57,357 nt of DNA from Treponema sp. Its GTDB lineage: Bacteria > Spirochaetota > Spirochaetia > Treponematales > Breznakiellaceae. The notes beneath the pieces were generated by a model. It saw nothing but the letters and a program-made list of their open reading frames with translations. It was not told the DNA's origin and did not search any database. Every line of letters begins with the position of its first letter. Positions within the stretch are counted from its first letter, which is position 1. The stretch lies in contig JAIRND010000066.1 in the NCBI GenBank assembly GCA_031258225.1, positions 1 to 57,357 on the forward strand, in the 5' to 3' direction. A program made the translations under genes and the position numbers. Positions 1 to 57,357 of the stretch are shown here, piece by piece.

Positions 1-110
1 CGGAGTTTGCAAGGTAAAATCGCCTCATAGGTGGTACCCATTCGGCGATTTTTTGGGTTTCACGCGCGAAGCGCGACAAACTGCTGGGCGGAATACCGAC
101 CGGCCTGTGG
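1..110 (+). repeat. 3' part of a mosaic hairpin-rich intergenic repeat unit, cut by the window edge
   Basis: nt 1-44 equal 57314-57357 at 43/44 (mismatch at nt 39). Core GGAGTTTGCAAGGTA recurs at 13576-13590 with 1 mismatch. Hairpin AAAATCGCC (16-24)/GGCGATTTT (44-52) plus T-run. CGCGC-GAA-GCGCG hairpin at 63-75, also at 57202-57214. Right arm ACAAACTGCTGG at 77-88. Confidence 0.8.
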
Positions 111-486
111 AATAATATACGTCTATCCCCGCCCCTGCCGGGAGGCGGTAGGGGGTTACGTTTACCAGCGGGTAGCGCCCCGCGGCTAACCGAGGGCAAA
201 GCAAGATTGATGTAGTGCCTTCCCTGTTATCTCAGTTTTGTGCAGTATCCGCAAAAGGTGCTTTCTTCCCGTTCGTATATCTGCCTTTTTGACGAAGGCG
301 GCGGGATGTACGCGGTAGTGTTTATGTTCACCGCGCCGCAAAAAGCCGACTGGTTTTTTTTAAAGCCAGGCGGGCAGGTGTTTGTGTCCCGCTTGTCTAT
401 TGTGAGACCACGGGCGCCGGGGAGCAGGTAACAATGAAGAATGAGTAGGGACGAAAGAGGAATTGACAACGCGGTCCGGAATGCCC

Positions 487-515
487 TTGTACTTTTTTCC
501 GGACTGTGGTATATT
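487..515 (+). promoter_or_regulatory. putative sigma70 promoter for the LRR gene
   Basis: TTGTAC (487-492), 17-nt spacer, TATATT (510-515), with TG at 506-507. Confidence 0.35.
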
Positions 516-567
516 CATTGGAAGTACCAGTCCGGGATTCGCGATGATTAAACTGAAGGAGTTGGGG

Positions 568-1551
568 ATGAAAAAGATTGTGGTTTTGGCCGGTTTTGTT
601 TTTTTGGCGGTTTCTTTGTATGCTCAAAATATCAGTGATTTTGATATACAGGGGAATGATGACGGTACAATGACCATACTGAACTATAAAGGTACGGCAA
701 AAGACATCGTTATTCCCGAAAAAATCTTTAACATGCCGGTAACTGTTTTGGTGAATGGCGCGTTCAAGTCGAAAGGCTTAAATAGCGTTGTGCTTCCTAA
801 TACCATATCATTTATAGGTGATAGTATTTTTGAAGACAATCAATTGACATCAGTTACCATACCCGAATCGGTAGAATATATAGGCAATTATGCCTTTAGA
901 AACAATCGTCTTACAACTGTTACGATACCCGGTACAGTTGTAACAATAAATTATGCCGCATTCGCGAACAACCGGTTAACGTCTATAATTATTCCGGACA
1001 GTGTTAAAACCATCGGAGACAGCGCGTTTGAAGGCAATAGTATCACTAGTGTTGTTATTGGGAATGGTGTTGTGCATATCGGCGATTCGGCATTTGAATC
1101 ACCCGCTGGCAATGGAATTTCCAGCATAACGTTGGGCAATTCGATCAAATGGATTGGAAATGAGGCATTTTATTGTAACCAGGCATCCCGGATTATCATA
1201 CCTGACAGCGTGGTATATATTGGGGCAAGGGCGTTTGAACCCTATGTTACCAGAAATCCTACGTTGACTGAAATCAAGATTGGAAATTCGGTTGTCTTTA
1301 TCGGCGCGGAGGCATTTGAAGATCATGGCGCGGCATCAATAGTTATACCGGATAGTGTTGCAAGTGTTGGTACGGCGGCATTTAAGCCAAGTATTCAAAA
1401 TTCCCTGGTGGACATCACGATTGGACAATATGTATTCAATGGAGGCGCGTTTTCCAATAATGCTAATTTTGATACATTCTATAATGGCAACACCAGGAAA
1501 AGGGGGAGATATGTTTACGCAAACGGTAGCTGGAATTACAGTCCGCTGTAA
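568..1551 (+). CDS. BspA-type leucine-rich-repeat surface protein with signal peptide
   Basis: ORF 463-1551. Start moved to ATG 568, preceded by GAAGGAG (555-561). Signal peptide MKKIVVLAGFVFLAVSLYAQ. Many ~23-aa units of the form IP-SV-IG--AF--N-LTSV-IP. Sampled lines are about 33-38% G+C by hand count. Confidence 0.8.
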   Translation: MKKIVVLAGFVFLAVSLYAQNISDFDIQGNDDGTMTILNYKGTAKDIVIPEKIFNMPVTVLVNGAFKSKGLNSVVLPNTISFIGDSIFEDNQLTSVTIPESVEYIGNYAFRNNRLTTVTIPGTVVTINYAAFANNRLTSIIIPDSVKTIGDSAFEGNSITSVVIGNGVVHIGDSAFESPAGNGISSITLGNSIKWIGNEAFYCNQASRIIIPDSVVYIGARAFEPYVTRNPTLTEIKIGNSVVFIGAEAFEDHGAASIVIPDSVASVGTAAFKPSIQNSLVDITIGQYVFNGGAFSNNANFDTFYNGNTRKRGRYVYANGSWNYSPL

Positions 1552-1596
1552 AACAACCGCCACGGTTCGTTGGACCGCCGCGGTATGGTGACGGGC

Positions 1597-1620
1597 ATAT
1601 CACGAAAAATATCACGAAAA
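1597..1620 (+). repeat. 2 x 12-nt tandem direct repeat (ATATCACGAAAA) upstream of the lipoprotein gene
   Basis: Read directly: 1597-1608 and 1609-1620 are identical, followed by a degenerate A/T-rich third unit. Confidence 0.7.
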
Positions 1621-1656
1621 ATTTTACTTGAAAAATTTTATTATGGAGGATGTTCT

Positions 1657-2289
1657 ATGAAGAAGGCGGTCGTTTCTTTCGCGTTGGTGATGATGGTACT
1701 CGCGTCATGTTCTACTAAACAAAAGGTGGCGGGAACATGGATCGATGGTGAAGGTGAACTGTGGATCTTTGGTAATGATGGAAAAGTAATACAAGAGGGT
1801 GAGCGCGGGACATACAGCGCCACTGACACGCAACTGTCCCTTTCAGCGGATGGTGACACGGTGGTATTTGACTTCTCCATATCTTCTGACAGGAAAACGC
1901 TGCTTTTGAATAACGCCTGGTACGGTTCTCGCGCGCTGACAAAAACTCCTTCTCCTGTCAGCCTGGCTGAAAATAAATGGGCCGATGGTTCCATTACCTC
2001 AAGCGCCAGGGTTACCGCGTATTCATTCAATGCCGTGAGCGGAAAAACTTATTTTGTCTGGACAAATGATAGTTATGACGGCGACGAAACAAAATCACTT
2101 GATATTCAATTTAGTGTTTTTGACGAAAATGACGGGTACGAAGATGGTGATGATTGCTGGAGCGATCCATGCGAGTTCACCGCTTCACGCAACGGCCGCG
2201 TGACCATTGTAGTCAGGAGTTCCTACTACGATGACGATGAACTCGGTACGTTCGCGATAGCATACGGTACTAGCCCCACGCGGCCATAA
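1657..2289 (+). CDS. lipoprotein of unknown function
   Basis: ORF 1570-2289. ATG 1657 follows GGAGGA (1646-1651). MKKAVVSFALVMMVLASC carries a lipobox (LASC). Acidic C-terminal beta-rich domain. Confidence 0.7.
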   Translation: MKKAVVSFALVMMVLASCSTKQKVAGTWIDGEGELWIFGNDGKVIQEGERGTYSATDTQLSLSADGDTVVFDFSISSDRKTLLLNNAWYGSRALTKTPSPVSLAENKWADGSITSSARVTAYSFNAVSGKTYFVWTNDSYDGDETKSLDIQFSVFDENDGYEDGDDCWSDPCEFTASRNGRVTIVVRSSYYDDDELGTFAIAYGTSPTRP

Positions 2290-2337
2290 TCATTGGCGCC
2301 TTGGTCCGCTTTGCGCGCGGGGCGCGGCAAACCGCCA

Positions 2338-2898
2338 TCACCGCGTGCGGCCGGATTTTTCTGTCCGCCACTTCTCTATGCGGTCGTATGCGGCGTTGAT
2401 CCGCGTGGTTTTTTCGGTGGCCTTTTTCATGTTCCCCTCGTGCCCGGCGTGGCGGTCCGGGTGGTGCAGCTTGAGGAGCCGTTTGTAGGCGGCCTTGCAG
2501 TCCTCCGCGCCGGCGCCGAAGGGGAGCCCCAGTTCCGCGAAGTCGGGCCGCAGGTTTTCCGGGGGCGTGTTCACGTTCCGCGTTCCGCCGTCACTCCAGG
2601 CGCCGCCCGCGGCCCCGCCGGCGCTCCGCGTTCTGTTGTCGCTCCAGGCGTTGCCCGCGTTCCGCGTTTGGTTGTCGCTCCAGGCGCCGCCCGTGGCCCC
2701 GCCGGCGCTCCGGGGGTCGCTCCAGGCTTCGCCCGCGCCCTTCCGGTTACCGGTTTCCCCGTCCCGGAGAAAGCGTTCCAGCTCGGCCTCCGCGTCTTCC
2801 AGGTCCGGATCCCCCCTTCGGGACCGGCCGAATAGCCGCTCGTCTTCCTGGTTCAGGTAGCTTTTGATCACGTGTTCCAAACGGTCAAATATTCCCAC
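2338..2898 (-). CDS. J-domain (DnaJ-like) protein with a repetitive AWSD linker
   Basis: C-terminal AAYKRLLKLHHPDR...ATEKTTRINAAYDRI contains the HPD J-domain motif. Four AWSD motifs are spaced 14/12/16 aa apart. Confidence 0.7.
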   Translation of the reverse strand: MGIFDRLEHVIKSYLNQEDERLFGRSRRGDPDLEDAEAELERFLRDGETGNRKGAGEAWSDPRSAGGATGGAWSDNQTRNAGNAWSDNRTRSAGGAAGGAWSDGGTRNVNTPPENLRPDFAELGLPFGAGAEDCKAAYKRLLKLHHPDRHAGHEGNMKKATEKTTRINAAYDRIEKWRTEKSGRTR

Positions 2899-2963
2899 AG
2901 TTCCTCCCGCGCGATGTTTTTTGTCCTGCTTCCTTGAGTTTCAGTATACCATTTTTTGAATTC

Positions 2964-2972
2964 TGATATAAT
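2964..2972 (+). promoter_or_regulatory. putative extended -10 promoter (TGaTATAAT) upstream of galM
   Basis: TG at 2964-2965 and TATAAT at 2967-2972, about 88 nt upstream of ATG 3060. No convincing -35 element. Confidence 0.3.
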
Positions 2973-3059
2973 GGAGCCGGTTCCGCCGCGCGCGGGCCAG
3001 AGGCGCCGCCGTATGGAAGGCGCGGTACTACGTTTGGTGTTATTTCCGGTGGAGGGCAC

Positions 3060-4106
3060 ATGAAAATCTCACGAAAAACTTTTGGAATCCTTTCGGACGG
3101 CAGAAAGGCGCGTCTGTATACCCTTACGGCCGGGGACCTGTGTTTTTCCGTTACCGATCTGGGGGCAACCTGGACCTCGCTTATCGTTCCTTCCCGCCTG
3201 GGCCGGAAGGAGGACGTGATCCTGGGGGCATCCTCCTTTGCCGGTTACGCCGGCGGCCAAAGCGCCCTGGGGATCACCGTGGGCCGTTTCGCCAACCGGA
3301 TCGGCGGGGCCGCGTTTACGCTGGACGGTAAAACGTACCGGTTGGAACAAAACGACGGGCCCAACTCCCTTCACGGGGGACGGCGGGGCTATGACAAGGC
3401 CCTGTGGAAGGCGGATGCGTACAAGGAAAAGGACGGAGTCTTTGTGCGGTTCAAGCTGAAAAGTCCCTCTGGCGATTCGGGCTTTCCCGGCAGCCTCAAC
3501 GTAACGGTAACGTACGGCCTTACCGAAAACAATGAACTTATCGCCTGTTACCGCGCAAGCGCCGATGAGTGGACCCCGGTGAATCTGACCAACCACGCCT
3601 ACTTTAACCTGGCCGGGGAGGGGAAGGGTACGATCCTGAACCACGAACTTACCCTCTGCTCATCATCGTACCTGGAGGTGGACGAGGGGCTTATCCCCAC
3701 CGGCGGCATACTCCCCGTGGACGGCACGCCCTACGATTTCCGTTCCCCCAAGCCCATCGGCAAGGACCTGGAAGCGGCGGTCAAGGGCGGGGCCCCCGGC
3801 GGCTACGATCACTGCTATGTGGTGGACGGGGAAGTCGGCAAACTCAGGCCCTGCGCGGAGATCTTTGAGGGAACCAGCGGCAGGACCCTGAAGGTACTCA
3901 GCACCCAGCCCGGCCTTCAGTTCTACACCGGCAATTTCCTCAAGGCGGTACCGGGAAAGGCCGGCGGGGTCTACAACCGGTACGACGGCTTCTGCCTGGA
4001 AACCCAGCACTTCCCCGATTCCCCCAACAGGCCGGAATTTCCGGACTCGATCTTCGGCCCCGGCAGAAAGTACCGCGAGAAAGCGGTGTTCGCGTTTAGC
4101 TGGTAA
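3060..4106 (+). CDS. galM: galactose mutarotase (aldose 1-epimerase)
   Basis: Family motifs present: VGRFANRI, LHGG, NLTNHAYFNL, YDHCY, FCLETQHFPDSPN. Confidence 0.85.
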   Translation: MKISRKTFGILSDGRKARLYTLTAGDLCFSVTDLGATWTSLIVPSRLGRKEDVILGASSFAGYAGGQSALGITVGRFANRIGGAAFTLDGKTYRLEQNDGPNSLHGGRRGYDKALWKADAYKEKDGVFVRFKLKSPSGDSGFPGSLNVTVTYGLTENNELIACYRASADEWTPVNLTNHAYFNLAGEGKGTILNHELTLCSSSYLEVDEGLIPTGGILPVDGTPYDFRSPKPIGKDLEAAVKGGAPGGYDHCYVVDGEVGKLRPCAEIFEGTSGRTLKVLSTQPGLQFYTGNFLKAVPGKAGGVYNRYDGFCLETQHFPDSPNRPEFPDSIFGPGRKYREKAVFAFSW

Positions 4107-4120
4107 GTCCTTTTGGGCGC

Positions 4121-4155
4121 GTCCGGCCGCTTTGCCCCCGTGGGGCGGGCCGGAC
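4121..4155. terminator. GC-rich hairpin between convergent galM and the Rpn-like gene
   Basis: GTCCGGCC (4121-4128) pairs with GGCCGGAC (4148-4155). There is no clear U-run. Confidence 0.3.
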
Positions 4156-4165
4156 CGGTTACGCT

Positions 4166-4801
4166 TTACAGGTTGGCTATATCGTCCGGAGGCATACCGG
4201 TGAGTTCGGCTATCCGGTTCACCGGAATCCCCTGATCCTTCATTTTTCGGGCAACTTCACGCTTCCCCTCACGCTTCCCTTTTGTTATCCCCGCACGTTC
4301 CCCTTCGATCTTCCCCTGGCGCCGCGCGGTTACCATCCGGCTCTGCAGGTCTACCGCGTATTTGTATTCGCTCATCAGCCGGGCCCGCTCAACTTCGTCC
4401 TTGCTTATCGTTATTAATACTTCTCCAGCCATCGCTATTCCCTCCTCATACCTCAGTATCTCGTTGATCCTTTCCCGCTTCTCCCTGTCCTTCACGTACC
4501 GGAAAAATACCCCCCACCGCTCCTTCCCCGTCATCTCCCCCGCGGACTTTGCCAGCGCCTTTTCGACTTTCTCCAGTTCAACCGTGATGATCCGGCTCCT
4601 CCCGCCCAGCGCCACACGCCGTTCCGGGTCATAGTATTCAAGCCGTACCGGCTCGCACTGCTCCGGACTCAGGAACATCTCCACGTTCATCAGTTCCCCT
4701 CCGGAGGCTTTGCAGTACGGATAGCTGCCATCGCGCGCTCCTGTTTGTATTATCGTTTGTTTTATTGTTTCCGGAAAGCCATTATTGACGGCAGTCGGCA
4801 A
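4166..4801 (-). CDS. Rpn family recombination-promoting nuclease / PD-(D/E)XK transposase-like protein, apparently N-terminally truncated
   Basis: The C-terminus (KIEGERAGITKGKREGKREVARKMKDQGIPVNRIAELTGMPPDDIANL) is typical of the Rpn/YhgA-like family. An NVEM motif resembling the NIEMQ catalytic motif sits near the ORF start. The upstream nuclease half is absent. Confidence 0.55.
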   Translation of the reverse strand: MPTAVNNGFPETIKQTIIQTGARDGSYPYCKASGGELMNVEMFLSPEQCEPVRLEYYDPERRVALGGRSRIITVELEKVEKALAKSAGEMTGKERWGVFFRYVKDREKRERINEILRYEEGIAMAGEVLITISKDEVERARLMSEYKYAVDLQSRMVTARRQGKIEGERAGITKGKREGKREVARKMKDQGIPVNRIAELTGMPPDDIANL

Positions 4802-4913
4802 TTTCAGTTTTGGCCGCCGGTTTCCCGCTCCCCCGCCGGATTGATTTGGTAGGAGATCAACCGATCCTTATACACAAGTAAACGCCGATCTCGCTGTTTT
4901 TCCCGGACGCGCC

Positions 4914-4940
4914 TTGAAATTAGTCCCGGATGTATATAAT
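4914..4940 (+). promoter_or_regulatory. putative promoter of the V-ATPase operon
   Basis: TTGAAA (4914-4919) and TGtaTATAAT (4931-4940). The spacer is only 15 nt, so this is weak. Confidence 0.3.
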
Positions 4941-4987
4941 TTAAGAGTATATCTTTGCCTGGACCGGCTAAATGAAAGAAGGAAACC

Positions 4988-5602
4988 ATGGAAATTCAGT
5001 TGCAGGAACTCATCGATAAAATAAAGAGGGACGGGATTGAATCCGCCTCCGGGGAGGCCGCCCGCCTTAAAAATCAGGCGGAGGGAGAGGCCCGGCGGAT
5101 CGTGGAAGCCGCCCGGAAGGAGGCGGAAACCATCGTGGCCGCCGCCCGGGCCGACGCCGAACGGGCGGAAAAGGCGGGGATTGCCGCCGTGGCCCAGGCC
5201 TCCCGGAACCTTATCCTGGCGTTCAAAGGGGAAATTCAGGCGGTTTTGGACCGAATTGTCGTGCGGGAGACCGCCGCGGCCTATAACGCGGACCTAATCA
5301 AGACCGTGCTGCCGGAAATTCTTAAAAATTGGGCCGCCGGGGGGGGCGACTCGCTTGATATTCTGCTGCCGGAGGCCCAGCTTGCCCCGCTGGAGGCTTT
5401 GTTCCGGGAAAAACTTGCCGCGGAACTCAAAAAAGGGGCGGAACTCAAGTCCGACCGGAACCTGGGGGCGGGTTTCCGCATCGCCAACCGGGACGGTTCC
5501 GCCTACTACGACTTTTCCGCCGAGGCGGTAGGGGACCTGCTCTCCGCCTACCTTAACCCCCGCCTGGCGGAAATCGTAAAAACCCAGGCAAAGGAACTAT
5601 AA
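4988..5602 (+). CDS. atpE: V-type ATP synthase subunit E
   Basis: Ala/Glu/Arg-rich coiled-coil N-terminus. First gene of the V-ATPase operon. Confidence 0.8.
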   Translation: MEIQLQELIDKIKRDGIESASGEAARLKNQAEGEARRIVEAARKEAETIVAAARADAERAEKAGIAAVAQASRNLILAFKGEIQAVLDRIVVRETAAAYNADLIKTVLPEILKNWAAGGGDSLDILLPEAQLAPLEALFREKLAAELKKGAELKSDRNLGAGFRIANRDGSAYYDFSAEAVGDLLSAYLNPRLAEIVKTQAKEL

Positions 5603-5605
5603 GCG

Positions 5606-6181
5606 GTGGGCGCCTATTATTACCTTGTCGCCCAGCTTCCCAGCCTTGTCTACGGTCAGGAACCGCCCATGAGTTCTGTCCATTTTCTGGATCTCGCGCG
5701 GACACAGTTGAGCGCGGAGGACGCCGCCCTGTTGTCCCTCCTTGAACCGCGGACGGGGGCCGGGCCCCGCGCCGAAGGGCCCTCCGGGTCAGGGTTTATC
5801 GACACATGGCGGGTTTGGGAGCGGGCCCTGCGTTTGAACCTGGCCCGGCTCCGCGCCTCCCGGCTTAAACGGGACGGGGCCGCGCCCGTGGACCCGCCGG
5901 CGGACCCGGCGGACGCGGCGGCCGTTGCCCACGGGGCCCTGGCCGCGGCGGAAAATCCGCTTGAGGCGGAGATCTTTCTGGACAGGGCCCGCTGGAACGC
6001 GATAGAGCGGTTCCAGGGGATACCCGCGTTTAGCCGGGACGCCGTATACGCGTACCTGCTCAAACTCCTCATTTTGGAACGCCGCGCCTCTTTCAAAGCG
6101 GAAACAGGCTTTGCGGAATATAAATCGTTATACGCTTCAATTCTGGAACACGCCCGTCCGGGCGCAGGAGAATCTACATGA
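5606..6181 (+). CDS. DUF2764-family protein (V-ATPase operon accessory, subunit C-like position)
   Basis: GTG start. N-terminal YYYLVAQLPSL resembles the DUF2764 signature. Sits between the E and A genes. Confidence 0.6.
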   Translation: MGAYYYLVAQLPSLVYGQEPPMSSVHFLDLARTQLSAEDAALLSLLEPRTGAGPRAEGPSGSGFIDTWRVWERALRLNLARLRASRLKRDGAAPVDPPADPADAAAVAHGALAAAENPLEAEIFLDRARWNAIERFQGIPAFSRDAVYAYLLKLLILERRASFKAETGFAEYKSLYASILEHARPGAGEST

Positions 6182-7938
6182 CTGGAACGAAAGGCAGTGT
6201 GGTAGCCGTCAACGGCAACATGGTCAGCGTCCGTTTCGACGGCGAGGTGTCCATGAACGAGGTGGGCTACGTTAAAGTTGGAGATAAACGGCTCAAGAGC
6301 GAGGTTATCCGTATCCGGGGGGATATTTCCCAGCTCCAGGTCTTTGAAATTACCAGGGGTATCACCATTGGGGACGAGGTGGAGTACACCGGGGACATGC
6401 TGGCCGTCGAGGTGGGGCCCGGTCTTTTGGGCCAGGTCTACGACGGCCTCCAGAACCCCCTGCCCCGCCTGGCGGAGGCGGCGGGTTACTTTCTGGAACG
6501 GGGGGTGTACCTTGACGCCCTGCCGCTGGATAAAACCTGGGAGTTTAGCCCCGCCGCCAAGGTTGGGGACACGGTAGAACGGGCGGATACCCTGGGAACC
6601 GTGCCGGAGGGGGCCTTTACCCACCGGATCATGGTCCCCTTTAACTTCTACGGGACCTATACGGTCTCCTCGATTAAACCCGCCGGTTCATACCGGGTCC
6701 GGGATACCATCGCGGAACTCCGGGATGAAAAGGGCGCGACGATCCCCGTTTCCATGTGTTTCCGCTGGCCCGTCAAGCGGCCGGTGGACTGTTACGAGGA
6801 GCGCCTAAAGCCCTCCGAGCCTATGGTAACCCGGGTCCGCCTTATCGACACCTTTTTCCCCGTGGCGCGGGGGGGGACCTACTGTATCCCCGGCCCCTTT
6901 GGGGCGGGAAAAACCGTTTTACAGCAGATCACCAGCCGCCACGCGGATGTGGATATCGTGATTCTGGCGGCCTGCGGCGAGCGGGCCGGCGAAGTGGTGG
7001 AGACCCTGAAGGAATTTCCCGAACTTACCGACCCCCGTACCGGCCGTTCCCTGATGGAACGGACCGTCATCATCTGTAATACCTCCTCCATGCCCGTGGC
7101 GGCGCGGGAAGCGTCGGTCTACACCGCGGTAACTCTGGCGGAGTACTACCGCCAGATGGGGCTTGATGTTCTGCTCCTGGCCGACTCGACCAGCCGCTGG
7201 GCCCAGGCCATGCGGGAAATGTCGGGCCGCCTTGAAGAGATACCCGGAGAGGAGGCCTTTCCGGCCTACCTTGAATCCACGATTGCCAGCTTCTACGAGC
7301 GGGCGGGGATTGTGCGGCTCCGGGACGGCGGCACCGGATCGGTTACTATCGGCGGGACGGTCAGCCCCGCGGGCGGTAACTTTGAGGAGCCGGTAACCCA
7401 GGCCACCCTCAAAGTTGTGGGGGCCTTTCACGGCCTTTCCTACGAGCGTTCCTATGCCCGTAAGTACCCCGCCATTCACCCCCTGGATTCCTGGTCCAAG
7501 TACAAGGGGATACTTCCCCAGGAGAAGGTTTCCTACGCCCACGGCTTTATGAGGCGCGGCAGCGAGGTGGAACAGATGATGAAGGTGGTCGGCGAGGAGG
7601 GTACAAGCCTTGATGACTACATCGTCTACCTCAAAGGCGATTTTCTGGACGCGGTTTACTTCCAGCAGAACTCCTTCGACCCGGTCGACTCCTCGGTAAG
7701 CCCGGAACGGCAGCGGCACGTGTTTTCCATACTCCTGGGCGTCATGGCCTCCCATTTCAGTTTTCCCGATAAAAACGAGGCCCGCGGCTGGTTCAACCGG
7801 CTCCGGCAGCGTTTTTTGGACTACAACGGTTCCGAATGGCAGAGCGACCGTTTCAAAACACTGGAAAAGGCGATTCGGGACGAGATAAGCTCCAAGACCG
7901 AAGGTCTGGACCCGGCGGGTCAAAAAATTATTGCCTAG
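6178..7938 (+). CDS. atpA: V-type ATP synthase catalytic subunit A
   Basis: Walker A GPFGAGKT. 586 aa. ATGA overlap with the upstream gene. Confidence 0.95.
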   Translation: MTGTKGSVVAVNGNMVSVRFDGEVSMNEVGYVKVGDKRLKSEVIRIRGDISQLQVFEITRGITIGDEVEYTGDMLAVEVGPGLLGQVYDGLQNPLPRLAEAAGYFLERGVYLDALPLDKTWEFSPAAKVGDTVERADTLGTVPEGAFTHRIMVPFNFYGTYTVSSIKPAGSYRVRDTIAELRDEKGATIPVSMCFRWPVKRPVDCYEERLKPSEPMVTRVRLIDTFFPVARGGTYCIPGPFGAGKTVLQQITSRHADVDIVILAACGERAGEVVETLKEFPELTDPRTGRSLMERTVIICNTSSMPVAAREASVYTAVTLAEYYRQMGLDVLLLADSTSRWAQAMREMSGRLEEIPGEEAFPAYLESTIASFYERAGIVRLRDGGTGSVTIGGTVSPAGGNFEEPVTQATLKVVGAFHGLSYERSYARKYPAIHPLDSWSKYKGILPQEKVSYAHGFMRRGSEVEQMMKVVGEEGTSLDDYIVYLKGDFLDAVYFQQNSFDPVDSSVSPERQRHVFSILLGVMASHFSFPDKNEARGWFNRLRQRFLDYNGSEWQSDRFKTLEKAIRDEISSKTEGLDPAGQKIIA

Positions 7939-7950
7939 ACAGAGGAAACC

Positions 7951-9249
7951 ATGAAAAAGGTATACAGTAAAATCGAATCCATTACCGGAAGCGTTATCAC
8001 GGTCCGGGCCGACGGGGTCCGCTACGGGGACCTGGCGGAGGTGGATACCGTGTTCGGCACCTCCTTGGCGGAGGTAAACCGGCTGCAAAACGATCTGGTT
8101 TCCCTCCAGGTCTTCGCGGGGGGCCGGGGTATTTCCACCGGCGACACGGTCCGCTTCCTGGGCTACCCCATGCGCGTGTCCTATTCGGAGAACCTTATGG
8201 GCCGGGTCTTCTCCGGCTCAGGCGAACCCCGGGACAAGGGGCCGGCGCTCCGGGATAACCTTATCCCCATCGGCGGCCCTTCGGTGAACCCTTCCCAGCG
8301 CATCATCCCCCGGAAGATGATCCGCACGGGAATACCCATGATCGATCTTTTCAACACGCTCGTGGTGTCCCAGAAACTGCCCATCTTCTCCGTATCCGGG
8401 GAGCCCTACAACGATCTGCTGGCGCGGATCGCCATGCAGGCGGAGGTTGACGTGATCGTCCTGGGCGGCATGGGACTCAAGTACGATGACTACCTCTTCT
8501 TCAAGGATACCCTGGAAAACGGCGGCGCCCTCTCCCGGACGGTGATGTTTGTCCACACCGCCAGCGATCCCACGGTGGAATGTCTGATGATCCCCGACAT
8601 GTCCCTGGCCGTGGCGGAGCAGTTCGCCCTGCAGGGCAAAGACGTGCTGGTACTCCTTACCGACATGACCAACTTCGCCGACGCGATGAAGGAAATTTCG
8701 ATAGTTCAGGAGCAGGTTCCCTCCAACCGGGGCTACCCCGGGGACCTCTACTCCCAACTGGCCAGCCGTTACGAGAAGGCCGTGGACTTTGATACCGCCG
8801 GTTCCATCACGATCCTGGGGGTTACGACAATGCCCGGCGACGACGTAACCCACCCGGTGCCGGACAACACCGGTTACATCACGGAGGGCCAGTACTACCT
8901 CAAAAACGGCCGTATCGAGCCCTTTGGTTCCCTGTCCCGGCTCAAGCAGCAGGTCAACGGCAAGACCCGCGCCGACCACCGTGCCCTTATGGACGGCATG
9001 ATCAAACTCTACTCCGCCTACCGGGACACGCTGGAAAAGAAGGCGATGGGCTTTATCATGACCGCCTGGGATGGCAAACTCCTCAAATACGGGGAGTCGT
9101 TCGAGCGGCAGATGATGGACCTTTCGGTGAATATCCCGCTGGAACGGGCGCTGGACCTGGGCTGGGAGATCCTGGCCGACTGTTTCAGCCCCGAAGAAAC
9201 GGGCCTGCGAACGGAACTTATCAGCAAATTCTGGCCCAAAAAGGACTAA
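7951..9249 (+). CDS. atpB: V-type ATP synthase subunit B
   Basis: 432 aa. Typical B-subunit motifs ([20 protein letters not shown]). Confidence 0.95.
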
Positions 9250-9253
9250 GGCC

Positions 9254-9856
9254 GTGGCAAAGATAAAGCTTACCAAGAACGAGCTGAAAAAACAGAAGGA
9301 CTCCCTTAAAATGTACCGGCGTTACCTGCCCACCCTGATGCTGAAAAAACAGCAGCTCCAGGCGGAAATACGCATCACCGAGGTCCGCATCAAGGAACTG
9401 GGGGAGGAAAAGGAGCGGCTGGACGAACTTTTCAAGGTGTGGATCGCCGTTTTTGGGGAAACGGGGGTCTTTACCCCGGAGATCCTCAGGATTGTCCGCA
9501 TAAAAACAGCCCAGGGCAACATCGCCGGCGTCCCCATTCCCCTGTTCGAGGGGGCCGAATTCGAGACCGCCCCCTACGATCTTGTCCTTAGTCCCCTGTG
9601 GCTGGACCTTGCCGTGGAAAAACTCAAGCAGGCCTTCCTCATCGATCTGGAAAGCGAGGTGGTGGAGGAGCAGCGCCGCAGGCTGGACCATGAACTGCGT
9701 ATTACCACCCAGCGGGTAAACCTGTTTGAGAAGATCAAGATCCCCGAAACCAGGGGGAATATCAAGAAGATACAGGTCTACCTGGGGGATCAGCAGACCT
9801 CCGCGGTTGTGCGGGGGAAGATCGCCAAGACCGGATTAGAGAGGGCCGTTCAATGA
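9254..9856 (+). CDS. atpD: V-type ATP synthase subunit D
   Basis: GTG start. N-terminus KLTKNELKKQKDSLKMYRRYLPTL. 200 aa. Confidence 0.85.
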   Translation: MAKIKLTKNELKKQKDSLKMYRRYLPTLMLKKQQLQAEIRITEVRIKELGEEKERLDELFKVWIAVFGETGVFTPEILRIVRIKTAQGNIAGVPIPLFEGAEFETAPYDLVLSPLWLDLAVEKLKQAFLIDLESEVVEEQRRRLDHELRITTQRVNLFEKIKIPETRGNIKKIQVYLGDQQTSAVVRGKIAKTGLERAVQ

Positions 9857-11787
9857 TTTTGCCCATGAAAAAGGTTTCCCTGGTGGTTATGGAAAAGACC
9901 AGGGAAGAGTCCTTAACAAAACTTAGGGAACTGGGGCTTGTTCATCTGGAGCGGAAGAACGTCGCCTCCGAATCCCTTTCAAAACTCCTTGACCGGAAAG
10001 CCAGGATCGAAAACGCCCTGGGGATCCTCCGTCCCTACGAGGCGGAGATGAAAAAGACCCAAGGGGGGGCCCCCCAGTCCGCCGTCCCCAGGGACCAGGT
10101 CCCCCGGCGGCGGTCCAGCGATCTGCTGCGCCCCGAAGACGCCTTTTATTCAACTGACGCGGTGAACACCCCGCCGCGCCCCGATCTGGTCGCCCTGATC
10201 CTGGAGTACGCCGACCAGCGGAAATCCCTGCAGGACCGGATGGCCGCCCTGTCCAGGGAACGCAGCCGCGTGGAGGAGTGGGGCGATGTTAAGAGCGGGG
10301 ATTTCGCCTGTCTGGAGGAACGGGGGATCATACTTATCCCTTACAAACTGTCTTCACGGTCTTTCGCCGCCCTGCCGCGGGATATCCCCTTCATACGGTT
10401 GGGGGAGAACAGGAATTCGGTGTATATCCTAAGCCTGGGCGTGGAGATCCCGGGCGAAACGCCCTTTGCCTTGCCGGAATATTCCCTGGGCGAGATTGAC
10501 AGCCAACTGGAAACGATACGGCTGGAGGCGGCGGATATTGAAAAACGCCTCCTCTCCCTGGGCTCACGGACGACGATTCTGGAAACGGAGGGGAAGACCC
10601 TGCTGAAACAGATCGAATTTGAGACCGCCCGCCTGGGCATGGACAGCCTGGAGGAGGTCCCCCCGGAGCGGAGCGTGGCCTGGATCACCGGTTTTATCCC
10701 CCAGGAAGACCTGGGACGCCTTAAAAGGGCGGCCGTGGAGAATTCCTGGGCGCTGGCGGCCTCCGATCCCGGGCCGGACGATGCGGTTCCCACCAAACTC
10801 AAGAACAACAGGCTGGCGGCCCTTATTACCCCGCTCACGGAATTTCTGGAAGTGGTGCCCGGCTATAACGAGGTGGATATTTCCGGCTGGTTCCTGTTCT
10901 TCTTCGTGGTCTTCTTTGGGATGATCTTCGGGGACGCGGGCTACGGCTGCCTCCTCTTCGGCATGGGCCTGGTCGCGGCCCTGAAAACCGCGAAAAAGGG
11001 GGTTCCCCAGGCCGTCAAGATGCTGCTCCTCCTCAGCGCGTCCAATATCCTGTGGGGGGTCCTTACCTGTACCTGGTTCGGCGTCGATCCGCTCAAACTC
11101 CCGGCCTTTCTGAAGGGCATTGCCCTGCCCCTTATTTCCGGGGCGGTCTCGGCCCAGGGGCCGGAGGCCAAGGCCCTGGTCGATCAGAACCTCATGATCT
11201 TCTGTTTCTCCCTGGCCCTGCTCCAGCTTTCCATCGGCCACATCATCGGGATAGGGCGGAACCTTAAAGCCGGTTCCCCGCGTTTCCTGGCGGACCTGGG
11301 GAACGTGGCCATGCTGGCGGGGATGTACAACGTGGTTCTTTTCCTGGTGGTAAGCAACGACGCGCGGCAGATCCCCCTGCTGCCCCTGGGCGTTTACGCC
11401 ATTATCGCCGGTTTTGTTCTGAACTTTGTATTCGCCAACTACGAGGGCAGCGTCGGGAAATCCGTCGTGGAAAGTTTCAAGAACATCATTTCCGTGGTCC
11501 TGGGAATTACCAACGTGTTTTCCGACATTATGTCCTATATCCGGCTTTGGGCGGTGGGACTGGCGGGGGCGTCAATCTCTTCCACGGTAAATACCCTGGC
11601 CGGTCCCCTGCTGGGGAACTTTCTGGTGTTTTTGGGGATCATCCTCCTGGTCTTTGGCCACGGGCTTAACATCGCGCTTAACGTGCTTTCGGTGCTGGTC
11701 CACGGGGTCCGGTTGAATACGCTGGAGTTCTCCAGCCATGTGGGCCTGGCCTGGTCGGGTACGGCGTATAAGCCCTTTTCGGAGTAG
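9853..11787 (+). CDS. atpI: V-type ATP synthase subunit I (a-type membrane subunit)
   Basis: 644 aa. Cytoplasmic N-half plus a multi-TM C-half ending RLNTLEFSSH. ATGA overlap with atpD. Confidence 0.9.
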   Translation: MILPMKKVSLVVMEKTREESLTKLRELGLVHLERKNVASESLSKLLDRKARIENALGILRPYEAEMKKTQGGAPQSAVPRDQVPRRRSSDLLRPEDAFYSTDAVNTPPRPDLVALILEYADQRKSLQDRMAALSRERSRVEEWGDVKSGDFACLEERGIILIPYKLSSRSFAALPRDIPFIRLGENRNSVYILSLGVEIPGETPFALPEYSLGEIDSQLETIRLEAADIEKRLLSLGSRTTILETEGKTLLKQIEFETARLGMDSLEEVPPERSVAWITGFIPQEDLGRLKRAAVENSWALAASDPGPDDAVPTKLKNNRLAALITPLTEFLEVVPGYNEVDISGWFLFFFVVFFGMIFGDAGYGCLLFGMGLVAALKTAKKGVPQAVKMLLLLSASNILWGVLTCTWFGVDPLKLPAFLKGIALPLISGAVSAQGPEAKALVDQNLMIFCFSLALLQLSIGHIIGIGRNLKAGSPRFLADLGNVAMLAGMYNVVLFLVVSNDARQIPLLPLGVYAIIAGFVLNFVFANYEGSVGKSVVESFKNIISVVLGITNVFSDIMSYIRLWAVGLAGASISSTVNTLAGPLLGNFLVFLGIILLVFGHGLNIALNVLSVLVHGVRLNTLEFSSHVGLAWSGTAYKPFSE

Positions 11788-11801
11788 GCTTTGGTAGGCG
11801 T

Positions 11802-11905
11802 GCGGCGCTTCCGCCGTCTCGCATAGGAGTTATCATCGACACGTTGTGTTGATAGTTGGTTGGACATAGGCGGCGTTTCCGCCGCCTTAACTAGGAGTTA
11901 CCATG
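11802..11905 (+). repeat. duplicated GC-hairpin plus TAGGAGTTA Shine-Dalgarno module upstream of atpK
   Basis: 11802-11837 and 11870-11905 are 27/36 identical. Each has a CGGCG/CGCCG-type hairpin followed by TAGGAGTTA. Only the second copy ends in ATG; the first ends in ATC. Confidence 0.7.
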
Positions 11906-12340
11906 AATTTAGGATTGTTAGGTGCCGGTCTTGTAATGGGTATCGCCGCGGTTGGCTCGGCGATTGGCATCGGTATCGCCGGCCAGGCGGTAATCGGCGC
12001 GTGGAAGAAGTGCTATATCGCCAATAAACCCGCGCCCATGACCCTGCTTGCCTTTGGCGGCGCGCCCTTAACCCAGACCTTCTACGGCTTTATCCTGATG
12101 ATGCAGATGAAGACCGCGGCCTTGGCAAATACGAACAACCAGTGGCTCTACCTTGGGTTCGGGTTGGCCTCCGGCCTGGCGATGGCCTTTTCCGCCATTG
12201 CCCAGGGCCAGGCGGGCGCGGCGGGCGCCGATGCCCAGGGTGAAACCGGCAAGGGCTTTACCCAGTACATCGCCATCGTCGGTATCTGTGAGACCGTTGC
12301 CCTGTTCGCCATGGTCCTTTCGATGATCAGTCTGGGTTAG
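11903..12340 (+). CDS. atpK: V-type ATP synthase subunit K (proteolipid c-ring)
   Basis: 145 aa, Gly/Ala-rich, four-helix hydrophobic protein. Last gene of the operon. Confidence 0.9.
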   Translation: MNLGLLGAGLVMGIAAVGSAIGIGIAGQAVIGAWKKCYIANKPAPMTLLAFGGAPLTQTFYGFILMMQMKTAALANTNNQWLYLGFGLASGLAMAFSAIAQGQAGAAGADAQGETGKGFTQYIAIVGICETVALFAMVLSMISLG

Positions 12341-12360
12341 CGTCGAATACGTTTGCGGCC

Positions 12361-13494
12361 TTGGCAGACGCGACCCGGACCATAAAAATAGGCGGCTTTG
12401 ACCATGTTAAGGCCGTCTATCTCGGCGGCGGCCGGCCGCCGGTCATCCAGACCATGTGGAAGGACCGCCTCTCCGCCGGGGACCTTGCCGGCGCCCGCGG
12501 GGAGGAGATCGCGGCCCGCGTAGGCCGTCTTGGCGCTATGGGCTGCGGCCTCCTCCGTTTTGCCGTCCCGAACCTGGAGGCCGCCGAAACCCTGGGGGAA
12601 CTGGCCTCCCGTGTCAGTCTTCCCCTGGTGGCGGATATCCACTTCGATTACCGGATTGCCCTCCGCTGCCTTGATTTTCCCATCGCCAAAATACGAATCA
12701 ACCCCGGCACTATCGGCAGACGCGATAAGGTGGAAGCCGTCCTTGCCGGGGCAAAGGAACGGGGCCGGCCCATCCGCGTCGGGGTCAACGCCGGGAGCCT
12801 CCCCCAGGATCTGCGCCTCCTGGTGGAGCGGGGGGAGATGGACCGGAGCGGGGCCCTGGTGGAAGCCGCAGCGCGGGAACTGGAGATCTGCCGGGAATTC
12901 GGTTTTTTTGACTGCCTTGTCTCCATGAAGGCGTCCGGAACTGCCGATACTATACGGGCAAACCGGTTGTTTACCGGCAGGGGATATTCCCTGGACGGCG
13001 GCGCGGTTCCCCTCCACGTGGGCGTAACCGAGGCGGGCCCCCTGGTGGCGGGGGTGGTACGCAATACCGCCGCCCTTTTGGATTTACTGGCCGCCGGTAT
13101 CGGCGACACCATCCGGGTTTCCCTTTCGGACAGCATGGAGAACGAGGTAATCGCCGCCAGGGAGATTTTGGGCCTGCTTCCCGGGGGCCGTGGCGGAATA
13201 CCCGGCGTAACCATCGTGTCCTGCCCCCGCTGCGGCAGGAACAGCTTCGACACCCACGGTTTTACCGCTCGCTGGCTGTCCCGCCTGTACAGCCTGCCCA
13301 AACACGCCACCGTGGCCATCATGGGCTGTGTGGTGAACGGCCCCGGGGAGGCGCGGCAGGCGGATTTGGGGATCACCGGAGCGGGGGACAAGGTTTTGCT
13401 GTTCCGGCACGGCGCCGTTATCCGGACTGTCCTGGCGGACGAGGCGGACGAGGTTTTTCGTGAGGAACTGGAAAAACTTGAGGGGATGTCCTAA
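12361..13494 (+). CDS. ispG: 4-hydroxy-3-methylbut-2-en-1-yl diphosphate synthase
   Basis: Motifs VADIHFDY, IRINPGT, VGVNAGSL, SCPRCGR, GCVVNGPGE. TTG start as in the ORF track. Confidence 0.93.
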   Translation: MADATRTIKIGGFDHVKAVYLGGGRPPVIQTMWKDRLSAGDLAGARGEEIAARVGRLGAMGCGLLRFAVPNLEAAETLGELASRVSLPLVADIHFDYRIALRCLDFPIAKIRINPGTIGRRDKVEAVLAGAKERGRPIRVGVNAGSLPQDLRLLVERGEMDRSGALVEAAARELEICREFGFFDCLVSMKASGTADTIRANRLFTGRGYSLDGGAVPLHVGVTEAGPLVAGVVRNTAALLDLLAAGIGDTIRVSLSDSMENEVIAAREILGLLPGGRGGIPGVTIVSCPRCGRNSFDTHGFTARWLSRLYSLPKHATVAIMGCVVNGPGEARQADLGITGAGDKVLLFRHGAVIRTVLADEADEVFREELEKLEGMS

Positions 13495-13503
13495 TCTTGT
13501 ACA

Positions 13504-13670
13504 CTAGGAGCCTGTGGGACTTGTGGATTTTTGCGGCCTTTGACCGCAAAAATCTCCGATTTTCGGGCTCCTTTGGGAGTCTGCAAGGTAGAAAACGCGC
13601 AATTTTGCGCATTTTCTTTATCATTTGGGCTAAAGCCCCACAGACTCCTGGGGGGCCGGCTGTATGCCGT
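13504..13670 (+). repeat. complete unit of the mosaic hairpin-rich intergenic repeat (candidate ncRNA, REP/BIME-like or MITE-like element)
   Basis: Left arm 13504-13518 is complementary to 13637-13651. Hairpins at 13525-13555, 13591-13616 and 13627-13638. Core 13565-13590 is 23/26 identical to 57304-57329. Left 31 nt (13504-13534) are 26/31 identical to 57242-57272. Confidence 0.85.
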
Positions 13671-13728
13671 GTCTCAAAATTTTTATGGGGACCGTCCAGG
13701 GGTTAAGCGGTCCCGCAAGGGGTTATGA

Positions 13729-14226
13729 ATGAAGAAGAAATTATTGTTGGTCTGTGTGGTCGGACTTTTGGCCGCCAACGTTTTCGCGGACCATCCCGGC
13801 GGCAAGCTGGGTGTGGGTGTCTTTGGCGGCGGCGGTAGTTCCACCGCCGCCGGGGGCCGCGGCAGTCTCGGCCTCAGCCTCAAACTGTCCGGTTTGCCGC
13901 TCTTTTGGGGCGTTACGGCGTACTTTGGCGATCCATTTTTGATGAATGTTTCGGCGGACTACTACCTTATCGACGACGACCTGGTAAAGGACGGCTCGTT
14001 CAACCTGGACTGGTTTTTTGGCATAGGCGGCTTCGGTCGTTTTTATATCAGCAGCAATGACTTTGCCGTCGACTTGGGGCTCCGGTTGCCCATAGGTCTG
14101 TCCTGGCATATCATCAACAATGTGGAACTGTTCGCGGACGTGGTACCGGGTCTGGGGATTAGCCTGCAGGGCAATCCCCTGGATTGGACCTGGGGAGGTG
14201 AATTGGGGCTCCGGCTCTGGCTCTAG
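13729..14226 (+). CDS. small secreted protein, probable outer-membrane beta-barrel
   Basis: Signal peptide MKKKLLLVCVVGLLAANVFA. Gly-rich with alternating amphipathic strands. C-terminus ends ELGLRLWL. Confidence 0.55.
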   Translation: MKKKLLLVCVVGLLAANVFADHPGGKLGVGVFGGGGSSTAAGGRGSLGLSLKLSGLPLFWGVTAYFGDPFLMNVSADYYLIDDDLVKDGSFNLDWFFGIGGFGRFYISSNDFAVDLGLRLPIGLSWHIINNVELFADVVPGLGISLQGNPLDWTWGGELGLRLWL

Positions 14227-14233
14227 TTCCGGC

Positions 14234-15373
14234 ATGAAGTTAGGGAGGCGCTGTTGTACGTTTATCTTCGTTGTTCTGGGGGTCGTATGCGCCCATGCCC
14301 AGGAGGAACGGCCCTGGTGGTACCTCATGGAGCGTGGGAAGCTGTACTTCCGGCAGGGAGATTACGGCAGCGCCCTCCTGTCCTTTGAGGATGCCCGCCG
14401 GCAGCGGTATGACCGCTATGCCGGCATGGAAAAGGATTTTATCAATTTTTTGTCGCTCCCCGAAGTGCGGGCCATAGGGGATTCCCTGGATCTGGTTGAC
14501 AGGTATGCCCGGGAACGGAACTACGTGGATGTGCGGCGGGCTCTGGACGAGCTGTACTACCGCTTCCCCCAGGATGATCTGGGGAATTCCGCCATTAGGG
14601 CCCTTGAGGAACTTGGCAAATTCAAGGATTACCCGGAGGCGGAGTACTGGATAGGGGAAGTCTACCGGGTTGAAAGTGAACTGGGCCTGGCCCTGGGGCA
14701 GTACCAGAAGGCCCTGGGCCTGAGCGCCCGCTTTGAGGACCCGAATTTTGAACTCGATCTGCTCTACAAAGTGGCGGACCTGTACCGGGCCCGTCAGGAT
14801 TTTGGCCTTATGGAGGAGACCCTCCTAAAAATTGTGGAGGGAAGCAATACCCTGGGCCAAGCCTGGGATCCCCTCTGGTCGGGAAGTTCCGGCGAGTTTA
14901 CCAGAAATTCCATGACCCGGACCCTGGGTAATTCGGGCCCCGCCCGTTTTCTTGTCATGTACCGCTACCACAACGGTTCCGTGGAGCGGGCCCACCGGCT
15001 TCTGGGCTTGTATTACTACGCCTTTAACCGGTACAACCGGGCGGCCGAACACCTGATGTTCGCCTTTCTTATCCAGAATTCGGTACTTATCGAGGAAGCG
15101 CGGCGGGACCGTTACGACTTTGTGTTTGAATCCCTGGAGAATCTGGCGGACAGCCTGGGGCGAAGGACCGACCTTCTTGACTACATGAACACGTCGGAGT
15201 ACTACCGCTGCGCCTACTACCTGGGAAACTCCCTCTACGGCATCGGCAGGGTAAGTTCCGCCCGGAGTCTGTGGAGTTTTCTTGGCGGCAGGGAATTAAT
15301 TGGGGAATGGCGCGCCCTGGCCCTTGCCCAGCTTGAGCGGCCCTCCGTGGAAAACCCCGTGGACGGGTCCTGA
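14234..15373 (+). CDS. secreted TPR-like repeat protein
   Basis: ORF 14120-15373. ATG 14234 gives signal peptide MKLGRRCCTFIFVVLGVVCAHA. Helical-repeat motifs such as GDYGSALLSFEDA and AEYWIGEVY. Confidence 0.6.
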   Translation: MKLGRRCCTFIFVVLGVVCAHAQEERPWWYLMERGKLYFRQGDYGSALLSFEDARRQRYDRYAGMEKDFINFLSLPEVRAIGDSLDLVDRYARERNYVDVRRALDELYYRFPQDDLGNSAIRALEELGKFKDYPEAEYWIGEVYRVESELGLALGQYQKALGLSARFEDPNFELDLLYKVADLYRARQDFGLMEETLLKIVEGSNTLGQAWDPLWSGSSGEFTRNSMTRTLGNSGPARFLVMYRYHNGSVERAHRLLGLYYYAFNRYNRAAEHLMFAFLIQNSVLIEEARRDRYDFVFESLENLADSLGRRTDLLDYMNTSEYYRCAYYLGNSLYGIGRVSSARSLWSFLGGRELIGEWRALALAQLERPSVENPVDGS

Positions 15374-15449
15374 ATTCACCTTGACAGCCGGCCTTGGTCC
15401 GTAGTAGGGTTATCACCACAATCAAACGCCAAATGGCAAGGAGATTACC

Positions 15450-15620
15450 ATGGCCCAGGCCAGTAAAAACTCGCGCACGGGAAGCGCCACTCAGAAATTT
15501 ATCTGTTCCTGCGGGGGCGAGGTCAAGATGAAGACCCTTTTTGAGAACGGAAAGGTAAAAAACGTCGCCGAGTGTGAAAAGTGCAAGCGCCTTGAGCGCC
15601 GTCCTTCGGATTTCAAATAG
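15450..15620 (+). CDS. 56-aa zinc-ribbon-like small protein (below the ORF-track cutoff)
   Basis: My own translation: MAQASKNSRTGSATQKFICSCGGEVKMKTLFENGKVKNVAECEKCKRLERRPSDFK. AAGGAG at 15438-15443 lies 6 nt before the ATG. Cys pairs CxC and CxxC. TTGACA at 15381-15386 upstream. Confidence 0.5.
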   Translation: MAQASKNSRTGSATQKFICSCGGEVKMKTLFENGKVKNVAECEKCKRLERRPSDFK

Positions 15621-15696
15621 ATGAACCCGCGCCCAGGCGCGGTGTTTCAGGTGGAGCCCGCCCGGCGGGCCATTACGACAGGTGGAGGGTTTTCGT

Positions 15697-15972
15697 TTGG
15701 CAGTTAAGAGCAAATCCGCTGAAAAGCGACACCGGCAGAGCGAGGAACGCCGGCTCAGAAACAAATCGGCACGAAGCGCGGTCAGAACCAGTGTTAAAAA
15801 GTTTGTCGCGCTGGCACAGAAAAGAGAAACGGCGGAAGCGGAGGCGGCGCTAAAAGATATGATCAAGAAGATCGATACCGCCGCGGGAAAGGGAATCATC
15901 AAAAAGAACAGCGCCGCCCGTAAAAAGTCCCGGATGCAGCGGCTCTTTAATTCGATAAAGGCCGCCCAATAG
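15697..15972 (+). CDS. rpsT: 30S ribosomal protein S20
   Basis: AVKSKSAEKRHRQSEERR is a typical S20 N-terminus. TTG 15697 follows GGTGGAGGG. The ORF-track GTG 15682 is the alternative start. Confidence 0.9.
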   Translation: MAVKSKSAEKRHRQSEERRLRNKSARSAVRTSVKKFVALAQKRETAEAEAALKDMIKKIDTAAGKGIIKKNSAARKKSRMQRLFNSIKAAQ

Positions 15973-16019
15973 CCGGGCTCTGACGGTACTACGACCGTAG
16001 ACGCGGCGTGGTAAGCACA

Positions 16020-16364
16020 ATGGCATCTGGTAAGTATACCAAGGCGGATATTGTCGATTCCCTGTGTGAAAAAACCGGGATAAGCCGGAAGCGGGTACAG
16101 GCCGTTGTTGATTTGTTTATTGATGAGATAAAAAAAGCCCTGACACGGAACGCGTCAATTGAGTTAAGGGGTTTTGGTACGTTTGAGGTTAAACTCCGCA
16201 AAGGCCGTCCAAAGGCCCGGAATCCCAGAACAGGAGAAGAAGTGGCGGTTATTTCCCACGGTATCGCGGTTTTTAGGCCGGGCCAGGAATTACGGGAGGC
16301 CGTGTGGGACCGGGGACAGCCGGAAGCCGCCCCCGTACCGGATGATCATGAATCCGATTGCTAA
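16020..16364 (+). CDS. HU/IHF-family DNA-binding protein
   Basis: Motifs ELRGFGTFEV and RNPRTGEEV. ATG 16020 lies within ORF 16008-16364. Confidence 0.85.
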   Translation: MASGKYTKADIVDSLCEKTGISRKRVQAVVDLFIDEIKKALTRNASIELRGFGTFEVKLRKGRPKARNPRTGEEVAVISHGIAVFRPGQELREAVWDRGQPEAAPVPDDHESDC

Positions 16365-18039
16365 TTCACCGTTCAGACGTTTTGTTGTCAACCTGGGGCT
16401 CGCGGCCCTGGGCATGCTTCTTTTTGCCCTTTCCTTCCCCAACCCGCTGGTGGAAAAGGGTCTTCCCCTCGCCGCCTGGGTTGCCTGGGTTCCGGTCTTC
16501 CTGCTGGCCGGCCGCGTAAGCCTTCCCGCTTCAATCCTCTGGGGCGCCCTGTACGGCTGTGGGGCCTACAGCCTGTTCAACTATTGGATGGGCGCGTTTC
16601 ACCCAATGGCGGGGCTCATCATCAATGCCATCTACACGGTCTACCTGGCGCTGGTGTTTCCCCTGCTCCGCCTGGCGCGGATCCTGTTTCCCCGGCGTTT
16701 TTACCTGATCCAGTGGGCAATCTGGCTGGCCTACGAGTACCTGCGGACCCTGGGTTTTTTGGGCTACCCCTACGGAATCTCCGGCTACTCCCAGTGGGAG
16801 ATTATCCCCGTCATTCAGGTGGCGCGGCTGGGGGGAGTGTGGGCGGTCTGTGCCCTGGTTATGTTCCCCTCCGCCTGGCTGGGCGCCGCGCTGGGGGAGG
16901 CGGACCGTCCGGGGGCGATACCGGGGGCCCTTGCCGGATTTTTCCGCCGGGAATGGGCAAGCGCCCTCTGCTGGGGTGTCTGCCTCTGCCTTGCCCTTGG
17001 GTACGGGATCCGCGTCCGGGGGGGCTACGAGGACGCGCCCCATGCCCGTATTGCCCTTATCCAGCACAACACCGACCCGTGGCGGGGGGACATGGACGAG
17101 TACCGTCAGAATTTGCGGGTTCTAAGCCGCCTTTCCGACGAGGCCCTGCGGGCCGACCCAAAGCCCGACATGGTGGTCTGGTCGGAAACCGCCTTTGTCC
17201 CCCGGATCTACTGGCACGACAACTACCGGGATGACCAGGAATCCTGGGCCCTGGTCCGGGAACTCCTGAACTACCTGTCCTGGCAGGAGGTTCCCTTTGT
17301 CCTGGGCAACGACGACGCCCGCCTGGAGGGGGACGGACGCGGGGGCTGGGAGCGCGTGGACTACAACGCCGTGCTGCTTTTTGAGGGGGCGGAACTACGC
17401 GATCTGTACCGTAAACTCCACCTGGTGCCCTTTACGGAGTACTTTCCCTACGAGCGCCAATTCCCCATGATTTACGAGGCCCTGGTTAAGGCGGATACTC
17501 ATTTCTGGAAAAAGGGGAAGGAAGCCGTGGTTTTTTCCGTTGACGTTTCCCGTCCCGGCGGCCCCGGTACCCTGAAATTTTCCACCCCCATCTGTTTCGA
17601 GGACACCTTTGGCTATTTAAGCCGTGAATTTGTGCGGAACGGGGCGGAACTTATCGTCAATCTTACCAACGACGCCTGGTCCCACAGCCTTCCCGCCCAG
17701 AATCAGCACTTGACAATGGCGGTGTTCCGGGCCGTGGAGAACAACCGCGCCATGGTCCGCTCCACGGCCTCCGGCCAGACCTGCGGGATAAACCCCGACG
17801 GCCGCGTCATCGCCCTGGCCCCCCCCTTTACGGAATCCTGGCTTACCGTCGAGGTTCCGGTGCTTACCGGCGGTACCACCCTTTATACCGCCCGCGGGGA
17901 TTATCTGGGCGGGTTTTTTGTGGCGCTGGCGGCGGCCCTGTTGATTCTTGGCGCGGTATTTCGTATACTTTTTAACATTAAAAAACTGATTCCGCCGCGA
18001 AAAGAAACCGGTAGTTCGGCCCGGAGGTCGTTTGTTTAA
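16342..18039 (+). CDS. lnt: apolipoprotein N-acyltransferase
   Basis: Multi-TM N-half plus a CN-hydrolase domain (VVWSETAF, YRKLHLVPFTEYFPY, ICFEDTF). Start placed at ATG 16342, overlapping the HU gene end. The longer ORF-track start at 16174 is rejected. Confidence 0.85.
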   Translation: MIMNPIANSPFRRFVVNLGLAALGMLLFALSFPNPLVEKGLPLAAWVAWVPVFLLAGRVSLPASILWGALYGCGAYSLFNYWMGAFHPMAGLIINAIYTVYLALVFPLLRLARILFPRRFYLIQWAIWLAYEYLRTLGFLGYPYGISGYSQWEIIPVIQVARLGGVWAVCALVMFPSAWLGAALGEADRPGAIPGALAGFFRREWASALCWGVCLCLALGYGIRVRGGYEDAPHARIALIQHNTDPWRGDMDEYRQNLRVLSRLSDEALRADPKPDMVVWSETAFVPRIYWHDNYRDDQESWALVRELLNYLSWQEVPFVLGNDDARLEGDGRGGWERVDYNAVLLFEGAELRDLYRKLHLVPFTEYFPYERQFPMIYEALVKADTHFWKKGKEAVVFSVDVSRPGGPGTLKFSTPICFEDTFGYLSREFVRNGAELIVNLTNDAWSHSLPAQNQHLTMAVFRAVENNRAMVRSTASGQTCGINPDGRVIALAPPFTESWLTVEVPVLTGGTTLYTARGDYLGGFFVALAAALLILGAVFRILFNIKKLIPPRKETGSSARRSFV

Positions 18040-18111
18040 CGTGAACGCCCAGGGATGGCGGACGGTGGTTCCATGTTTCCAGGACAGGCGGTGGCGGCAA
18101 GGAATGGACCA

Positions 18112-18819
18112 ATGAATACCCGAAAGAAGATACTCATAGTTGACGATGAGCAGCTTAACCTTGAGTTCTTCGAAGTTATGCTCTCCAAACTGGGCTTTAT
18201 CGTCGACAAGGCGAACGACGGCCTGGAGGCCCTGGAAAAGGTCAAGCGGTTTTTGCCGGATCTTATCCTGCTGGATAATATCATGCCCCGCATGTCGGGC
18301 TGGGAAGTAACCAAGACCCTCAAGGCGGACCCCAAGTTCCAGGATATTCCGGTTGTTATGTTCTCCGCTCTTGACGATGTAAAGGACAAACTGGAAGGTT
18401 ATGATCTGGGGGTGGAGGACTACATCACCAAGCCCTTTAACTTTTCCGAAGTCCTCGCCCGCATCCGGGTGGTTTTACGGAACCGGGAACTCTTCGCGCA
18501 GATTGCGGTGAGGGAGGAGCGGCTCAGCCTGGCGGAAGCCCTGCACGAGGACACCGAAAACAGCCTCCGCGATTTTATCCGCGGGCTTGATGAGATGGAT
18601 GTGGTTCTGGCACAGTGTTCACGCTTGGGGGATGGGGCCGGGGAAGTTTCGCCGGTACTTTTGGAAGCGGCGGAGAGGAGCCGTTCCCTGCGCAAGCGGA
18701 TAGCGGAACTGGAAGGCCGCATCGAAAAGACCATGGTGGAATGGGACGAGCTAAAGAAAAACGAAGTGGACCTTAGGGAACTGGAAGATCGGGGCCGGGG
18801 TTACGGGTCCCAGGAATAA
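18112..18819 (+). CDS. response regulator: CheY-like receiver plus C-terminal coiled coil, no recognisable output domain
   Basis: KKILIVDDE...DLILLDNIMPRMSGWEV...PVVMFSA...DYITKPF. Confidence 0.85.
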   Translation: MNTRKKILIVDDEQLNLEFFEVMLSKLGFIVDKANDGLEALEKVKRFLPDLILLDNIMPRMSGWEVTKTLKADPKFQDIPVVMFSALDDVKDKLEGYDLGVEDYITKPFNFSEVLARIRVVLRNRELFAQIAVREERLSLAEALHEDTENSLRDFIRGLDEMDVVLAQCSRLGDGAGEVSPVLLEAAERSRSLRKRIAELEGRIEKTMVEWDELKKNEVDLRELEDRGRGYGSQE

Positions 18820-18826
18820 TCAGGAC

Positions 18827-19258
18827 ATGAAGACGGAAGCTAAAAAGAAAGACGCCCCGGACGAGGTAGTGCTGGGGGTAAGCACCAGTTTTGACGGGTT
18901 TCTCCGTTTTAGGGAAACCCTGCGAATCCGGGGAAAATTCAAGGGAACCATCGAGGCAACCGGGGCCCTTATCGTTGACAAAGGCGCGGTGGTGGAGGCG
19001 GATCGCATTTCCGTTACCTCCCTTACCGTCTACGGTACCGTGGTCGGCGCCGTATACGCGATAGACAAGGTGGACATGCTAAGCGGGGCGGAACTGCGGG
19101 GAGATGTTACCGCGGCGCGGCTCCGGATTGCCGACGGGGTGTTGTTTGACGGTCAATGCAGTATGACCGGGGTGGATAAAGAAGTGGAGATATTCTCCCG
19201 TCCTACCGGGGAAATAAAAGCGGAACTGCAGAGACTCCATGGGCCGCGGCCGGACTAA
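18827..19258 (+). CDS. bactofilin (polymer-forming cytoskeletal protein)
   Basis: Beta-helical repeats such as FRETLRIRGKFKGTIEATGALIVDKGAVVEADRISVTSLTVYGTVVGAV, matching the DUF583 pattern. Confidence 0.8.
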   Translation: MKTEAKKKDAPDEVVLGVSTSFDGFLRFRETLRIRGKFKGTIEATGALIVDKGAVVEADRISVTSLTVYGTVVGAVYAIDKVDMLSGAELRGDVTAARLRIADGVLFDGQCSMTGVDKEVEIFSRPTGEIKAELQRLHGPRPD

Positions 19259-19835
19259 CGAAACACCCGGAACCGCGTTCCCCCCCGCCGGTTTAGCGGC
19301 GGGGGCCGGTTTACCGGCGGGGGCCGGTTTACCGGCCCAACGTCTGGTGGAAGCCCTGCTCCACCGCCGCCGGACCATGGCGGCCGCGGAATCCTGTACC
19401 GCCGGCATGGTGGCGGATCTGGTCGCGCGGATCCCCGGCGCCTCACGGGTGCTATGGGGTTCCTTTGTTACCTACATGGTGGACGCGAAGGTCAAGGCCC
19501 TGGGCCTTGACCCCGGGGAACTGCGAAAATTCGGCCCGGTAAGCCGGGAAACCGCCTGCGCCATGGCGCTTGGGGCCCTGGACAGAAGCGGCGCCGATTA
19601 CGCGGTGGCCGTTACCGGCCTGGCCGGTCCCGGCGGGGATGGAAGCGGGGTCCCGGTGGGCACGGTGTGGATAGCCACCGTAGACCGGGAACGGGTGCCC
19701 GCGGCCCGCGAGTTTCACTTTGAGGGGGCGCGGAACGAGATTCGCGAACGCGCCGCCAGGGAATCGCTTGAAGCCTTATTAAAGCGGATTTTATTGGGAG
19801 AAAGTGATAGAAATGAAGTTTCTTCTCCCGTTTAA
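19239..19835 (+). CDS. CinA-family protein / nicotinamide-nucleotide amidohydrolase (PncC-like)
   Basis: [12 protein letters not shown]...GSFVTY...[13 protein letters not shown]...GTVWIA. The start is uncertain because the N-terminus contains an 18-nt tandem repeat. Confidence 0.8.
19287..19340 (+). repeat. 3 x 18-nt tandem repeat (GCCGGTTTACCGGCGGGG-like)
   Basis: Units at 19287-19304, 19305-19322 and 19323-19340. It encodes AGAGLP repeats if translated as the CinA N-terminus. Confidence 0.8.
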
Positions 19836-19861
19836 TTTTTTATAGGAGAACAGGTTTATCT

Positions 19862-21640
19862 ATGGCAGTTGTACGGAGAAGCTCAAAGGCAAAGCCGGCG
19901 GAACTTCCGTTGGAGGAAGCGGTAACGGTGGACCGGCGAAAGAGGATGTTGGCGGAACCCCCCCTTAACGGCGAGGATTTTTCCGGTTCCGGTAATGAAC
20001 CGGAGGAAACCCAACTGGAGTCCGGTGAAGACGGCTGGGATGGAGACGATAACCAGGAGGACAGGCCGGGGGGCCGGGTCGTGGTTCGGGCCCGGACCAG
20101 GAGGACTGTTTCGCCCCGTGAGTCCCGCGAACGGGATTCACGGCCCCGGCAGGGTCCCGTCGAGAACTACGACGGCGGAAACCCCTACGGTTCCCGGCAG
20201 CCGGCCCAGGCAAAGGTAAGCGGCGAGGGGAATTTCGCGCCTCCCCAGACCAAGGGACGGCTCCCCGTTCCGCAGGACTCCATGTCCCTGCCCAAGGAAC
20301 TTCCCCCCATGCCGGACATCTACGGCAAACCCGAACCCCGCGGGGGGGAGGACAACGGGAAACCCCGGCTCTGTATCAATGAGCTTATCCGCCTGAACAT
20401 GATGGACCTGCGGGATCTGGCGGCCTGCTACAACATTTCCCATGAAGACATGGTGAACATGAAGAAGCAGGAGATCATCTTCTCCCTGCTCAAGGCCCAT
20501 ACCGAACGGGGCGGGGTCATCTACGCCTACGGTTCCCTGGAGATACTCCCCGACAGTTACGGCTTTCTCCGGAGCCCGCAGAATTCCTACCTCCCCGGGC
20601 CCGACGACATCTACATCAGCCCAAGCCAGATACGGCTCTTCGCCCTCAAAACCGGGGATACCGTCTACGGACAGATACGCAGCCCCAAGGAACAGGAACG
20701 CTTCTTCGCCATGCTGCGCGTGGAAACGGTGAACTACGACGATCCCACCGTGGCCCAGAACCGTATCCCCTTTGACAACCTTACCCCCCTCTATCCAAAC
20801 CAAAAGCTGAACCTTGAAACAAGCACCGACAGCATTTCCGAACGGATCATCAACCTGTTCTGCCCCATCGGGAAGGGCCAGCGGGCGCTGATTGTGGCGC
20901 CCCCCCGGACCGGTAAAACCATCATGATGCAGAAGATCGCCAACGCGATCACCAAAAACCACCCGGAGGTGTACCTGATCGTACTGCTCATCGACGAGCG
21001 GCCCGAAGAAGTAACCGATATGGAGCGGACCGTCCGGGCGGAGGTGATCTCATCGACCTTTGACGAACAGGCGACCCGGCATGTGCAGGTAACCGAAATG
21101 GTACTGGAAAAGGCCAAGCGCCTGGTGGAACACAAAAAGGACGTGGTGATCCTGCTGGATTCCATTACGCGCCTTGCCCGCGCCTACAACCAGACCGTCC
21201 CCACCAGCGGGAAGATCCTCTCAGGCGGCGTGGACAGCAACGCCCTCCACAAACCCAAGCGGTTTTTCGGCGCCGCCCGGAACATTGAGGAGGGGGGAAG
21301 CCTTACCATCATCTCCACCGCCCTTATCGAGACCGGCAGCCGCATGGACGAGGTCATCTTTGAGGAATTCAAGGGCACGGGCAATATGGAAATCGACCTG
21401 GACCGGCGAATTTCCGACCGCCGGCTATTCCCGGCCATCAACATCAAAAAATCCGGGACCAGGAAAGAGGAACTCCTCCTTACCGAGGAGGAACTCCAGA
21501 AAATCTGGATACTCCGGAAGGTTATCAACCCAATGGACGATATTGAGATCATTGAGCTCCTGATTGACAGGATGAAGAAAAGCAAGAATAATGAGGCTTT
21601 CCTGCGATCCATGAATACCGGTACCGCCGGCGTGGATTAG
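19862..21640 (+). CDS. rho: transcription termination factor Rho with a ~170-aa charged N-terminal extension
   Basis: Walker [15 protein letters not shown], and a Rho_N-like [16 protein letters not shown] starting near aa 172. Confidence 0.93.
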
Positions 21641-21691
21641 GCGTCCTTAAACCCTTAATGGGGAGTTGGACAAGGTGGAGGATTTGTTTGC

Positions 21692-21895
21692 ATGAAAGAG
21701 AAGATACATCCCGCGTATGAAGTGACCACGATCACCTGTGTCTGTGGAAACGTGATCGAAACCCGCTCAACCGCCAGGAACCTCAAGGTGGAAATCTGTT
21801 CCGCCTGTCATCCCTTCTTTACCGGAAAACAGAAACTGGTGGATACCGCGGGCCGGATTGAACGCTTCCGCCGGAAGTACAACATCACCACGTAG
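21692..21895 (+). CDS. rpmE: 50S ribosomal protein L31
   Basis: MKEKIHPAY...[13 protein letters not shown]. Confidence 0.95.
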
Positions 21896-22049
21896 CGGTT
21901 TGCCGCGCTTCGCCTCAACCGGGCCGCGATAAACGAATGGAACATAGCGCAGGCGGATTCTACTTGTTTTTCCGGGGCATAGCCCTACCCGGGAGGGATA
22001 GAGTACTGTTTGGGGTGTTCTGTAGGCTAAGGATGCGCCTGCAAAATTC

Positions 22050-23081
22050 CTAGCGTTTATCCTGTAACCCGTACAGGTAGCAGGCGGGGACGCTCCGCTT
22101 GGTGAAATCCTCGTCCCGCAGTTTTTCCGTCAGGACAAGGGGGCGCCGTGAAACCTCCGCGCTTAGCTTAAAACCCCTCATGTTAACGCTGAATATCAGG
22201 CTTCCCCCGGGGCTCAAAAGCCCCAGGCAGCGGTCCAGCAGGGCCCCGTGGTCCCGTTTGATGTCCAGCGTTCCCTCCATCATCTTGGAGTTGGAGAAGG
22301 TGGGGGGATCCAGGATAACAAGATCCCAGCGGCGGCGGGCGGCCCCGGCAAGAAAGGCCCGCGCGTCCGCGCGGATAAACCGGAATTCCGGCCGGTCTCC
22401 CAGGCCGTTCAGCGCGAAATTCCGGCGGCCCCAGTCCAGATAGGTGGCGGACAGATCCACCGAATCCACCGACACGGCGCCGCCCGCCGCCGCGTACACC
22501 GAGAACGAACAGGTATGGGCAAACAGGTTCAGTACCCGCTTGCCCGCGGCCATGCCGCGGATCAGGGCCCGCAGGAGCCGCCGGTCAAGGAAAAGCCCCG
22601 TGTCCAGCCGGTCCGCCAGGTTTACCTCGAAGCGCAGGCCCCCCTCGCGGACAATGAACCGGGCCCCCCGCCCGTTTCGCGGGGTTTCATGCCCCACACC
22701 GCCCCGTTGCCGCCGCCGCTCGCGGATAAAAAGGGCGGACCCGGGGATGTCCAGGGCCCGTCCGGCGGCCTCCTCCATCGCGCCAAGCCAGGCCTCCTCC
22801 TCCGCCGGATCCTTTTCGTAGGGCCTGCGGTACAGGGAACCGGCCACGAACCTTCCGGCGGGGGAGGGCAGCACAGAGGGCGGCCCTCCCCCGTCCTCCG
22901 TTTCCCCGGCATCCTCACGGTAAAAGTCCAGAACCAGCGGGATTTCGGGAATATCCCTGTCGTAGAGGCGGAAGGCGCCGGTTCCGGTACGCCGGGCCCA
23001 TTTTGAAAGGTGCCGGTACCGTTTCCGCAGCCGGTTTTCCAGCATCAGGGCCTCTAACGCTGAATCGTGTCGTGTTGTCAT
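22050..23081 (-). CDS. class I SAM-dependent rRNA methyltransferase (RlmI/RlmK-like)
   Basis: VLNLFAHTCSFSVYAA, VDLSATYLDWGRRNF, DLVILDPPTFS. ATG 23081 is preferred over the TTG at 23111. Confidence 0.7.
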   Translation of the reverse strand: MTTRHDSALEALMLENRLRKRYRHLSKWARRTGTGAFRLYDRDIPEIPLVLDFYREDAGETEDGGGPPSVLPSPAGRFVAGSLYRRPYEKDPAEEEAWLGAMEEAAGRALDIPGSALFIRERRRQRGGVGHETPRNGRGARFIVREGGLRFEVNLADRLDTGLFLDRRLLRALIRGMAAGKRVLNLFAHTCSFSVYAAAGGAVSVDSVDLSATYLDWGRRNFALNGLGDRPEFRFIRADARAFLAGAARRRWDLVILDPPTFSNSKMMEGTLDIKRDHGALLDRCLGLLSPGGSLIFSVNMRGFKLSAEVSRRPLVLTEKLRDEDFTKRSVPACYLYGLQDKR

Positions 23082-23179
23082 TCGCTCCCCTGTCCCCGTA
23101 CCTTGGTCCAAGTATCTTGGTACCTTAGCACAGGGAGCTGGTAATAGACAGGGGAAGCAAATTTACAAGGTCAGGGAAG

Positions 23180-24154
23180 ATGGCTACACTTAGCCGTATA
23201 ACCATGAACATTATCCGCTTCGATCAGTTCCGTGTACCCAGGCCCAGGCGGTGGATAAGACTGCCGGCGGCCATGTTGCTCCCCATCCTCGTGGCGGCCG
23301 CGGTTTTTTTCTTCCGGTCCCCGGTTCTGTTTGTGAGCGACGCCGGTTTTGATTATATGTACGGGTTCAGGCGGACCCTTGGCGCCCGCGTCTCCCTCTC
23401 CCTGCGGCTGTTCCGGCGGGTGAAACAGGTCCTTATAGCGGAGAACGCGGACCCCGAGGCGATGGTGTTCGCCATCGAGGAGGAGGAACGGCGCCCCTGG
23501 GCGGTTCTGGGCCATTCCCGCTATTCCCGGGGCCTTAACCGGTATGCCCTGCAGCGGGCGGATGTCAGGGTTATCATCATCGGGGAGGATCCCGGGCCTT
23601 CGGATCCGGGCCCCGGCCCTTCCCCCGGCGAGGGGGAGGCGGAACGTGTGTTTCCCGACGCCGCCCTCAATTCCTGGCGCCTGGGCCGCTGCGCCGCGTT
23701 ACTGGCGGGGGAAACCGGGGGAGTCGTGCTGGTTTTTCAGGACCAGCGGGATTTTCCCGTGCGGCGGGAGGCTTTTCTGGCGGGCCTGCGGGAGGAAAGC
23801 GAAACCCTTGTTCCCCAGTACCTGGACCCCTCCGCCGCCTATTCGTCATGGGAACAGGTCCGCTGTGTCGTTCTGGCGGGGCCCGCGGAAGCCTACCTTG
23901 GCCGGGAACGGGAAATTCCCTGTCTTCTCTATTCGTGGATGGACAGCGCCCTTACCCCCTCTTCCGTCAAGGTTGTCGGCGACGATTCGCCGTGGGCCCT
24001 GGCGTTTGAGGCCCTCCGCGCTCCCCCGGACGGTTCGCCCTATAGGACCGTTCCCGCGGCCTTCGGCATCCCCTGGGGCAGGGCGGGGAATTTCGAGCGG
24101 TGGAACAGGCTGAAAAAGGCCCTTGCCTCTCGAATTCCCCAACAATTTCCGTAG
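23180..24154 (+). CDS. hypothetical membrane-anchored protein
   Basis: N-terminal TM segment LPAAMLLPILVAAAVFFF and a Pro/Gly/Asp linker. No motif recognised. Confidence 0.5.
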   Translation: MATLSRITMNIIRFDQFRVPRPRRWIRLPAAMLLPILVAAAVFFFRSPVLFVSDAGFDYMYGFRRTLGARVSLSLRLFRRVKQVLIAENADPEAMVFAIEEEERRPWAVLGHSRYSRGLNRYALQRADVRVIIIGEDPGPSDPGPGPSPGEGEAERVFPDAALNSWRLGRCAALLAGETGGVVLVFQDQRDFPVRREAFLAGLREESETLVPQYLDPSAAYSSWEQVRCVVLAGPAEAYLGREREIPCLLYSWMDSALTPSSVKVVGDDSPWALAFEALRAPPDGSPYRTVPAAFGIPWGRAGNFERWNRLKKALASRIPQQFP

Positions 24155-24169
24155 ATTATCCGGGCAAAT

Positions 24170-24198
24170 TTGACAAATCTACCGATAAGAACTATAAT
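24170..24198 (+). promoter_or_regulatory. consensus sigma70 promoter of the FlaA-like gene pair
   Basis: TTGACA (24170-24175), exactly 17 nt, TATAAT (24193-24198). AAAAGGAG RBS at 24253-24260. Confidence 0.65.
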
Positions 24199-24267
24199 GA
24201 ACTTCGATGTTTACCGTTTCATCGTTCCGGTTTTCCGGGTGGAACAGATTAGAAAAGGAGTAATTGG

Positions 24268-25035
24268 ATGAAACAGGGCTGTTTCAGGGTTATGTGTCTT
24301 GTTCTTCTGGTATGCGTGGTAGCCGTTCCGGGTTTTTCCGATGAGATTACCCTTAATTCCGAATCGTTTATCATAGAGTCGTTTGACGGAAGCGCCGCCC
24401 ACGAGTGGCTTATCGCCGGAAAACTCAATACCTACGAGTATTCCTGGCGCTCAATGGCCAACAGATTCACGATGGAAGGGTATCCCAGACTCAACTCCGT
24501 GTCCGCCTGGCCCCAGGCCCTGTTCGGCTTTAACCGCCAGGGGAATGACTACAAGGCCCTGGGTATTTTGGGTAACTTTACCCGTCCGGGGTACAACTGG
24601 GTGGATATTTATCCGGTGGCATCGGGTTCAGACGGGGAGGAGGCTGCCTTTGAAATTCCCCTTCCGGGCCGGGTCCTTTACCTGGACCTGTGGGTATGGG
24701 GCGCCAATCACGACTTTTACCTGGACGCCTATGTCCGCGATTACCAGGGCGTTGTCCATGTGTTAAGAATGGGGGATCTGTTCTACAAGGGCTGGAAAAA
24801 CCTGCGCGTGTCTATTCCGTCGCATATCAGGCAGTCCAAACGGGTCCTGCCCAACTACGCGGGACTGCACTTTGTGAAATTCCGGTTGTGGACCCGTCCA
24901 ACCGAATCGGTCGGGGACTTTTATGTGTACTTCGATCAGTTTAAGATACTAACCGATACCTTTGAGTCCTTCTATGATGGCGACGATCTGGCGGATCCTG
25001 AGCATGTGCAGGAACTCTGGTCGGGGAATAACTAA
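24268..25035 (+). CDS. FlaA-family flagellar filament outer-layer (sheath) protein, short paralog 1
   Basis: Has a signal peptide. WVWGANHDFYLDAYVRDYQGVVHVLRMGDLFYKGWKNL...GDFYVYFDQFKILTD matches my recollection of the spirochete FlaA C-terminal pattern. Confidence 0.72.
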   Translation: MKQGCFRVMCLVLLVCVVAVPGFSDEITLNSESFIIESFDGSAAHEWLIAGKLNTYEYSWRSMANRFTMEGYPRLNSVSAWPQALFGFNRQGNDYKALGILGNFTRPGYNWVDIYPVASGSDGEEAAFEIPLPGRVLYLDLWVWGANHDFYLDAYVRDYQGVVHVLRMGDLFYKGWKNLRVSIPSHIRQSKRVLPNYAGLHFVKFRLWTRPTESVGDFYVYFDQFKILTDTFESFYDGDDLADPEHVQELWSGNN

Positions 25036-25047
25036 GGGGGCCCGTAA

Positions 25048-25773
25048 ATGAAACGTGTTGTTCTGTCCGCTTTACTTCTTTTTTGCGCCGCGGCGCTGTT
25101 CGCCCAGACCGAGGTGGGCGCGGCTGATCCCATGGAAATCGGCGTAAACAGTCCCAATCAGGGGCTGGAACTAAAAGAAATTTCCGTTGATAAATTCGAG
25201 ATGGAAGGTTACTGGACTTCCCATATTTCCCCGGACAACGGGTATACCACCAGCCGGCTCTTTGTCGGCGCCCCCGCCGGAAAGGAGCCTCTGGAGGACG
25301 AAGACCAGTTCCAGATAGACGAGAAGTATGTACTGGGTACGCGGGTCGATTTTATCCACCGGGGCTATACCTCGATATACTTCCGCCCCCAGCACCCCAT
25401 TCCCATAGAGGGGATCACCAAAACCGTGTCCCTGTGGGTGGCGGGCAGGAATTTCAGCCACGAACTGTACCTCTTGGTCAGGGATTTCCTTGGCCGCGAA
25501 TTTGAACTGTACATCGGCAGGCTGGACTTTCCCGGCTGGAAAAAGCTGACCGTGGCGATCCCGCCCCCGGCGGACGACGGCAAGAACGGCGTTGTTCAGG
25601 GCGACTACCACTATTTTACCAGCAGGGGGATTATGGTTACCGGCCTCTTGATCAAACCCGATCCCTGGGAGACCTACGGCAGCTACTACGTCTACTTTGA
25701 CGATATGAGGGCGGTAACGGATCTGTTCAGCGAAAATAACCGGGACCCCGACGACATGCCGGACGCCTGGTAG
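25048..25773 (+). CDS. FlaA-family flagellar filament outer-layer (sheath) protein, short paralog 2
   Basis: Has a signal peptide. LWVAGRNFSHELYLLVRDFLGREFELYIGRLDFPGWKKL...GSYYVYFDDMRAVTD is paralogous to the preceding gene. The gap is 12 nt. Confidence 0.72.
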   Translation: MKRVVLSALLLFCAAALFAQTEVGAADPMEIGVNSPNQGLELKEISVDKFEMEGYWTSHISPDNGYTTSRLFVGAPAGKEPLEDEDQFQIDEKYVLGTRVDFIHRGYTSIYFRPQHPIPIEGITKTVSLWVAGRNFSHELYLLVRDFLGREFELYIGRLDFPGWKKLTVAIPPPADDGKNGVVQGDYHYFTSRGIMVTGLLIKPDPWETYGSYYVYFDDMRAVTDLFSENNRDPDDMPDAW

Positions 25774-25812
25774 ACCGGCGCCTCTGGCGGGGGCTATCTT
25801 GTTTGGAAACAC

Positions 25813-25844
25813 GGGGCGGCGACGATAAGTTGCCGCCCTTTTTT
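25813..25844 (+). terminator. intrinsic terminator after the FlaA-like pair
   Basis: GGGCGGC (25814-25820) pairs with GCCGCCC (25832-25838), followed by TTTTTT (25839-25844). Confidence 0.65.
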
Positions 25845-25854
25845 ATGCCCCGTC

Positions 25855-26601
25855 TCAATCCCCCCGCGCGGGATTGGCCGCGGCCGGCCGCGGCTTTGGA
25901 ATTCGCGCCGCCTCCACCGCCCGGTAGCTGTAAAACCTCCCCTGGTTTCCGGTTCGTTCCACAACGCCCAGTTTCGCCAGGACGTAGAGGGTTTTTCGGG
26001 CCAGGGCTTCGGAAATCCCCGCGCTTTTGGCCAGGGAACAAACGGTAAAGTCCCCGTGGAGGGCCGCGGGGATAAAGCGGCGGTAATCCCGTGGTTTTTT
26101 AAGGATGATCGATTCGTGCCAGCCGCTCAGTTCCCTGCCGGTAATACTGGTCCCGCCCCGGCGCCAGGACCCCTTGCCGTCCTGGACCCGCCGTTCCAGC
26201 GCGTCGATAAGCGCCAGTTCCACGGTTAACCCCTTGAGCAGGGGAAGTTCCGGGGCGTAGAGAAGGCCCTTGAACAGATCCCAGGGCCCGCCCCGGCGGG
26301 GGCTCCTCCGCCTTCGCAGCAGCAGGGCCTCCGTGTTGTAGGTTTCGATGTACGCGGTAACAATAACCGGGTACACGATCCGCACCCGGTGGCGGGACAG
26401 AAGGTTCGTTACCTTTTCCCGCAGAGGGCCAAAGCTGCCGGTTTGAACCTCCACGATCTCCCCCTCCCCGGTAACGCAGTCGCAGACATAGTCCCCGCAG
26501 GCCTGTTCGATACGGCCGTTTTGCCCGCCGTAGTGGAATTTCAGGGCCCGGTGAAGGCCGCTTTCCCTCCGGGTACCGATGCCGGACTTAAGCCCGCGCA
26601 T
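25855..26601 (-). CDS. hypothetical protein: N-terminal PD-(D/E)XK/CoiA-like nuclease motifs plus C-terminal winged-helix
   Basis: RESGLHRALKFHY...GDYVCDCVTGEGEIVEVQTG follows an E..LH..LK, D, ExQ pattern. C-terminal LAKSAGISEALARKTLYVLAKLGVVERTG looks like a wHTH. Confidence 0.6.
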   Translation of the reverse strand: MRGLKSGIGTRRESGLHRALKFHYGGQNGRIEQACGDYVCDCVTGEGEIVEVQTGSFGPLREKVTNLLSRHRVRIVYPVIVTAYIETYNTEALLLRRRRSPRRGGPWDLFKGLLYAPELPLLKGLTVELALIDALERRVQDGKGSWRRGGTSITGRELSGWHESIILKKPRDYRRFIPAALHGDFTVCSLAKSAGISEALARKTLYVLAKLGVVERTGNQGRFYSYRAVEAARIPKPRPAAANPARGD

Positions 26602-26833
26602 AGGGGAGGAGTTCTTCCGCGCTCAACAACTCCAGGTGATGAAACGTTTCACTGGTTCCCCGGTCTTCGTTTACCCGTATCCTGTACACCCGGAAGGCGA
26701 TCATCCGGTTGGTGGGAAGGGGCAGGTCAAGAATCCGCCCGTTAATGTCCACCACGGCGTTCAGCGGGAGCCGTGAGGGGATTTCCTGGACATCACCTTC
26801 GGGAAAGACGATGAAGTACTCGGGTATAAGCAT
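26588..26833 (-). CDS. 81-aa hypothetical protein overlapping the downstream nuclease-like gene by 14 nt
   Basis: ATG start, predicted beta-rich sequence, no recognisable motif. Its stop (26588-26590) lies 11 nt inside the next ORF. Confidence 0.45.
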   Translation of the reverse strand: MLIPEYFIVFPEGDVQEIPSRLPLNAVVDINGRILDLPLPTNRMIAFRVYRIRVNEDRGTSETFHHLELLSAEELLPYARA

Positions 26834-27013
26834 AGCCGCTCAATATTAGACATGATTGGCCGCCCGTGGCAAGAAACATCAGCAAACACGCAAAACGTAT
26901 AGAATTACGCACAACCGGTTTGCCGCCGGCTTTACCGCAGGTAAAGTCTTGTACCCATCTTAAGCGGGCGCTTTGTTGCGCCGATAATTAAATTTATTTT
27001 TTTTAAATTTCAC

Positions 27014-27043
27014 TTGACATATCCGACTACTTATGGTGATACT
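27014..27043 (+). promoter_or_regulatory. putative dcw/mraZ promoter with an upstream A/T tract
   Basis: TTGACA (27014-27019), 17-18 nt spacer, TGATACT (27037-27043). A/T-rich block at 26986-27010. Confidence 0.4.
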
Positions 27044-27101
27044 TACAGAGTAGTGGGATTTCGGTATTTTATTGGAAATTTCGTGATGAAGCGTGGGATC
27101 G

Positions 27102-27542
27102 ATGACGGGCTTTGAGGTTGGCGGGACATATCCAGGCACGCTGGACGAAAAGTGGCGGCTTGGAATTCCCATCAAGCTGCGGGACAACTACCAGGGGCCC
27201 CTGGTTATTACCCTGGGGCTGCAAACCTGCGCCTGGATCATGAGGCGGGAAGTCTGGGACCGGATGACTGAAAACCTTACCGGTTCAGACGGCCTTACGG
27301 AGGAGGAGCGGGACCATGTGGAGTTTCACTATGTCGCCTCGCAGGTGGATGTGGAGATCGACAGGGTTGGGCGTATCGTCATACCGCAGCTTATCCGGCG
27401 TTACGCGGGCCTGACCAAGGACTGCATGATCCTGAACCTGCAGGATCGCCTGGAGGTCTGGGATGAAGACCTCCTGGTGGCCCAGTTGCATGAAAACCAG
27501 GCCGCGGTAAAGGCGGTTGTGGGCAAAAAGAGGTTGAGATAG
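27102..27542 (+). CDS. mraZ: transcriptional regulator MraZ
   Basis: Two SpoVT/AbrB-like halves: LDEKWRLGIPIKLR and IDRVGRIVIPQLIR. Confidence 0.88.
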   Translation: MTGFEVGGTYPGTLDEKWRLGIPIKLRDNYQGPLVITLGLQTCAWIMRREVWDRMTENLTGSDGLTEEERDHVEFHYVASQVDVEIDRVGRIVIPQLIRRYAGLTKDCMILNLQDRLEVWDEDLLVAQLHENQAAVKAVVGKKRLR

Positions 27543-27604
27543 CGATGGGATTGATGGGGCTTTTTTTGTCGGATATCTAGGGACTTGGGAGGGGAACTAA
27601 CGAC

Positions 27605-28552
27605 ATGGAAGCGATGCACGTTCCGGTACTGGTGGAGGAGACGATTCACTGGCTTGCCCCCCGCAAGGGGGGGGAGCTGATGGTAGATTCCACCCTGGGA
27701 GAGGGAGGCCATAGCTATGCCTTCCTCTCCCGTTTCCCGGAACTCAACGTCATCGGCGTTGATGTTGATCCCATCATTCAGGAAATCGCCAGGGAACGGT
27801 TAAAGGTCTTTGGAGAGCGGATTAGGTTTCACTCAGGGTGGGCCCAGGATTTTTTCAGGGCTTACCCCAAAGAGTCCAGGCGCCCCGATACCATTTTAAT
27901 CGACCTGGGGATAAGTCTTTTCCACTACGAGAAATCCGGCAGGGGGTTTAGTTTCCGCAAGGACGAAGCCCTGGACATGCGGCTGGACCCCCTGCTGGGT
28001 CCGGGGGCGGCGGAACTGATAGCCACCCTGGGGGAGCGTGAATTGGCCGATCTGTTGTACGCAAACGCGGAGGAGCGGTATTCCCGCCGTATCGCCGGGG
28101 CAATTGTGGAAGCGAGAAGGCGGGGGGCCCTCCGTTCAAGCCGGGCGCTGGGGGAAGTGGTGGAACAGGCGGTGCCGCCGTCCTACCGGAACGGCCCCCT
28201 TCACCCTGCCACAAAAACATTTTTGGCCCTGCGTATCGCCGTAAATGGGGAGTTGGCCCGGCTTAGGGATCTTTTGGAGGCCGCCCTCCTGGTTCTGGAA
28301 CCGCGCGGCAGGCTGGGCGTCATCAGCTTTAATAGTGGGGAGGATCGTATTGTGAAAGGATTTTTCCGGGAACAGCGTAGGGACTGTACCCACCCCATGG
28401 AAGCGCCGATACATAGAATGGATGACTGTACGGTTGTTCTTCTAAACCCCAGGGGGACAGGCCCGACGGAGATGGAAAAGCGGGTTAACCCCCCCTCCCG
28501 AAGCGCCCGGCTGCGGGTAGTGGAAAAATTACGCGTCAAGGATGAATCGTGA
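27605..28552 (+). CDS. rsmH: 16S rRNA (cytosine1402-N4)-methyltransferase
   Basis: HVPVLVEE, DSTLGEGGHS, DLGISLFHYE, ISFNSGEDRIVK. Confidence 0.93.
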   Translation: MEAMHVPVLVEETIHWLAPRKGGELMVDSTLGEGGHSYAFLSRFPELNVIGVDVDPIIQEIARERLKVFGERIRFHSGWAQDFFRAYPKESRRPDTILIDLGISLFHYEKSGRGFSFRKDEALDMRLDPLLGPGAAELIATLGERELADLLYANAEERYSRRIAGAIVEARRRGALRSSRALGEVVEQAVPPSYRNGPLHPATKTFLALRIAVNGELARLRDLLEAALLVLEPRGRLGVISFNSGEDRIVKGFFREQRRDCTHPMEAPIHRMDDCTVVLLNPRGTGPTEMEKRVNPPSRSARLRVVEKLRVKDES

Positions 28553-28836
28553 TGAAAAAGTATCCGCTGGTTTATGTCGCGGCCCTGACCATACCGGCCA
28601 TGTTGGCCCTGGTTTCCTGGCAGTCCACCCGGTACATGAACCTGGAACGGGAACTGGCCGCCCTTGAAGCCGAACAAGAGGAGTACGTGGAAACCAATAA
28701 CCGGCTCATCGCGCAGATCGCCATGTTGTCATCCCCGGAGCGGATTGCGTACGTTGCCAGGGAGCAGTTCGGCTTAATCCGTATTCGGCCGGAAGATGTG
28801 CTGCAGATAAAAATTGCCGGGGAGGGGGAGCCTTGA
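28552..28836 (+). CDS. ftsL: FtsL-like cell-division protein
   Basis: Single TM segment plus a coiled coil (LERELAALEAEQEE). Position between rsmH and murF. Confidence 0.6.
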   Translation: MKKYPLVYVAALTIPAMLALVSWQSTRYMNLERELAALEAEQEEYVETNNRLIAQIAMLSSPERIAYVAREQFGLIRIRPEDVLQIKIAGEGEP

Positions 28837-30278
28837 TTTACGCCGTGAGTCCGTCCACGCCGATTCTCATGGATTTTGCCCGCCTGGGCGCGGCGGTTTC
28901 GGGCCGCGTCCTTGGTCCGCCGCGGGGGGGCTTTGGCTCGGTCCACGTGGATTCCCGGAAGATAAAACCCGGTTCCCTGTTTGTCGCGCTGGAAGGATCC
29001 GTTCAGGACGGGCACCGCTATGTGGAAGCCGCCTTTCAGGCCGGCGCTTCCGGCGCCCTGGTGGAACGTTCCCGGCTGGAGGATCCGGCCCTGGGCCTGG
29101 GGGAAACGGCGAAACGCTATGGCCGGACCCTTGTCGTCGCGGAGGACACGCTTAGGGCCCTGCAGGACGCGGCGATGGTTTACCTCCAGGGCTTTCCCGG
29201 GCTGCTGCGAATCGGCCTGTCCGGTTCCAGCGGAAAAACAACGACAAAATCCATTGCCGCGGCGATCATCGGCGGAGAACGGGAAACCGTGATGAACCCC
29301 ATGAATTGGAATTCGGAAACCGGGCTTCCCCTGGCGGTTTTTGAGGTACGGGCCCATCACCGGGTTGGGATCTTTGAACTTGGGATGAACCGGAAAAACG
29401 AGATCGCGGAACTGGCCCGCGTCCTTAAGCCGCGTATAGCTCTTATCACAAACGTGGGCCTGTCCCACATCGGCAGGATCGGCAGCGCCGAGGGGATCGC
29501 CATGGAAAAAAAGCGGATTTTTCTGTACCAGCGCGAAGACGACATTGCCCTTATTCCGGAGGACTGCCCGTTTCGGGATCTGCTCGCGGAGGGACTCAGG
29601 GGGACCCGGCGTTTCTATGGCCCGGAAAGCGTTGGGGGCCTGGGACCGGTACGGGACCTGGGACTTTTGGGGAGCGAGATTGTGTGGGCCGGGAAAACAG
29701 TCCGTTTCAGGCTTCCGGGCAGGCACAACCTCGCGGACGCGGTGGCGGCAATCGCCATAGCGCGGGAACTTGGAATTGGCGACAAGGCCATCAGGGAGGG
29801 GCTTGAATCGGCGGAGCCCCTGGACGGGCGCAGCGAGGTCATTACCGGAACCATGACGGTGATACGGGATCTTTACAACGCGAATCCGGAATCCGTTGCC
29901 GCCGCCATAGGTTTTTGTGATGAACTTGACTACCCGGGACGGAAGGTGTACGTCCTGGGTTCCATGCTGGAACTGGGGGACGCCTCCGCCGAGGCCCACC
30001 GGGAACTTGCCCGGACCCTGAGCCGTTCCGCCGCGGACATGGTGTTCCTCTACGGCGGCGAAATGGAAGCGGCCGCCGCGGCCCTGGCGGAAAACCGGGG
30101 GGCCGGGGAAGGAACACCCCGTTTCTTCCACACCAACAGCATGGACGAACTTGGCTCCGCCCTGCGCGGTTATGTCGCGCCGGGGGATCTGGTATTGGTA
30201 AAGGGATCGCGGGGCTGTGAACTGGAACGGCTGGACCCGGTGCTTCTGGACGGGGGGGAGGAGAGAAAGTGTTCCTAG
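28833..30278 (+). CDS. murF: UDP-N-acetylmuramoyl-tripeptide--D-alanyl-D-alanine ligase
   Basis: GLSGSSGKTTTK, NANPESV. TTG start overlaps the ftsL stop. Confidence 0.9.
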   Translation: MIYAVSPSTPILMDFARLGAAVSGRVLGPPRGGFGSVHVDSRKIKPGSLFVALEGSVQDGHRYVEAAFQAGASGALVERSRLEDPALGLGETAKRYGRTLVVAEDTLRALQDAAMVYLQGFPGLLRIGLSGSSGKTTTKSIAAAIIGGERETVMNPMNWNSETGLPLAVFEVRAHHRVGIFELGMNRKNEIAELARVLKPRIALITNVGLSHIGRIGSAEGIAMEKKRIFLYQREDDIALIPEDCPFRDLLAEGLRGTRRFYGPESVGGLGPVRDLGLLGSEIVWAGKTVRFRLPGRHNLADAVAAIAIARELGIGDKAIREGLESAEPLDGRSEVITGTMTVIRDLYNANPESVAAAIGFCDELDYPGRKVYVLGSMLELGDASAEAHRELARTLSRSAADMVFLYGGEMEAAAAALAENRGAGEGTPRFFHTNSMDELGSALRGYVAPGDLVLVKGSRGCELERLDPVLLDGGEERKCS

Positions 30279-31348
30279 AGTTTATTTATCCCCTTACCAA
30301 ATACGTTACCGGGTTTAACGTCTTTGTTTACCTGACGTTCAGGGCGGCCTACGCGGCGCTTACCACCCTGCTTATCGCCTATATTTTCGGCCCCTCGATT
30401 ATCGCGATGCTGCGCAAACTAAAAATAGGGCAGGCGGTCCGAACCGACGGTCCGGCTACCCATCTGGTGAAAGACGGAACCCCCACGATGGGCGGTATCA
30501 TGATCATCATCTCCATACTCTTTGCCATGCTGCTCTGGCAGAACATCCACAATACCAAGGTGCTTCTGCTGGCCGTTACCCTTGTGGCCTTTGGGCTTAT
30601 CGGCTTCCTTGACGATTACCTGAAAGTTACCAGGCACAACTCCGCGGGCCTCCCCGCCTGGGCGAAACTTGCCGGACAGTTTGTTATCGCCGGCGGGGTG
30701 GTGGTGTTCCTGTATATCGAGGGGGGGGAGGAGAGTACCCGCCTCTACCTGCCGTTCTTCAAGAATCCGGTAGTGGACATGGGTGTCCTATGGATACCCT
30801 TTGGCATACTTTTGATCGTGGGGGAAAGCAACGCGGTTAATTTTTCCGACGGCCTGGACGGGCTTTTGGCGGGTCTCTTGATCATGGTGTTCATCGCCCT
30901 GGCCATTCTCTGCTATTTGTCCGGCAGATCCGATTATTCTTCGTATCTTGGCATCCCCTATATTCCGGATTCGGGGGAACTCACCATCTTCTGTCTGGCC
31001 GCGGCGGGGGCCTGCATAGGATTCGTTTGGTACAACGCACCACCGGCTGAGTTGATGATGGGGGACGTGGGCAGCTTGTCCCTGGGGGGGGTAGTTGCCA
31101 CCATTTCCCTCATAATAAAAAAGGAGATATTGGTTCTTGTTATCGGCGGGGTATTTGTAATGGAGATTGCCTCCGTCGTTATACAGGTCGTTTCGTACAA
31201 GATCCGGAAGAAGCGTATTTTTCTAATGAGCCCCCTGCACCATCACTACGAATTATCCGGTCTTGCGGAGTCTAAAATTGTCATCCGTTTTTGGATTCTT
31301 GGGGGGCTGTTTGCCATTATAGCCCTTTCCACGTTAAAAATACAATAG
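30269..31348 (+). CDS. mraY: phospho-N-acetylmuramoyl-pentapeptide transferase
   Basis: PTMGGIMII, NAVNFSDGLDGL, MGDVGSLSLGG, SPLHHHYE. Confidence 0.95.
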   Translation: MFLEFIYPLTKYVTGFNVFVYLTFRAAYAALTTLLIAYIFGPSIIAMLRKLKIGQAVRTDGPATHLVKDGTPTMGGIMIIISILFAMLLWQNIHNTKVLLLAVTLVAFGLIGFLDDYLKVTRHNSAGLPAWAKLAGQFVIAGGVVVFLYIEGGEESTRLYLPFFKNPVVDMGVLWIPFGILLIVGESNAVNFSDGLDGLLAGLLIMVFIALAILCYLSGRSDYSSYLGIPYIPDSGELTIFCLAAAGACIGFVWYNAPPAELMMGDVGSLSLGGVVATISLIIKKEILVLVIGGVFVMEIASVVIQVVSYKIRKKRIFLMSPLHHHYELSGLAESKIVIRFWILGGLFAIIALSTLKIQ

Positions 31349-31353
31349 GGAAT

Positions 31354-32532
31354 ATGATGTACCAGTTCCAAGCGGAAAAATCACCCCGTTTCGCCGGGGA
31401 AAATCACCTTCTTGCCGCCACGGTGTTTTTGCTTACCGGCCTGGGACTGGTGGTTCTCTATTCCGCGTCCTACGAGTCCGCGGCCCGTTGGTTCCGGGAT
31501 GGCGGGTTGCATTTTGTATCCCGGCAGCTCGTTGCGGCCGGCCTGGGACTGGTGTTCTTTTTTATCACGTCGCGGATGAATCTTAAGTACGCGCGCTCCG
31601 GGGCGAGGGCCCTGCTCATATTCTCGTTCATTCTCTGTATTCTTGTCTTTGTTCCCGGAATTGAGGATCCCAGAAACGGGGCAAGCCGCTGGATCAAAGT
31701 GCCCGGCGGTACCTTTCAGCCGTCGGAACTCGTAAAACTGGCGCTTCCCCTGTACCTGGCCTATAATTTTGACAAAAACCGGGATGGCCTTAATAAAATT
31801 ACCACCGGGGTGCTGCTGCCGGTACTGATCACCGCCTTTTTTTTCCTGATAATTTATCTTCAGAACAATTTCTCTACCGCCGCGTTTATCGCGGCAAACG
31901 CCCTTGTTATTCTTTTTTTGGCCGGTTCCCGGTTGTATTATTTCTTTTCCGGTATTATACTGTTACTACCATGCGCGGGACTTTTGATTCTGACCAAGGA
32001 ACACCGGCTGCGGCGTATTCTGAGTTTTCTTAGGCCGGAGTGGGATCCTCAGGGCGCCGGATACCAGGTTGATTCAAGTATGAAGGCCATCGCCGCAGGG
32101 GGGGCATGGGGGAAGGGATTGGGACAGGGAACCAAAAAAATCGCCAGTATTCCTGAGGTACATTCCGATTTCATCTTCTCCGCGTTTTCGGAGGAACTTG
32201 GGTTTATGGGTGTTGTTGTAGTGTTTATCCTTTTCGGCGTATTTGCCTTTCTGGGGTACCGGGGCGCCCTGCGGGCCGGCGATACCTTCAGGCGGCTTTT
32301 GGGCTGCGGCCTTGTAACGACGATTATCACCCAGGCCATGCTGAATATCGCGGTGGTTTCCGGGTCCCTGCCCGTCGCCGGGCTTCCCCTTCCTTTTTTC
32401 TCCGCCGGGGGCTCCTCCCTGATAATTACCCTGGGCATGGCGGGACTGCTGGTGAACGTGTGCCGATCCCGGGATGATAACCGGTTCCCGGCCCTTTCCC
32501 GCGCCGGCACGGGGGGGGCCTATGGCGCATAA
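31354..32532 (+). CDS. ftsW: FtsW/SEDS-family peptidoglycan glycosyltransferase
   Basis: QPSELVK, PEVHSDFIFSAFSEELGF, PFFSAGGSS. Confidence 0.9.
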   Translation: MMYQFQAEKSPRFAGENHLLAATVFLLTGLGLVVLYSASYESAARWFRDGGLHFVSRQLVAAGLGLVFFFITSRMNLKYARSGARALLIFSFILCILVFVPGIEDPRNGASRWIKVPGGTFQPSELVKLALPLYLAYNFDKNRDGLNKITTGVLLPVLITAFFFLIIYLQNNFSTAAFIAANALVILFLAGSRLYYFFSGIILLLPCAGLLILTKEHRLRRILSFLRPEWDPQGAGYQVDSSMKAIAAGGAWGKGLGQGTKKIASIPEVHSDFIFSAFSEELGFMGVVVVFILFGVFAFLGYRGALRAGDTFRRLLGCGLVTTIITQAMLNIAVVSGSLPVAGLPLPFFSAGGSSLIITLGMAGLLVNVCRSRDDNRFPALSRAGTGGAYGA

Positions 32533-33427
32533 ATTTATTCCACAGGTTCCCTCTCCCAGGGTCCGGAAAGCCCAGGATGCCCGTGGAATTCGCCGGGAGC
32601 TTCCTGAAGAACCCCCCCCGGGGGATGTTCCGCCCGGGGAAGAACCGTTAAAAGGCCGCGAAGGCGGCGGACTGGAAAGGGGAATCAAGGTTATCATTAT
32701 CGCCGCCGCCTCCGTACTGGTCATCGAACTCGTCTGGCTCCTGGTTATCAGCCCCTGTATGCCCCTTTCCCGTATCGAGATAACGGGGTTTCCGGAACTG
32801 GAGCGGAGTGAGATCCTGCTGCGGGGCGGTATTGGGGAACGGAGTTCCTTTATTTCGGTTGACCGGCGGGCCGTGGAAAAGAACCTTGAGCGGATAAAGG
32901 AGGTGGAATCCGTCAGGGTAACGAAACAGTTTCCCGGAACGGTAAAGATACTGCTGGTGCCCCGCGTGGCGGTGGCAATGGCCCTTACCGTGATTGACGG
33001 GCGGCAGGTTCCCGTTTACTTTGATCGCCACGGGGTCGCGTTTAAGACCGGCGGCGTCCCATACGGAGCCCAGTCCCTGCCGGTACTTTCCGGTCTGCCC
33101 CTGGAGGGGGATACGCCCCTTTCGGCCCTGTACCAGCCCCTGTTTGCCGGCCTTGACCGGATTCGCTACGCCGACGCCGGGTTGCTCGGGGCCGTGTCGG
33201 AGATTAAAGTAAATAAAAAGCCGTATGACGGCTTTGATATTATCATGTATCCGGTACACATCCCCATTCGGGTTCGGCTGGAATCGGTGTTGAACGAAGA
33301 CTCGTTGCGCTATATTATGCTTATGCTTGATGTGTTCAATTCGGATACCGGCAGGACAATCGAAGAAATCGATTTTAGAGCGGGAACCGCTTCGTATAGC
33401 GTAAAGGAGGTCTCCTCTGGCTACTGA
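32522..33427 (+). CDS. ftsQ: FtsQ-type cell-division protein (POTRA domain)
   Basis: TM segment followed by IEITGFPELERSEILL...VKILLVPRVAVAM. ATG 32522 overlaps the ftsW end. Confidence 0.7.
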   Translation: MAHKFIPQVPSPRVRKAQDARGIRRELPEEPPPGDVPPGEEPLKGREGGGLERGIKVIIIAAASVLVIELVWLLVISPCMPLSRIEITGFPELERSEILLRGGIGERSSFISVDRRAVEKNLERIKEVESVRVTKQFPGTVKILLVPRVAVAMALTVIDGRQVPVYFDRHGVAFKTGGVPYGAQSLPVLSGLPLEGDTPLSALYQPLFAGLDRIRYADAGLLGAVSEIKVNKKPYDGFDIIMYPVHIPIRVRLESVLNEDSLRYIMLMLDVFNSDTGRTIEEIDFRAGTASYSVKEVSSGY

Positions 33428-33431
33428 TAAT

Positions 33432-34688
33432 ATGATAGTCGGTCTTGATATCGGCACGAGTAAGACATGTGTCGCCGTAGGCGAACGCGATGAGCAGGGC
33501 AACCTCCAGATCACCGGTATGGGGCTTAGCCCCTCAACAGGGATTAGAAAAGGCGTGGTGGTCAATATTGAAGCTACTCTCAATTCAATCGCCGCCGCTG
33601 TCGAGGCGGCGGAGTTCATGTGCGGAGCCGATGTACACAACTGCTGGACCGGCATCGGCGGAACCCACGTTGACGGTATCAATTCCCGCGGGGTGGTTAC
33701 GGTATCGGGCAAGAACCGGGAAACCAGGGAAATAGACCAGGATGACCTTGGCCGGGTTCTCCAGTTGGCCCAGGAAATATCCATACCGTTAGACAGGCAA
33801 ATCCTTGAAGTAATTCCCCAGAGCTATATCGTAGACGGCCAGAAGGGGATCCGTAATCCCCTGGACATGCTGGGGGTGAGGCTTGAGGCGGAAGTGCATA
33901 TCATCACCTGTTCCAGTACCAGCGCCCAAAACCTCATCAAATGTGTGAATCGGGCCGGCTTCCATGTGGAAGACCTGGTGCTTCAGTCTCTGGCCGCCGG
34001 CCGTTCGGTACTGACCGAGGAAGAAAAAGAGATGGGGGTGGCGCTTATCGATATGGGGGGCGGAACCACGGAGTTGTTGGTATATTCCGACGGCGCCCTC
34101 TGTTTTATCGCCTCTATTCCCGTGGGCTCGGAATTGATCAGCCGCGATATTTCGGCCATCAAGAGCATCTCGTTCGACAGCGCGGAAAAAGTCAAGATCG
34201 AGGCCGGCTGCTGTTGGGAGGGCCTGCTTGGAAACGATGAGATTAGGGATGGGGAAGTGATCATCTCCGGTCTTGGGGGCCGTCCCACGGTGCCCATACC
34301 GCGGACACACATTTTGAAAATTGCCCGCCCCCGGGTAGAGGAGATCTACCGGATGGTCAAGGAGAAGCTGGATAAGCAGATCTTTCCCCGTCCTATAGGG
34401 GCGGGGCTCGTTCTTACCGGCGGCGGGGCTTCGCTTCCCGGCGCCGCGGAATTGGCGTCGTATATCTTTGATATGCCCGTCAGGGTAGGGAATCCCCTGC
34501 CCATGCCGGGACTTGCGGAGGAGTACCGCGGTCCGATGTACGCTACCGCCATAGGTCTTGCCCTGGAAGGAAACGACAGGAGAAATTACCGGTCGGAAGA
34601 ACGGGGCAGGGACATTCTGGGTAATATTAAAGGAGGAAGCCGGTGGGGTCTGGGCAAAATGTTTGACTGGTTGAAGGATGTTTTTTGA
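33432..34688 (+). CDS. ftsA: cell-division protein FtsA
   Basis: IVGLDIGTSK, IDMGGGTTE, VLTGGGASLPG. Confidence 0.95.
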   Translation: MIVGLDIGTSKTCVAVGERDEQGNLQITGMGLSPSTGIRKGVVVNIEATLNSIAAAVEAAEFMCGADVHNCWTGIGGTHVDGINSRGVVTVSGKNRETREIDQDDLGRVLQLAQEISIPLDRQILEVIPQSYIVDGQKGIRNPLDMLGVRLEAEVHIITCSSTSAQNLIKCVNRAGFHVEDLVLQSLAAGRSVLTEEEKEMGVALIDMGGGTTELLVYSDGALCFIASIPVGSELISRDISAIKSISFDSAEKVKIEAGCCWEGLLGNDEIRDGEVIISGLGGRPTVPIPRTHILKIARPRVEEIYRMVKEKLDKQIFPRPIGAGLVLTGGGASLPGAAELASYIFDMPVRVGNPLPMPGLAEEYRGPMYATAIGLALEGNDRRNYRSEERGRDILGNIKGGSRWGLGKMFDWLKDVF

Positions 34689-34774
34689 ACCGGCGGACGC
34701 AGTGGCGAATCCGGCGGTACATGTTACCTTGAGGCGATAAACAGATCGTTTAGAAAGTATCGAAGGGGGATACA

Positions 34775-35977
34775 ATGAATCTTATGGTTTATGAAGATGA
34801 CCGCGGGCCGATGCCTGTCATTATCAAAATAGTCGGTATCGGCGGTGGCGGGACTAACGCAATCAACCGGATGATCGATAGTAACCTGAGCGGAGTTGAG
34901 TTTGTTGTGGTAAACACCGACCTTCAGGATCTACTGCAAAAGAGCAGGGCGGCCGTAAAAATCCAGATAGGTAAGGAGACAACACGCGGCAGGGGCGCCG
35001 GTGGTAACCCGCAAAAGGGAGAGGCCGCCGCCGAGGAAGACGCTGAAACGATCCGCGAGCACATACGGGACGCGGACATGGTCTTTATCACCGCGGGGAT
35101 GGGCGGCGGCACGGGAACGGGGGCCGCTCCCGTTATCGCCCAAATCGCGAAGAAGCAGGGTATACTGACCGTCGCGATAGTTACCACGCCCTTTGACTTT
35201 GAGGGGACCTACAAAATGGACCTGGCGGAAAAGGGGATCGCGGAGCTGCGGAAGTCGGTGGACACCTTGATTGTCATCCCAAACCAGCAGTTGTATAGCC
35301 TTGTGGACCGTAAGACCCCCCTCCTGGAATCCTACAGGAAGGCTGACGAGGTACTCTGCGAGGGGGTACGCGGGATTTCGGACTTGATTACCAAGACGGG
35401 GATTGTAAACATCGATTTCGCGGACGTGGAATCGACCATGAAGGACCAGGGGGACGCCCTCTTGGGTATCGGCATCGGTACCGGGGAAAACCGGGCCGTT
35501 GAAGCCGCCGAGAAGGCTATCAAGAACCCCCTCCTGGTGAAAACCTCGATGGCCGGGGCCACTCACCTACTGATTAATTTCCTGTGTGACAAGGCACTTT
35601 CATTGGTTGATGTTCAGGACGCGGTGAAGATCATAGGCCAAAACGCCGACCCCAACGTGAATATCATTCACGGGATTACGCTCTCGGAAGATATGGGGGA
35701 TAATCTGCTGATTACCGTTGTCGCCACCGGCCTTAAATCCAGGGGGATGGTGGACGGTACGGCATCGGAATCCGTAAAGCCCAAAGAAACCGATTTTATC
35801 GACATGAATGAGTGGCAGCGGATACGTGACAGCGGCGCCGCCAAGCAGGGCGATTTTCTTTCCCGCAGGGGAGGTTCCTACAGTACCGAGGATGACCTTG
35901 AGGTGCCGGCCATTGTTCGTAAAACGCCGAAAGACCCCCTGCCGGGCCCCGATTTATTCGACGCGAAAGGTCTGTAA
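34775..35977 (+). CDS. ftsZ: cell-division GTPase FtsZ
   Basis: GIGGGGTNA, GMGGGTGTGAAPV. Confidence 0.97.
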   Translation: MNLMVYEDDRGPMPVIIKIVGIGGGGTNAINRMIDSNLSGVEFVVVNTDLQDLLQKSRAAVKIQIGKETTRGRGAGGNPQKGEAAAEEDAETIREHIRDADMVFITAGMGGGTGTGAAPVIAQIAKKQGILTVAIVTTPFDFEGTYKMDLAEKGIAELRKSVDTLIVIPNQQLYSLVDRKTPLLESYRKADEVLCEGVRGISDLITKTGIVNIDFADVESTMKDQGDALLGIGIGTGENRAVEAAEKAIKNPLLVKTSMAGATHLLINFLCDKALSLVDVQDAVKIIGQNADPNVNIIHGITLSEDMGDNLLITVVATGLKSRGMVDGTASESVKPKETDFIDMNEWQRIRDSGAAKQGDFLSRRGGSYSTEDDLEVPAIVRKTPKDPLPGPDLFDAKGL

Positions 35978-35980
35978 GGG

Positions 35981-36922
35981 GTGGCGGGTACCGCGCTGTA
36001 CGATCAGTTTTACTCACGGCTCATTGCCCAGGAGCGCCGTTCCCCGCTGACGGCGGAGACGTACCGGACGGAGGCGCGGCGTTTCCTGGACTGGCTTGAC
36101 GCGGAGGGGCTGCAGCCGGCCTCGGTGGATTCTTCCGGTCTGTCCAGGTATCTGGACAGCCGCCGGAAGATAGACCGGATTGATTCCCGGTCCACCGCCA
36201 AGGCGATTTCCGCGCTTAGATCTTTTTTTCGTTTTACGATTGATGAATCGATCAGGGGCGATAATCCGGCCGCTGTTCTGGAAATGCCCCGGCAGCCGCT
36301 TCGCCTGCCGGAGGTGCTTTCCCGGGAAACGGTGGAACGTCTTCTCAACGCGGTAAACAGCGAGACCCCCCTGGGGCTGCGGGACCGGACGATCTTTGAG
36401 CTTATCTATTCGGCGGGTCTCAGGGTTTCCGAGGCGGTGTCTCTGGACCTGCGGGACCTTGAACTGCCCGATCCCGCCTCCGGTACCGCGGAGGGCGGCG
36501 GAATTGCCCGTGTAAAGGGCAAGGGGAACAAGGAGCGCCTGGTGGTTTTTGGGGATATTGCCGCCTTTTGGCTGCGCCGCTATCTAAAAGAATCCCGGCC
36601 GGGACTCGTGAAACATCGCCACAGCCGGGCCCTGTTTGTCGGCCGTTCCGGAAAACGTCTTTCCCGAAAGGGTATATGGAGGAACTATGCCCGCTTTACG
36701 TCTTTGGCGGGGACCAGTTCTCATCTCCACGCGCTTCGGCACAGTTTTGCTACGGAGTTACTTTCCGGCGGGGCGGATCTCCGTTCCGTACAGGCCCTGC
36801 TGGGGCACAGCGATCTGGCGACCACCCAGATCTACACCCATGTGGATGTTTCCCTGCTCCGGGAAAGCCACCGGAAATTCCTGCCCAGGCTGGGAAACGG
36901 GGCGCGGGAGTCCAAGGCGTGA
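35981..36922 (+). CDS. xerD: tyrosine site-specific recombinase XerD
   Basis: LRHSFATELL, LLGHSDLATTQIYTHV. GTG start. Confidence 0.8.
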   Translation: MAGTALYDQFYSRLIAQERRSPLTAETYRTEARRFLDWLDAEGLQPASVDSSGLSRYLDSRRKIDRIDSRSTAKAISALRSFFRFTIDESIRGDNPAAVLEMPRQPLRLPEVLSRETVERLLNAVNSETPLGLRDRTIFELIYSAGLRVSEAVSLDLRDLELPDPASGTAEGGGIARVKGKGNKERLVVFGDIAAFWLRRYLKESRPGLVKHRHSRALFVGRSGKRLSRKGIWRNYARFTSLAGTSSHLHALRHSFATELLSGGADLRSVQALLGHSDLATTQIYTHVDVSLLRESHRKFLPRLGNGARESKA

Positions 36923-37668
36923 AACTAAAACGGGGGACCCTGCCGGGCCTGGTTGTACTGTTCGTGATTGCCGGCGTGATCCTGGGGATCTACCTTGCCG
37001 AGCGGCAGAAAAGCCGTTACGAACTGGCGCGGCGTATCGCGGAACTGAGCCCCCGGGGGGGGACGCCCGTTACGATAGACGGACTCCGCAAGGCCATTGC
37101 CATCTATGCGGAGGCGCTTGAGGAACATGTGCGGGACGCCGCCCAGACCGGTACCTACTGGAAAATACTGGCGGTGCGGCTGGCCGATAAGGGGATGCAC
37201 CGGGACGCGCTGGACGCGCTGGACATGGCGATCCGCTACAACGGGGAGGACCCGACCATCTTTTACCTTACCGGGGTTTCCGCCGCCACGGTGGCGAAAA
37301 ACGCCCTTGGGTTTTCCCAGGCGGGTTTTCAGGCCGAACGGGATCACTACTTTGTTATGGCGGAGCGGGCCTATCTGCGGGCAATTGAACTTGACAGCGC
37401 CTACGCCAAGCCCCGTTATGGTCTGGGGATACTCTACACATTTGAACTGGAACGGCCCGCGGAGGCTATTCCCCGGTTGGAAGAGTACCTGGACTTGATG
37501 AGCCGGGATGTGGACGCCATGTTTGTCCTGGCCCGCGCGTACTATATGACTGATAATTATGAACGGGCGGTGGACCTTTACGACCGTATTGTCGTGTCAA
37601 CGAAGGATACCGTAAAACAGGACGAGGCCCGGAATTACCGGGACTACATCCTGGGGCAGATACGATGA
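36919..37668 (+). CDS. membrane-anchored TPR-repeat protein
   Basis: GTG 36919 forms a GTGA overlap with the xerD stop. TM segment LVVLFVIAGVILGIYL. TPR-like AERAYLRAIELDSAYAKPRYGLG. Confidence 0.6.
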   Translation: MKLKRGTLPGLVVLFVIAGVILGIYLAERQKSRYELARRIAELSPRGGTPVTIDGLRKAIAIYAEALEEHVRDAAQTGTYWKILAVRLADKGMHRDALDALDMAIRYNGEDPTIFYLTGVSAATVAKNALGFSQAGFQAERDHYFVMAERAYLRAIELDSAYAKPRYGLGILYTFELERPAEAIPRLEEYLDLMSRDVDAMFVLARAYYMTDNYERAVDLYDRIVVSTKDTVKQDEARNYRDYILGQIR

Positions 37669-38612
37669 TGGACCGCGGTTTGCTTGATCTGATGATAATC
37701 CGCATCCCGGCCATAAAGCCGGTGGAACGGGCGGAACTTTGCAAAAAACTCCGGGGGGAAGATGACCTGGTCCGCATGTCCGGTTCCGATCTGGAAACCC
37801 TGCTGGGCCGTCCGCTAAAGCGGCATGCCGGTATGGATACGATCCGTTTTGCCGCGGAACAGGATGCCGCGAACGCGCTAAAACGGGGCATCCGTTGGGT
37901 GTCCCTGGTATCCGCCTCCTATCCGCCGCTGCTCCGGGAGATCTACGATCCGCCGGTCCTGCTGTTTTACCGGGGCGCCCTGCCCGACGCGGACAGGCCG
38001 GCGGCGGCCGTTGTGGGAACCCGGAAGCCCGGGGGGGCTGCCCTTAAAGCGGCCTTTGATATAGGCCGTGGTCTTGGGCTTCAGGGTATTTCCGTTGTTT
38101 CGGGCCTTGCCCTGGGCATCGACGCCACGGCCCACCGGGGGAACCTTGAGGGAGGGGGCAGGACCTACGCGGTCCTGGGTTCCGGGGTGGATGAGATATA
38201 CCCCTCCTCCAACCGCCCGCTGGCGCGGAGGATTCTGGAGGGCGGCGGGGGCATTCTTTCGGAGTATCCCCCCGGCACGGAACCCCAGAAGTGGCATTTC
38301 CCCGCCCGGAACCGGATCATCTCCGCTATGGTCCGGGGGACTCTGATTGTGGAGGCCCCCGCCGCGTCGGGGGCGCTGATAACCGCCCGCTTTGCCCTGG
38401 AACACGGCCGGGATCTGTGGGTTTCATCGGCGGGCCTGGGGGCCGCGGGGACCGCCCGTTTGGCGGGGGAGGGGGCTAAAATCATCGCTTCCGCTTCTGA
38501 TATAGTACGTGAATGGGCCATCGCGGAACAGGCGGAACAAGTGGAAGACCGGGGCGCTTCCATCGGCAGAACCCTTGCCGATTCCCTGGCCCGGCGCCTG
38601 GCGATACGGTGA
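37665..38612 (+). CDS. dprA: DNA-processing protein DprA (Smf)
   Basis: GLALGIDATAHRG, AVLGSGVDEIYP, FPARNRIISA, GALITARFALEHGRD. Confidence 0.9.
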   Translation: MMDRGLLDLMIIRIPAIKPVERAELCKKLRGEDDLVRMSGSDLETLLGRPLKRHAGMDTIRFAAEQDAANALKRGIRWVSLVSASYPPLLREIYDPPVLLFYRGALPDADRPAAAVVGTRKPGGAALKAAFDIGRGLGLQGISVVSGLALGIDATAHRGNLEGGGRTYAVLGSGVDEIYPSSNRPLARRILEGGGGILSEYPPGTEPQKWHFPARNRIISAMVRGTLIVEAPAASGALITARFALEHGRDLWVSSAGLGAAGTARLAGEGAKIIASASDIVREWAIAEQAEQVEDRGASIGRTLADSLARRLAIR

Positions 38613-38646
38613 GGTTCCGCGCGCGGCGGTTTGTAAGGAAAAACGA

Positions 38647-38721
38647 ATGACTGTGAAGGCAATGACTGTGAAGGCAATGACTGTAAAGGCAATGACTGTG
38701 AAGGCAATGACTGTGAAGGCA
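38647..38721 (+). repeat. 5 x 15-bp perfect-register tandem repeat (ATGACTGTGAAGGCA), each unit starting with an in-frame ATG
   Basis: Units at 38647, 38662, 38677 (one synonymous G to A), 38692 and 38707. They encode (MTVKA)x5 at the topA N-terminus. Confidence 0.95.
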
Positions 38722-40917
38722 GAGAATAGCGATAAAGCTGAAAACTCCAAGCCCAAGGCGGTACGGCGCGGTGTCCGTAAGAAGCCCGGCAAAAAGCCGG
38801 AGAAAAAGACCCTTATCATCATGGAATCCCCCCACAAGGCGGAAACCGTTCAGAAGATACTGGGTTCAGACTACACCGTAAAGGCCTGTATCGGCCATTT
38901 AATCGATTTACCCAAGTCCCGGCTTGCCATTGACGTGGATCACAACTTTGAGCCTGAGTATATCACCGTCCGGGGACGTTCAAAACTTTTGAAGGAACTG
39001 CAGGGGGACGCGAAAAAATCCGGCATGGTTCTCCTGGCCAGCGACCCGGACCGGGAGGGGGAGGCCATTGCCTGGCACCTTAAAAACGCCATTGCCGCGA
39101 AGACCGACAAGGTTCCGGTCCGGCGGATCAGCATCAACGAGATTACCCCCCAGGTTGTCCGGGACGCGGTAATAAAACCCCAGGATATTAACGAGGACCT
39201 TGTAAACGCCCAAAAAGCCCGGCGGGTGCTGGATCGCCTGGTGGGGTACAACCTTTCACCGCTGTTGTGGAAAAAAGTGAAAAACGGCCTGTCTGCGGGA
39301 CGGGTACAGTCCGTGGCCCTGCGGATAATCTGCGAACGGGAGAAGGAGGTGGAATCCTTTATCCCGGAAGAGTACTGGACTCTGGACGCGGACTTCAGGC
39401 TTGGGCGTTCCGCGTTTACCGCCCAACTGGTCAGTTGGCGGGGGGCCAAGCCGGAATTGAAAACTGAAGAAGCGGTCAATAAGATCATCGCCGAGATTAA
39501 ACATGCCGATTGTGTGGTCGGGGAAATCCGGGAGACCGACAGGATCGTGCGGCCCCGGGCCCCGTTTACCACCAGCCAGATGCAGCAGACCGCGGCCAAC
39601 CGTCTGGGCTTTACGGCCCGTAAGACGATGCAGGTGGCCCAGCAGTTGTACGAGGGGATCAACATCGGCGCCTCCCGGGTGGGGCTTATCACCTACATGC
39701 GTACTGACTCGGTGCGCGTATCCCAAACCGCCCTGGCGGAGCTGCGGGACTGGCTGGGTAAAAACTACCCCGGCGACTTTCCCGAAACGCCGAACGAATA
39801 CTCGGTGGGGAAAAAGGCCCAGGACGCCCACGAGGCGATCCGGCCCACGTTTGTGGACTACACCCCCGACTCGGTAAAGGAGTACCTTAGCCGGGATCAA
39901 CTGCGGCTCTATACGATTATCTGGGAACGGTTTGTTTCCAGCCAGATGAACAACGCCAAAAACCGGTCCCTGAGCGCCGATATTGCCGCGGGGGAGGCCC
40001 TGTTCAGGATCACGGGGACCAAACTTATCGAGCGGGGATTCTACAAGGTTATCAAGCTGCTCTCCGGCAAGGAGGAACAGGGTAATCCCTACCCCTCCCT
40101 TAAAACCGGGGACACGGTAAAGATGGACAAGTTCTACCCCGACCAGCATTTTACCCAGGGGCCGCCCCGCTATACCGACGCGTCCATCGTGCGGGTTCTG
40201 GAGGAAAAAGGCATAGGCCGGCCCTCCACCTACGCGCCGATTATTTCGGTGCTTCTGGACCGTTACTACGTAACACGTTCCAATAAACAACTGGTTCCCA
40301 CGGTTTTGGGCAGACTGATAAATGACATGCTGGTGGAGTATTTTCCCCACTATGTTGACGCCGCCTTTACCGCCGACATGGAAAACAAACTTGACAAGGT
40401 GGAAGATAACGCCATTCAGTGGCCGGACATGATCCGGGAATTCTGGGACCCCTTTAAGGACCGCCTGGACAATGTGGGAAAGACCCTGGAATCCTACAAG
40501 GGATCGCTGGACGAGCCCACCGATTATGTCTGCGAAAAATGCGGCAAGCCCATGCTGAAAAAGCTGGGCCGCTTTGGGTTCTTCCTTGCCTGTTCCGGTT
40601 TTCCTGAGTGCAGGAATACTAAATCCATACCGCTGGCAACGTGTCCCAAGTGCGGGGGCGACGTTGTGGCCCGGAAGAACCGGGGCCGGGGCAGGGAATT
40701 CTACGGCTGCGTGAATTATCCGGCCTGCGATTTTATCAGCCACTACAAACCCATCAACCAGAATTGCCCCAAATGCGGTCAGTTCCTGGTGGAAAAGTAC
40801 GACAAAAAGAACGGGTACCATAAGGCGTGTATCAACCCGGATTGTGATTACCTTCATAGTGAGGAAGATGAGGTGGAGGGCCCCGGGCCGGGGGAAGGCG
40901 GTGAACATGAAGAATAA
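38647..40917 (+). CDS. topA: DNA topoisomerase I
   Basis: Toprim LIIMESPHKAETV, ASDPDREGEAIAWH, active-site region GLITYMRTDS, and C-terminal Cys4 zinc ribbons. Start placed at the first repeat ATG (AAGGA at 38635-38639). ORF-track start 38509 overlaps dprA and is rejected. Confidence 0.93.
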   Translation: MTVKAMTVKAMTVKAMTVKAMTVKAENSDKAENSKPKAVRRGVRKKPGKKPEKKTLIIMESPHKAETVQKILGSDYTVKACIGHLIDLPKSRLAIDVDHNFEPEYITVRGRSKLLKELQGDAKKSGMVLLASDPDREGEAIAWHLKNAIAAKTDKVPVRRISINEITPQVVRDAVIKPQDINEDLVNAQKARRVLDRLVGYNLSPLLWKKVKNGLSAGRVQSVALRIICEREKEVESFIPEEYWTLDADFRLGRSAFTAQLVSWRGAKPELKTEEAVNKIIAEIKHADCVVGEIRETDRIVRPRAPFTTSQMQQTAANRLGFTARKTMQVAQQLYEGINIGASRVGLITYMRTDSVRVSQTALAELRDWLGKNYPGDFPETPNEYSVGKKAQDAHEAIRPTFVDYTPDSVKEYLSRDQLRLYTIIWERFVSSQMNNAKNRSLSADIAAGEALFRITGTKLIERGFYKVIKLLSGKEEQGNPYPSLKTGDTVKMDKFYPDQHFTQGPPRYTDASIVRVLEEKGIGRPSTYAPIISVLLDRYYVTRSNKQLVPTVLGRLINDMLVEYFPHYVDAAFTADMENKLDKVEDNAIQWPDMIREFWDPFKDRLDNVGKTLESYKGSLDEPTDYVCEKCGKPMLKKLGRFGFFLACSGFPECRNTKSIPLATCPKCGGDVVARKNRGRGREFYGCVNYPACDFISHYKPINQNCPKCGQFLVEKYDKKNGYHKACINPDCDYLHSEEDEVEGPGPGEGGEHEE

Positions 40918-41848
40918 AGCGGCGGGGGGTACGGATTTTCCCGTTGCGGAAGACTGTCCCGCCGTAATGCGGGAGTACCTTTCCTATTTGAAGGCGGTGC
41001 GGGGGGTTTCCGACAGGACCATTGAAGCCTATGGGAAGGACCTTTCCCATTTTGCCGCCTATTGCCTCAACTTCGCGCTGGATCCGGAAAAACTGGATAC
41101 CAAGGAACTGCGGGGCTTTATCGCCGATCAGAGCGCGGAAGGGGCCGCCGCGGTAAGCGTGAACCGGGCCCTGTCTTCCATCCGGGGATTTTACCGCTGG
41201 ATGGTCCGCTTTGGCCGCCGGCAGAATAACCCCTGCGATACCCTGCGGAACCTCAAGAGCCCCCGGAACCTGCCCAGCTTTCTCTGGGAACCGGAAATGG
41301 CCCGTTTCGCCGTACTGCCGGAAACCGCGGGGATCCTGTGGCCCTCCCGGGACAAGGCCCTGATCCTGACCATGTATTCGGCGGGGCTGCGTATTTCCGA
41401 ACTGGTCTCCCTTTCCCTTTCCAAACTTGAACCCGATTTTGGGGGCGCCCGCGTTATCGGCAAGGGGAACAAAGAGCGGTTTGTGTTCTTTTCCGACGAG
41501 GCGCGGGAGGCGCTGTCAATCTACCTGCCGGAACGGGAAAATCGAATCAAGGCGGACGGGAAACAGCCTGTGGACCGGGTCTTTGTCAACCGTAACGGCG
41601 GGGCAATCTCGGTTCCCGGCGTGCGGTGGATCATCGCCAGATACGCGGAGCGTTCCGGTTTGGGAAAGCGTATCCATCCGCATAGCCTGCGCCACAGTTT
41701 TGCCACCCATTTGGTCAATTCAGGCTGCGATGTACGGGTGGTACAGGAACTGCTGGGCCATGCCAGTCTTTCCACGACCCAGCGTTACACCCATGTGGAT
41801 ATTGAGCGGCTCAAGAAGGTCTACGCAAAGGCGCATCCTCATGGCTAG
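40907..41848 (+). CDS. xerC: tyrosine site-specific recombinase XerC
   Basis: LRHSFATHLV, LLGHASLSTTQRYTHVDIERLKKVYAKAHP. Confidence 0.8.
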   Translation: MKNKAAGGTDFPVAEDCPAVMREYLSYLKAVRGVSDRTIEAYGKDLSHFAAYCLNFALDPEKLDTKELRGFIADQSAEGAAAVSVNRALSSIRGFYRWMVRFGRRQNNPCDTLRNLKSPRNLPSFLWEPEMARFAVLPETAGILWPSRDKALILTMYSAGLRISELVSLSLSKLEPDFGGARVIGKGNKERFVFFSDEAREALSIYLPERENRIKADGKQPVDRVFVNRNGGAISVPGVRWIIARYAERSGLGKRIHPHSLRHSFATHLVNSGCDVRVVQELLGHASLSTTQRYTHVDIERLKKVYAKAHPHG

Positions 41849-41872
41849 TTTGAGTGGGGCAAGGAGTAAGAA

Positions 41873-42418
41873 GTGAAACACGACAAGGAAGTACGGTCCA
41901 CAACGGTACTGGCGGTGCGCCGTAACGGTAAAGTGGCGATGGCCGGAGACGGCCAGGTAACGATGGGGGAGACGGTGATGAAGAACAACGCCCGCAAGGT
42001 ACGCCGTCTGGCGGAGGGTAAAGTCCTCTGCGGCTTCGCCGGGGCCACCGCCGACGCCTTTACGCTGTTCGACCGCTTCGAGGAAAAACTCAAGGAGTAC
42101 TCCGGGGACCTCCGCAGGGGGGCGGTGGAGCTTGCCAAAGAGTGGCGGACCGACCGGACCCTGCGGCGTCTGGAAGCCCTGCTCCTGGCGGCGGATGTGA
42201 ACGCCACCCTTCTGATATCGGGAACGGGGGATGTGATTGAACCGGAGGATGACGCCCTTGCCATCGGATCGGGGGGGAACTACGCCTACGCCGCGGCCCT
42301 GGCCTTTCTTGAGGGGAGCGCCTTGTCCGCCGCGGAGATTGCGGAAAAGAGCCTTGCCATCGCGGGGACCATCTGTATCTACACCAACAACCGGATCGTG
42401 GTTGAGGAATTGTCATAA
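41873..42418 (+). CDS. hslV: ATP-dependent protease subunit HslV
   Basis: [29 protein letters not shown]. Confidence 0.93.
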
Positions 42419-43962
42419 TGGGGGACCAGATCATGAAGGAAGACAGGACCGGCGTGGACAAGTCGCTTTTGCGCGGGGAAGAGTATTCGCCCCGGCAGAT
42501 CGTGGCGGAACTGGACAAGTACATTGTGGGGCAGAAGAAGGCCAAGCGCGCGGTGGCGGTGGCCCTGAGAAACCGGGTTAGGCGGTTAAAATTGGAAGCG
42601 GACATGAAGGAAGACATTACCCCCAAGAACATCCTCATGATCGGTCCCACCGGAGTGGGAAAGACCGAGATTGCCCGCCGGCTTGCCAAGCTGGTCCTCT
42701 CCCCGTTTATCAAGGTGGAGGCCACCAAGTATACCGAAGTGGGCTATGTGGGGCGGGATGTGGAATCCATGATCCGGGATCTCGCCGCCGTGAGTTTCCA
42801 GATGGTGAAACAGGAGATGCGGGAAAAGGTAAAGGTGGAGGCGGAAAAGAGGGCGGAGGAGTCCCTGCTGGATCTCCTGCTGCCGCTGCCGGGCAAGAAA
42901 CCCCGGGATTCCAAGTCCAAACCCGCTTCAATGGTTCGCCCCTTTTCCATCAACAACCCCGGGCAGCCGGGGATCATGGGGGCCGCCATTCAGGTGGGGT
43001 TTCCCATTACGCGGCAGTCCCTGGACAAGGAAAAACCCGCCGGGGAGGAAGCTGAAACGGTGGAGACGGAATCCCCCGCGAAAGACAACGCCACACGGGA
43101 AAAACTCAGGGTCATGCTTAGGGAGGGAAAACTTGAGGACCGTACCGTGGAAATTTCGGTAAGCCAGACCCCCCAGTTCCCCGGCATGGACATGATGGCC
43201 GGCATGGGCGAATTTGGGACCGGTATTTCCGAACTGGTAAATGTCCTGGGGGGGAGTCAGAAGAACAAGGTTCTCAGCGTTAAGCGGGCCCGTGAGGTCC
43301 TGATCAACGAGGAGGCGGAGAAACTTATCGACTGGGACAGGGCCGGCGACGAAGCCCGGCAGCGGGTGGAGGAGACGGGCATTGTCTTTATCGACGAGAT
43401 CGACAAGATAGCGGTCAAGGGCCAGCGGGGCGGCGGTCCGGACGTAAGCCGCGAGGGAGTCCAGAGGGATATCCTTCCCATTGTGGAAGGGGCCACGGTG
43501 AATACCAAGTGGGGGCCCGTCGATACCAGCCATATTCTCTTTATCGCCGCGGGGGCCTTTAACGTCAGCAAGCCTTCGGACCTTATCCCCGAACTACAGG
43601 GCCGGTTTCCCCTGAGGGTGGAACTGGATTCCCTGGGGGAGGAGGACTTTTTGCGGATACTTACGGAACCCAAGAACGCACTGACCAAACAGTACGTCGC
43701 CCTCCTTGCCACCGAGGGCGTCGAGATCAATTTTAGCCCCGACGCGATAAAGCGGCTCGCGTCCCTGGCGGCGGATGTAAATTCCAGACTTGAAAACATC
43801 GGGGCCCGCAGGCTCCACACGATCATGGAAACCCTGTTGGAGGAGATTTCCTTTGAGGCATCGGACATGGGGCCGTCGGTACTATCCATTACCCCGGAGT
43901 ATGTCGATGAAAAACTTGCCGAGGTGGTAAAAGATCAGGATTTGGGCAGGTACATCCTCTAA
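42418..43962 (+). CDS. hslU: ATP-dependent protease ATPase subunit HslU
   Basis: GPTGVGKTEIARRLA, IVFIDEIDKI, RFPLRVEL. Confidence 0.95.
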   Translation: MGDQIMKEDRTGVDKSLLRGEEYSPRQIVAELDKYIVGQKKAKRAVAVALRNRVRRLKLEADMKEDITPKNILMIGPTGVGKTEIARRLAKLVLSPFIKVEATKYTEVGYVGRDVESMIRDLAAVSFQMVKQEMREKVKVEAEKRAEESLLDLLLPLPGKKPRDSKSKPASMVRPFSINNPGQPGIMGAAIQVGFPITRQSLDKEKPAGEEAETVETESPAKDNATREKLRVMLREGKLEDRTVEISVSQTPQFPGMDMMAGMGEFGTGISELVNVLGGSQKNKVLSVKRAREVLINEEAEKLIDWDRAGDEARQRVEETGIVFIDEIDKIAVKGQRGGGPDVSREGVQRDILPIVEGATVNTKWGPVDTSHILFIAAGAFNVSKPSDLIPELQGRFPLRVELDSLGEEDFLRILTEPKNALTKQYVALLATEGVEINFSPDAIKRLASLAADVNSRLENIGARRLHTIMETLLEEISFEASDMGPSVLSITPEYVDEKLAEVVKDQDLGRYIL

Positions 43963-44008
43963 ATCCGGATGGAAAAGGAACCGATGATCAGAGGGGAGGG
44001 TCGGAACC

Positions 44009-44425
44009 ATGATATCGAACAATTTTGAAAAGACGGTAGATCTGCTGCACCGGGCTATGGACGCCAGCCTGATCCGCCGGGATGTAATTGCCCACAACAT
44101 GAGCAATGCCCAGGTTCCCAATTACAAGCGGCAGATCGTAAATTTCGAGTCCGAATTGAAACGGGCCCTGGATACCGAGCGGGAAAGGCCGGCCCTGGAA
44201 CTCAACCTTACCGATCCGCGCCACATTCCCAACTGGCGGGAACGTGATTACCGGGACGTGGAGCCCCGGCGGGTGTTGGACTACACCAGCACCTACAACA
44301 ACAACGGAAACAATGTGGACCCCGAACAGGAACTGACCGCCGCCCTGGAGAATCAGATGAGCTATACGCTGTTGACCCAGGCCGCGGCCTTTGAATTCGA
44401 TCAGATAAGCCGGGCCCTGCGCTAG
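44009..44425 (+). CDS. flgB: flagellar basal-body rod protein FlgB
   Basis: NMSNAQVPNYKR; position and size fit FlgB. Confidence 0.9.
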   Translation: MISNNFEKTVDLLHRAMDASLIRRDVIAHNMSNAQVPNYKRQIVNFESELKRALDTERERPALELNLTDPRHIPNWRERDYRDVEPRRVLDYTSTYNNNGNNVDPEQELTAALENQMSYTLLTQAAAFEFDQISRALR

Positions 44426-44444
44426 GCGCTAAGGAGGGGCAGTT

Positions 44445-44906
44445 ATGGGAATTTTCAGTTCAATCAGCATCGCCGCCACGGGGATGAGCGCCGAACGGCT
44501 CCGCCACGATGTGATCGCGGACAATATCGCCAACGTGTCCACCACCCGTACCAGCGAAGGGGGGCCTTACCGCCGCAGCCGCGTGATCATGCGGCCCATC
44601 ACCGAAGGTCCCTACTGGCGTTCCCCCTTCCTGCCGGATTCCCTTGACAACGGCAAGGGAAAAGGCGTAAGGGTGTTAGAGATACAAAAGGACACCGCGT
44701 CGGAGAACAAGCTGGTCTACGATCCAACTCATCCGGACGCGATTAAGTCGGGACCCAGGGCGGGTTATGTGGAAATGCCCAACGTGGATATCGTTACCGA
44801 GATGGTCGATCTAATTGCCGCGGGCCGCGCTTACGAGGCCAACGCGTCGATCATCGACGGTTCTAAATCCATGTTTCAACGGGCCCTTGAAATAGGGAAC
44901 CGCTAG
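44445..44906 (+). CDS. flgC: flagellar basal-body rod protein FlgC
   Basis: IAATGMSAERLRHDVIADNIANVSTT, RAYEANASII. Confidence 0.93.
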   Translation: MGIFSSISIAATGMSAERLRHDVIADNIANVSTTRTSEGGPYRRSRVIMRPITEGPYWRSPFLPDSLDNGKGKGVRVLEIQKDTASENKLVYDPTHPDAIKSGPRAGYVEMPNVDIVTEMVDLIAAGRAYEANASIIDGSKSMFQRALEIGNR

Positions 44907-44940
44907 CAGTTTGTTGTAATAGGGGAAACGGAGGGAGACT

Positions 44941-45348
44941 ATGACGATGACAAGTATTGATTCCGGCTACCTGGCCGCCCAGCAGACCGGCTATCTGGAC
45001 ATGAAACTTACCCACGCGAAGCACCTGACGGCGGACGCCTTTACGCGGGCGGGAGGTTTTACCGGACAGGTTGGGGAAAGCGTTATCGGCCTTGAAGAAA
45101 TTACCGGCGCGGGGGCGGTAACCAGGGCGGGCACCTTTGAGCAGGCCATGCTTGAGGCCCTGGATCAGGTGTCGGTTATGGATGTCTTTGCCTCCGAACT
45201 GGCGCAAAAGGCCATTACCGAGCCTGAGTCGGTTGACGTTCACGATATCACCATCGCTCAGGCCAAGGCGGGCATGGCTCTGGACATTAGCCGCAATATT
45301 TTGAGCCGCCTTGTACAGGGCTGGAAAGATATCATCAATACACGGTGA
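44941..45348 (+). CDS. fliE: flagellar hook-basal body protein FliE (long N-terminus)
   Basis: The C-terminus (ITIAQAKAGMALDISRNILSRLVQGWKDIIN) is FliE-like. Sits between flgC and fliF. Confidence 0.75.
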   Translation: MTMTSIDSGYLAAQQTGYLDMKLTHAKHLTADAFTRAGGFTGQVGESVIGLEEITGAGAVTRAGTFEQAMLEALDQVSVMDVFASELAQKAITEPESVDVHDITIAQAKAGMALDISRNILSRLVQGWKDIINTR

Positions 45349-45404
45349 TAGACACGGAGACAGATAAAAACTTACGGTAGAGCCGTACATATCCGGGGGG
45401 GAAT

Positions 45405-47108
45405 ATGGAGTGGTTAAAAAAATTGGCGGCCCAGATTGGCGGCCTGTGGAAGAAATTCACGCTGACACAGCGTATCGTGCTGGGCGCGATAGTGATCGTG
45501 GTAACGGGGGGCATCATCGCCCTGCTTTCGGTCTCTTCGGTTCCCACCATGGTGCCGGTTATCGATGTCCCCATCCGGGACGAGGCCGTCCGCGATCAGA
45601 TCATCACCAGGATCAACCAGGAGGGAGTGCGGGCCCAGGTAACGGCGACGGGGGTGATCCAGGTTGCCGACGAGCAGACGGCGCGGCGGCTTAGGTCCCT
45701 TCTTGTCCGGGAGGACCTGATCCCCGCGGGAACGGACCCCTGGGAGATCTTTGACCGGGAACGCTGGACCATTACGGATTTTGAGCGGAACGTCAACTTT
45801 CGCCGCGCCCAGACCCAGATGGTTACCGATCATATCAAATCCCTTGACGAAGTGGACGACGCCGCGGTAACGGTGGTCTTTCCCGAACAGACCCTGTTCC
45901 GTTCCGAACAGAAACCGACCACCGCGAGCGTTATTATCACGCCCCGGCCCGGAAGCGACATTAGCACAAGCCGCAAGAAGATCGAGGGGATTCAGAAACT
46001 GCTTTGTTACGCCATTGAGGGGCTGATCGATGAAAACATCGTGATTACCGATCTGTCCGGAAATGTCCTCAACGACTTTGAGAACATGGCGGCCCTGGAC
46101 CGGCTTACGCTGATCGAGAGGGAAGCGAAAATTATCCAGACTCTGGAGGCAAAGTACCGTTCCCAGGTTCTTGGCGCGTTACAGGTAACGTTTGGCGCCG
46201 ACCGGGTCCGGGACCTTAACATTAAACTGGACATGGACATGTCCCAGAAGAGTATCGCGCGGGAAACGTATTCTCCCATCGTCAGGAAGGCGCAGACCCC
46301 CGGCCTGGCCTATGATGATTCGGTGCTGCTGGATTCCATTACCATTTCGGAAAGCACTTCCGGTACTACCTGGACGGGAACCGGTTTTAACCCCGAAGGC
46401 CCCGCCGGCGTGGAGGGCCAAACCACTCCCGCGTTCAAGGACATGTCGAATCTTTACGGACAAATGGAGCAGGTAACCAGGGTCCATAACGAGGTGGTCA
46501 ACAGCGAGAAATCGCAGGAGGAACGGAGCCCCCAGATAGACCGGCTTACCGTTTCGGTGAACATCGACGGGCAGTGGAAGTGGAAGTACGATGACAAGAA
46601 AAACCCCGTCATTGCCCCGGACGGTTCCATCGAGCGGGAGTACATTCCCGTCCCCGCGGAGCAGATCCGTTCTGCCCAGCTTCTGGTGCAGAACGCGGTG
46701 GGCTACAACGCCGCGCGGGGAGATTCGGTAACCGTCCAGAACATCCCCTTTGACAGAACCTCCCAGTTCAAAGACGAAGACGCCGCCTATTTCCGGCAGA
46801 AACAGTTCCAGACCACCCTCCTGATATTCCTCATCGGCGTGGTCGTCCTGTTGATCTCCTTCATCATTTTCCGGGCGATTAGCCGGGAACTGGAACGCCG
46901 CCGGCGGCTTGCCGAGGATGAACGGGCCAGGCGGGAACAGGCAATACGGGAAAGCGCCATAGCCCAGGCGGAAGAGGAGGGGGTGGACGTGTCCATCTCC
47001 GTGGAGGAGCGCGCGCGCTTGGATCTTCAGGAAAACGTGGCCAACATGGCCAAGGAACACCCGGAAGACGTGGCCCAGCTTATCAGGACCTGGCTCCTGG
47101 AGGAATAG
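45405..47108 (+). CDS. fliF: flagellar M-ring protein FliF
   Basis: 567 aa, N- and C-terminal TM segments, YscJ/FliF-like periplasmic domains. Confidence 0.92.
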   Translation: MEWLKKLAAQIGGLWKKFTLTQRIVLGAIVIVVTGGIIALLSVSSVPTMVPVIDVPIRDEAVRDQIITRINQEGVRAQVTATGVIQVADEQTARRLRSLLVREDLIPAGTDPWEIFDRERWTITDFERNVNFRRAQTQMVTDHIKSLDEVDDAAVTVVFPEQTLFRSEQKPTTASVIITPRPGSDISTSRKKIEGIQKLLCYAIEGLIDENIVITDLSGNVLNDFENMAALDRLTLIEREAKIIQTLEAKYRSQVLGALQVTFGADRVRDLNIKLDMDMSQKSIARETYSPIVRKAQTPGLAYDDSVLLDSITISESTSGTTWTGTGFNPEGPAGVEGQTTPAFKDMSNLYGQMEQVTRVHNEVVNSEKSQEERSPQIDRLTVSVNIDGQWKWKYDDKKNPVIAPDGSIEREYIPVPAEQIRSAQLLVQNAVGYNAARGDSVTVQNIPFDRTSQFKDEDAAYFRQKQFQTTLLIFLIGVVVLLISFIIFRAISRELERRRRLAEDERARREQAIRESAIAQAEEEGVDVSISVEERARLDLQENVANMAKEHPEDVAQLIRTWLLEE

Positions 47109-47111
47109 AAC

Positions 47112-48176
47112 ATGGCGAAAACGGCGGCGGTTGGAGCGGCGGCGCCGGCTCCGGCGGCGGGCAAAAAAAAGGGCGCCAAGGAATTCAACGGGCGGCAAAA
47201 GGCGGCCATCTTTCTCGTTTCCATCGGCTCGGAAATTTCCGCCGAGATCTTCAAATACCTGCGGGAAGATGAGATTGAAACCCTGACTTTCGAGATCGCC
47301 CGGATGGAGACCATCGAGCCCGATCAGAAAGACGCCATTCTCCAGGAGTTCCAGGAACTGATGATGGCCAATCAGTTCATCACGACCGGGGGCATCGACT
47401 ACGCCAGGGAACTCCTGGAAAAGTCTCTGGGAAGCCAAAAGGCCATCGACATTATCAACCGCCTTACCTCCAGCCTGCAGGTACGGCCCTTTGACTTTAT
47501 CCGCCGTACCGATCCGGCGCACCTTCTGAACTTTATCCAGCAGGAACACCCCCAGACCATTGCCCTTATCCTGGCCTATCTGGAGCCGAACAAGGCGTCG
47601 GTGATTCTGCAGAACCTTCCCAATGAGGTGCAGAGCGACGTGTCCCGCCGCATTGCCACGATGGACCGTACCAGCCCGGAAGTTCTGCGGGAAGTGGAGC
47701 GGGTACTGGAAAAGAAACTTTCAACCCTGTCCAGCGAAGACTACACAACCGCCGGCGGCGTTGACAGCATTGTGGAGATACTCAACCTGGTTGACCGGGC
47801 CTCGGAAAAACAGATCATCGAGGCTCTGGAAGACGAGGACCCGGAACTGGCGGAGGAGATCAAGAAACGGATGTTCGTCTTCGAGGACATTGTTATGCTG
47901 GACGACCGGGCCATTCAGAAGGTACTGCGGGAGGTGGATTCCCAGGAACTTGCCAAGGCCCTTAAGTCGGTGGATACGGAGGTACAGGACAAGATATTCC
48001 GCAACATGTCCAAGCGCGCCGCCGGTATGCTCAAGGAGGACATGGAGTACATGGGCCCGGTTCGTCTTAAAGACGTTGAGGAATCCCAGCAAAAGATCGT
48101 TTCGATTATCCGTCATCTGGAAGACACCGGGGAAATCGTGGTTGCCCGTTCAGGTGAAGACGAACTGGTTGTTTAG
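47112..48176 (+). CDS. fliG: flagellar motor switch protein FliG
   Basis: RKAAIFLVSIG, MFVFEDI, EESQQKIV. Confidence 0.95.
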   Translation: MAKTAAVGAAAPAPAAGKKKGAKEFNGRQKAAIFLVSIGSEISAEIFKYLREDEIETLTFEIARMETIEPDQKDAILQEFQELMMANQFITTGGIDYARELLEKSLGSQKAIDIINRLTSSLQVRPFDFIRRTDPAHLLNFIQQEHPQTIALILAYLEPNKASVILQNLPNEVQSDVSRRIATMDRTSPEVLREVERVLEKKLSTLSSEDYTTAGGVDSIVEILNLVDRASEKQIIEALEDEDPELAEEIKKRMFVFEDIVMLDDRAIQKVLREVDSQELAKALKSVDTEVQDKIFRNMSKRAAGMLKEDMEYMGPVRLKDVEESQQKIVSIIRHLEDTGEIVVARSGEDELVV

Positions 48177-48194
48177 GACGGCGGGGGTTGGATT

Positions 48195-49169
48195 TTGGCG
48201 AAGACGGTTTTTAGATCAACGGAGATTACCAGCAAGGGTCCCCGGATTGTACTGCCCTCTCCTACCTCCTTCGCGGAACTTGCCCATCTTGCCCCCAGGG
48301 AAGAGGTGGAGGAAGATCCCGGCCCCCGGGAAATTTATTCCGGTCCCAGCGTGGACGATCTAAAACGGGAGGCGGAGGAGTTCAAATCCCAGTGGGCCCT
48401 GGAACGGGAGGCCCTGATCAACGCTTCCCGCGCCGAGGCGGAGCGGATCCTGGCCGATGCCGGCGCGGAGGCCGCCGGAAAGGTGGAAGCCGGAAAGGTG
48501 GAAGCGGAGGCGGCAAAAGAGGCGGCGGAAGCGGAGGCCCGGAGGATCATCGCCGAGGCTGAGGAGGGGAGCCGCAAGCGGGAGGAGGAATCCCGGCTTA
48601 CCCTGGACAACGAAAAAAAAGAAGCCCTGGAAGCGGCCCGGACGGCGGGCAGGGAAGAGGGTTTTGCCCAGGGCCAGGCGGAAGTTGAACGGCTTATCCA
48701 GCGTACCCAGACGGTCCTTGAACGTGCCCAGGACAAGCGGGCGGAGATCCTCGCGGAGACCGAGCGGGAGATTGTCGATCTGGTCCTTGTCCTTGCCCGC
48801 AAAGTGGTAAAGACGATTACCGAAACTCAACGGACCGTGATCCTCCAAAACGTGGTGCAGGCCCTGCGTAAGGTAAAGTCCAGGGGGAACGTGATCATCC
48901 GCGTGAACATGGCGGATCTCAGTTTGACCACCGCCCATATCAAAAATTTCATCCAGATGATGGAAGGGGTAAAGGGCATACAGGTACAGGAGGATTCCAC
49001 CGTGGACAGCGGGGGCTGCGTCATTGAAACCGATTTTGGGGAGATCGACGCCCGCGTCAGCAGCCAGCTTGCGGAACTGGAGTCCAGGATTCTGGAAATT
49101 TCCCCCATCAAGGCCCGGCCAAAACCCGCCCCCGAAAGTCCCGGCGCCGGCCCGCCCGGTGAAGGTTAG
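48195..49169 (+). CDS. fliH: flagellar assembly protein FliH
   Basis: Glu/Ala-rich coiled coil plus a C-terminal GGCVIETDFGEIDARV motif. TTG start. Confidence 0.85.
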   Translation: MAKTVFRSTEITSKGPRIVLPSPTSFAELAHLAPREEVEEDPGPREIYSGPSVDDLKREAEEFKSQWALEREALINASRAEAERILADAGAEAAGKVEAGKVEAEAAKEAAEAEARRIIAEAEEGSRKREEESRLTLDNEKKEALEAARTAGREEGFAQGQAEVERLIQRTQTVLERAQDKRAEILAETEREIVDLVLVLARKVVKTITETQRTVILQNVVQALRKVKSRGNVIIRVNMADLSLTTAHIKNFIQMMEGVKGIQVQEDSTVDSGGCVIETDFGEIDARVSSQLAELESRILEISPIKARPKPAPESPGAGPPGEG

Positions 49170-49181
49170 CGGCCTGTCGCA

Positions 49182-50528
49182 ATGGAAACCATGTTCGCCA
49201 AGTACCGGAACACCGCGGAACGTACCGATCCTATCAAATGCGTGGGCAGAGTCTCCAAAGTACAGGGCATCCTTGTGGAAAGCCGGGGCCCCCAGGCCAC
49301 GGTTGGGGAACTGTGCCGAATCGTCCTGGAGGGGGGGCGGAGCCACATTGCCGCGGAAGTTGTGGGGCTTCGCGATCACGTTGTTCAGCTTATGGTCTAC
49401 GGGGAAACCGCGGGTATAGAAATTGGGGACCGGGTCATTGCCGGCGGCGCCGCGCCGGAAGTGCCGGTTTCCCGGAACCTCCTGGGCCGGGTGCTGGACT
49501 ACAGCGGAACCCCGATAGACGGCAAAGAGGCTATCGAAAGGACCGTCCGTTATCCGGTAATGGCAAAGCCCCCGGATTCCCTTAGCCGCCCCCAGGTGAC
49601 GGACCGGATCGTTACCGGGGTCCGGGCCATAGACGGCCTTTTGGCCGTGGGCCGGGGACAGCGCATGGGCATCTTCGCGGGTTCCGGCGTCGGAAAATCC
49701 ACGCTGCTGGGGATGATCGCCAGAAACACCAACGCCGATGTCAATGTTGTCGCCCTTATCGGTGAGCGCGGCCGGGAGGTGATCGAATTCATCGAAAACG
49801 ATCTGGGGAAGGAGGGCCTTGCCCGTTCGGTACTCGTGGTCAGCACCTCCGACTCACCACCCCTGGCCCGGCTGCGGGGCGCCTACACGGCCACCGCGGT
49901 GGCGGAGTACTTCCGGGATCAGGGACTCAATGTGATGCTCCTCTTCGACTCGATTACCCGTGTGGCCCGTGCCCAGCGGGAGATAGGACTCTCCAGCGGG
50001 GAGCCGCCCGCCACCAGGGGCTATCCTCCCAGCATGTTCGACACAATGCCGAAACTTCTGGAACGCTGCGGTACCTCGGAACGGGGAACCATCACCGGGT
50101 TTTATACCATCCTGGTGGAGGGGGACGACATGGACGAGCCGGTGGCCGATACGGTCAGGGGGATACTGGACGGCCACATCGTCCTCTCCCGGAACCTGGC
50201 CCAGGCCGGCCACTACCCCGCCATTGATGTGCTGCAAAGCATTTCCCGTAAGGCGCTGAGGGTTTCGGGAAAGGAAACCACCGCTGCGGCCCAGGCCGTC
50301 CGCCGCCACATGGCCGTCTACGCGGAGGCGGAGGACCTTATCAGCGTGGGGGCCTACCACGCGGGTTCCAACGCCGGCATTGACGCGGCAATTGAAAAAC
50401 ATCCGGCCATCCGGGATTTTCTTGTTCAGGATGTCGAGGAACAGTGCCCCCTCTCCTCAACCCTCCAACGCCTGGCTGAGATCGCCGGAACGCCAATCCC
50501 GGACCATGAGATGGAGGGGGGCGCGTGA
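49182..50528 (+). CDS. fliI: flagellum-specific ATPase FliI
   Basis: Walker A GSGVGKST, LLFDSITR. Confidence 0.95.
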   Translation: METMFAKYRNTAERTDPIKCVGRVSKVQGILVESRGPQATVGELCRIVLEGGRSHIAAEVVGLRDHVVQLMVYGETAGIEIGDRVIAGGAAPEVPVSRNLLGRVLDYSGTPIDGKEAIERTVRYPVMAKPPDSLSRPQVTDRIVTGVRAIDGLLAVGRGQRMGIFAGSGVGKSTLLGMIARNTNADVNVVALIGERGREVIEFIENDLGKEGLARSVLVVSTSDSPPLARLRGAYTATAVAEYFRDQGLNVMLLFDSITRVARAQREIGLSSGEPPATRGYPPSMFDTMPKLLERCGTSERGTITGFYTILVEGDDMDEPVADTVRGILDGHIVLSRNLAQAGHYPAIDVLQSISRKALRVSGKETTAAAQAVRRHMAVYAEAEDLISVGAYHAGSNAGIDAAIEKHPAIRDFLVQDVEEQCPLSSTLQRLAEIAGTPIPDHEMEGGA

Positions 50529-51010
50529 GGCGTTTTCAGTTTTCCCTGGAGAAAATTCTGGAACTGCGGAAACACCTTGAACGGGAAGCGGAACTGGCCC
50601 TGGGCAGGGCAGTTGGGGAACTCGGCGCCGTGGAGAACCGGCTCAAAGAACTGGCCCTCCTCAGCCGCCGGGCCTGGGACGACTACCGGAATCCCAATAC
50701 CTATGGCAATACCACAGGTAATGCAGCGGGCAATACCGCTCACGCGGCGGGAAACCTGGCCGATTATTATAGGGCCTGCGATCTCTATATCCGGCGCCTT
50801 GATCAGGTAAAAGAGGAACTGTTACAGGAGACCGCCCGGGCCCAGAGCAGGGTGGAGGAAGCGCGGGCGGCGTTTCTGGAAGCCTCGCGGGAACGGAAGG
50901 TCATGGACAAACTCAGGGAAAAGCAGGCGGGGGAGTACCGTAAAGCCGTCTTCGCCGCGGAGATCAAGGCCCTGGACGACATGGCCCGGAATTCAGAATT
51001 CAACCACTAA
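50525..51010 (+). CDS. fliJ: flagellar export chaperone FliJ
   Basis: Coiled-coil FQFSLEKILELRKHLE...RKVMDKLREKQ. GTG start overlaps the fliI stop. Confidence 0.8.
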   Translation: MRRFQFSLEKILELRKHLEREAELALGRAVGELGAVENRLKELALLSRRAWDDYRNPNTYGNTTGNAAGNTAHAAGNLADYYRACDLYIRRLDQVKEELLQETARAQSRVEEARAAFLEASRERKVMDKLREKQAGEYRKAVFAAEIKALDDMARNSEFNH

Positions 51011-51086
51011 CGGCACGAAAAGCACGAACTTTGGCTTTGACAGGACGCGCCCAAGCGGCGCGAACTACGCCGGTTAAGGGTTTCCC

Positions 51087-51115
51087 TTGAATGTGTATCC
51101 ATATTGTGATACATT
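51087..51115 (+). promoter_or_regulatory. putative TA-module promoter with an overlapping operator palindrome
   Basis: TTGAAT (51087-51092), 17 nt, TACATT (51110-51115). Inverted repeat TGTATC (51094-51099)/GATACA (51108-51113). Confidence 0.45.
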
Positions 51116-51133
51116 AAACATGGGGTAAATTTG

Positions 51134-51418
51134 ATGCGGAATGTAGCGGTCAGACCAGTACGGGATTTGCGGAACCGTTATGCCGAAATTGAGGAAATTC
51201 TTGAGCGGCACGATCCGGTAATTATTACCAAAAATGGACGGGGTACGGCTGTCCTTATGAATATCGAGGATTACGCTAAAATTGAGGAATACCAGCACAT
51301 ACTCTATGTAGAAGGCAAACTCAAAGAGGCTGAAGCCGAAGCAGAATCTCCCGATGTTGAATTGGTGGATTATAAGACTGTTTTCGAACATTTAAAAAAA
51401 ACCTATCATGGGTTATGA
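51134..51418 (+). CDS. type II antitoxin, Phd/YefM family
   Basis: VRPVRDLRNRYAEIEEILERHDPVIITKNGRGTAVLMNIEDY. Confidence 0.85.
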   Translation: MRNVAVRPVRDLRNRYAEIEEILERHDPVIITKNGRGTAVLMNIEDYAKIEEYQHILYVEGKLKEAEAEAESPDVELVDYKTVFEHLKKTYHGL

Positions 51419-51689
51419 TGTCAAACTATTAAAACTGGCGGTGTCTGATCTTGATGAAATCTGCCGGTATTTATCACGGTTCTATCCTGGTACCGTAGGC
51501 AGGTTCCTGGACGCCATGGAACATTGTCTGGACGAACTATCCGAAAACCCCCGAATGTTCCCTGAATATGGTGAAAAAAAATACCGTCGGGCGATAGTAC
51601 ATGAGTACCTGGTATTTTACAGAATCTTTGAAACCAATAGATCGATCAGGGTGTATCGCATCATTTATGGGAAGAGGAATATACGGTAA
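51408..51689 (+). CDS. type II toxin, RelE/ParE family
   Basis: 93 aa. Has an 11-nt overlap with the antitoxin gene. YRRAIVHEYLVFYRI...IRVYRIIYGKRN. Confidence 0.8.
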   Translation: MGYDVKLLKLAVSDLDEICRYLSRFYPGTVGRFLDAMEHCLDELSENPRMFPEYGEKKYRRAIVHEYLVFYRIFETNRSIRVYRIIYGKRNIR

Positions 51690-52255
51690 CGCCGCTGTCC
51701 GTCGCGGTAGAGGTTCTCCCCCCGGCTGTCGATGACGACGGTAACGGGAAGATCTTTTACGGTAAGGCGCCGTATTGCCTCGGTTCCCAGGTCCTCAAAC
51801 GCGATTGTTTCGCAAGCGGTGATACACGCGGACAGGAGGGCCCCGGCCCCGCCGATGGCCCCCAGGTACACCGCCCCCGCCCACTTGATCGCCCTTACCA
51901 CCTCCGCTGAGCGTTCCCCCTTGCCGATCATCCCCCGCAGGCCCAGCATCAAAAGCCGGGGCGCCCAGGCGTCCATGCGGTAACTCGTGGTGGGGCCCGC
52001 CGATCCGATGATCCGCCCCGGGGCCGCCGGGCTGGGACCGGTGTAGTAGATACAGGCGTCCTCAAGGGGAAAGGGGAGGGGCTTCCCCTCGTCAAGCAGG
52101 GCATCGATCCGTTTGTGGGCCGCGTCCCTGGCGGTGTAGAGAATGCCGGAAAGTAGAAGCCTGTCCCCCGCGTTAAGGGGGGCGGTTTTTTCCCGCGAGA
52201 GGGGAAGTTCTATCCGGCGGGCCGGGGAAAAATCCGCTTCCCTCGCGGCGCTCAT
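51665..52255 (-). CDS. class I fumarate hydratase / Fe-S hydro-lyase, beta subunit
   Basis: LSGILYTARDAAHKR, GPTTSYRMD, GMIGKGERS. Confidence 0.85.
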   Translation of the reverse strand: MSAAREADFSPARRIELPLSREKTAPLNAGDRLLLSGILYTARDAAHKRIDALLDEGKPLPFPLEDACIYYTGPSPAAPGRIIGSAGPTTSYRMDAWAPRLLMLGLRGMIGKGERSAEVVRAIKWAGAVYLGAIGGAGALLSACITACETIAFEDLGTEAIRRLTVKDLPVTVVIDSRGENLYRDGQRRYRIFLFP

Positions 52256-53094
52256 TACAGTTCCTCCCGCGCGTGGCGGCTTACGTGGCAGTTGATGTTC
52301 ACCGCGCAGGGCAGGGCCGCGATATGGGTGGGCATAACCTCGATGGCAAGCGAAAGGGCCGTGGTACGGCCGCCGAACCCCTGGGGCCCTATGCCCAGGG
52401 CGTTTATTTTTTCCAGCAGTTCCGCCTCAAGTTCCGCGTAAAACGGATCAGCGTGGGCTTTCCCCAGGGGCCGGAGCAGGGCCTTCTTTGCCAGCAGGGC
52501 GGCCCGGTCAAAAGTCCCCCCGATACCGACCCCTACCACCACGGGGGGACAGGGGTTGGGCCCCGCCCGCTCCAGCGTGGAGACCACAAAGGCCTTGAGC
52601 CCCTCGACGCCGTCCGAGGGGGAGAGCATCCTGATCTGGCTCATGTTCTCACTGCCGAACCCCTTGGGCGCCACGGTAACTCCAAGGCCTTCCCCCGGTA
52701 CCGGATCGACGTACAGCACCGCGGGGCTGTTATCGCCGGTATTACCGCGCCGCAGCGGATCCGCGACCACCGAAGCCCTTAAGTACCCTTCCCGGCAGGC
52801 CCGGCGGACCCCTTCGTTGACGGCTTCGCCGATATCGCCGTTGACCACGGCGCCGGCGCCAAGTTCCAGAAACACACAGGCCATTCCCGTGTCCTGGCAG
52901 ATGGGGATACGGTTTTTTTCCGCAATCTCAAAGTTTTCAATGATTCGATCCAGCGTTTCCCGCGCCGCCGGCCATGTTTCCCGGTCACGGCAGACGCGGA
53001 TACGGTCCCGTACATCCGCGGGAAGTTCCCGGTTTGCCTTGATGAATAGTTTTTTTACGGTCTCACTCAGGGTTTCCGCCTCTATGACGCGCAT
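52255..53094 (-). CDS. class I fumarate hydratase / Fe-S hydro-lyase, alpha subunit
   Basis: PICQDTGMACVFLELG, NTGDNSPAV, GVGIGGTFD, PCAVNINCH. Confidence 0.85.
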   Translation of the reverse strand: MRVIEAETLSETVKKLFIKANRELPADVRDRIRVCRDRETWPAARETLDRIIENFEIAEKNRIPICQDTGMACVFLELGAGAVVNGDIGEAVNEGVRRACREGYLRASVVADPLRRGNTGDNSPAVLYVDPVPGEGLGVTVAPKGFGSENMSQIRMLSPSDGVEGLKAFVVSTLERAGPNPCPPVVVGVGIGGTFDRAALLAKKALLRPLGKAHADPFYAELEAELLEKINALGIGPQGFGGRTTALSLAIEVMPTHIAALPCAVNINCHVSRHAREEL

Positions 53095-53156
53095 GCGCTA
53101 TTGTTCGCGTCCCGCTTCCCCTTTGTCAACCGCCGTCTTTCCATGTATGATGCCCT

Positions 53157-54716
53157 ATGCTTCATCAATTTTCTCGCCTTATGCCGTTTGTCCTTGGACT
53201 TACCCTGACGGTCCGGGTTTTCGCCTTGGGCACGGGGGATCGCGCCGGAAAACCCGCCCCCACAGTCCTCCATGTGGCGGTGATGCAGGAATCCCCCTCC
53301 CTGGATCTGCACAAGAACAGTACCCTTATCGCGCGGCAGATAGGGGCCGGACAGATCTGGGAAAAACTCGTTACGCTGAACGGCCAATCGGAAGTGGTCC
53401 CCGAACTGGCGGAACGTTTTGAGATTTCCCCGGACGGGAAAACCCTGACCTTTCAGTTGCGGAGGGGGGTACCCTTTCACGACGGTTCGGTTATGGGCGC
53501 CGCCGATGTGGTGGCCTCCATGAACCGCTGGATCGATTCCTACTCCCCCGCGCGGGAACTGGCCGGCGACTCCCGGTTCGAGGAGATTTCGGGCGATGTG
53601 GCGCGGATCCGTTTTTCATCCCCCGCCGTTACCTTTCCCGACATGATAGCCGGTTCCCCCCAAAGCGCGGTGATCACGAGCGCCGCCGCCTGCGCCGCCG
53701 AGGACAGCCGGGGCTTTATGAGTTCCTACATCGGCACCGGTCCCTTTCGGCTCTCCGAGTGGAAAGAGGGCCGCTACCTGCGTCTGGAAAAATTCCCCGC
53801 CTACCTTCCCTACGGTACGCCGGGGGAACCGGTTGACGGTTGGGCTGGCTACAAGAACCCGCGTGTTGACGAGATCTACTACCACATTGTTCCCCAGGCC
53901 GCCACAAGGCTGGCGGGACTCCTCACCGGACAGTTCGACGTGGATTACAACGTGGATAACGACGATCTTCCCGCCATCGGGGGACGAAACGATATAAGGT
54001 CCGCGGTTTACCAGGCGGGAAGCCTTGCCCTGATCTTCAACAAACAACAGGGACCCTGCGCGGATTTGATGTTCCGGCAGGCGCTGAACGCCGTCCTTGA
54101 CGCGGAGGAGATTATGAGGGCAGTTTTTGGGGAACAGTACGCCCTGGGTTCCTCGTACATGGAGGACACGCAGCTTTACTGGAATTCCTCCGCGGGGGAA
54201 GAACATTACAACCGCTCCGATCCTGAATTGGCGCGGGACCTGCTAAAGAAAAGTTCCTACGCCGGCCAGACCATACGGATCCTCACCTCGGTTCCCGGGA
54301 CCACCGACCGGGGTGTCCTTGCCCTGATGGCCCAGCTTGAAAGAATCGGTGTCAAGGCGCGGATGGAAGTGGTGGATTGGACGACCCTCTTGCAGTACCG
54401 TAACGATCCCTCCCGTTACGATATCTATACGTCCAGTTTTTATTCCGTTCCCGTTCCCTCACTTAAACTGTTTTTTAGCCCCTCGTTCCCCGGCTGGTCC
54501 GACGATCCGCTGCTGGCCCGGCTGCTCGGCGACTTTAATTCGGCCCAAAGCCGGGAGGAGGCCAGGGAACGCTGGGAAGTCCTTCAGGGCTACTCCTGGG
54601 AGTACCTTCCCGTCGTGAATGTGGGACATTTTTCCCAAACCCATGCCTGGCGGGACGATGTGGAGGGGCTTACGGTGTTTAATGGTCTTTATTTTTGGAA
54701 CGCCGCGATCAGGTAA
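53157..54716 (+). CDS. ABC transporter substrate-binding protein, family 5 (peptide/nickel type)
   Basis: 519 aa with a signal peptide. Family-5-like motifs (FHDGSVMGAADVVAS, GTGPFRLSEW). Confidence 0.8.
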   Translation: MLHQFSRLMPFVLGLTLTVRVFALGTGDRAGKPAPTVLHVAVMQESPSLDLHKNSTLIARQIGAGQIWEKLVTLNGQSEVVPELAERFEISPDGKTLTFQLRRGVPFHDGSVMGAADVVASMNRWIDSYSPARELAGDSRFEEISGDVARIRFSSPAVTFPDMIAGSPQSAVITSAAACAAEDSRGFMSSYIGTGPFRLSEWKEGRYLRLEKFPAYLPYGTPGEPVDGWAGYKNPRVDEIYYHIVPQAATRLAGLLTGQFDVDYNVDNDDLPAIGGRNDIRSAVYQAGSLALIFNKQQGPCADLMFRQALNAVLDAEEIMRAVFGEQYALGSSYMEDTQLYWNSSAGEEHYNRSDPELARDLLKKSSYAGQTIRILTSVPGTTDRGVLALMAQLERIGVKARMEVVDWTTLLQYRNDPSRYDIYTSSFYSVPVPSLKLFFSPSFPGWSDDPLLARLLGDFNSAQSREEARERWEVLQGYSWEYLPVVNVGHFSQTHAWRDDVEGLTVFNGLYFWNAAIR

Positions 54717-54723
54717 TGCCCCC

Positions 54724-55701
54724 ATGACAAAGTACCTTGTCCACAGGGTTCTTGTATGCGTACCCGTACTGTTCCTTGTGTCGCTGTTGGTTTTCGGGAT
54801 TGGATGCCTGGTCCCCGGCGATCTGCCCGCGCTGATCCTGGGACCGGAAGCCGCCGCCGAGGATATTCTTGCCCTGCGGGAACGGATGGGGCTGGACCTG
54901 GGTATCCCCCAACGCTACATCAGTTGGATGGCGGGGCTGTTCCGTCTTGACCTGGGAAATTCCGCCGCCAACGGCCAGCCGGTGCGTGAACTTCTGGCCG
55001 GCCGCCTTGGTCCCACGTTTTCCCTGGCCCTGTTCTCCCTGCCGCTCAGCCTCCTTATCGCCGTTCCCCTGGGGCTTATCGCGGCTTTCAGGCGGGGGCG
55101 TTTCGCGGACCTGGTCTGTTCCCTTATCGCCCTGGCCGGGGTATCCGTCCCCGGTTTTCTTGTGGGGCTTTTCCTGATTCTGGTCTTTGCCGTTAAGCTG
55201 CGCTGGTTTCCCGCGGCCCTGTACGTCCCCCCCCAGGAGGGCCTGGCGGCGCACCTTCATTCCATTGCCCTGCCGGGGATCGCGCTGGCCCTTATGTACG
55301 CGGCCCTGCTTGCCCGGATAATCCGCTCAAGCGTTGCCGGCGTCCTTGACGACGACTATATCCGCGCCGCCCGGTCCAAGGGGGCCGGTGAACGGATCCT
55401 GGCCTTGCGCCACGCCCTTCCCAATGTTCTGCCCCCGGTACTCAGCGTCCTTGGGCAGGGTTTTATCGGCGCCCTTACGGGAGCCGCGGCCCTTGAAACC
55501 CTGTTCGGTATCCCCGGTATCGGGGCCCTGGCGGCTTCTTCCATCGGCCGGCGGGACCTCCCGGTGATCCAGGCCGTCGTGTTACTGTTTGTCCTGGTAA
55601 ACCAGGGTCTGAACCTGCTCATCGATCTTCTCTGCGCCCTCTCCGATCCCCGGATCAGGCTGCTCCCCGATACGGGCGGCGGCGGGAGGAACCTTCGATG
55701 A
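54724..55701 (+). CDS. ABC transporter permease (DppB/OppB-like)
   Basis: MTKYLVHRVLVCVPVLFLVSLLVF and an EAA-like DDDYIRAARSKGAGE. ATG 54724 lies within ORF 54619-55701. Confidence 0.85.
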   Translation: MTKYLVHRVLVCVPVLFLVSLLVFGIGCLVPGDLPALILGPEAAAEDILALRERMGLDLGIPQRYISWMAGLFRLDLGNSAANGQPVRELLAGRLGPTFSLALFSLPLSLLIAVPLGLIAAFRRGRFADLVCSLIALAGVSVPGFLVGLFLILVFAVKLRWFPAALYVPPQEGLAAHLHSIALPGIALALMYAALLARIIRSSVAGVLDDDYIRAARSKGAGERILALRHALPNVLPPVLSVLGQGFIGALTGAAALETLFGIPGIGALAASSIGRRDLPVIQAVVLLFVLVNQGLNLLIDLLCALSDPRIRLLPDTGGGGRNLR

Positions 55702-56507
55702 GCGGTACCAGGAAGTCCCGGGCGGGCCTGGGCCTTGCCGGCTTCATCATCGTTGCCCTGTCGCTGGGCCTTTCCTTTATCGGCGCGCCGCTTCTTGAGG
55801 ATGCCGCCTACCGGATCGATATGGCCCAGCGGCTCCGCCCCCCCTCGGCGGAACACTGGTTTGGTACGGACAGTCTGGGACGGGATCTTTTGGCGCGGGT
55901 ACTGGCGGGGGGCCGCGTATCCCTGGGCCTTGGCTTTTCCGCCGGTGTCCTCTCCACCATCCTTGCCCTGCTTATCGGTCTTTACGGCAGTGTCAACAGG
56001 ATTCTGGACGCCCTGCTCTTTGGCCTTTGCGACGCCCTTAGGGCCGTCCCCACCCTGCTCCTGGCCATTGCCCTGGTAACGGCACTTGGGGGGGGCGCTT
56101 CCCGGCTGCTCATCGTCCTTAGCCTCTGTTCCACCCCCGCGATGGCGCGGCTGGTCCGTTCCACCGTCCTGGTTGTCCGGGAACAGCCCTATATCCAGGT
56201 GGCGCGGATCCAGGGGGCCGGGCCGGGCCGGCTCCTCTTTTGCCACATCCTGCCGAACATCCTTTCCCCCCTCTCCGTTCAGTTCAGCTTCACCTGTGCC
56301 CAGACCATGCTCATAGAGGCGGCCCTGAGTTTCCTGGGGGCCGGAATAACGGCGCCCCTGCCAAGCTGGGGGAACATCCTCCAGGAGGGACAGACCCTTA
56401 TGTTCGCCGCTCCCTGGATGATCCTGTTCCCCGGCCTTTTCATGGCCCTGACGATCCTTGGGATCAACTTCCTGGCCGGCGAGATACGGCCGATCTATGG
56501 GCGGTGA
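55698..56507 (+). CDS. ABC transporter permease (DppC/OppC-like)
   Basis: HWFGTDSLGRDLLARV, PYIQVARIQGAG. ATGA overlap with the previous permease gene. Confidence 0.85.
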   Translation: MSGTRKSRAGLGLAGFIIVALSLGLSFIGAPLLEDAAYRIDMAQRLRPPSAEHWFGTDSLGRDLLARVLAGGRVSLGLGFSAGVLSTILALLIGLYGSVNRILDALLFGLCDALRAVPTLLLAIALVTALGGGASRLLIVLSLCSTPAMARLVRSTVLVVREQPYIQVARIQGAGPGRLLFCHILPNILSPLSVQFSFTCAQTMLIEAALSFLGAGITAPLPSWGNILQEGQTLMFAAPWMILFPGLFMALTILGINFLAGEIRPIYGR

Positions 56508-56509
56508 AT

Positions 56510-57136
56510 TCAGTTTTCCGCCCTGGCTTTGACGCAGACACGGCTTTTGCCTTCGGTTATGATCTCGGGCTCGGCAAAGCCCGCGCTGGTTAAATACCGT
56601 TGGAAATCGGATGGGGTGTAGATGTTAAGGTTCAGCTTTGTTATCCAGAACTGGTAGGGCGCTTCTCCGTCATCAGATATGCTCATCTCATTGCAGATGA
56701 AAAAAATACCCCCCGGCTTCAGCACCCGCCGTACCTCTTTAAGGTCCCCGGCAAAGTCCGGCCAGAAGTAGATCGTTTCAAAGGCGGTAACGATGTCGAA
56801 ACTGTTGTCGGGCCAGGGGTTCTCCGAAACACTGCCCAGCCGTATCTCCGCGCGGCCCGCGTTGACCGCCTTCCGGTTCAGCCTTTTGGTTTTTTCCACA
56901 CAGACTTCCGAATAATCAAGGCCGCAGACTCTGCCTTCCGTTGCCAGGCGCAGCATCCGCGCCACGTTCCCGCCGCCCCCGCAGCCGATGTCCAGAATCC
57001 GGTCTCCGCTCTTGATGTCAAGATGCTCAAGGCCCCAGCGCGAGATCGGCGCGTGTCCCATGTTCATCGTGGAAATCAACAACCGGCCGCCGAGCCCCTG
57101 GGGTTTGCGGAAATTACGCCACACCTTTTCAAACAT
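56510..57136 (-). CDS. class I SAM-dependent methyltransferase
   Basis: Motif I ILDIGCGGGGN, and LKPGGIFFI. Confidence 0.8.
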   Translation of the reverse strand: MFEKVWRNFRKPQGLGGRLLISTMNMGHAPISRWGLEHLDIKSGDRILDIGCGGGGNVARMLRLATEGRVCGLDYSEVCVEKTKRLNRKAVNAGRAEIRLGSVSENPWPDNSFDIVTAFETIYFWPDFAGDLKEVRRVLKPGGIFFICNEMSISDDGEAPYQFWITKLNLNIYTPSDFQRYLTSAGFAEPEIITEGKSRVCVKARAEN

Positions 57137-57184
57137 GGGTTCCCTCTTGTTAGTTTGTACTTACAAAAGAGCATAGCCGGGTCC

Positions 57185-57357
57185 CCCGTGTTTCGTCAAG
57201 GCGCGCGAAGCGCGATTCTCGGGCTAAAGCCCCACAGACTCCTAGCAGCCTGTTGTACTTGTAGGTTTTTGCTCCACGTTGTGTCGCAAAAACCACGATA
57301 AATGGGCTGCTTTCGGAGTTTGCAAGGTAAAATCGCCTCATAGGTGGTACCTATTCG
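57185..57357 (+). repeat. mosaic hairpin-rich intergenic repeat: 3' part of one unit abutting a second unit that runs off the window
   Basis: CGCGC-GAA-GCGCG at 57202-57214. GGGC-TAAA-GCCC at 57221-57232. Right arm CCCACAGACTCCTAG (57231-57245) is contiguous with left arm CTAGCAGCCTGTTGT (57242-57256). Hairpin GGTTTTTGC (57264-57272)/GCAAAAACC (57286-57294). Core at 57304-57329. Confidence 0.85.

Follow-up and report, generated by a model that had tools for sequence, protein, structure and literature searches.

A MITE family with CTAG-type target sites in the ispG spacer of a termite-gut-type Treponema

The spacer downstream of ispG and its empty site

We analysed a stretch of 57,357 nucleotides of a Treponema sp. 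contig (hereafter, the window) and focused on the spacer that follows ispG. By its IspG homologues, the window belongs among termite-gut-type Treponema: the nearest ones are 89%, 86%, and 82% identical, and those of T. primitia and Leadbettera azotonutricia are 66–71% identical. The contigs with the closest IspG share the gene order of the window, which is ATP-synt_C, ispG, a protein of 162–167 aa, and a TPR protein. The features of the locus are the following:

12361–13494, + strand: ispG (PF04551/PF26540; homologues named IspG)
13504–13507: left target-site duplication, CTAG; direct 4-bp flanks are seen family-wide
13508–13647, + strand: body of the element, read here as a full-length subfamily-A MITE, 140 bp, non-coding
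13508–13520: left terminal inverted repeat, GAGCCTGTGGGAC; 11/13 positions paired with the reverse complement of 13635–13647
13525–13555, + strand: hairpin H1, GGATTTTTGCGG / CCGCAAAAATCT, seen in folds
13565–13590, + strand: conserved core, GGGCTCCTTTGGGAGTCTGCAAGGTA, common to subfamilies A, B, and C
13591–13626, + strand: hairpin H2, GAAAACGCGC / GCGCATTTTC, with a T-rich tail; intrinsic-terminator-like
13627–13647: sub-terminal mini-hairpin GGGC-TAAA-GCCC (13627–13638) and the overlapping right terminal inverted repeat, GCCCCACAGACTC
13648–13651: right target-site duplication, CTGG, with one mismatch to the left copy
13729–14226, + strand: downstream gene; its 165-aa product has an N-terminus resembling a signal peptide and matches DUF3996 below threshold

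The left duplication lies 9 nt after the ispG stop codon. The terminal inverted repeats are imperfect, span 13 bp, and correspond to the closing helix described in a sequence-only reading of this DNA. When the flanks are included, 13504–13518 (CTAGGAGCCTGTGGG) pairs with 13637–13651 (CCCACAGACTCCTGG) at 14/15 positions, with 13 Watson-Crick pairs, one G:U, and one C.A mismatch. That reading had also described H1 (arms 13525–13536 and 13544–13555), the core, H2 (13591–13616), and the mini-hairpin; we found them all where it had placed them, and both H1 and H2 are present in the MFE fold. The extent that it gave to the unit, 13504–13670, needs trimming on the right: the element proper is 13508–13647 plus the 4-bp flanks 13504–13507 and 13648–13651, whereas 13652–13670 is ordinary spacer that is conserved in relatives without the element. 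Its coding capacity is nil, since it is crossed only by mechanical ORFs, which have no counterpart in relatives without the element.

Relatives with the same gene order provide the unoccupied state of the locus. The spacer between ispG and the next gene measures 93 nt in L073 and 95 nt in L074 (IspG 89% and 86% identical to that of the window, respectively) versus 234 nt in the window, and alignment with both leaves a single clean gap of 144 nt, that is, 140 plus one duplication. At the junction, L074 reads TTGTACA-CTAT-GGGAGC and the window reads TTGTACA-CTAG-(element)-CTGG-GGGGCC. Elsewhere, the spacer is conserved in the relatives, including a hairpin before the ribosome-binding site of the next gene. 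This empty site in L073 and L074 is direct evidence that the window element is an insertion.

A third relative, L075, carries a different and truncated family member (GAGCCTGTTGCACTTGCAGGTTTTTACGG...) at the same point, with CCGG on both sides. Thus, the site downstream of ispG is a recurrent target. L075 is the JGI contig of the 82%-IspG relative and has three members around ispG (2262–2328, 3495–3545, and 5993–6061); a B-type copy lies upstream of ispG, where the spacer has grown from about 20 nt to 185 nt. The downstream 165-aa gene is syntenic in L073, L074, and L075; its DUF3996 match is too weak to establish the OMP identity given to it in the sequence-only reading. The hairpin that precedes it (GGGGACCG...CGGTCCC, at 13688–13717, just 5′ of its ribosome-binding site) is conserved in these three contigs with differing stem sequences, and may be the native ispG terminator or a 5′-UTR structure, independent of the MITE.

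Other repeats were observed elsewhere in the window. A 15-nt unit, AATGACTGTGAAGGC, is arrayed in tandem in about 5–6 copies at 38646–38736, within the long ORF 38509–40917. The segments 36506–36859 and 41447–41812 are 72–78% identical and about 4.9 kb apart; they belong to ORFs 35981–36922 and 40844–41848, which are probably paralogous genes. Besides, GC-rich imperfect tandem or direct repeats with units of about 30–55 nt occupy 2574–2742, inside ORF 2293–2835.

Dispersed copies, target-site duplications, and nested derivatives

We scanned a genome collection with the exact 20-mer GCTAAAGCCCCACAGACTCC, taken from the right end of the element, and retrieved 76 exact matches at 72 loci. Public Treponema MAGs therefore hold at least 76 sites with this right end. 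One MAG, Treponema sp. Cd354_bin93, accounts for 67 of the 72 loci, and the remaining five belong to four other MAGs from the same sample. Copies bounded by both terminal inverted repeats (GAGCCTGTGGGAC / GAGTCTGTGGGGC) numbered 49; the repeats are nearly invariant among them. They fall into the following size classes:

138–147 bp: 28 copies, 27 of family A and one diverged subfamily-C copy (L033 5393–5532)
107–108 bp: 13 copies without H1, by deletion between two GATTTTTG direct repeats (query positions 31–54 missing)
46–56 bp: 6 "mini" copies, also an internal-deletion class, with little beyond both ends
77 bp and 100 bp: 1 copy each

The 27 family-A copies of 138–147 bp have a mean pairwise identity of 94.8%, and the window copy is 87–96% identical to the 26 others, which come from the Treponema MAG loci. 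When full-length copies are aligned with their flanks, similarity ends abruptly outside C-N-N-G, GAGCC...GACTC, C-N-N-G. The copies lie in unrelated flanking sequence, and nothing but the element is common to the window and those loci.

Beyond these genomes, plasmids, phages, and viral contigs scanned for the element gave no matches. In the metagenome scan (JGI contigs), the exact A left end was absent and a degenerate left end matched twice, once in a degenerate remnant (L077) and once probably by chance (L076). A literature search for the repeat sequence returned only unrelated primers and no description of this MITE family.

Copies occur in both orientations, and most lie outside long open frames or at frame extremities. 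By crude ORF-based gene calls, the contexts are tandem (10 co-oriented and 6 opposite), convergent (5), and divergent (3), and the orientation relative to the upstream gene (10 vs. 6) shows no significant bias. The sequence-only reading had raised the question of further copies co-oriented with their flanking genes: copies are many, but they lie in both orientations. One full-length A copy (L067 1299–1446) sits exactly between tRNA-His, which ends at 1298, and tRNA-Arg, which starts at 1448; within this tRNA cluster it would presumably be co-transcribed and then removed by processing.

Of the 47 testable copies, 21 have 4-bp flanks that are identical direct repeats, when 6.6 were expected by permuting the right flanks; none of 20,000 shuffles reached 21. 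The excess holds for perfect duplications other than CTAG (15 vs. 2.9 expected), which include CTGG, CCAG, CGAG, CGGG, CTTG, CTTA, CTAC, CTCG, and CCGG. Among the non-palindromic cases no flanks matched in the inverted sense, and therefore the flanks are duplications rather than extensions of the inverted repeats. The target consensus is CTAG, in which C is preferred at −5 and G at +5, and its central dinucleotide is variable (TA, TG, CA, GA, GG, TT, TC, and CG). Perfect duplications are found in only 45% of the copies, and in four copies the left flank is CTAG and the right one CTAT. A duplication of 2 bp inside a CTAG target, IS630-like, in which the outermost bases of the element mimic the target, keeps some plausibility. 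Three copies in which the outer positions co-vary on both sides (CTTA/CTTA, CTAC/CTAC, and TTAG/TTGG) favour a length of 4 bp.

The window holds one full copy and partial related copies at both contig edges:

1–87, + strand: right part of a subfamily-B MITE truncated by the contig start, with the core end, H2′, and a CGCGC-GAA-GCGCG mini-hairpin; its right end ...ACAAACTG is at 83 and its flank CTGG at 84–87
57221–57245, + strand: A-type fragment from the right end, GGGCTAAAGCCCCACAGACTC, followed by a CTAG that the adjoining element also uses; 100% identical to 13627–13649
57246–57357, + strand: second partial subfamily-B MITE, of which the left part (CAGCCTGTTGTAC..., H1′, core) precedes the contig end that truncates it; identity of about 75% with the A copy over 95 nt and of 87% with the B copy of L072

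The sequence-only reading had treated these edge copies as members of the same family. They are related to the ispG copy, the core being 23/26 identical between 13565–13590 and 57304–57329, but they belong to subfamily B and reach only about 75% identity over the left 95 nt. Both lie in the same orientation. Positions 1–44 and 57314–57357 are 98% identical. Circularity of a 57-kb replicon was considered and rejected: the ends overlap by just 44 nt, including a mismatch, each of them falls within a known repeat, and the gene content is chromosomal (ispG, a V-ATPase subunit). A B-type CGCGC-GAA-GCGCG mini-hairpin was also seen at 57202–57215, preceding the right-edge A fragment.

Contig ends inside repeats are frequent in the family. 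Within the scan, 28 of the 76 matches lie 150 nt or less from a locus end, with a peak at 94–100 nt, as is typical when a k = 119 assembly breaks within a repeat. The window starts and ends inside repeats for this reason.

Family members also insert into and beside each other. B right halves recur in L017, L030, L035, L041, L067, and L075, and the A-CTAG-B junction of the right edge of the window is found again in L072. Abutting elements that share one tetranucleotide occur in L030, L072, and the window right edge. In L010, an A copy with a CTGG duplication is nested in the core of another subfamily copy, and L008 holds a hybrid that combines the right end of A with the right half of B between perfect CTAG repeats. 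Such clustering, and the "mosaic" look that comes with it, is to be expected because each insertion regenerates the preferred CTAG at both ends.

Foreign sequences interrupt some copies. In L056 (4134–4431), about 300 bp of inserted DNA separate H2 from the right end of an A copy and may be another small mobile element. A further repeat interrupts two A copies at one internal point (after ...GGGAGTCTGCAA; L045 1–70 and L050 1–95, read on the reverse strand) and is also present at L049 ~554; it reads TCGGGTAGGAGGCTGCCC-ATTATTT-GGGCAGCCGTCCTCC-CACACCACC-GTGCGTACCG..., and contigs break within it. Its GTGCG after a hairpin recalls a group II intron 5′ end, although this is only a guess. In three copies (L072 ~975–990, L051, and L060), a C homopolymer that varies in length and reaches about 15 C takes the place of the A-run of the H1 3′ arm; it could be a hypervariable tract or an assembly artefact.

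Folding, hairpin conservation, and competing readings

The element folds well. On the + strand, the 176-nt region reaches −76.1 kcal/mol (z = −5.2), and on the − strand −80.7 kcal/mol (z = −9.5); on either strand, none of 200 dinucleotide shuffles was as good. Subfamilies A, B, and C have one layout in common, which is a closing helix, H1, a small core hairpin, H2 with a T-tract, and a sub-terminal mini-hairpin. The H1 and H2 sequences are unrelated among the subfamilies at these kept positions.

Within family A, the fold is not maintained copy by copy. Among the 27 full copies, substitution rates relative to the consensus are 2.2% in stems and 2.6% in unpaired or loop positions, and many of the stem changes break pairing. 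Individual copies decay neutrally. Compensatory changes are restricted to few lineages: the family consensus of H2, TGCAC/GTGCA, becomes CGCGC/GCGCA in the window (A-T to G-C) and CGCAC/GTGCG in L020, where H1 has changed as well. For 28 copies, RNAalifold gave a covariation term of only −0.45 kcal/mol, and most pairs with both sides changed came from one divergent copy. In subfamily B, nine right halves have 93% of H2 cells paired, against 36–47% in slid controls; one pair covaries, which is not above shuffles, and some B copies, such as that of L075, have a broken H2. The earlier statement that pairing is kept while sequence changes therefore applies between subfamilies and in few lineages, but has no statistical support as covariation within families. 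The layout kept across A, B, and C is not predicted by pure neutrality. The hairpins are a heritable design feature of the element lineages and not evidence for an RNA gene.

In H2, a terminator-consensus match lies at 13597–13610 on the + strand, in the same direction as ispG and about 100 nt past the ispG stop codon, and B and C have an equivalent hairpin with a different sequence but the same A-run, stem, and T-run design at the same position. The terminator module proposed in the sequence-only reading survives in this part, as a possible side-effect: H2 may incidentally terminate or stabilise the ispG transcript at the window locus. A stronger version, compatible with a MITE and adding a function to it, is that the host has co-opted the copy, with H2 serving as a mobile intrinsic terminator or insulator, here for ispG. 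The consensus match, the repeated design, and the high pairing of the B copies speak for it. However, the copies show no significant orientation bias, they decay neutrally, the H2 of some B copies is broken, and the relatives without the element at the ispG locus keep their own conserved hairpin before the next gene. We regard such co-option as unlikely.

A broader proposal concerns the three subfamilies together. A, B, and C might constitute one superfamily of "mobile terminator cassettes", moved by a transposase that cannot be recognised near the copies and that could be of an undescribed type. The suggestion comes from the A-tract/stem/T-tract hairpin and a second long hairpin, both at fixed positions with their sequences wholly replaced. 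If true, it would imply selection for termination or insulation, acting on the propagating lineages or on the host; we give it a low probability.

The sequence-only reading had also considered an ncRNA, and in its fullest form this would be a family of structured ncRNA genes or cis-regulatory RNAs with a selected fold, the repeats being paralogous RNA genes. The very stable fold on both strands, the compensatory changes in H2 of the window and in H1 and H2 of L020, and the hairpin layout kept in A, B, and C would suit it. Nevertheless, the − strand folds better than the + strand, as DNA palindromes do and strand-specific RNAs do not, and copies lie in both orientations and in every gene context. 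The duplications and the empty site show insertion rather than gene duplication, and deletion classes that drop whole hairpins persist in many copies. The equal substitution rates of stems and loops, the small covariation term, and the B-family H2 covariation, which did not exceed shuffles, weigh in the same direction. Rfam, which that reading had proposed searching, returned no family: there were no matches at the gathering threshold over the whole window, and only noise for 13400–13800 at E up to 10 (best 19.8 bits vs. a cutoff of 45). We consider an RNA gene very improbable.

The REP/BIME reading, in which a REP/BIME- or REPIN-type palindrome acting as terminator or mRNA stabiliser is spread by a RAYT (an IS200/IS605-like tyrosine transposase), accounts for an intergenic, palindromic, modular, and multi-copy element with a terminator-like hairpin, but is highly unlikely because REP/REPIN insertions make no target-site duplications, which are significant here, because the terminal inverted repeats enclose a non-palindromic interior with three separate hairpins and not a REP doublet, and because a non-systematic look found no RAYT-like gene beside any copy.

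A MITE and its inferred transposition

We conclude that the segment 13508–13647 of the window is, with high probability, one copy of a MITE, a non-autonomous DNA transposon without coding capacity. This follows from the target-site duplications, the empty site, the dispersed copies, the sharp boundaries, the nested and hybrid copies, and the deletion derivatives. Small size, lack of coding sequence, terminal inverted repeats, duplications, dispersed copies, and an empty site are all features of MITEs, and all were found. The family comprises dozens of dispersed copies, together with deletion, hybrid, and nested derivatives, in related termite-gut-type Treponema genomes. A MITE was one of the options of the sequence-only reading, and it is the one that the insertion evidence bears out. 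That reading had linked this option to target-site duplications and descent from a known IS: the duplications are there, but no known IS parent was identified.

Terminal inverted repeats together with a duplication of fixed length point to a DDE transposase acting in trans. Such an enzyme, encoded elsewhere in the genome, would bind the inverted repeats GAGCCTGTGGG / GAGTCTGTGGG, cut C-N-N-G (preferably CTAG) with a 4-bp stagger, and integrate the element, and repair of the stagger would leave the target-site duplication. CTAG would be recreated at both ends, so that later insertions could land beside or inside earlier copies and produce the mosaic arrays of the window edges. As for the internal hairpins, they probably come from the termini of the parent IS or were kept since they make insertions transcriptionally harmless.

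Our best guess for the partner is an IS5-like transposase, because a 4-bp CTAG-type duplication is the reported IS5 signature. No autonomous IS or transposase with matching ends was found in 464 kb of loci plus the window, nor was a parent IS found on plasmids or phages or in the metagenome and viral scans. Widely spaced inverted-repeat pairs (L057, L049, and L063) enclose only ordinary genes where a parent IS was looked for. With the E. coli IS5 transposase (InsH), tblastn gave only a spurious hit (E = 0.39) antisense to a real gene in L040. MAGs usually drop IS copies, and therefore this absence is weak evidence.

Among known systems, the IS5 family is the closest match in behaviour. IS5 is reported to have 16-bp imperfect inverted repeats and a 4-bp duplication with the consensus C(A/T)A(G/A) (PMC11677980). 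The Treponema element shares with this family the 4-bp direct duplication of CTAG type and short imperfect inverted repeats. However, the central dinucleotide of its target is looser, and no IS5-like transposase or full-length IS with its ends was found in the loci and scans described above. The two are likened by behaviour and not by end sequence, although ends starting with GA/GG are presumably a further likeness.

IS630-type MITEs, such as RUP of Streptococcus pneumoniae, resemble the element in their CTAG-centred target, small size, and inverted repeats. IS630 targets CTAG and duplicates TA. There, TA is required, whereas the Treponema element has 15 identical flank pairs other than CTAG and three copies with co-variation at the outer positions, a better fit to a duplication of 4 bp.

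The Correia elements or NEMIS of Neisseria are non-coding MITEs of 100–155 bp whose terminal inverted repeats form a long closing helix when transcribed. An internal deletion separates their two main size classes, their intergenic copies number in the hundreds, and they affect transcription and mRNA processing. To our knowledge, the transposase that mobilises them long went unidentified. By analogy, the Treponema element has a closing helix formed by its repeats, two size classes by internal deletion, and no transposase found with it. Correia elements have a TA duplication and 26-bp inverted repeats of a sequence that we take to be unrelated, whereas the Treponema element has 4-bp CTAG-like flanks and repeats of about 13 bp.

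REP, BIME, and REPIN sequences likewise form palindromic, modular arrays between genes and may act as terminators or stabilisers. Those of REP type depend on RAYTs and have no duplications, unlike the Treponema element, which has duplications, terminal inverted repeats, and an insertion polymorphism with a precise empty site.

At the level of annotation, the MITE explains the 234-nt ispG spacer, the "mosaic" repeats, and the ends of this contig and of many contigs of related MAGs, and the element should be masked or labelled as a repeat rather than an RNA gene. As a genomic parasite it is of an ordinary kind and opens no new class of system. Spirochaetes, including Treponema, have been reported as MITE-rich (PMC11602168). 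The copies described here document recent activity of a MITE superfamily that targets CTAG-type sites in termite-gut-type Treponema. Its clean filled and empty alleles, together with the recurrently hit site after ispG, could serve as strain markers or in tests of how the MITE hairpins affect neighbouring genes.

Follow-up and report, generated by a model that had tools for sequence, protein, structure and literature searches.

Introduction

In-frame coding VNTRs of bacteria serve MLVA typing; their unit is a multiple of 3, they vary between strains, and they alter protein length only. A different kind of repeat is represented by the tetranucleotide contingency loci of Haemophilus influenzae, which are reported to bring about translational phase variation (PMC12721329). 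Repeats have also been described in TopA. According to Strzalka et al. 2017, lysine repeats at the C terminus of actinobacterial (Streptomyces) TopA make the complex of enzyme and DNA more stable and give processivity (PMC5714199).

Here, we present an analysis of a tandem array at the start of topA in a Treponema-like spirochaete. The window, by which we mean the whole 57,357-nt stretch of DNA analyzed, belongs to an assembly that is a metagenome bin of 254 contigs and 76.5% complete. Sequencing runs carrying the stretch are labeled termite gut metagenome, and homologues in public databases bear the names Treponema sp. or Spirochaetaceae.

The array resembles in-frame coding VNTRs in that it runs head to tail, has a 15-bp unit (a multiple of 3), and lies inside an ORF; its copy number may also differ between strains. 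That the repeated region is translated is supported by sequence comparison, in which the unit is homologous to a conserved MAVK N-terminus behind a conserved ribosome site. Unlike the unit of typical VNTRs, the topA unit holds the initiator ATG together with the first four sense codons, such that each copy adds a potential start; and unlike VNTRs in surface proteins, the array sits in the only topA of the genome. With the contingency loci of H. influenzae, the array shares a slippage-prone repeat at the 5' end of a coding sequence, near start codons. However, such contingency loci have units that are not multiples of three, or act in the promoter or 5'-UTR, and switch on and off, whereas the array keeps the frame; moreover, in contrast to their long uninterrupted tract, the topA array is short (5 units) and interrupted by GTA. 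Thus, the array is not a contingency locus by the on/off definition. Similarly to the repeats of actinobacterial TopA, the array contributes to a low-complexity, Lys-bearing, repeat-built extension outside the catalytic core. Those repeats, however, belong to another phylum, are made of other units, and extend the other terminus of the protein. By analogy, the Lys-rich tail of the spirochaete protein may be a counterpart of the actinobacterial C-terminal lysine repeats.

The reading that we favor, with a probability of roughly 0.7, is that slippage or unequal recombination amplified five codons of topA, that translation starts at the first ATG, that four extra MTVKA units are carried on a tail modeled as disordered, and that the copy number drifts. 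Of this reading, we infer the slippage origin, the first-ATG start, and the neutrality.

Results

A 15-bp unit is repeated five times at the start of topA

The features that define the locus are as follows.

37665..38612, + strand: dprA (DNA processing protein A) ORF, the upstream neighbor (ORF list; Pfam PF02481 DNA_processg_A, E 1.4e-65)
38635..38639, + strand: Shine-Dalgarno (SD)-like AAGGA, 7 nt (AAAACGA) before the first ATG; AAGGAAAAACGA-ATG is conserved in same-genus relatives
38647..38721, + strand: tandem array of 5 × 15-bp ATGACTGTGAAGGCA, encoding (MTVKA)x5, whose first ATG (38647) is the likeliest start codon
38647..40917, + strand: topA (type IA DNA topoisomerase I); read from the first ATG, it encodes 756 aa (ORF; Pfam)

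In the window, the unit ATGACTGTGAAGGCA occurs five times head to tail at 38647-38721. The sole difference between units is in unit 3 (38677-38691), in which GTA replaces GTG, a synonymous change (Val). TRF reports the repeat at 38646-38721 with a period of 15, 5.1 copies, 96% matches, and a score of 145. A preliminary description, made from the sequence alone, had proposed five back-to-back 15-bp units with a synonymous change in the third, and both the sequence and TRF confirm it. It had also placed the array in frame at the topA start, behind AAGGA and ahead of a Lys-rich tail and the Toprim domain, and this placement is correct. The same is true of its argument that slippage of a 15-bp unit would alter the length of the product and not switch the gene off, the ORF being open from any of the five ATGs. 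By contrast, the statement that GAAGG stands before every next ATG needs narrowing: AAGG does precede each following ATG, but unit 3 has AAAGG instead of GAAGG, and the GAAGG of the last unit precedes GAG and not an ATG.

The score of 145 tops all 32 TRF rows of the window (runner-up, 117). When the window was shuffled 50 times with its dinucleotides preserved, the top TRF score of a shuffle had a median of 44 and never exceeded 64, and a uniform-chance estimate for the array is ~8e-30 for the window. Searching the 2.61-Mb assembly with the two-unit pattern gave four overlapping matches, all at the array, and none elsewhere (control, 0). Around the array, there were no Rfam matches in 38400-38950 at E up to 1, no promoters and no terminators in a scan of 37400-39000 (0 and 0), and no inverted repeats in 38300-39000.

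The array translates as (MTVKA)x5, which is followed by ENSDKAENSKPKAVRRGVRKKPGKKPEKK and then TLIIMESPHKAE. By its domains, the product of 38647-40917 is a TopA: Pfam Toprim (PF01751) covers residues 55-166 (profile positions 1-96 of 96, E 2.3e-17), Topoisom_bac (PF01131; the core, domains II-IV) covers residues 181-596 (E 9.5e-120), and Zn_ribbon_Top1 (PF01396) matches in three stretches (E 1.2e-29), corresponding to C-terminal C4 zinc ribbons. Among the TopA chains in the PDB, 6ozw aligns from query residue 45 and 2gai from residue 54. The whole assembly (G000) contains a single match for topA.

The stop codon of dprA is at 38610-38612, leaving 34 nt between the stop and the first ATG of the array. 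Two genes for XerC/XerD-type tyrosine recombinases (PF00589 and PF02899) are located near dprA-topA at 35981-36922 and 40844-41848; one is two ORFs upstream, past the ORF at 36568-37668, and the other is directly downstream. The gene order dprA-topA-xerC-hslV is known from Firmicutes and spirochaetes, and the ORF at 41873-42418, which follows the downstream recombinase, may be hslV judging by this gene order.

Relatives have a single copy of the unit

A protein search of 40 related genomes gave a match in 39, and we inspected the loci of 29 relatives together with that of the window, 30 in all. A single N-terminal unit was present in 29/29 of the relatives' topA loci. Five of the six same-genus genomes begin MAVK(T/A/D/E) and the sixth begins MAID; in those five, the start is preceded by AAGGAAAAA(A)CGA-ATG or a close variant. 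One genome (G005) reads TGAAGGAAAAACGA-ATGGCAGTAAAGGCAGAG, in which ATGGCAGTAAAGGCAGAG aligns with the last unit of the window and its flank. No Met-containing unit is repeated in any of the 119 clusters of homologous proteins listed from a collection of 5.8 billion proteins, and in the relatives and the listed clusters, the N-terminus is mostly MAVKA or MAVKT in one copy. Seven of the nine best-matching homologues are 736 aa long, i.e., 756 minus 20. The single conserved MAVKA/T N-terminus of the relatives argues that the array is the amplified N-terminus of topA itself and not new sequence; by sequence comparison, it is a lineage-specific amplification in which topA multiplied its first five codons, the initiator ATG among them.

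A scan for the unit junction in species-representative genomes, among which the window's own genome may be absent, revealed no second array: it returned 28 loci with one match each, all in taxa that are unrelated by title, with 0 spirochaetes. The sole metagenome-contig match to the 5' junction (L035) is an unrelated AT-rich stretch, and we rejected it as a strain variant. Exact look-up of the protein in forms shortened by 1-4 units, and of an 802-aa form from an upstream GTG, showed that these are absent from the collection. A literature search, with subscription journals outside its coverage, found no paper on a start-codon-containing topA repeat or on the N-terminal tail of spirochaete TopA. 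The preliminary description had called the array an unusual VNTR on an essential gene; this stands in the sense that it is the sole case among the relatives searched.

Initiation signals within the array

As no 16S rRNA was found in the assembly, the anti-SD sequence was taken from four same-family genomes (16S 3' end, GGATCACCTCCTTTC). TAAGGAA before the first ATG pairs with this 16S tail at −5.1 kcal/mol and leaves a 7-nt gap. The internal SD-like duplexes have energies of −4.0 to −5.4 kcal/mol, nearly equal to that of the main one; the GAAGG within a unit accounts for about −4.0 kcal/mol. The GAAGG or AAGG of a unit is separated by 2 nt from the ATG that follows it and by 8 nt from the next in-frame GTG. 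A spacing of about 5-9 nt between the SD and the start is needed. Of the units that follow an AAGG, units 2, 4, and 5 have this GTG, and unit 3 has GTA. The first such codon is a candidate:

38668..38670, + strand: in-frame GTG of unit 2, which the AAGG of unit 1 precedes by 8 nt; it may be a weak secondary start (duplex energies)

The in-frame GTGs at 38698 and 38713 may likewise be weak secondary starts.

These signals bear on the possibility that the array is a multi-start module, in which each unit supplies AAGG, an in-frame ATG, and an in-frame GTG, and the copy number, set by slippage, tunes the dose of TopA and thereby supercoiling, making it a graded contingency locus. The 75 nt of the array hold five in-frame ATGs and four in-frame GTGs, the spacing between AAGG and the GTG of the next unit is good, the duplex energies rival that of the main site, and the copy number seems to vary between strains (see below). 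However, the gap of 2 nt between AAGG and ATG is too short. The idea of the preliminary description that every unit offers a potential initiation site is, accordingly, weakened for the internal ATGs, which have 2 nt where the first ATG has 7; the GTGs are the more plausible secondary starts. Moreover, AAGG simply represents the Lys-Ala codons AAG GCA, which are present in single-copy relatives as well, and the absence of the module from the loci of 29 relatives and from the 119 listed clusters argues against a conserved device. Unit 3, with its GTA, is an interruption that should reduce the rate of slippage. mRNA folding of the region from −70 to +150 gave a mean unpaired probability near the first ATG of 0.49, compared with 0.55-0.73 in four single-copy relatives; the predicted accessibility of the start is, thus, no better, and nothing suggested that the array makes the start more open than it is in these relatives. 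Altogether, we consider a multi-start module unlikely. Internal initiation, if it occurs, is more plausible at the GTGs than at the ATGs judging from the spacing, and it would merely trim the tail by a few residues.

The Lys-rich N-terminal tail

The part of the tail that follows the array is the following.

38722..38808, + strand: remainder of the Lys-rich N-terminal tail, residues 26-54 ENSDKAENSKPKAVRRGVRKKPGKKPEKK (translation, model, homologue statistics)

In 117 homologues, the tail is 12-68 residues long (median, 30); its K+R fraction is 0.38 and its net charge +7. In two same-order genomes, it is AK/KP-rich and ~100 residues long. Exact tandem peptide repeats are present in 9/117 homologue tails, e.g., MAVKTVKTVKT in P0095, and the tail encoded by one genome (G003) has KAKAAT three to four times. 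Based on these sequences, the tail is repeat-prone among homologues, and the array in the window is the only case among the homologues compared in which the expanding unit includes the first codon. We also notice that small tandem repeats of the types VKT, KAKAAT, and KPKAA have often rebuilt the TopA tail in this spirochaete family. In an AlphaFold2 model of the window protein (48-sequence alignment), residues 1-49 have a pLDDT below 50 and no secondary structure precedes residue 55, the first strand spanning residues 55-59. The tail is, thus, low-complexity and, in this protein, modeled as disordered.

By analogy to the actinobacterial enzyme, it could be argued that a longer DNA-binding tail has been selected, in which case the repeat expansion would add lysines and the start codon would be included merely because the unit is at the tip. 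The net charge of the window tail (+13) is higher than that of the nearest single-copy forms (+10 to +12) and the median of the 117 homologues, and relatives, too, expand Lys-bearing units of the kinds mentioned above. A unit with one Lys and no acidic residue, together with Lys-bearing repeats in relatives, would also fit selection for a basic tail. Yet MTVKA has only one Lys per five residues, and the K+R fraction drops from about 0.37-0.40 to 0.31. In addition, the difference between strains, two compared with five units, argues against strong selection for one length, and the actinobacterial comparison concerns the opposite end of the protein. On balance, we find selection of the tail doubtful.

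Translation most likely begins at the first ATG of the array

The gene calls for the contig differ by 58 codons: the JGI call has 756 aa and begins at the first ATG, whereas the NCBI call has 698 aa and begins at Met59 (MESPHKAE), with its start ATG at 38821-38823 (P0002). The latter lies in the first strand of the Toprim domain.

38809..38823, + strand: Toprim strand 1 (T55-L-I-I-M59) (Pfam; PDB 2gai; model strand E55-59)

NCBI forms of 698-699 aa that begin MESPHKAE, omitting the tail and strand 1, are also present in three relatives (P0022, P0024, and P0026).

If the protein did begin at Met59 (ATG 38821), the array would be located in an untranslated 5' leader, for which the NCBI calls for this contig and the three relatives speak. 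However, Met59 is the final residue of Toprim strand 1, given that Pfam begins at residue 55, 2gai aligns from 54, and the model strand spans 55-59. In 13/30 loci, the corresponding position is GTC, GTT, or GTA, which are unable to initiate. In 30/30 loci, no stop interrupts the frame between the MAVK ATG and Toprim, and a conserved ribosome site precedes the MAVK ATG in the nine upstream regions examined, of which six are same-genus. The nearest GGAG is 18 nt before ATG 38821. Because Met59 lies inside Toprim strand 1 and its position has non-start codons in relatives, and because the frame is open and the ribosome site conserved, we infer that translation most likely begins at the first ATG. 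An untranslated array is, accordingly, very improbable, and the NCBI start at Met59 is probably wrong and probably reflects a systematic start-site miscall in this genus.

Copy number in metagenome contigs

Parts of the stretch are carried by seven runs from three studies, none of them an RNA run, and the contigs of four runs were mapped to the window. Run X1 (share 0.96) probably represents the source sample, in which case it is no independent evidence; one of its Logan contigs, 74 nt long, is identical to 38647-38720 and supports an arrangement with two units on each side of the variant unit. The X1 contigs break exactly at the repeated 31-mer, and the depth of the inner contig is 6.4 compared with 20.3 and 14.4 for the flanks. 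This gap in depth may reflect mixed repeat alleles in one sample, or noise.

Another study contributed run X2, in which a 640-nt contig aligns over 619 letters with 11 differences (about 98% identity). It joins 38645 to 38691, skipping 45 nt, and so has two units instead of five; at the joint, 31 letters fit either side. Unlike the X1 contigs, it passes the array without a break and is the only X2 contig there, which speaks against a collapsed repeat. We take Logan contigs to be assembled from 31-mers, and with such an assembly the two-unit path is also the shortest route through a longer perfect array. X2, thus, has a probable two-unit allele, with the reservation that contigs can collapse tandem repeats, and the copy number is probably polymorphic between strains (two compared with five units), as judged from one short contig of one other study. 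The preliminary description had suggested a comparison of copy number across strains and metagenomes; the two-unit X2 contig points to variation, on the evidence of contigs in which repeats may have collapsed.

That the copy number or the repeat itself was made by the assembler is the least credible of the alternatives: the bin is fragmented and incomplete, and short-read assembly is error-prone at tandem repeats, but the separate Logan assembly of X1 gives the identical 38647-38720, in which two GTG units stand on either side of the GTA unit, X2 of another study has at least two units, and the variant unit should make words longer than about 31 nt unique and the five-unit path unambiguous.

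Other repeats in the genome

Across the whole assembly, TRF gave 398 rows with a score of at least 50 and 20 rows with a score of at least 145. Of these repeats, 61 rows combine a period divisible by 3 (no longer than 60) with three or more copies and at least 85% matches, and two of the 61 include the first ATGs of an open frame of at least 150 aa, namely, topA and the ORF at C165:10793. The latter is a DEAD-box helicase ORF (PF00270 and PF00271) that opens with an ATG-holding 12-bp repeat at C165:10793-10828 (L040:494-529). It begins with ATGCAAAAGCAT twice and then ATGCACAAGCAA, which translate as MQKH MQKH MHKQ. This second Met-containing repeat at the start of an ORF suggests that such duplications recur in this genome. 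However, orthologues of the helicase lack the first ~30 residues, and an in-frame GTG at that point may be its true start, making the MQKH case ambiguous; the orthologue in G001 (L043) opens with MENMEN. A 21-bp tandem repeat with the consensus GATGAAAGAAACCGACAGGCA is also present on several contigs (C81:1424-1564 and C147:2449-2555, also C251, C23, and C53). Its copies on C81 and C147 lie within ORFs of about 230-240 aa and are translated as (MKETDRQ/R)n heptads.

Discussion

We suggest that replication slippage or unequal recombination amplified, in frame, the beginning of topA in one species-level lineage of termite-gut Treponema-like spirochaetes. Ribosomes would start at the first ATG, which is the sole one properly spaced from the conserved AAGGA, and the TopA so made would be 20 residues longer, with (MTVKA)x4 added to the tip of its Lys-rich tail. 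Because the length and sequence of the tail differ freely among relatives, the extra units are likely tolerated and near neutral; the case for neutrality is an argument from this tolerated variation. Seen in this way, the array would be an ordinary in-frame coding VNTR for which strains appear to differ, with two compared with five units. The additional ATG and GTG codons would be a by-product that allows, at most, slight internal initiation and, consequently, slightly shorter tails.

It is improbable in our view that the array tunes the dose or the DNA binding of TopA. We are equally skeptical of the more specific proposal that it is a selected, slippage-adjustable dial on the only topA, acting via start sites or via the length and charge of the tail, such that copy number would determine TopA dose or processivity, and through these global supercoiling, in the strains of different termite guts. 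If it were true that copy number tunes TopA dose or DNA binding, the array would be a rare graded contingency device on a core enzyme of DNA topology, and the Met-containing repeat of the helicase ORF would be a second dial in the same genome.

The finding has consequences for the annotation, the organism, and the enzyme. With its start at Met59, the NCBI call removes part of the Toprim fold. For an uncultured termite-gut spirochaete, the array would be a ready strain marker. Moreover, a single, presumably essential topA appears to tolerate a tandem amplification that takes in its start codon and the first codons after it, and we suggest that it does so because these codons fall in a tail that is modeled as disordered.

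Follow-up and report, generated by a model that had tools for sequence, protein, structure and literature searches.

At the right edge of the 57,357-nt Treponema sp. contig analyzed here (the window, by which this whole stretch of DNA is meant), a 140-bp repeat is represented by fragments of two or three copies that lie against one another. The question is what kind of repeat this is, and how its copies came to be stacked in this way. It had been postulated that the locus is a mosaic of shuffled hairpin modules resembling the REP/BIME sequences of Escherichia coli, extragenic palindromes that a RAYT (Y1) transposase mobilizes by recognizing single-stranded hairpins. The findings described below have led to another answer. 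The repeat is very probably a MITE, a non-autonomous, non-coding element of 140 bp that is common in Treponema-group spirochaetes (order Treponematales) and has the rare tetramer CTAG as its target, and at this locus one copy (E2) landed in the duplicated CTAG of another (E1). As such, the family is an ordinary bacterial repeat.

Distribution of the repeat

Scanning genomes for an 18-nt core pattern recovered at least 109 loci, at least 94 of them from at least 22 Treponema/Spirochaetaceae/Treponematales genomes (Spirochaetota), and nhmmer run on the loci listed gave about 110 copies. Within single genomes the copies are dispersed, over at least 32 loci in Cd354_bin93 (JAIROT01), at least 17 in Po218_bin16 (JAITNM01), and at least 9 in Nm470_bin44; those inside Cd354_bin93 are 95-100% identical. 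The dispersed, structured, hairpin-rich character that the preliminary description gave to the repeat is borne out. A blastn comparison of the element with 72,556 plasmids produced no match, and the core pattern had 0 matches in IMG/VR viral contigs. The source genomes are mostly uncultured termite-gut MAGs.

Matches to the core pattern are often located at contig ends. At the start of the window, a B'-subfamily copy that is cut by the contig start retains its right 83 nt (1-83, forward strand; nhmmer match 2-92, E=6e-12), with the M2 core at 2-16, an extended hairpin 2, a GAA-type hairpin 3 at 63-75, and a right arm whose last bases, up to 83, read ...ACAAACTG. It is followed by CTGG (84-87), its right target-site duplication; the left one falls outside the contig. 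In the family as a whole, no duplication other than CTAG is more frequent than CTGG. This copy and the opposite end of the window (57314-57357) have 44 nt in common with one mismatch, and the two breaks of the contig therefore fall within copies that belong to one subfamily.

Architecture of the element

The element begins GAGCC, ends ACTC, and is without coding capacity, being too short for a transposase. Its plan is seen in the complete A-subfamily copy at 13508-13647 (forward strand), identified by nhmmer (E=5e-44) and by the family alignment. The left part of this copy comprises the L arm (13508-13520), hairpin 1 (13525-13557), and M1 (13565-13571), and the right part comprises M2 plus CAAGGTA (13576-13590), hairpin 2 (13591-13616), hairpin 3 of the TAAA type (13627-13638), and the R arm (13635-13647). 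The copy begins 10 nt past the stop codon of ispG (IspG by translation). For the ORF that lies downstream, no identical product is on record elsewhere.

Length is well conserved: 41 of the 63 full copies measure 140-143 nt when the outer G and C are counted, and the segment past the M2 core is 56-58 nt long in 59/63. The terminal inverted repeats, GAGCCTGTGGGAC on the left and GCCCCACAGACTC on the right, are 13-14 bp long and have the form GAG-YY-TGT-NG-NRC. Positions 7-12 pair with 137-142, two of these pairs (10/139 and 12/137) co-vary, and positions 5-6 are consistently mismatched. Between the ends, M1 and M2 form an internal inverted pair that repeats the terminal motif, so that the element looks like two fused half-elements. 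Variants have proliferated as well: there are 48-nt mini copies and right-half copies with matching flanks of their own (for example, CTGG/CTGG in L059), and a 110-nt deletion variant is present at 8 different loci of one genome.

Discrete hairpin-level changes between copies, which had been taken as modular gain and loss, do exist: the tips of hairpins 1 and 2 may be shorter or longer, and an extra mini-hairpin may lie between M1 and M2. The shuffling of modules, the other part of that claim, is not seen. The order L arm, hairpin 1, M1, M2, hairpin 2, hairpin 3, R arm is fixed in 63/63 full M2-containing copies, a result in which the invariance of M2 itself is an ascertainment effect, all loci having been retrieved through the M2 core and copies lacking it being under-sampled. 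The catalogue of module order thus gives one fixed architecture, and the apparent mosaic consists of juxtaposed, truncated remnants, which is essentially what the preliminary description itself had set against its own interpretation. Furthermore, the slot before the right arm holds exactly one hairpin per copy, and whether this is of the GAA or the TAAA type tracks the left-arm subfamily. The two hairpins are subfamily alleles of one subterminal hairpin 3, not independent modules, and hairpin 3 co-varies with the left arm because the 3' arm of this hairpin coincides with the inner portion of the right inverted repeat.

Target site and duplication

The tetramers that flank the element are identical in 38/64 copies, 23 of which have CTAG/CTAG. 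Twenty copies have CTAG on neither side, and 15 of these still have identical tetramers (CTGG in five, CCAG in three, CGAG in two, and CGGG, CCGG, CTAC, TTAG, and CTTA in one each). In permutations, the mean number of such non-CTAG identities is 3.15, and 15 was reached in 0/20,000 shuffles. In addition, non-palindromic flanks give 14 direct matches and 0 inverted ones. The element is flanked by a 4-bp direct target-site duplication with the consensus CTAG. It counts against the MITE explanation that the flanking tetramers are non-identical in 26/64 copies; most of these are one transition off CTAG, and they may reflect decay at a mutable site. The complete copy in the window is one of three (of 64) with a CTAG/CTGG pair: CTAG at 13504-13507 is its left duplication, and the right flanking tetramer, CTGG at 13648-13651, differs from this by one base and is a decayed or variant duplication.

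A 2-bp duplication of TA was the model initially preferred. In this model, the repeat would be a MITE of the IS630/Tc1-mariner type, reading GGAGCC...ACTCC and inserting at CTAG with only the central TA duplicated. The central dinucleotides are identical in 43/64 copies (TA/TA in 30), C precedes the left one in 60/63, and G follows the right one in 59/64; C...G flanks around TA are the expected trace of an IS630-type insertion into CTAG. However, where the outer bases are other than C...G, the two flanks change together as direct repeats (CTAC/CTAC, TTAG/TTAG, CTTA/CTTA), a result that is unexplained by a 2-bp duplication, and once this was seen the 4-bp model replaced it. IS630 elements are also strict for TA, yet non-TA centres (TG, CA, GA, GG, CG) are frequent here, and 13 copies have a concordant non-TA centre. 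Finally, the GAG...TGT... ends look like those of the IS5 family. An IS630-type origin is, on balance, unlikely.

Direct insertion of one copy into another is seen at L036, where a nested element is flanked by CTGG/CTGG. When the 140-nt insert and one CTGG are deleted in silico, a continuous older copy is restored, and the HMM match grows from 7-77 to 7-100. The orthologous loci compared gave no true empty site from a sister strain, which weakens the case for a MITE; the pairs L058/L085 and L059/L068 are too diverged for base precision.

CTAG is the rarest and most depleted tetramer of the window, with 13 sites observed vs 211 expected. Outside elements, spirochaete loci totaling 656 kb contain 144 CTAG sites, 34% of which are stop codons of long ORFs; correspondingly, a copy of the duplication serves as the stop codon of the neighboring gene in 30% of full copies. 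The preference of the repeat for gene ends is due to where CTAG sites occur. This rare target, often a TAG stop codon, steers the MITE to gene ends and leaves the stop codon intact. Moreover, because an insertion leaves a CTAG at either end and the tetramer is extremely rare elsewhere in these genomes, the flanks of an element are favored targets for later insertions, and head-to-tail pairs with one common CTAG are therefore formed. Existing copies are in this way turned into targets, and the stacked arrays that result resemble mosaics. Head-to-tail abutment with a common CTAG, as first noticed at the right edge of the window, is also present at L099, L036, L085, and L104, which are from other genomes, and 5/5 abutting pairs are in the direct orientation.

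These arrays bear on the comparison with REP/BIME sequences. The Treponema repeat is hairpin-rich and, as single-stranded DNA, folds strongly (z=-6.7). It is an extragenic sequence, frequently located just past a gene, and its copies cluster head-to-tail. Mini-hairpins of the d(GCGAAGC) type are, in addition, very stable in DNA. However, the clusters are direct rather than alternating, and the unit is 140 bp long, with seven parts in fixed order and a GAGCC beginning, rather than a palindrome of 20-40 nt. The conserved GT[AG]G head is absent. Among the 57 ORFs of the window there is no Y1 transposase (Y1_Tnp) domain, and the association with a RAYT or a cognate IS for which the preliminary description had proposed a search is likewise not seen among them. 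The terminal inverted repeats and the 4-bp direct duplication are features that REPs do not have, and on these defining traits the analogy fails; the duplication statistics and the L036 reconstruction contradict it as well. That the repeat is REP/BIME-like and spread by a RAYT is extremely improbable.

The right edge of the window

Given the MITE interpretation, the right edge can be divided into its parts. E1 (57221-57241, forward strand) is a 21-nt right-end remnant of an A-subfamily copy, identical to 13627-13647 and included in an nhmmer match at 57216-57245. It consists of hairpin 3 of the TAAA type (57221-57232), followed by the R arm ending ...CACAGACTC. The 23-mer GGGCTAAAGCCCCACAGACTCCT has exactly two occurrences vs 0.00 expected by chance, and solo end fragments comparable to E1 are present at L068 and L013. 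The right arm, ...CCCACAGACTC, which ends at 57241, is followed by a single CTAG (57242-57245) and then by the left arm CAGCCTGTTGT..., which starts at 57246. This CTAG is common to both copies, being the right duplication of E1 and also the target and left duplication of E2. E2 (57246-57357, forward strand; nhmmer match 57242-57346, E=5e-24) is the left 112 nt of a B'-subfamily copy that is cut by the contig end. It contains the L arm (57246-57258), hairpin 1 (57264-57294), M1 (57304-57310), M2 (57315-57322), and, starting at 57329, an extended hairpin 2 of which the 5' half is present. The copy at 1-83 has an R arm (ACAAC) that corresponds to the L arm of E2 (GTTGT). The far end of E2, where a second CTAG would be expected, is absent from the contig, a further point against the MITE explanation. 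The junction was originally placed at 57231-57256, and all of its coordinates hold, with one CTAG shared by the two arms. The hairpins are likewise where they had been placed, the GAA hairpin at 57202-57214 and 63-75 and the TAAA hairpin, GGGC-TAAA-GCCC, at 57221-57232 and 13627-13638.

Both ends of the window lie inside repeat copies, and many related contigs end there too, a situation in which an assembler might have wrongly joined two copies. However, an independent Logan contig (L110, run SRR14710907) runs from unique upstream DNA across the E1 remnant and the CTAG into the initial 5 nt of E2, and has the same sequence through ...ACTCCTAGCAGCC. Equivalent junctions are also present in four other genomes. 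The junction is real, and the idea of an assembly chimera, which had been raised when the locus was first described, is scarcely credible.

To the left of 57221, similarity to the family is not significant, except for an exact 14-mer (57202-57215 = 63-76). Here the 13-mer CGCGCGAAGCGCG (57202-57214 = 63-75; 2 exact matches vs 0.25 expected with up to 1 mismatch) is followed by A at both positions. Consequently, of what had been called the upstream partial unit, only 57221-57241 is confidently element-derived. The 14-mer, a copy of the B'-type hairpin 3 (CGCGC-GAA-GCGCG plus A, forward strand), probably derives from an earlier copy of the B' type that has lost its right arm, an uncertain attribution for which the 14-nt identity is the sole basis and which weighs on the MITE explanation to that extent. 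The segment 57137-57220 was also considered as the decayed right half of an A-type copy, in which hairpin 2 would have been shortened to the GAA hairpin. Although collinear in appearance, the alignment scores at the shuffle mean (18 vs 17.9), and this was rejected as unsupported. Among the approximately 110 copies listed, GAA and TAAA hairpins no more than 60 nt apart are found at this locus only. They stand side by side at 57202-57232 probably because the remnants of two copies abut there.

The neighboring gene (56510-57136, reverse strand) encodes a class I SAM-dependent methyltransferase (Pfam Methyltransf_11/25/31). According to the preliminary description, the locus may affect the promoter of this gene. 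The sole sigma-70-like promoter candidate of the gene (57199-57170, reverse strand) has TTGACG, an 18-nt spacer, and TATGCT (1 site vs 0.1 expected) and lies outside the confidently element-derived DNA. The GAA hairpin begins 3 nt upstream of the -35 box of this candidate. The nearest relatives of the methyltransferase share 79% identity with it; they have different upstream regions, and the loci are not comparable. Apart from this contig, one short Logan contig is the only record of the methyltransferase product.

A history of the right edge may be proposed from this arrangement. An A-subfamily copy, E1, would have been present upstream of the methyltransferase promoter. A B'-subfamily copy, E2, would then have inserted into the right-hand CTAG of E1, and E1 would afterwards have been cut down to its last 21 nt. 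The adjacent CGCGC-GAA-GCGCG hairpin would probably be debris of a still older B' copy.

Conservation of the hairpins

Compensatory double changes are found in 8/9 pairs of hairpin 2 and in 7/11 pairs of hairpin 1. Covariation of the whole structure is 0.194 vs 0.085 in shuffles, and 0/500 shuffles were as high. Compensatory change of this strength in hairpins 1 and 2 exceeds what a selfish MITE requires and so speaks against the preferred explanation. It also favors another possibility, that the copies are structured ncRNA genes or cis-acting RNA (a terminator, insulator, or stabilizer) that have been duplicated through the genome, with mobility being secondary. The constant length across divergent subfamilies and the concentration of copies at the 3' ends of genes agree with this, as do the folding z-scores of the copy at 13508-13647 (-6.7 to -10.8), whose hairpin 2 is called terminator-like.

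However, a search of the window against Rfam 15 gave 0 matches at the gathering score and none accepted at E<=1 (best sub-threshold E about 0.35). Between co-directional genes, the orientation of the copies is evenly divided, 12 having that of the genes vs 10 opposed. Because the A/T tracts of hairpin 2 change sides between subfamilies (pair 94/113: AU 20, UA 5), a U-tract terminator is not conserved, and a role in termination is weakened. The arms of a palindrome can stay complementary through templated repair without selection. Furthermore, the target duplications and the nested insertion show transposition, and the preference for gene ends is accounted for by the positions of CTAG. An RNA gene or cis-acting RNA as the primary identity of the repeat is thus most unlikely. 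A long-range pairing of ACTTGTGGATTTT with GGAGTTTGCAAG given by RNAalifold shows no covariation, and its 3' partner is fixed by the search pattern; it was not used.

A more speculative proposal, and a rather doubtful one, is that the element is more than a selfish MITE, namely a length-constant 140-nt scaffold of two fused half-elements (L...M1 and M2...R), each having inverted ends of its own and moving at times by itself. The three hairpins would be kept by selection across Treponematales because they serve the host or the transposition machinery. For example, they could insulate transcription in both directions at the ends of genes, or they could be a binding array for a nucleoid or transposase protein that recognizes the four GGAGYYTG motifs.

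The mobilizing enzyme

The 4-bp CTAG duplication and the IS5-like GAG...TGT... ends suggest that the MITE would be mobilized by an IS5-family transposase. The target duplication of IS5 is 4 bp, C(A/T)AG/A (PMC11677980), and the ends of the family include GAGACCTTTGCAAAA (PMC4596501) and GAGGGTGTAGACAAAAT (PMC3189936). The resemblance of the Treponema ends, GAGCCTGTTGCAC and GAGTTTGCAAGG, to these is one judged by eye.

Neither the 109 loci (approximately 0.7 Mb) nor the 57 window ORFs yielded an autonomous element or a transposase gene, which counts against the explanation and makes the assignment to IS5 a tentative one. All-against-all clustering of ORFs across the loci revealed no multi-copy transposase-like family, GAG...CTC inverted pairs 0.7-2.6 kb apart are at chance level only, and stray end motifs outside known copies are just solo fragments beside ordinary genes. 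At L101, L084, and L108, where copies are truncated or consist of the right half only, the adjacent ORFs were considered as transposase candidates, and the genes are those for Dus, an ABC transporter, and Ogt. A handle for a transposase search is provided by the ends GAGCCTGT...ACAGRCTC together with the CTAG duplication. The family also has a practical consequence, as short-read assemblies of Treponema genomes, from termite guts and elsewhere, break at its copies. Masking or modeling it would give better MAG contiguity and fewer misreadings of its copies as an RNA gene or regulatory motif.

Comparison with known systems

Like the REP/BIME sequences of E. coli and the REPINs with their RAYTs, the Treponema element is extragenic, hairpin-forming, and clustered and could affect transcript ends. 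Unlike the E. coli BIMEs, in which REPs alternate and are joined by defined linkers, it is arranged directly, has a fixed order, and is flanked by a 4-bp duplication. A second resemblance is to Correia (Neisseria), RUP (pneumococcus), and Nezha (cyanobacteria), which are also structured, gene-adjacent, and of high copy number, with inverted ends and with subfamilies that are distinguished by internal deletions. These are MITEs of 100-160 bp that duplicate TA and are attributed to IS630-like transposases. In the Treponema element, by contrast, four bases co-vary as a direct repeat, and the ends look IS5-like.

MITEPsy1 of Pseudomonas syringae is a 100-nt, IS5-derived MITE that duplicates CTAG or YTAA and has been experimentally trapped (PMC3189936). 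The Treponema element shares with it and with other IS5-derived MITEs a length of 100-140 nt, the lack of coding sequence, terminal inverted repeats, and a 4-nt CTAG (or YTAA) duplication, and its copies, like those of MITEPsy1, are dispersed and mainly intergenic. By eye, its ends also begin much like those of the IS5 family, GAG/GGA...TGT or ...TTTGCAA (PMC4596501, PMC3189936). Unlike MITEPsy1, it has an internal inverted pair, M1/M2, and three hairpins that are kept by compensatory changes, and a parent IS with matching ends was not found in the loci and window searched. Furthermore, MITEPsy1 belongs to one pathovar, whereas the Treponema element extends across at least 22 genomes of an order.

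The preliminary view that repeats of this sort had not been described for spirochetes was too strong. A 2024 census of Spirochaetes found that Leptospira, Sediminispirochaeta, and Treponema average approximately 145 conserved MITEs per genome, most of them intergenic (PMC11602168). The element described here represents the same sort of population.

The junction at the right edge of the window

The right edge had been taken, in the preliminary description, for a BIME-like mosaic of shuffled hairpins. Re-reading of the sequence at three sites has confirmed all of the coordinates given for its hairpins and junction: the CGCGC-GAA-GCGCG (GAA) hairpin lies at 57202-57214 and 63-75, the GGGC-TAAA-GCCC (TAAA) hairpin at 57221-57232 and 13627-13638, and at 57231-57256 a right arm (...CCCACAGACTC) is joined by a single CTAG (57242-57245) to a left arm (CAGCCTGTTGT...). 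Chance does not account for these matches. Within the window, the 23-mer GGGCTAAAGCCCCACAGACTCCT occurs twice (0.00 expected), and a 15-nt core, GGAGTYTGCAAGGTA, has three exact occurrences.

The repeat is a 140-bp non-coding element, GAGCC...ACTC, a MITE with subfamilies that include A and B'. At the junction, a 21-nt A-type right-end remnant (E1, 57221-57241), identical in sequence to 13627-13647, is followed by CTAG, and a B' copy (E2, 57246-57357) starts immediately 3' of this tetramer, its far end missing. The two ends of the window have 44 nt in common with one mismatch, indicating that the contig breaks fall within two copies from a single repeat subfamily. Furthermore, the copy at the window start has a right arm (ACAAC) that corresponds to the left arm of E2 (GTTGT); thus, both contig ends represent the same subfamily and, given the one mismatch in 44 nt, separate copies. 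An assembly chimera, raised earlier as an alternative, is excluded by an independent Logan contig (run SRR14710907), which contains the methyltransferase gene, its upstream DNA, and the junction up to ...ACTCCTAGCAGCC, where it ends; consequently, the junction is real sequence.

To the left of 57221, similarity to the family is not significant (score 18, shuffle mean 17.9), with the exception of an exact 14-mer, 57202-57215, which equals 63-76, the form of hairpin 3 specific to B'. These 14 nt are probably what remains of a third, older copy whose right arm has been lost. An alternative collinear alignment, which would make the GAA hairpin a shortened hairpin 2 of E1, was rejected as lacking statistical support.

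Distribution and fixed order of parts

A scan with GGAGTYTGCAAGGTARAA, using one genome per species, returned at least 109 loci and is biased toward copies with an intact M2 core. By our own count of the matches listed, at least 94 loci lie in at least 22 Treponema, Spirochaetaceae, or Treponematales genomes; among these matches, the source genomes are mostly termite-gut MAGs, with a few of other origin. Cd354_bin93 has at least 32 loci, Po218_bin16 at least 17, and Nm470_bin44 at least 9. Fifteen listed loci in unrelated taxa match in the core alone and were set aside as chance hits. Many listed matches lie less than 100 nt from a contig end. With a profile derived from full copies, at least about 110 copies were detected in the listed loci, along with four pieces in the window: the right part of a copy (2-92), a complete copy (13500-13655), a right-end fragment (57216-57245), and the left two-thirds of a copy (57242-57346).

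The aligned copies have one order of parts: left (L) arm, TTGT, hairpin 1, CGAT plus about 5 nt, M1, a 3-4-nt linker, M2, hairpin 2, a spacer, hairpin 3, and right (R) arm. The L arm reads (G)GAGCCTGT-N-G-N-AC; M1 is GGGCTCC, complementary to the beginning of L; M2 is GGAGTYTG followed by CAAGGTA; and the R arm is (...ACARACTC(C)). Since the loci were retrieved via the M2 core, the invariance of this core is partly an artefact. The length, outer G and C included, is 140-143 nt in 41 of the 63 full copies that contain M2, and in 59 of these 63 the segment 3' of the M2 core is 56-58 nt. Cataloguing module order revealed no reordering, so the shuffling proposed earlier gives way to discrete differences: among the matches listed, a 110-nt form without most of hairpin 1 (8 loci of a single genome) and a 17-35-nt mini-hairpin inside the linker (eight copies); longer hairpin 1 tips in some copies; and an extended hairpin 2 tip in locus L010 and the window's B' subfamily.

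Hairpins as subfamily alleles

Immediately 5' of the R arm, each full copy carries a single hairpin, whose type tracks the L arm. An L arm of TGTGGGAC occurs together with the GGGC-TAAA-GCCC-C hairpin, TGTCGGAC with GGGC/GGAC...GCCC/GTCC-G, and TGTTGCAC or TGTTGCGC with (T)GCGC-GAA-GCGC(A). This linkage arises because the inner part of the right inverted repeat doubles as the 3' half of hairpin 3. L/R pairs 10/139 (CG 12, UA 8, GC 3) and 12/137 (GC 16, CG 7) co-vary. Thus, the GAA and TAAA hairpins are not modules gained and lost, as had been thought, but subfamily alleles of one feature, hairpin 3. Among all sequences examined, the two types lie within 60 nt of each other only at 57202-57232.

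Single copies folded far better than shuffled sequences, with z = -6.7 for DNA, -6.9 for plus-strand RNA, and -10.8 for minus-strand RNA. In covariation computed on 25 diverse copies, double changes were present in 8 of 9 pairs of hairpin 2 and 7 of 11 pairs of hairpin 1. Pairing reaches 94.7% in L1:M1, where position 2 is compensated in M1 (GC 20, CG 4) but not in R, and 99% in M2:R, where one pair co-varies; L positions 5-6 are unpaired with R in 24 of the 25. This pattern indicates that the four GGAGYYTG motifs (in L, M1, M2, and R) act as two adjoining inverted-repeat pairs. This arrangement suggests that two half-elements fused in the distant past. The hairpins could be needed for transposition, could be maintained by selection after insertion, or could stay complementary through templated repair.

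In hairpin 2 (columns 91-116 of A1, the alignment of MITE copies; e.g. window 13591-13616), the A and T tracts on either side of the G+C core swap sides between subfamilies (AAAA...TTTT or TTTT...AAAA; pair 94/113: AU 20, UA 5), making a conserved terminator role doubtful. Pairing is retained but terminator-like polarity is not.

A separate observation concerns L085, a locus from another genome, where two tandem right-half units (2836-2981) have the terminal motif altered on both arms together, one unit reading GGCAG...CTGCC and the other GGGCCC...GGGCCC, a compensatory change in the M2/R inverted pair.

Target-site duplication

With the ends taken as GAGCC...ACTC, the flanking four bases were compared. 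They are identical in 38 of 64 full copies, 23 of which have CTAG/CTAG. The informative cases are 20 copies whose two flanks both lack CTAG: in 15 of them the tetramers are the same (CTGG five times, CCAG three, CGAG two, and CGGG, CCGG, CTAC, TTAG, and CTTA once each); the permutation mean was 3.15, and 15 was reached in 0 of 20,000 shuffles. Non-palindromic flanks comprise 14 direct repeats and no inverted ones. These flanks thus represent a target-site duplication rather than a longer inverted repeat. A 2-bp TA duplication, the first reading, was discarded because the outer positions also co-vary (CTAC, TTAG, CTTA); a 4-bp duplication fits better. The non-identical flanks of the other 26 copies may be attributed to decay at a mutable site.

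L036 provides a natural control: a 140-nt copy flanked by CTGG/CTGG splits an older copy between M1 and M2; removal of the insert and one CTGG extends the older copy's profile match from 7-77 to a continuous 7-100. Further signs of mobility are deletion variants dispersed over several unrelated sites, mini copies of 48 nt (L038, L082), and right-half copies with their own matching flanks (e.g. L059, CTGG/CTGG).

A rare target, gene ends, and stacking

No tetramer in the window is as depleted as CTAG, which occurs 13 times (1046, 2270, 7935, 11891, 13504, 14223, 22050, 27577, 30275, 41845, 44422, 44903, 57242), whereas base composition predicts 211 occurrences and a Markov model 39.6. At least 7 of the 13 coincide by position with TAG stop codons of long ORFs, and that at 41845 is common to two convergent genes. 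Spirochaete loci totalling 656 kb contain only 144 CTAGs outside elements, of which 34% act as stop codons for ORFs of 100 codons or more; correspondingly, 20 of 66 full copies (30%) provide a neighbouring long ORF with its stop codon through one of their two duplication copies. The occurrence of CTAG at stop codons means that placement at gene ends requires no additional targeting. Every insertion brings a CTAG to either side, so that existing copies make up a sizeable share of the targets. Because copies bring such targets, abutting pairs with one common tetramer are expected; they are present in the window, L099, L036, L085, and L104.

Other repeats and genes

Several other features were met. 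The MITE flanks contain two more, unrelated short repeat families, one of about 53 nt (L008 4287-4339, L060 747-799, L072 6464-6516, L061 230-282, L096 3972-4024, L092 7021-7073) and one of about 118 nt (L013 1597-1712, L019 7-124, L004 2464-2550, L045 2-118, L061 2-116, L025 492-628), the latter also at contig ends; these genomes thus hold several small dispersed repeats. In L111, the orthologous region 5' of the closest methyltransferase homologue (2300-2450) is intergenic and without the MITE; it has other long palindromes (e.g. GGAAGACTTACTCCGGGCC...GGCCCTCCGTAAGTCTTTC and AGGAGTTTTGCC-TGT-GGCAAAACTCT), which could represent a further repeat family.

In the window, about six head-to-tail repeats of the 15-nt unit AATGACTGTGAAGGC (38646-38736, 97-100% identity) lie in the 5' part of the DNA topoisomerase I ORF (38509-40917); these could encode a pentapeptide repeated in frame; alternatively, the true start codon could be further downstream. 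Imperfect GC-rich repeats at 30-48-nt spacing (2574-2742; CGTTCCGCG...GGCGCCGCCCG...) overlap a minus-strand ORF with a DnaJ domain (2338-2898). A ParE-family toxin gene (51408-51689), between flagellar and fumarate hydratase genes, presumably forms a toxin-antitoxin pair with the small ORF just upstream.

The mobilising enzyme and comparison with known systems

By Pfam, the 57 window ORFs include those of housekeeping operons (V-type ATPase, dcw cluster, flagellar genes, FlaA, Rho, TopA, HslUV); among them there was no DDE or Y1 transposase, and there were two Xer-type recombinases in their usual contexts. These paralogous tyrosine recombinase genes (35981-36922 and 40844-41848; DNA stretches 72-78% identical), one 3' of ftsZ and the other in a dprA-topA-xer-hslVU cluster, appear to be housekeeping and without linkage to the repeat. 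Neither a stray full-length element nor a multi-copy family of transposase-like ORFs was found in the listed loci, and GAG...CTC inverted pairs at IS spacing were not above chance.

IS5 duplicates C(A/T)AG/A (PMC11677980), and the MITE ends resemble the IS5-family ends GAGACCTTTGCAAAA (PMC4596501) and GAGGGTGTAGACAAAAT (PMC3189936). MITEPsy1, a 100-nt IS5-derived MITE whose transposition has been trapped, duplicates CTAG or YTAA (PMC3189936). From the CTAG-type 4-bp duplication, the IS5-like ends, and this precedent, we infer an origin in the IS5 family.

Spirochaetes genomes, Treponema included, have about 145 conserved MITEs each in a 2024 census (PMC11602168); a literature search found no paper joining MITEs, Treponema, and termites. 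The family is useful mainly for the assembly and annotation of these genomes, and it tidily illustrates how a rare target leads to stop-codon-adjacent insertion and self-stacking. The REP/BIME identity first proposed does not hold: its units are no short palindromes and are flanked by a target duplication, and the 57 window ORFs include no RAYT gene. In addition, clusters of this family are direct, whereas those of BIMEs alternate. Instead, its behaviour is that of a classical bacterial MITE, and, partner IS excepted, it has every defining feature that could be tested.
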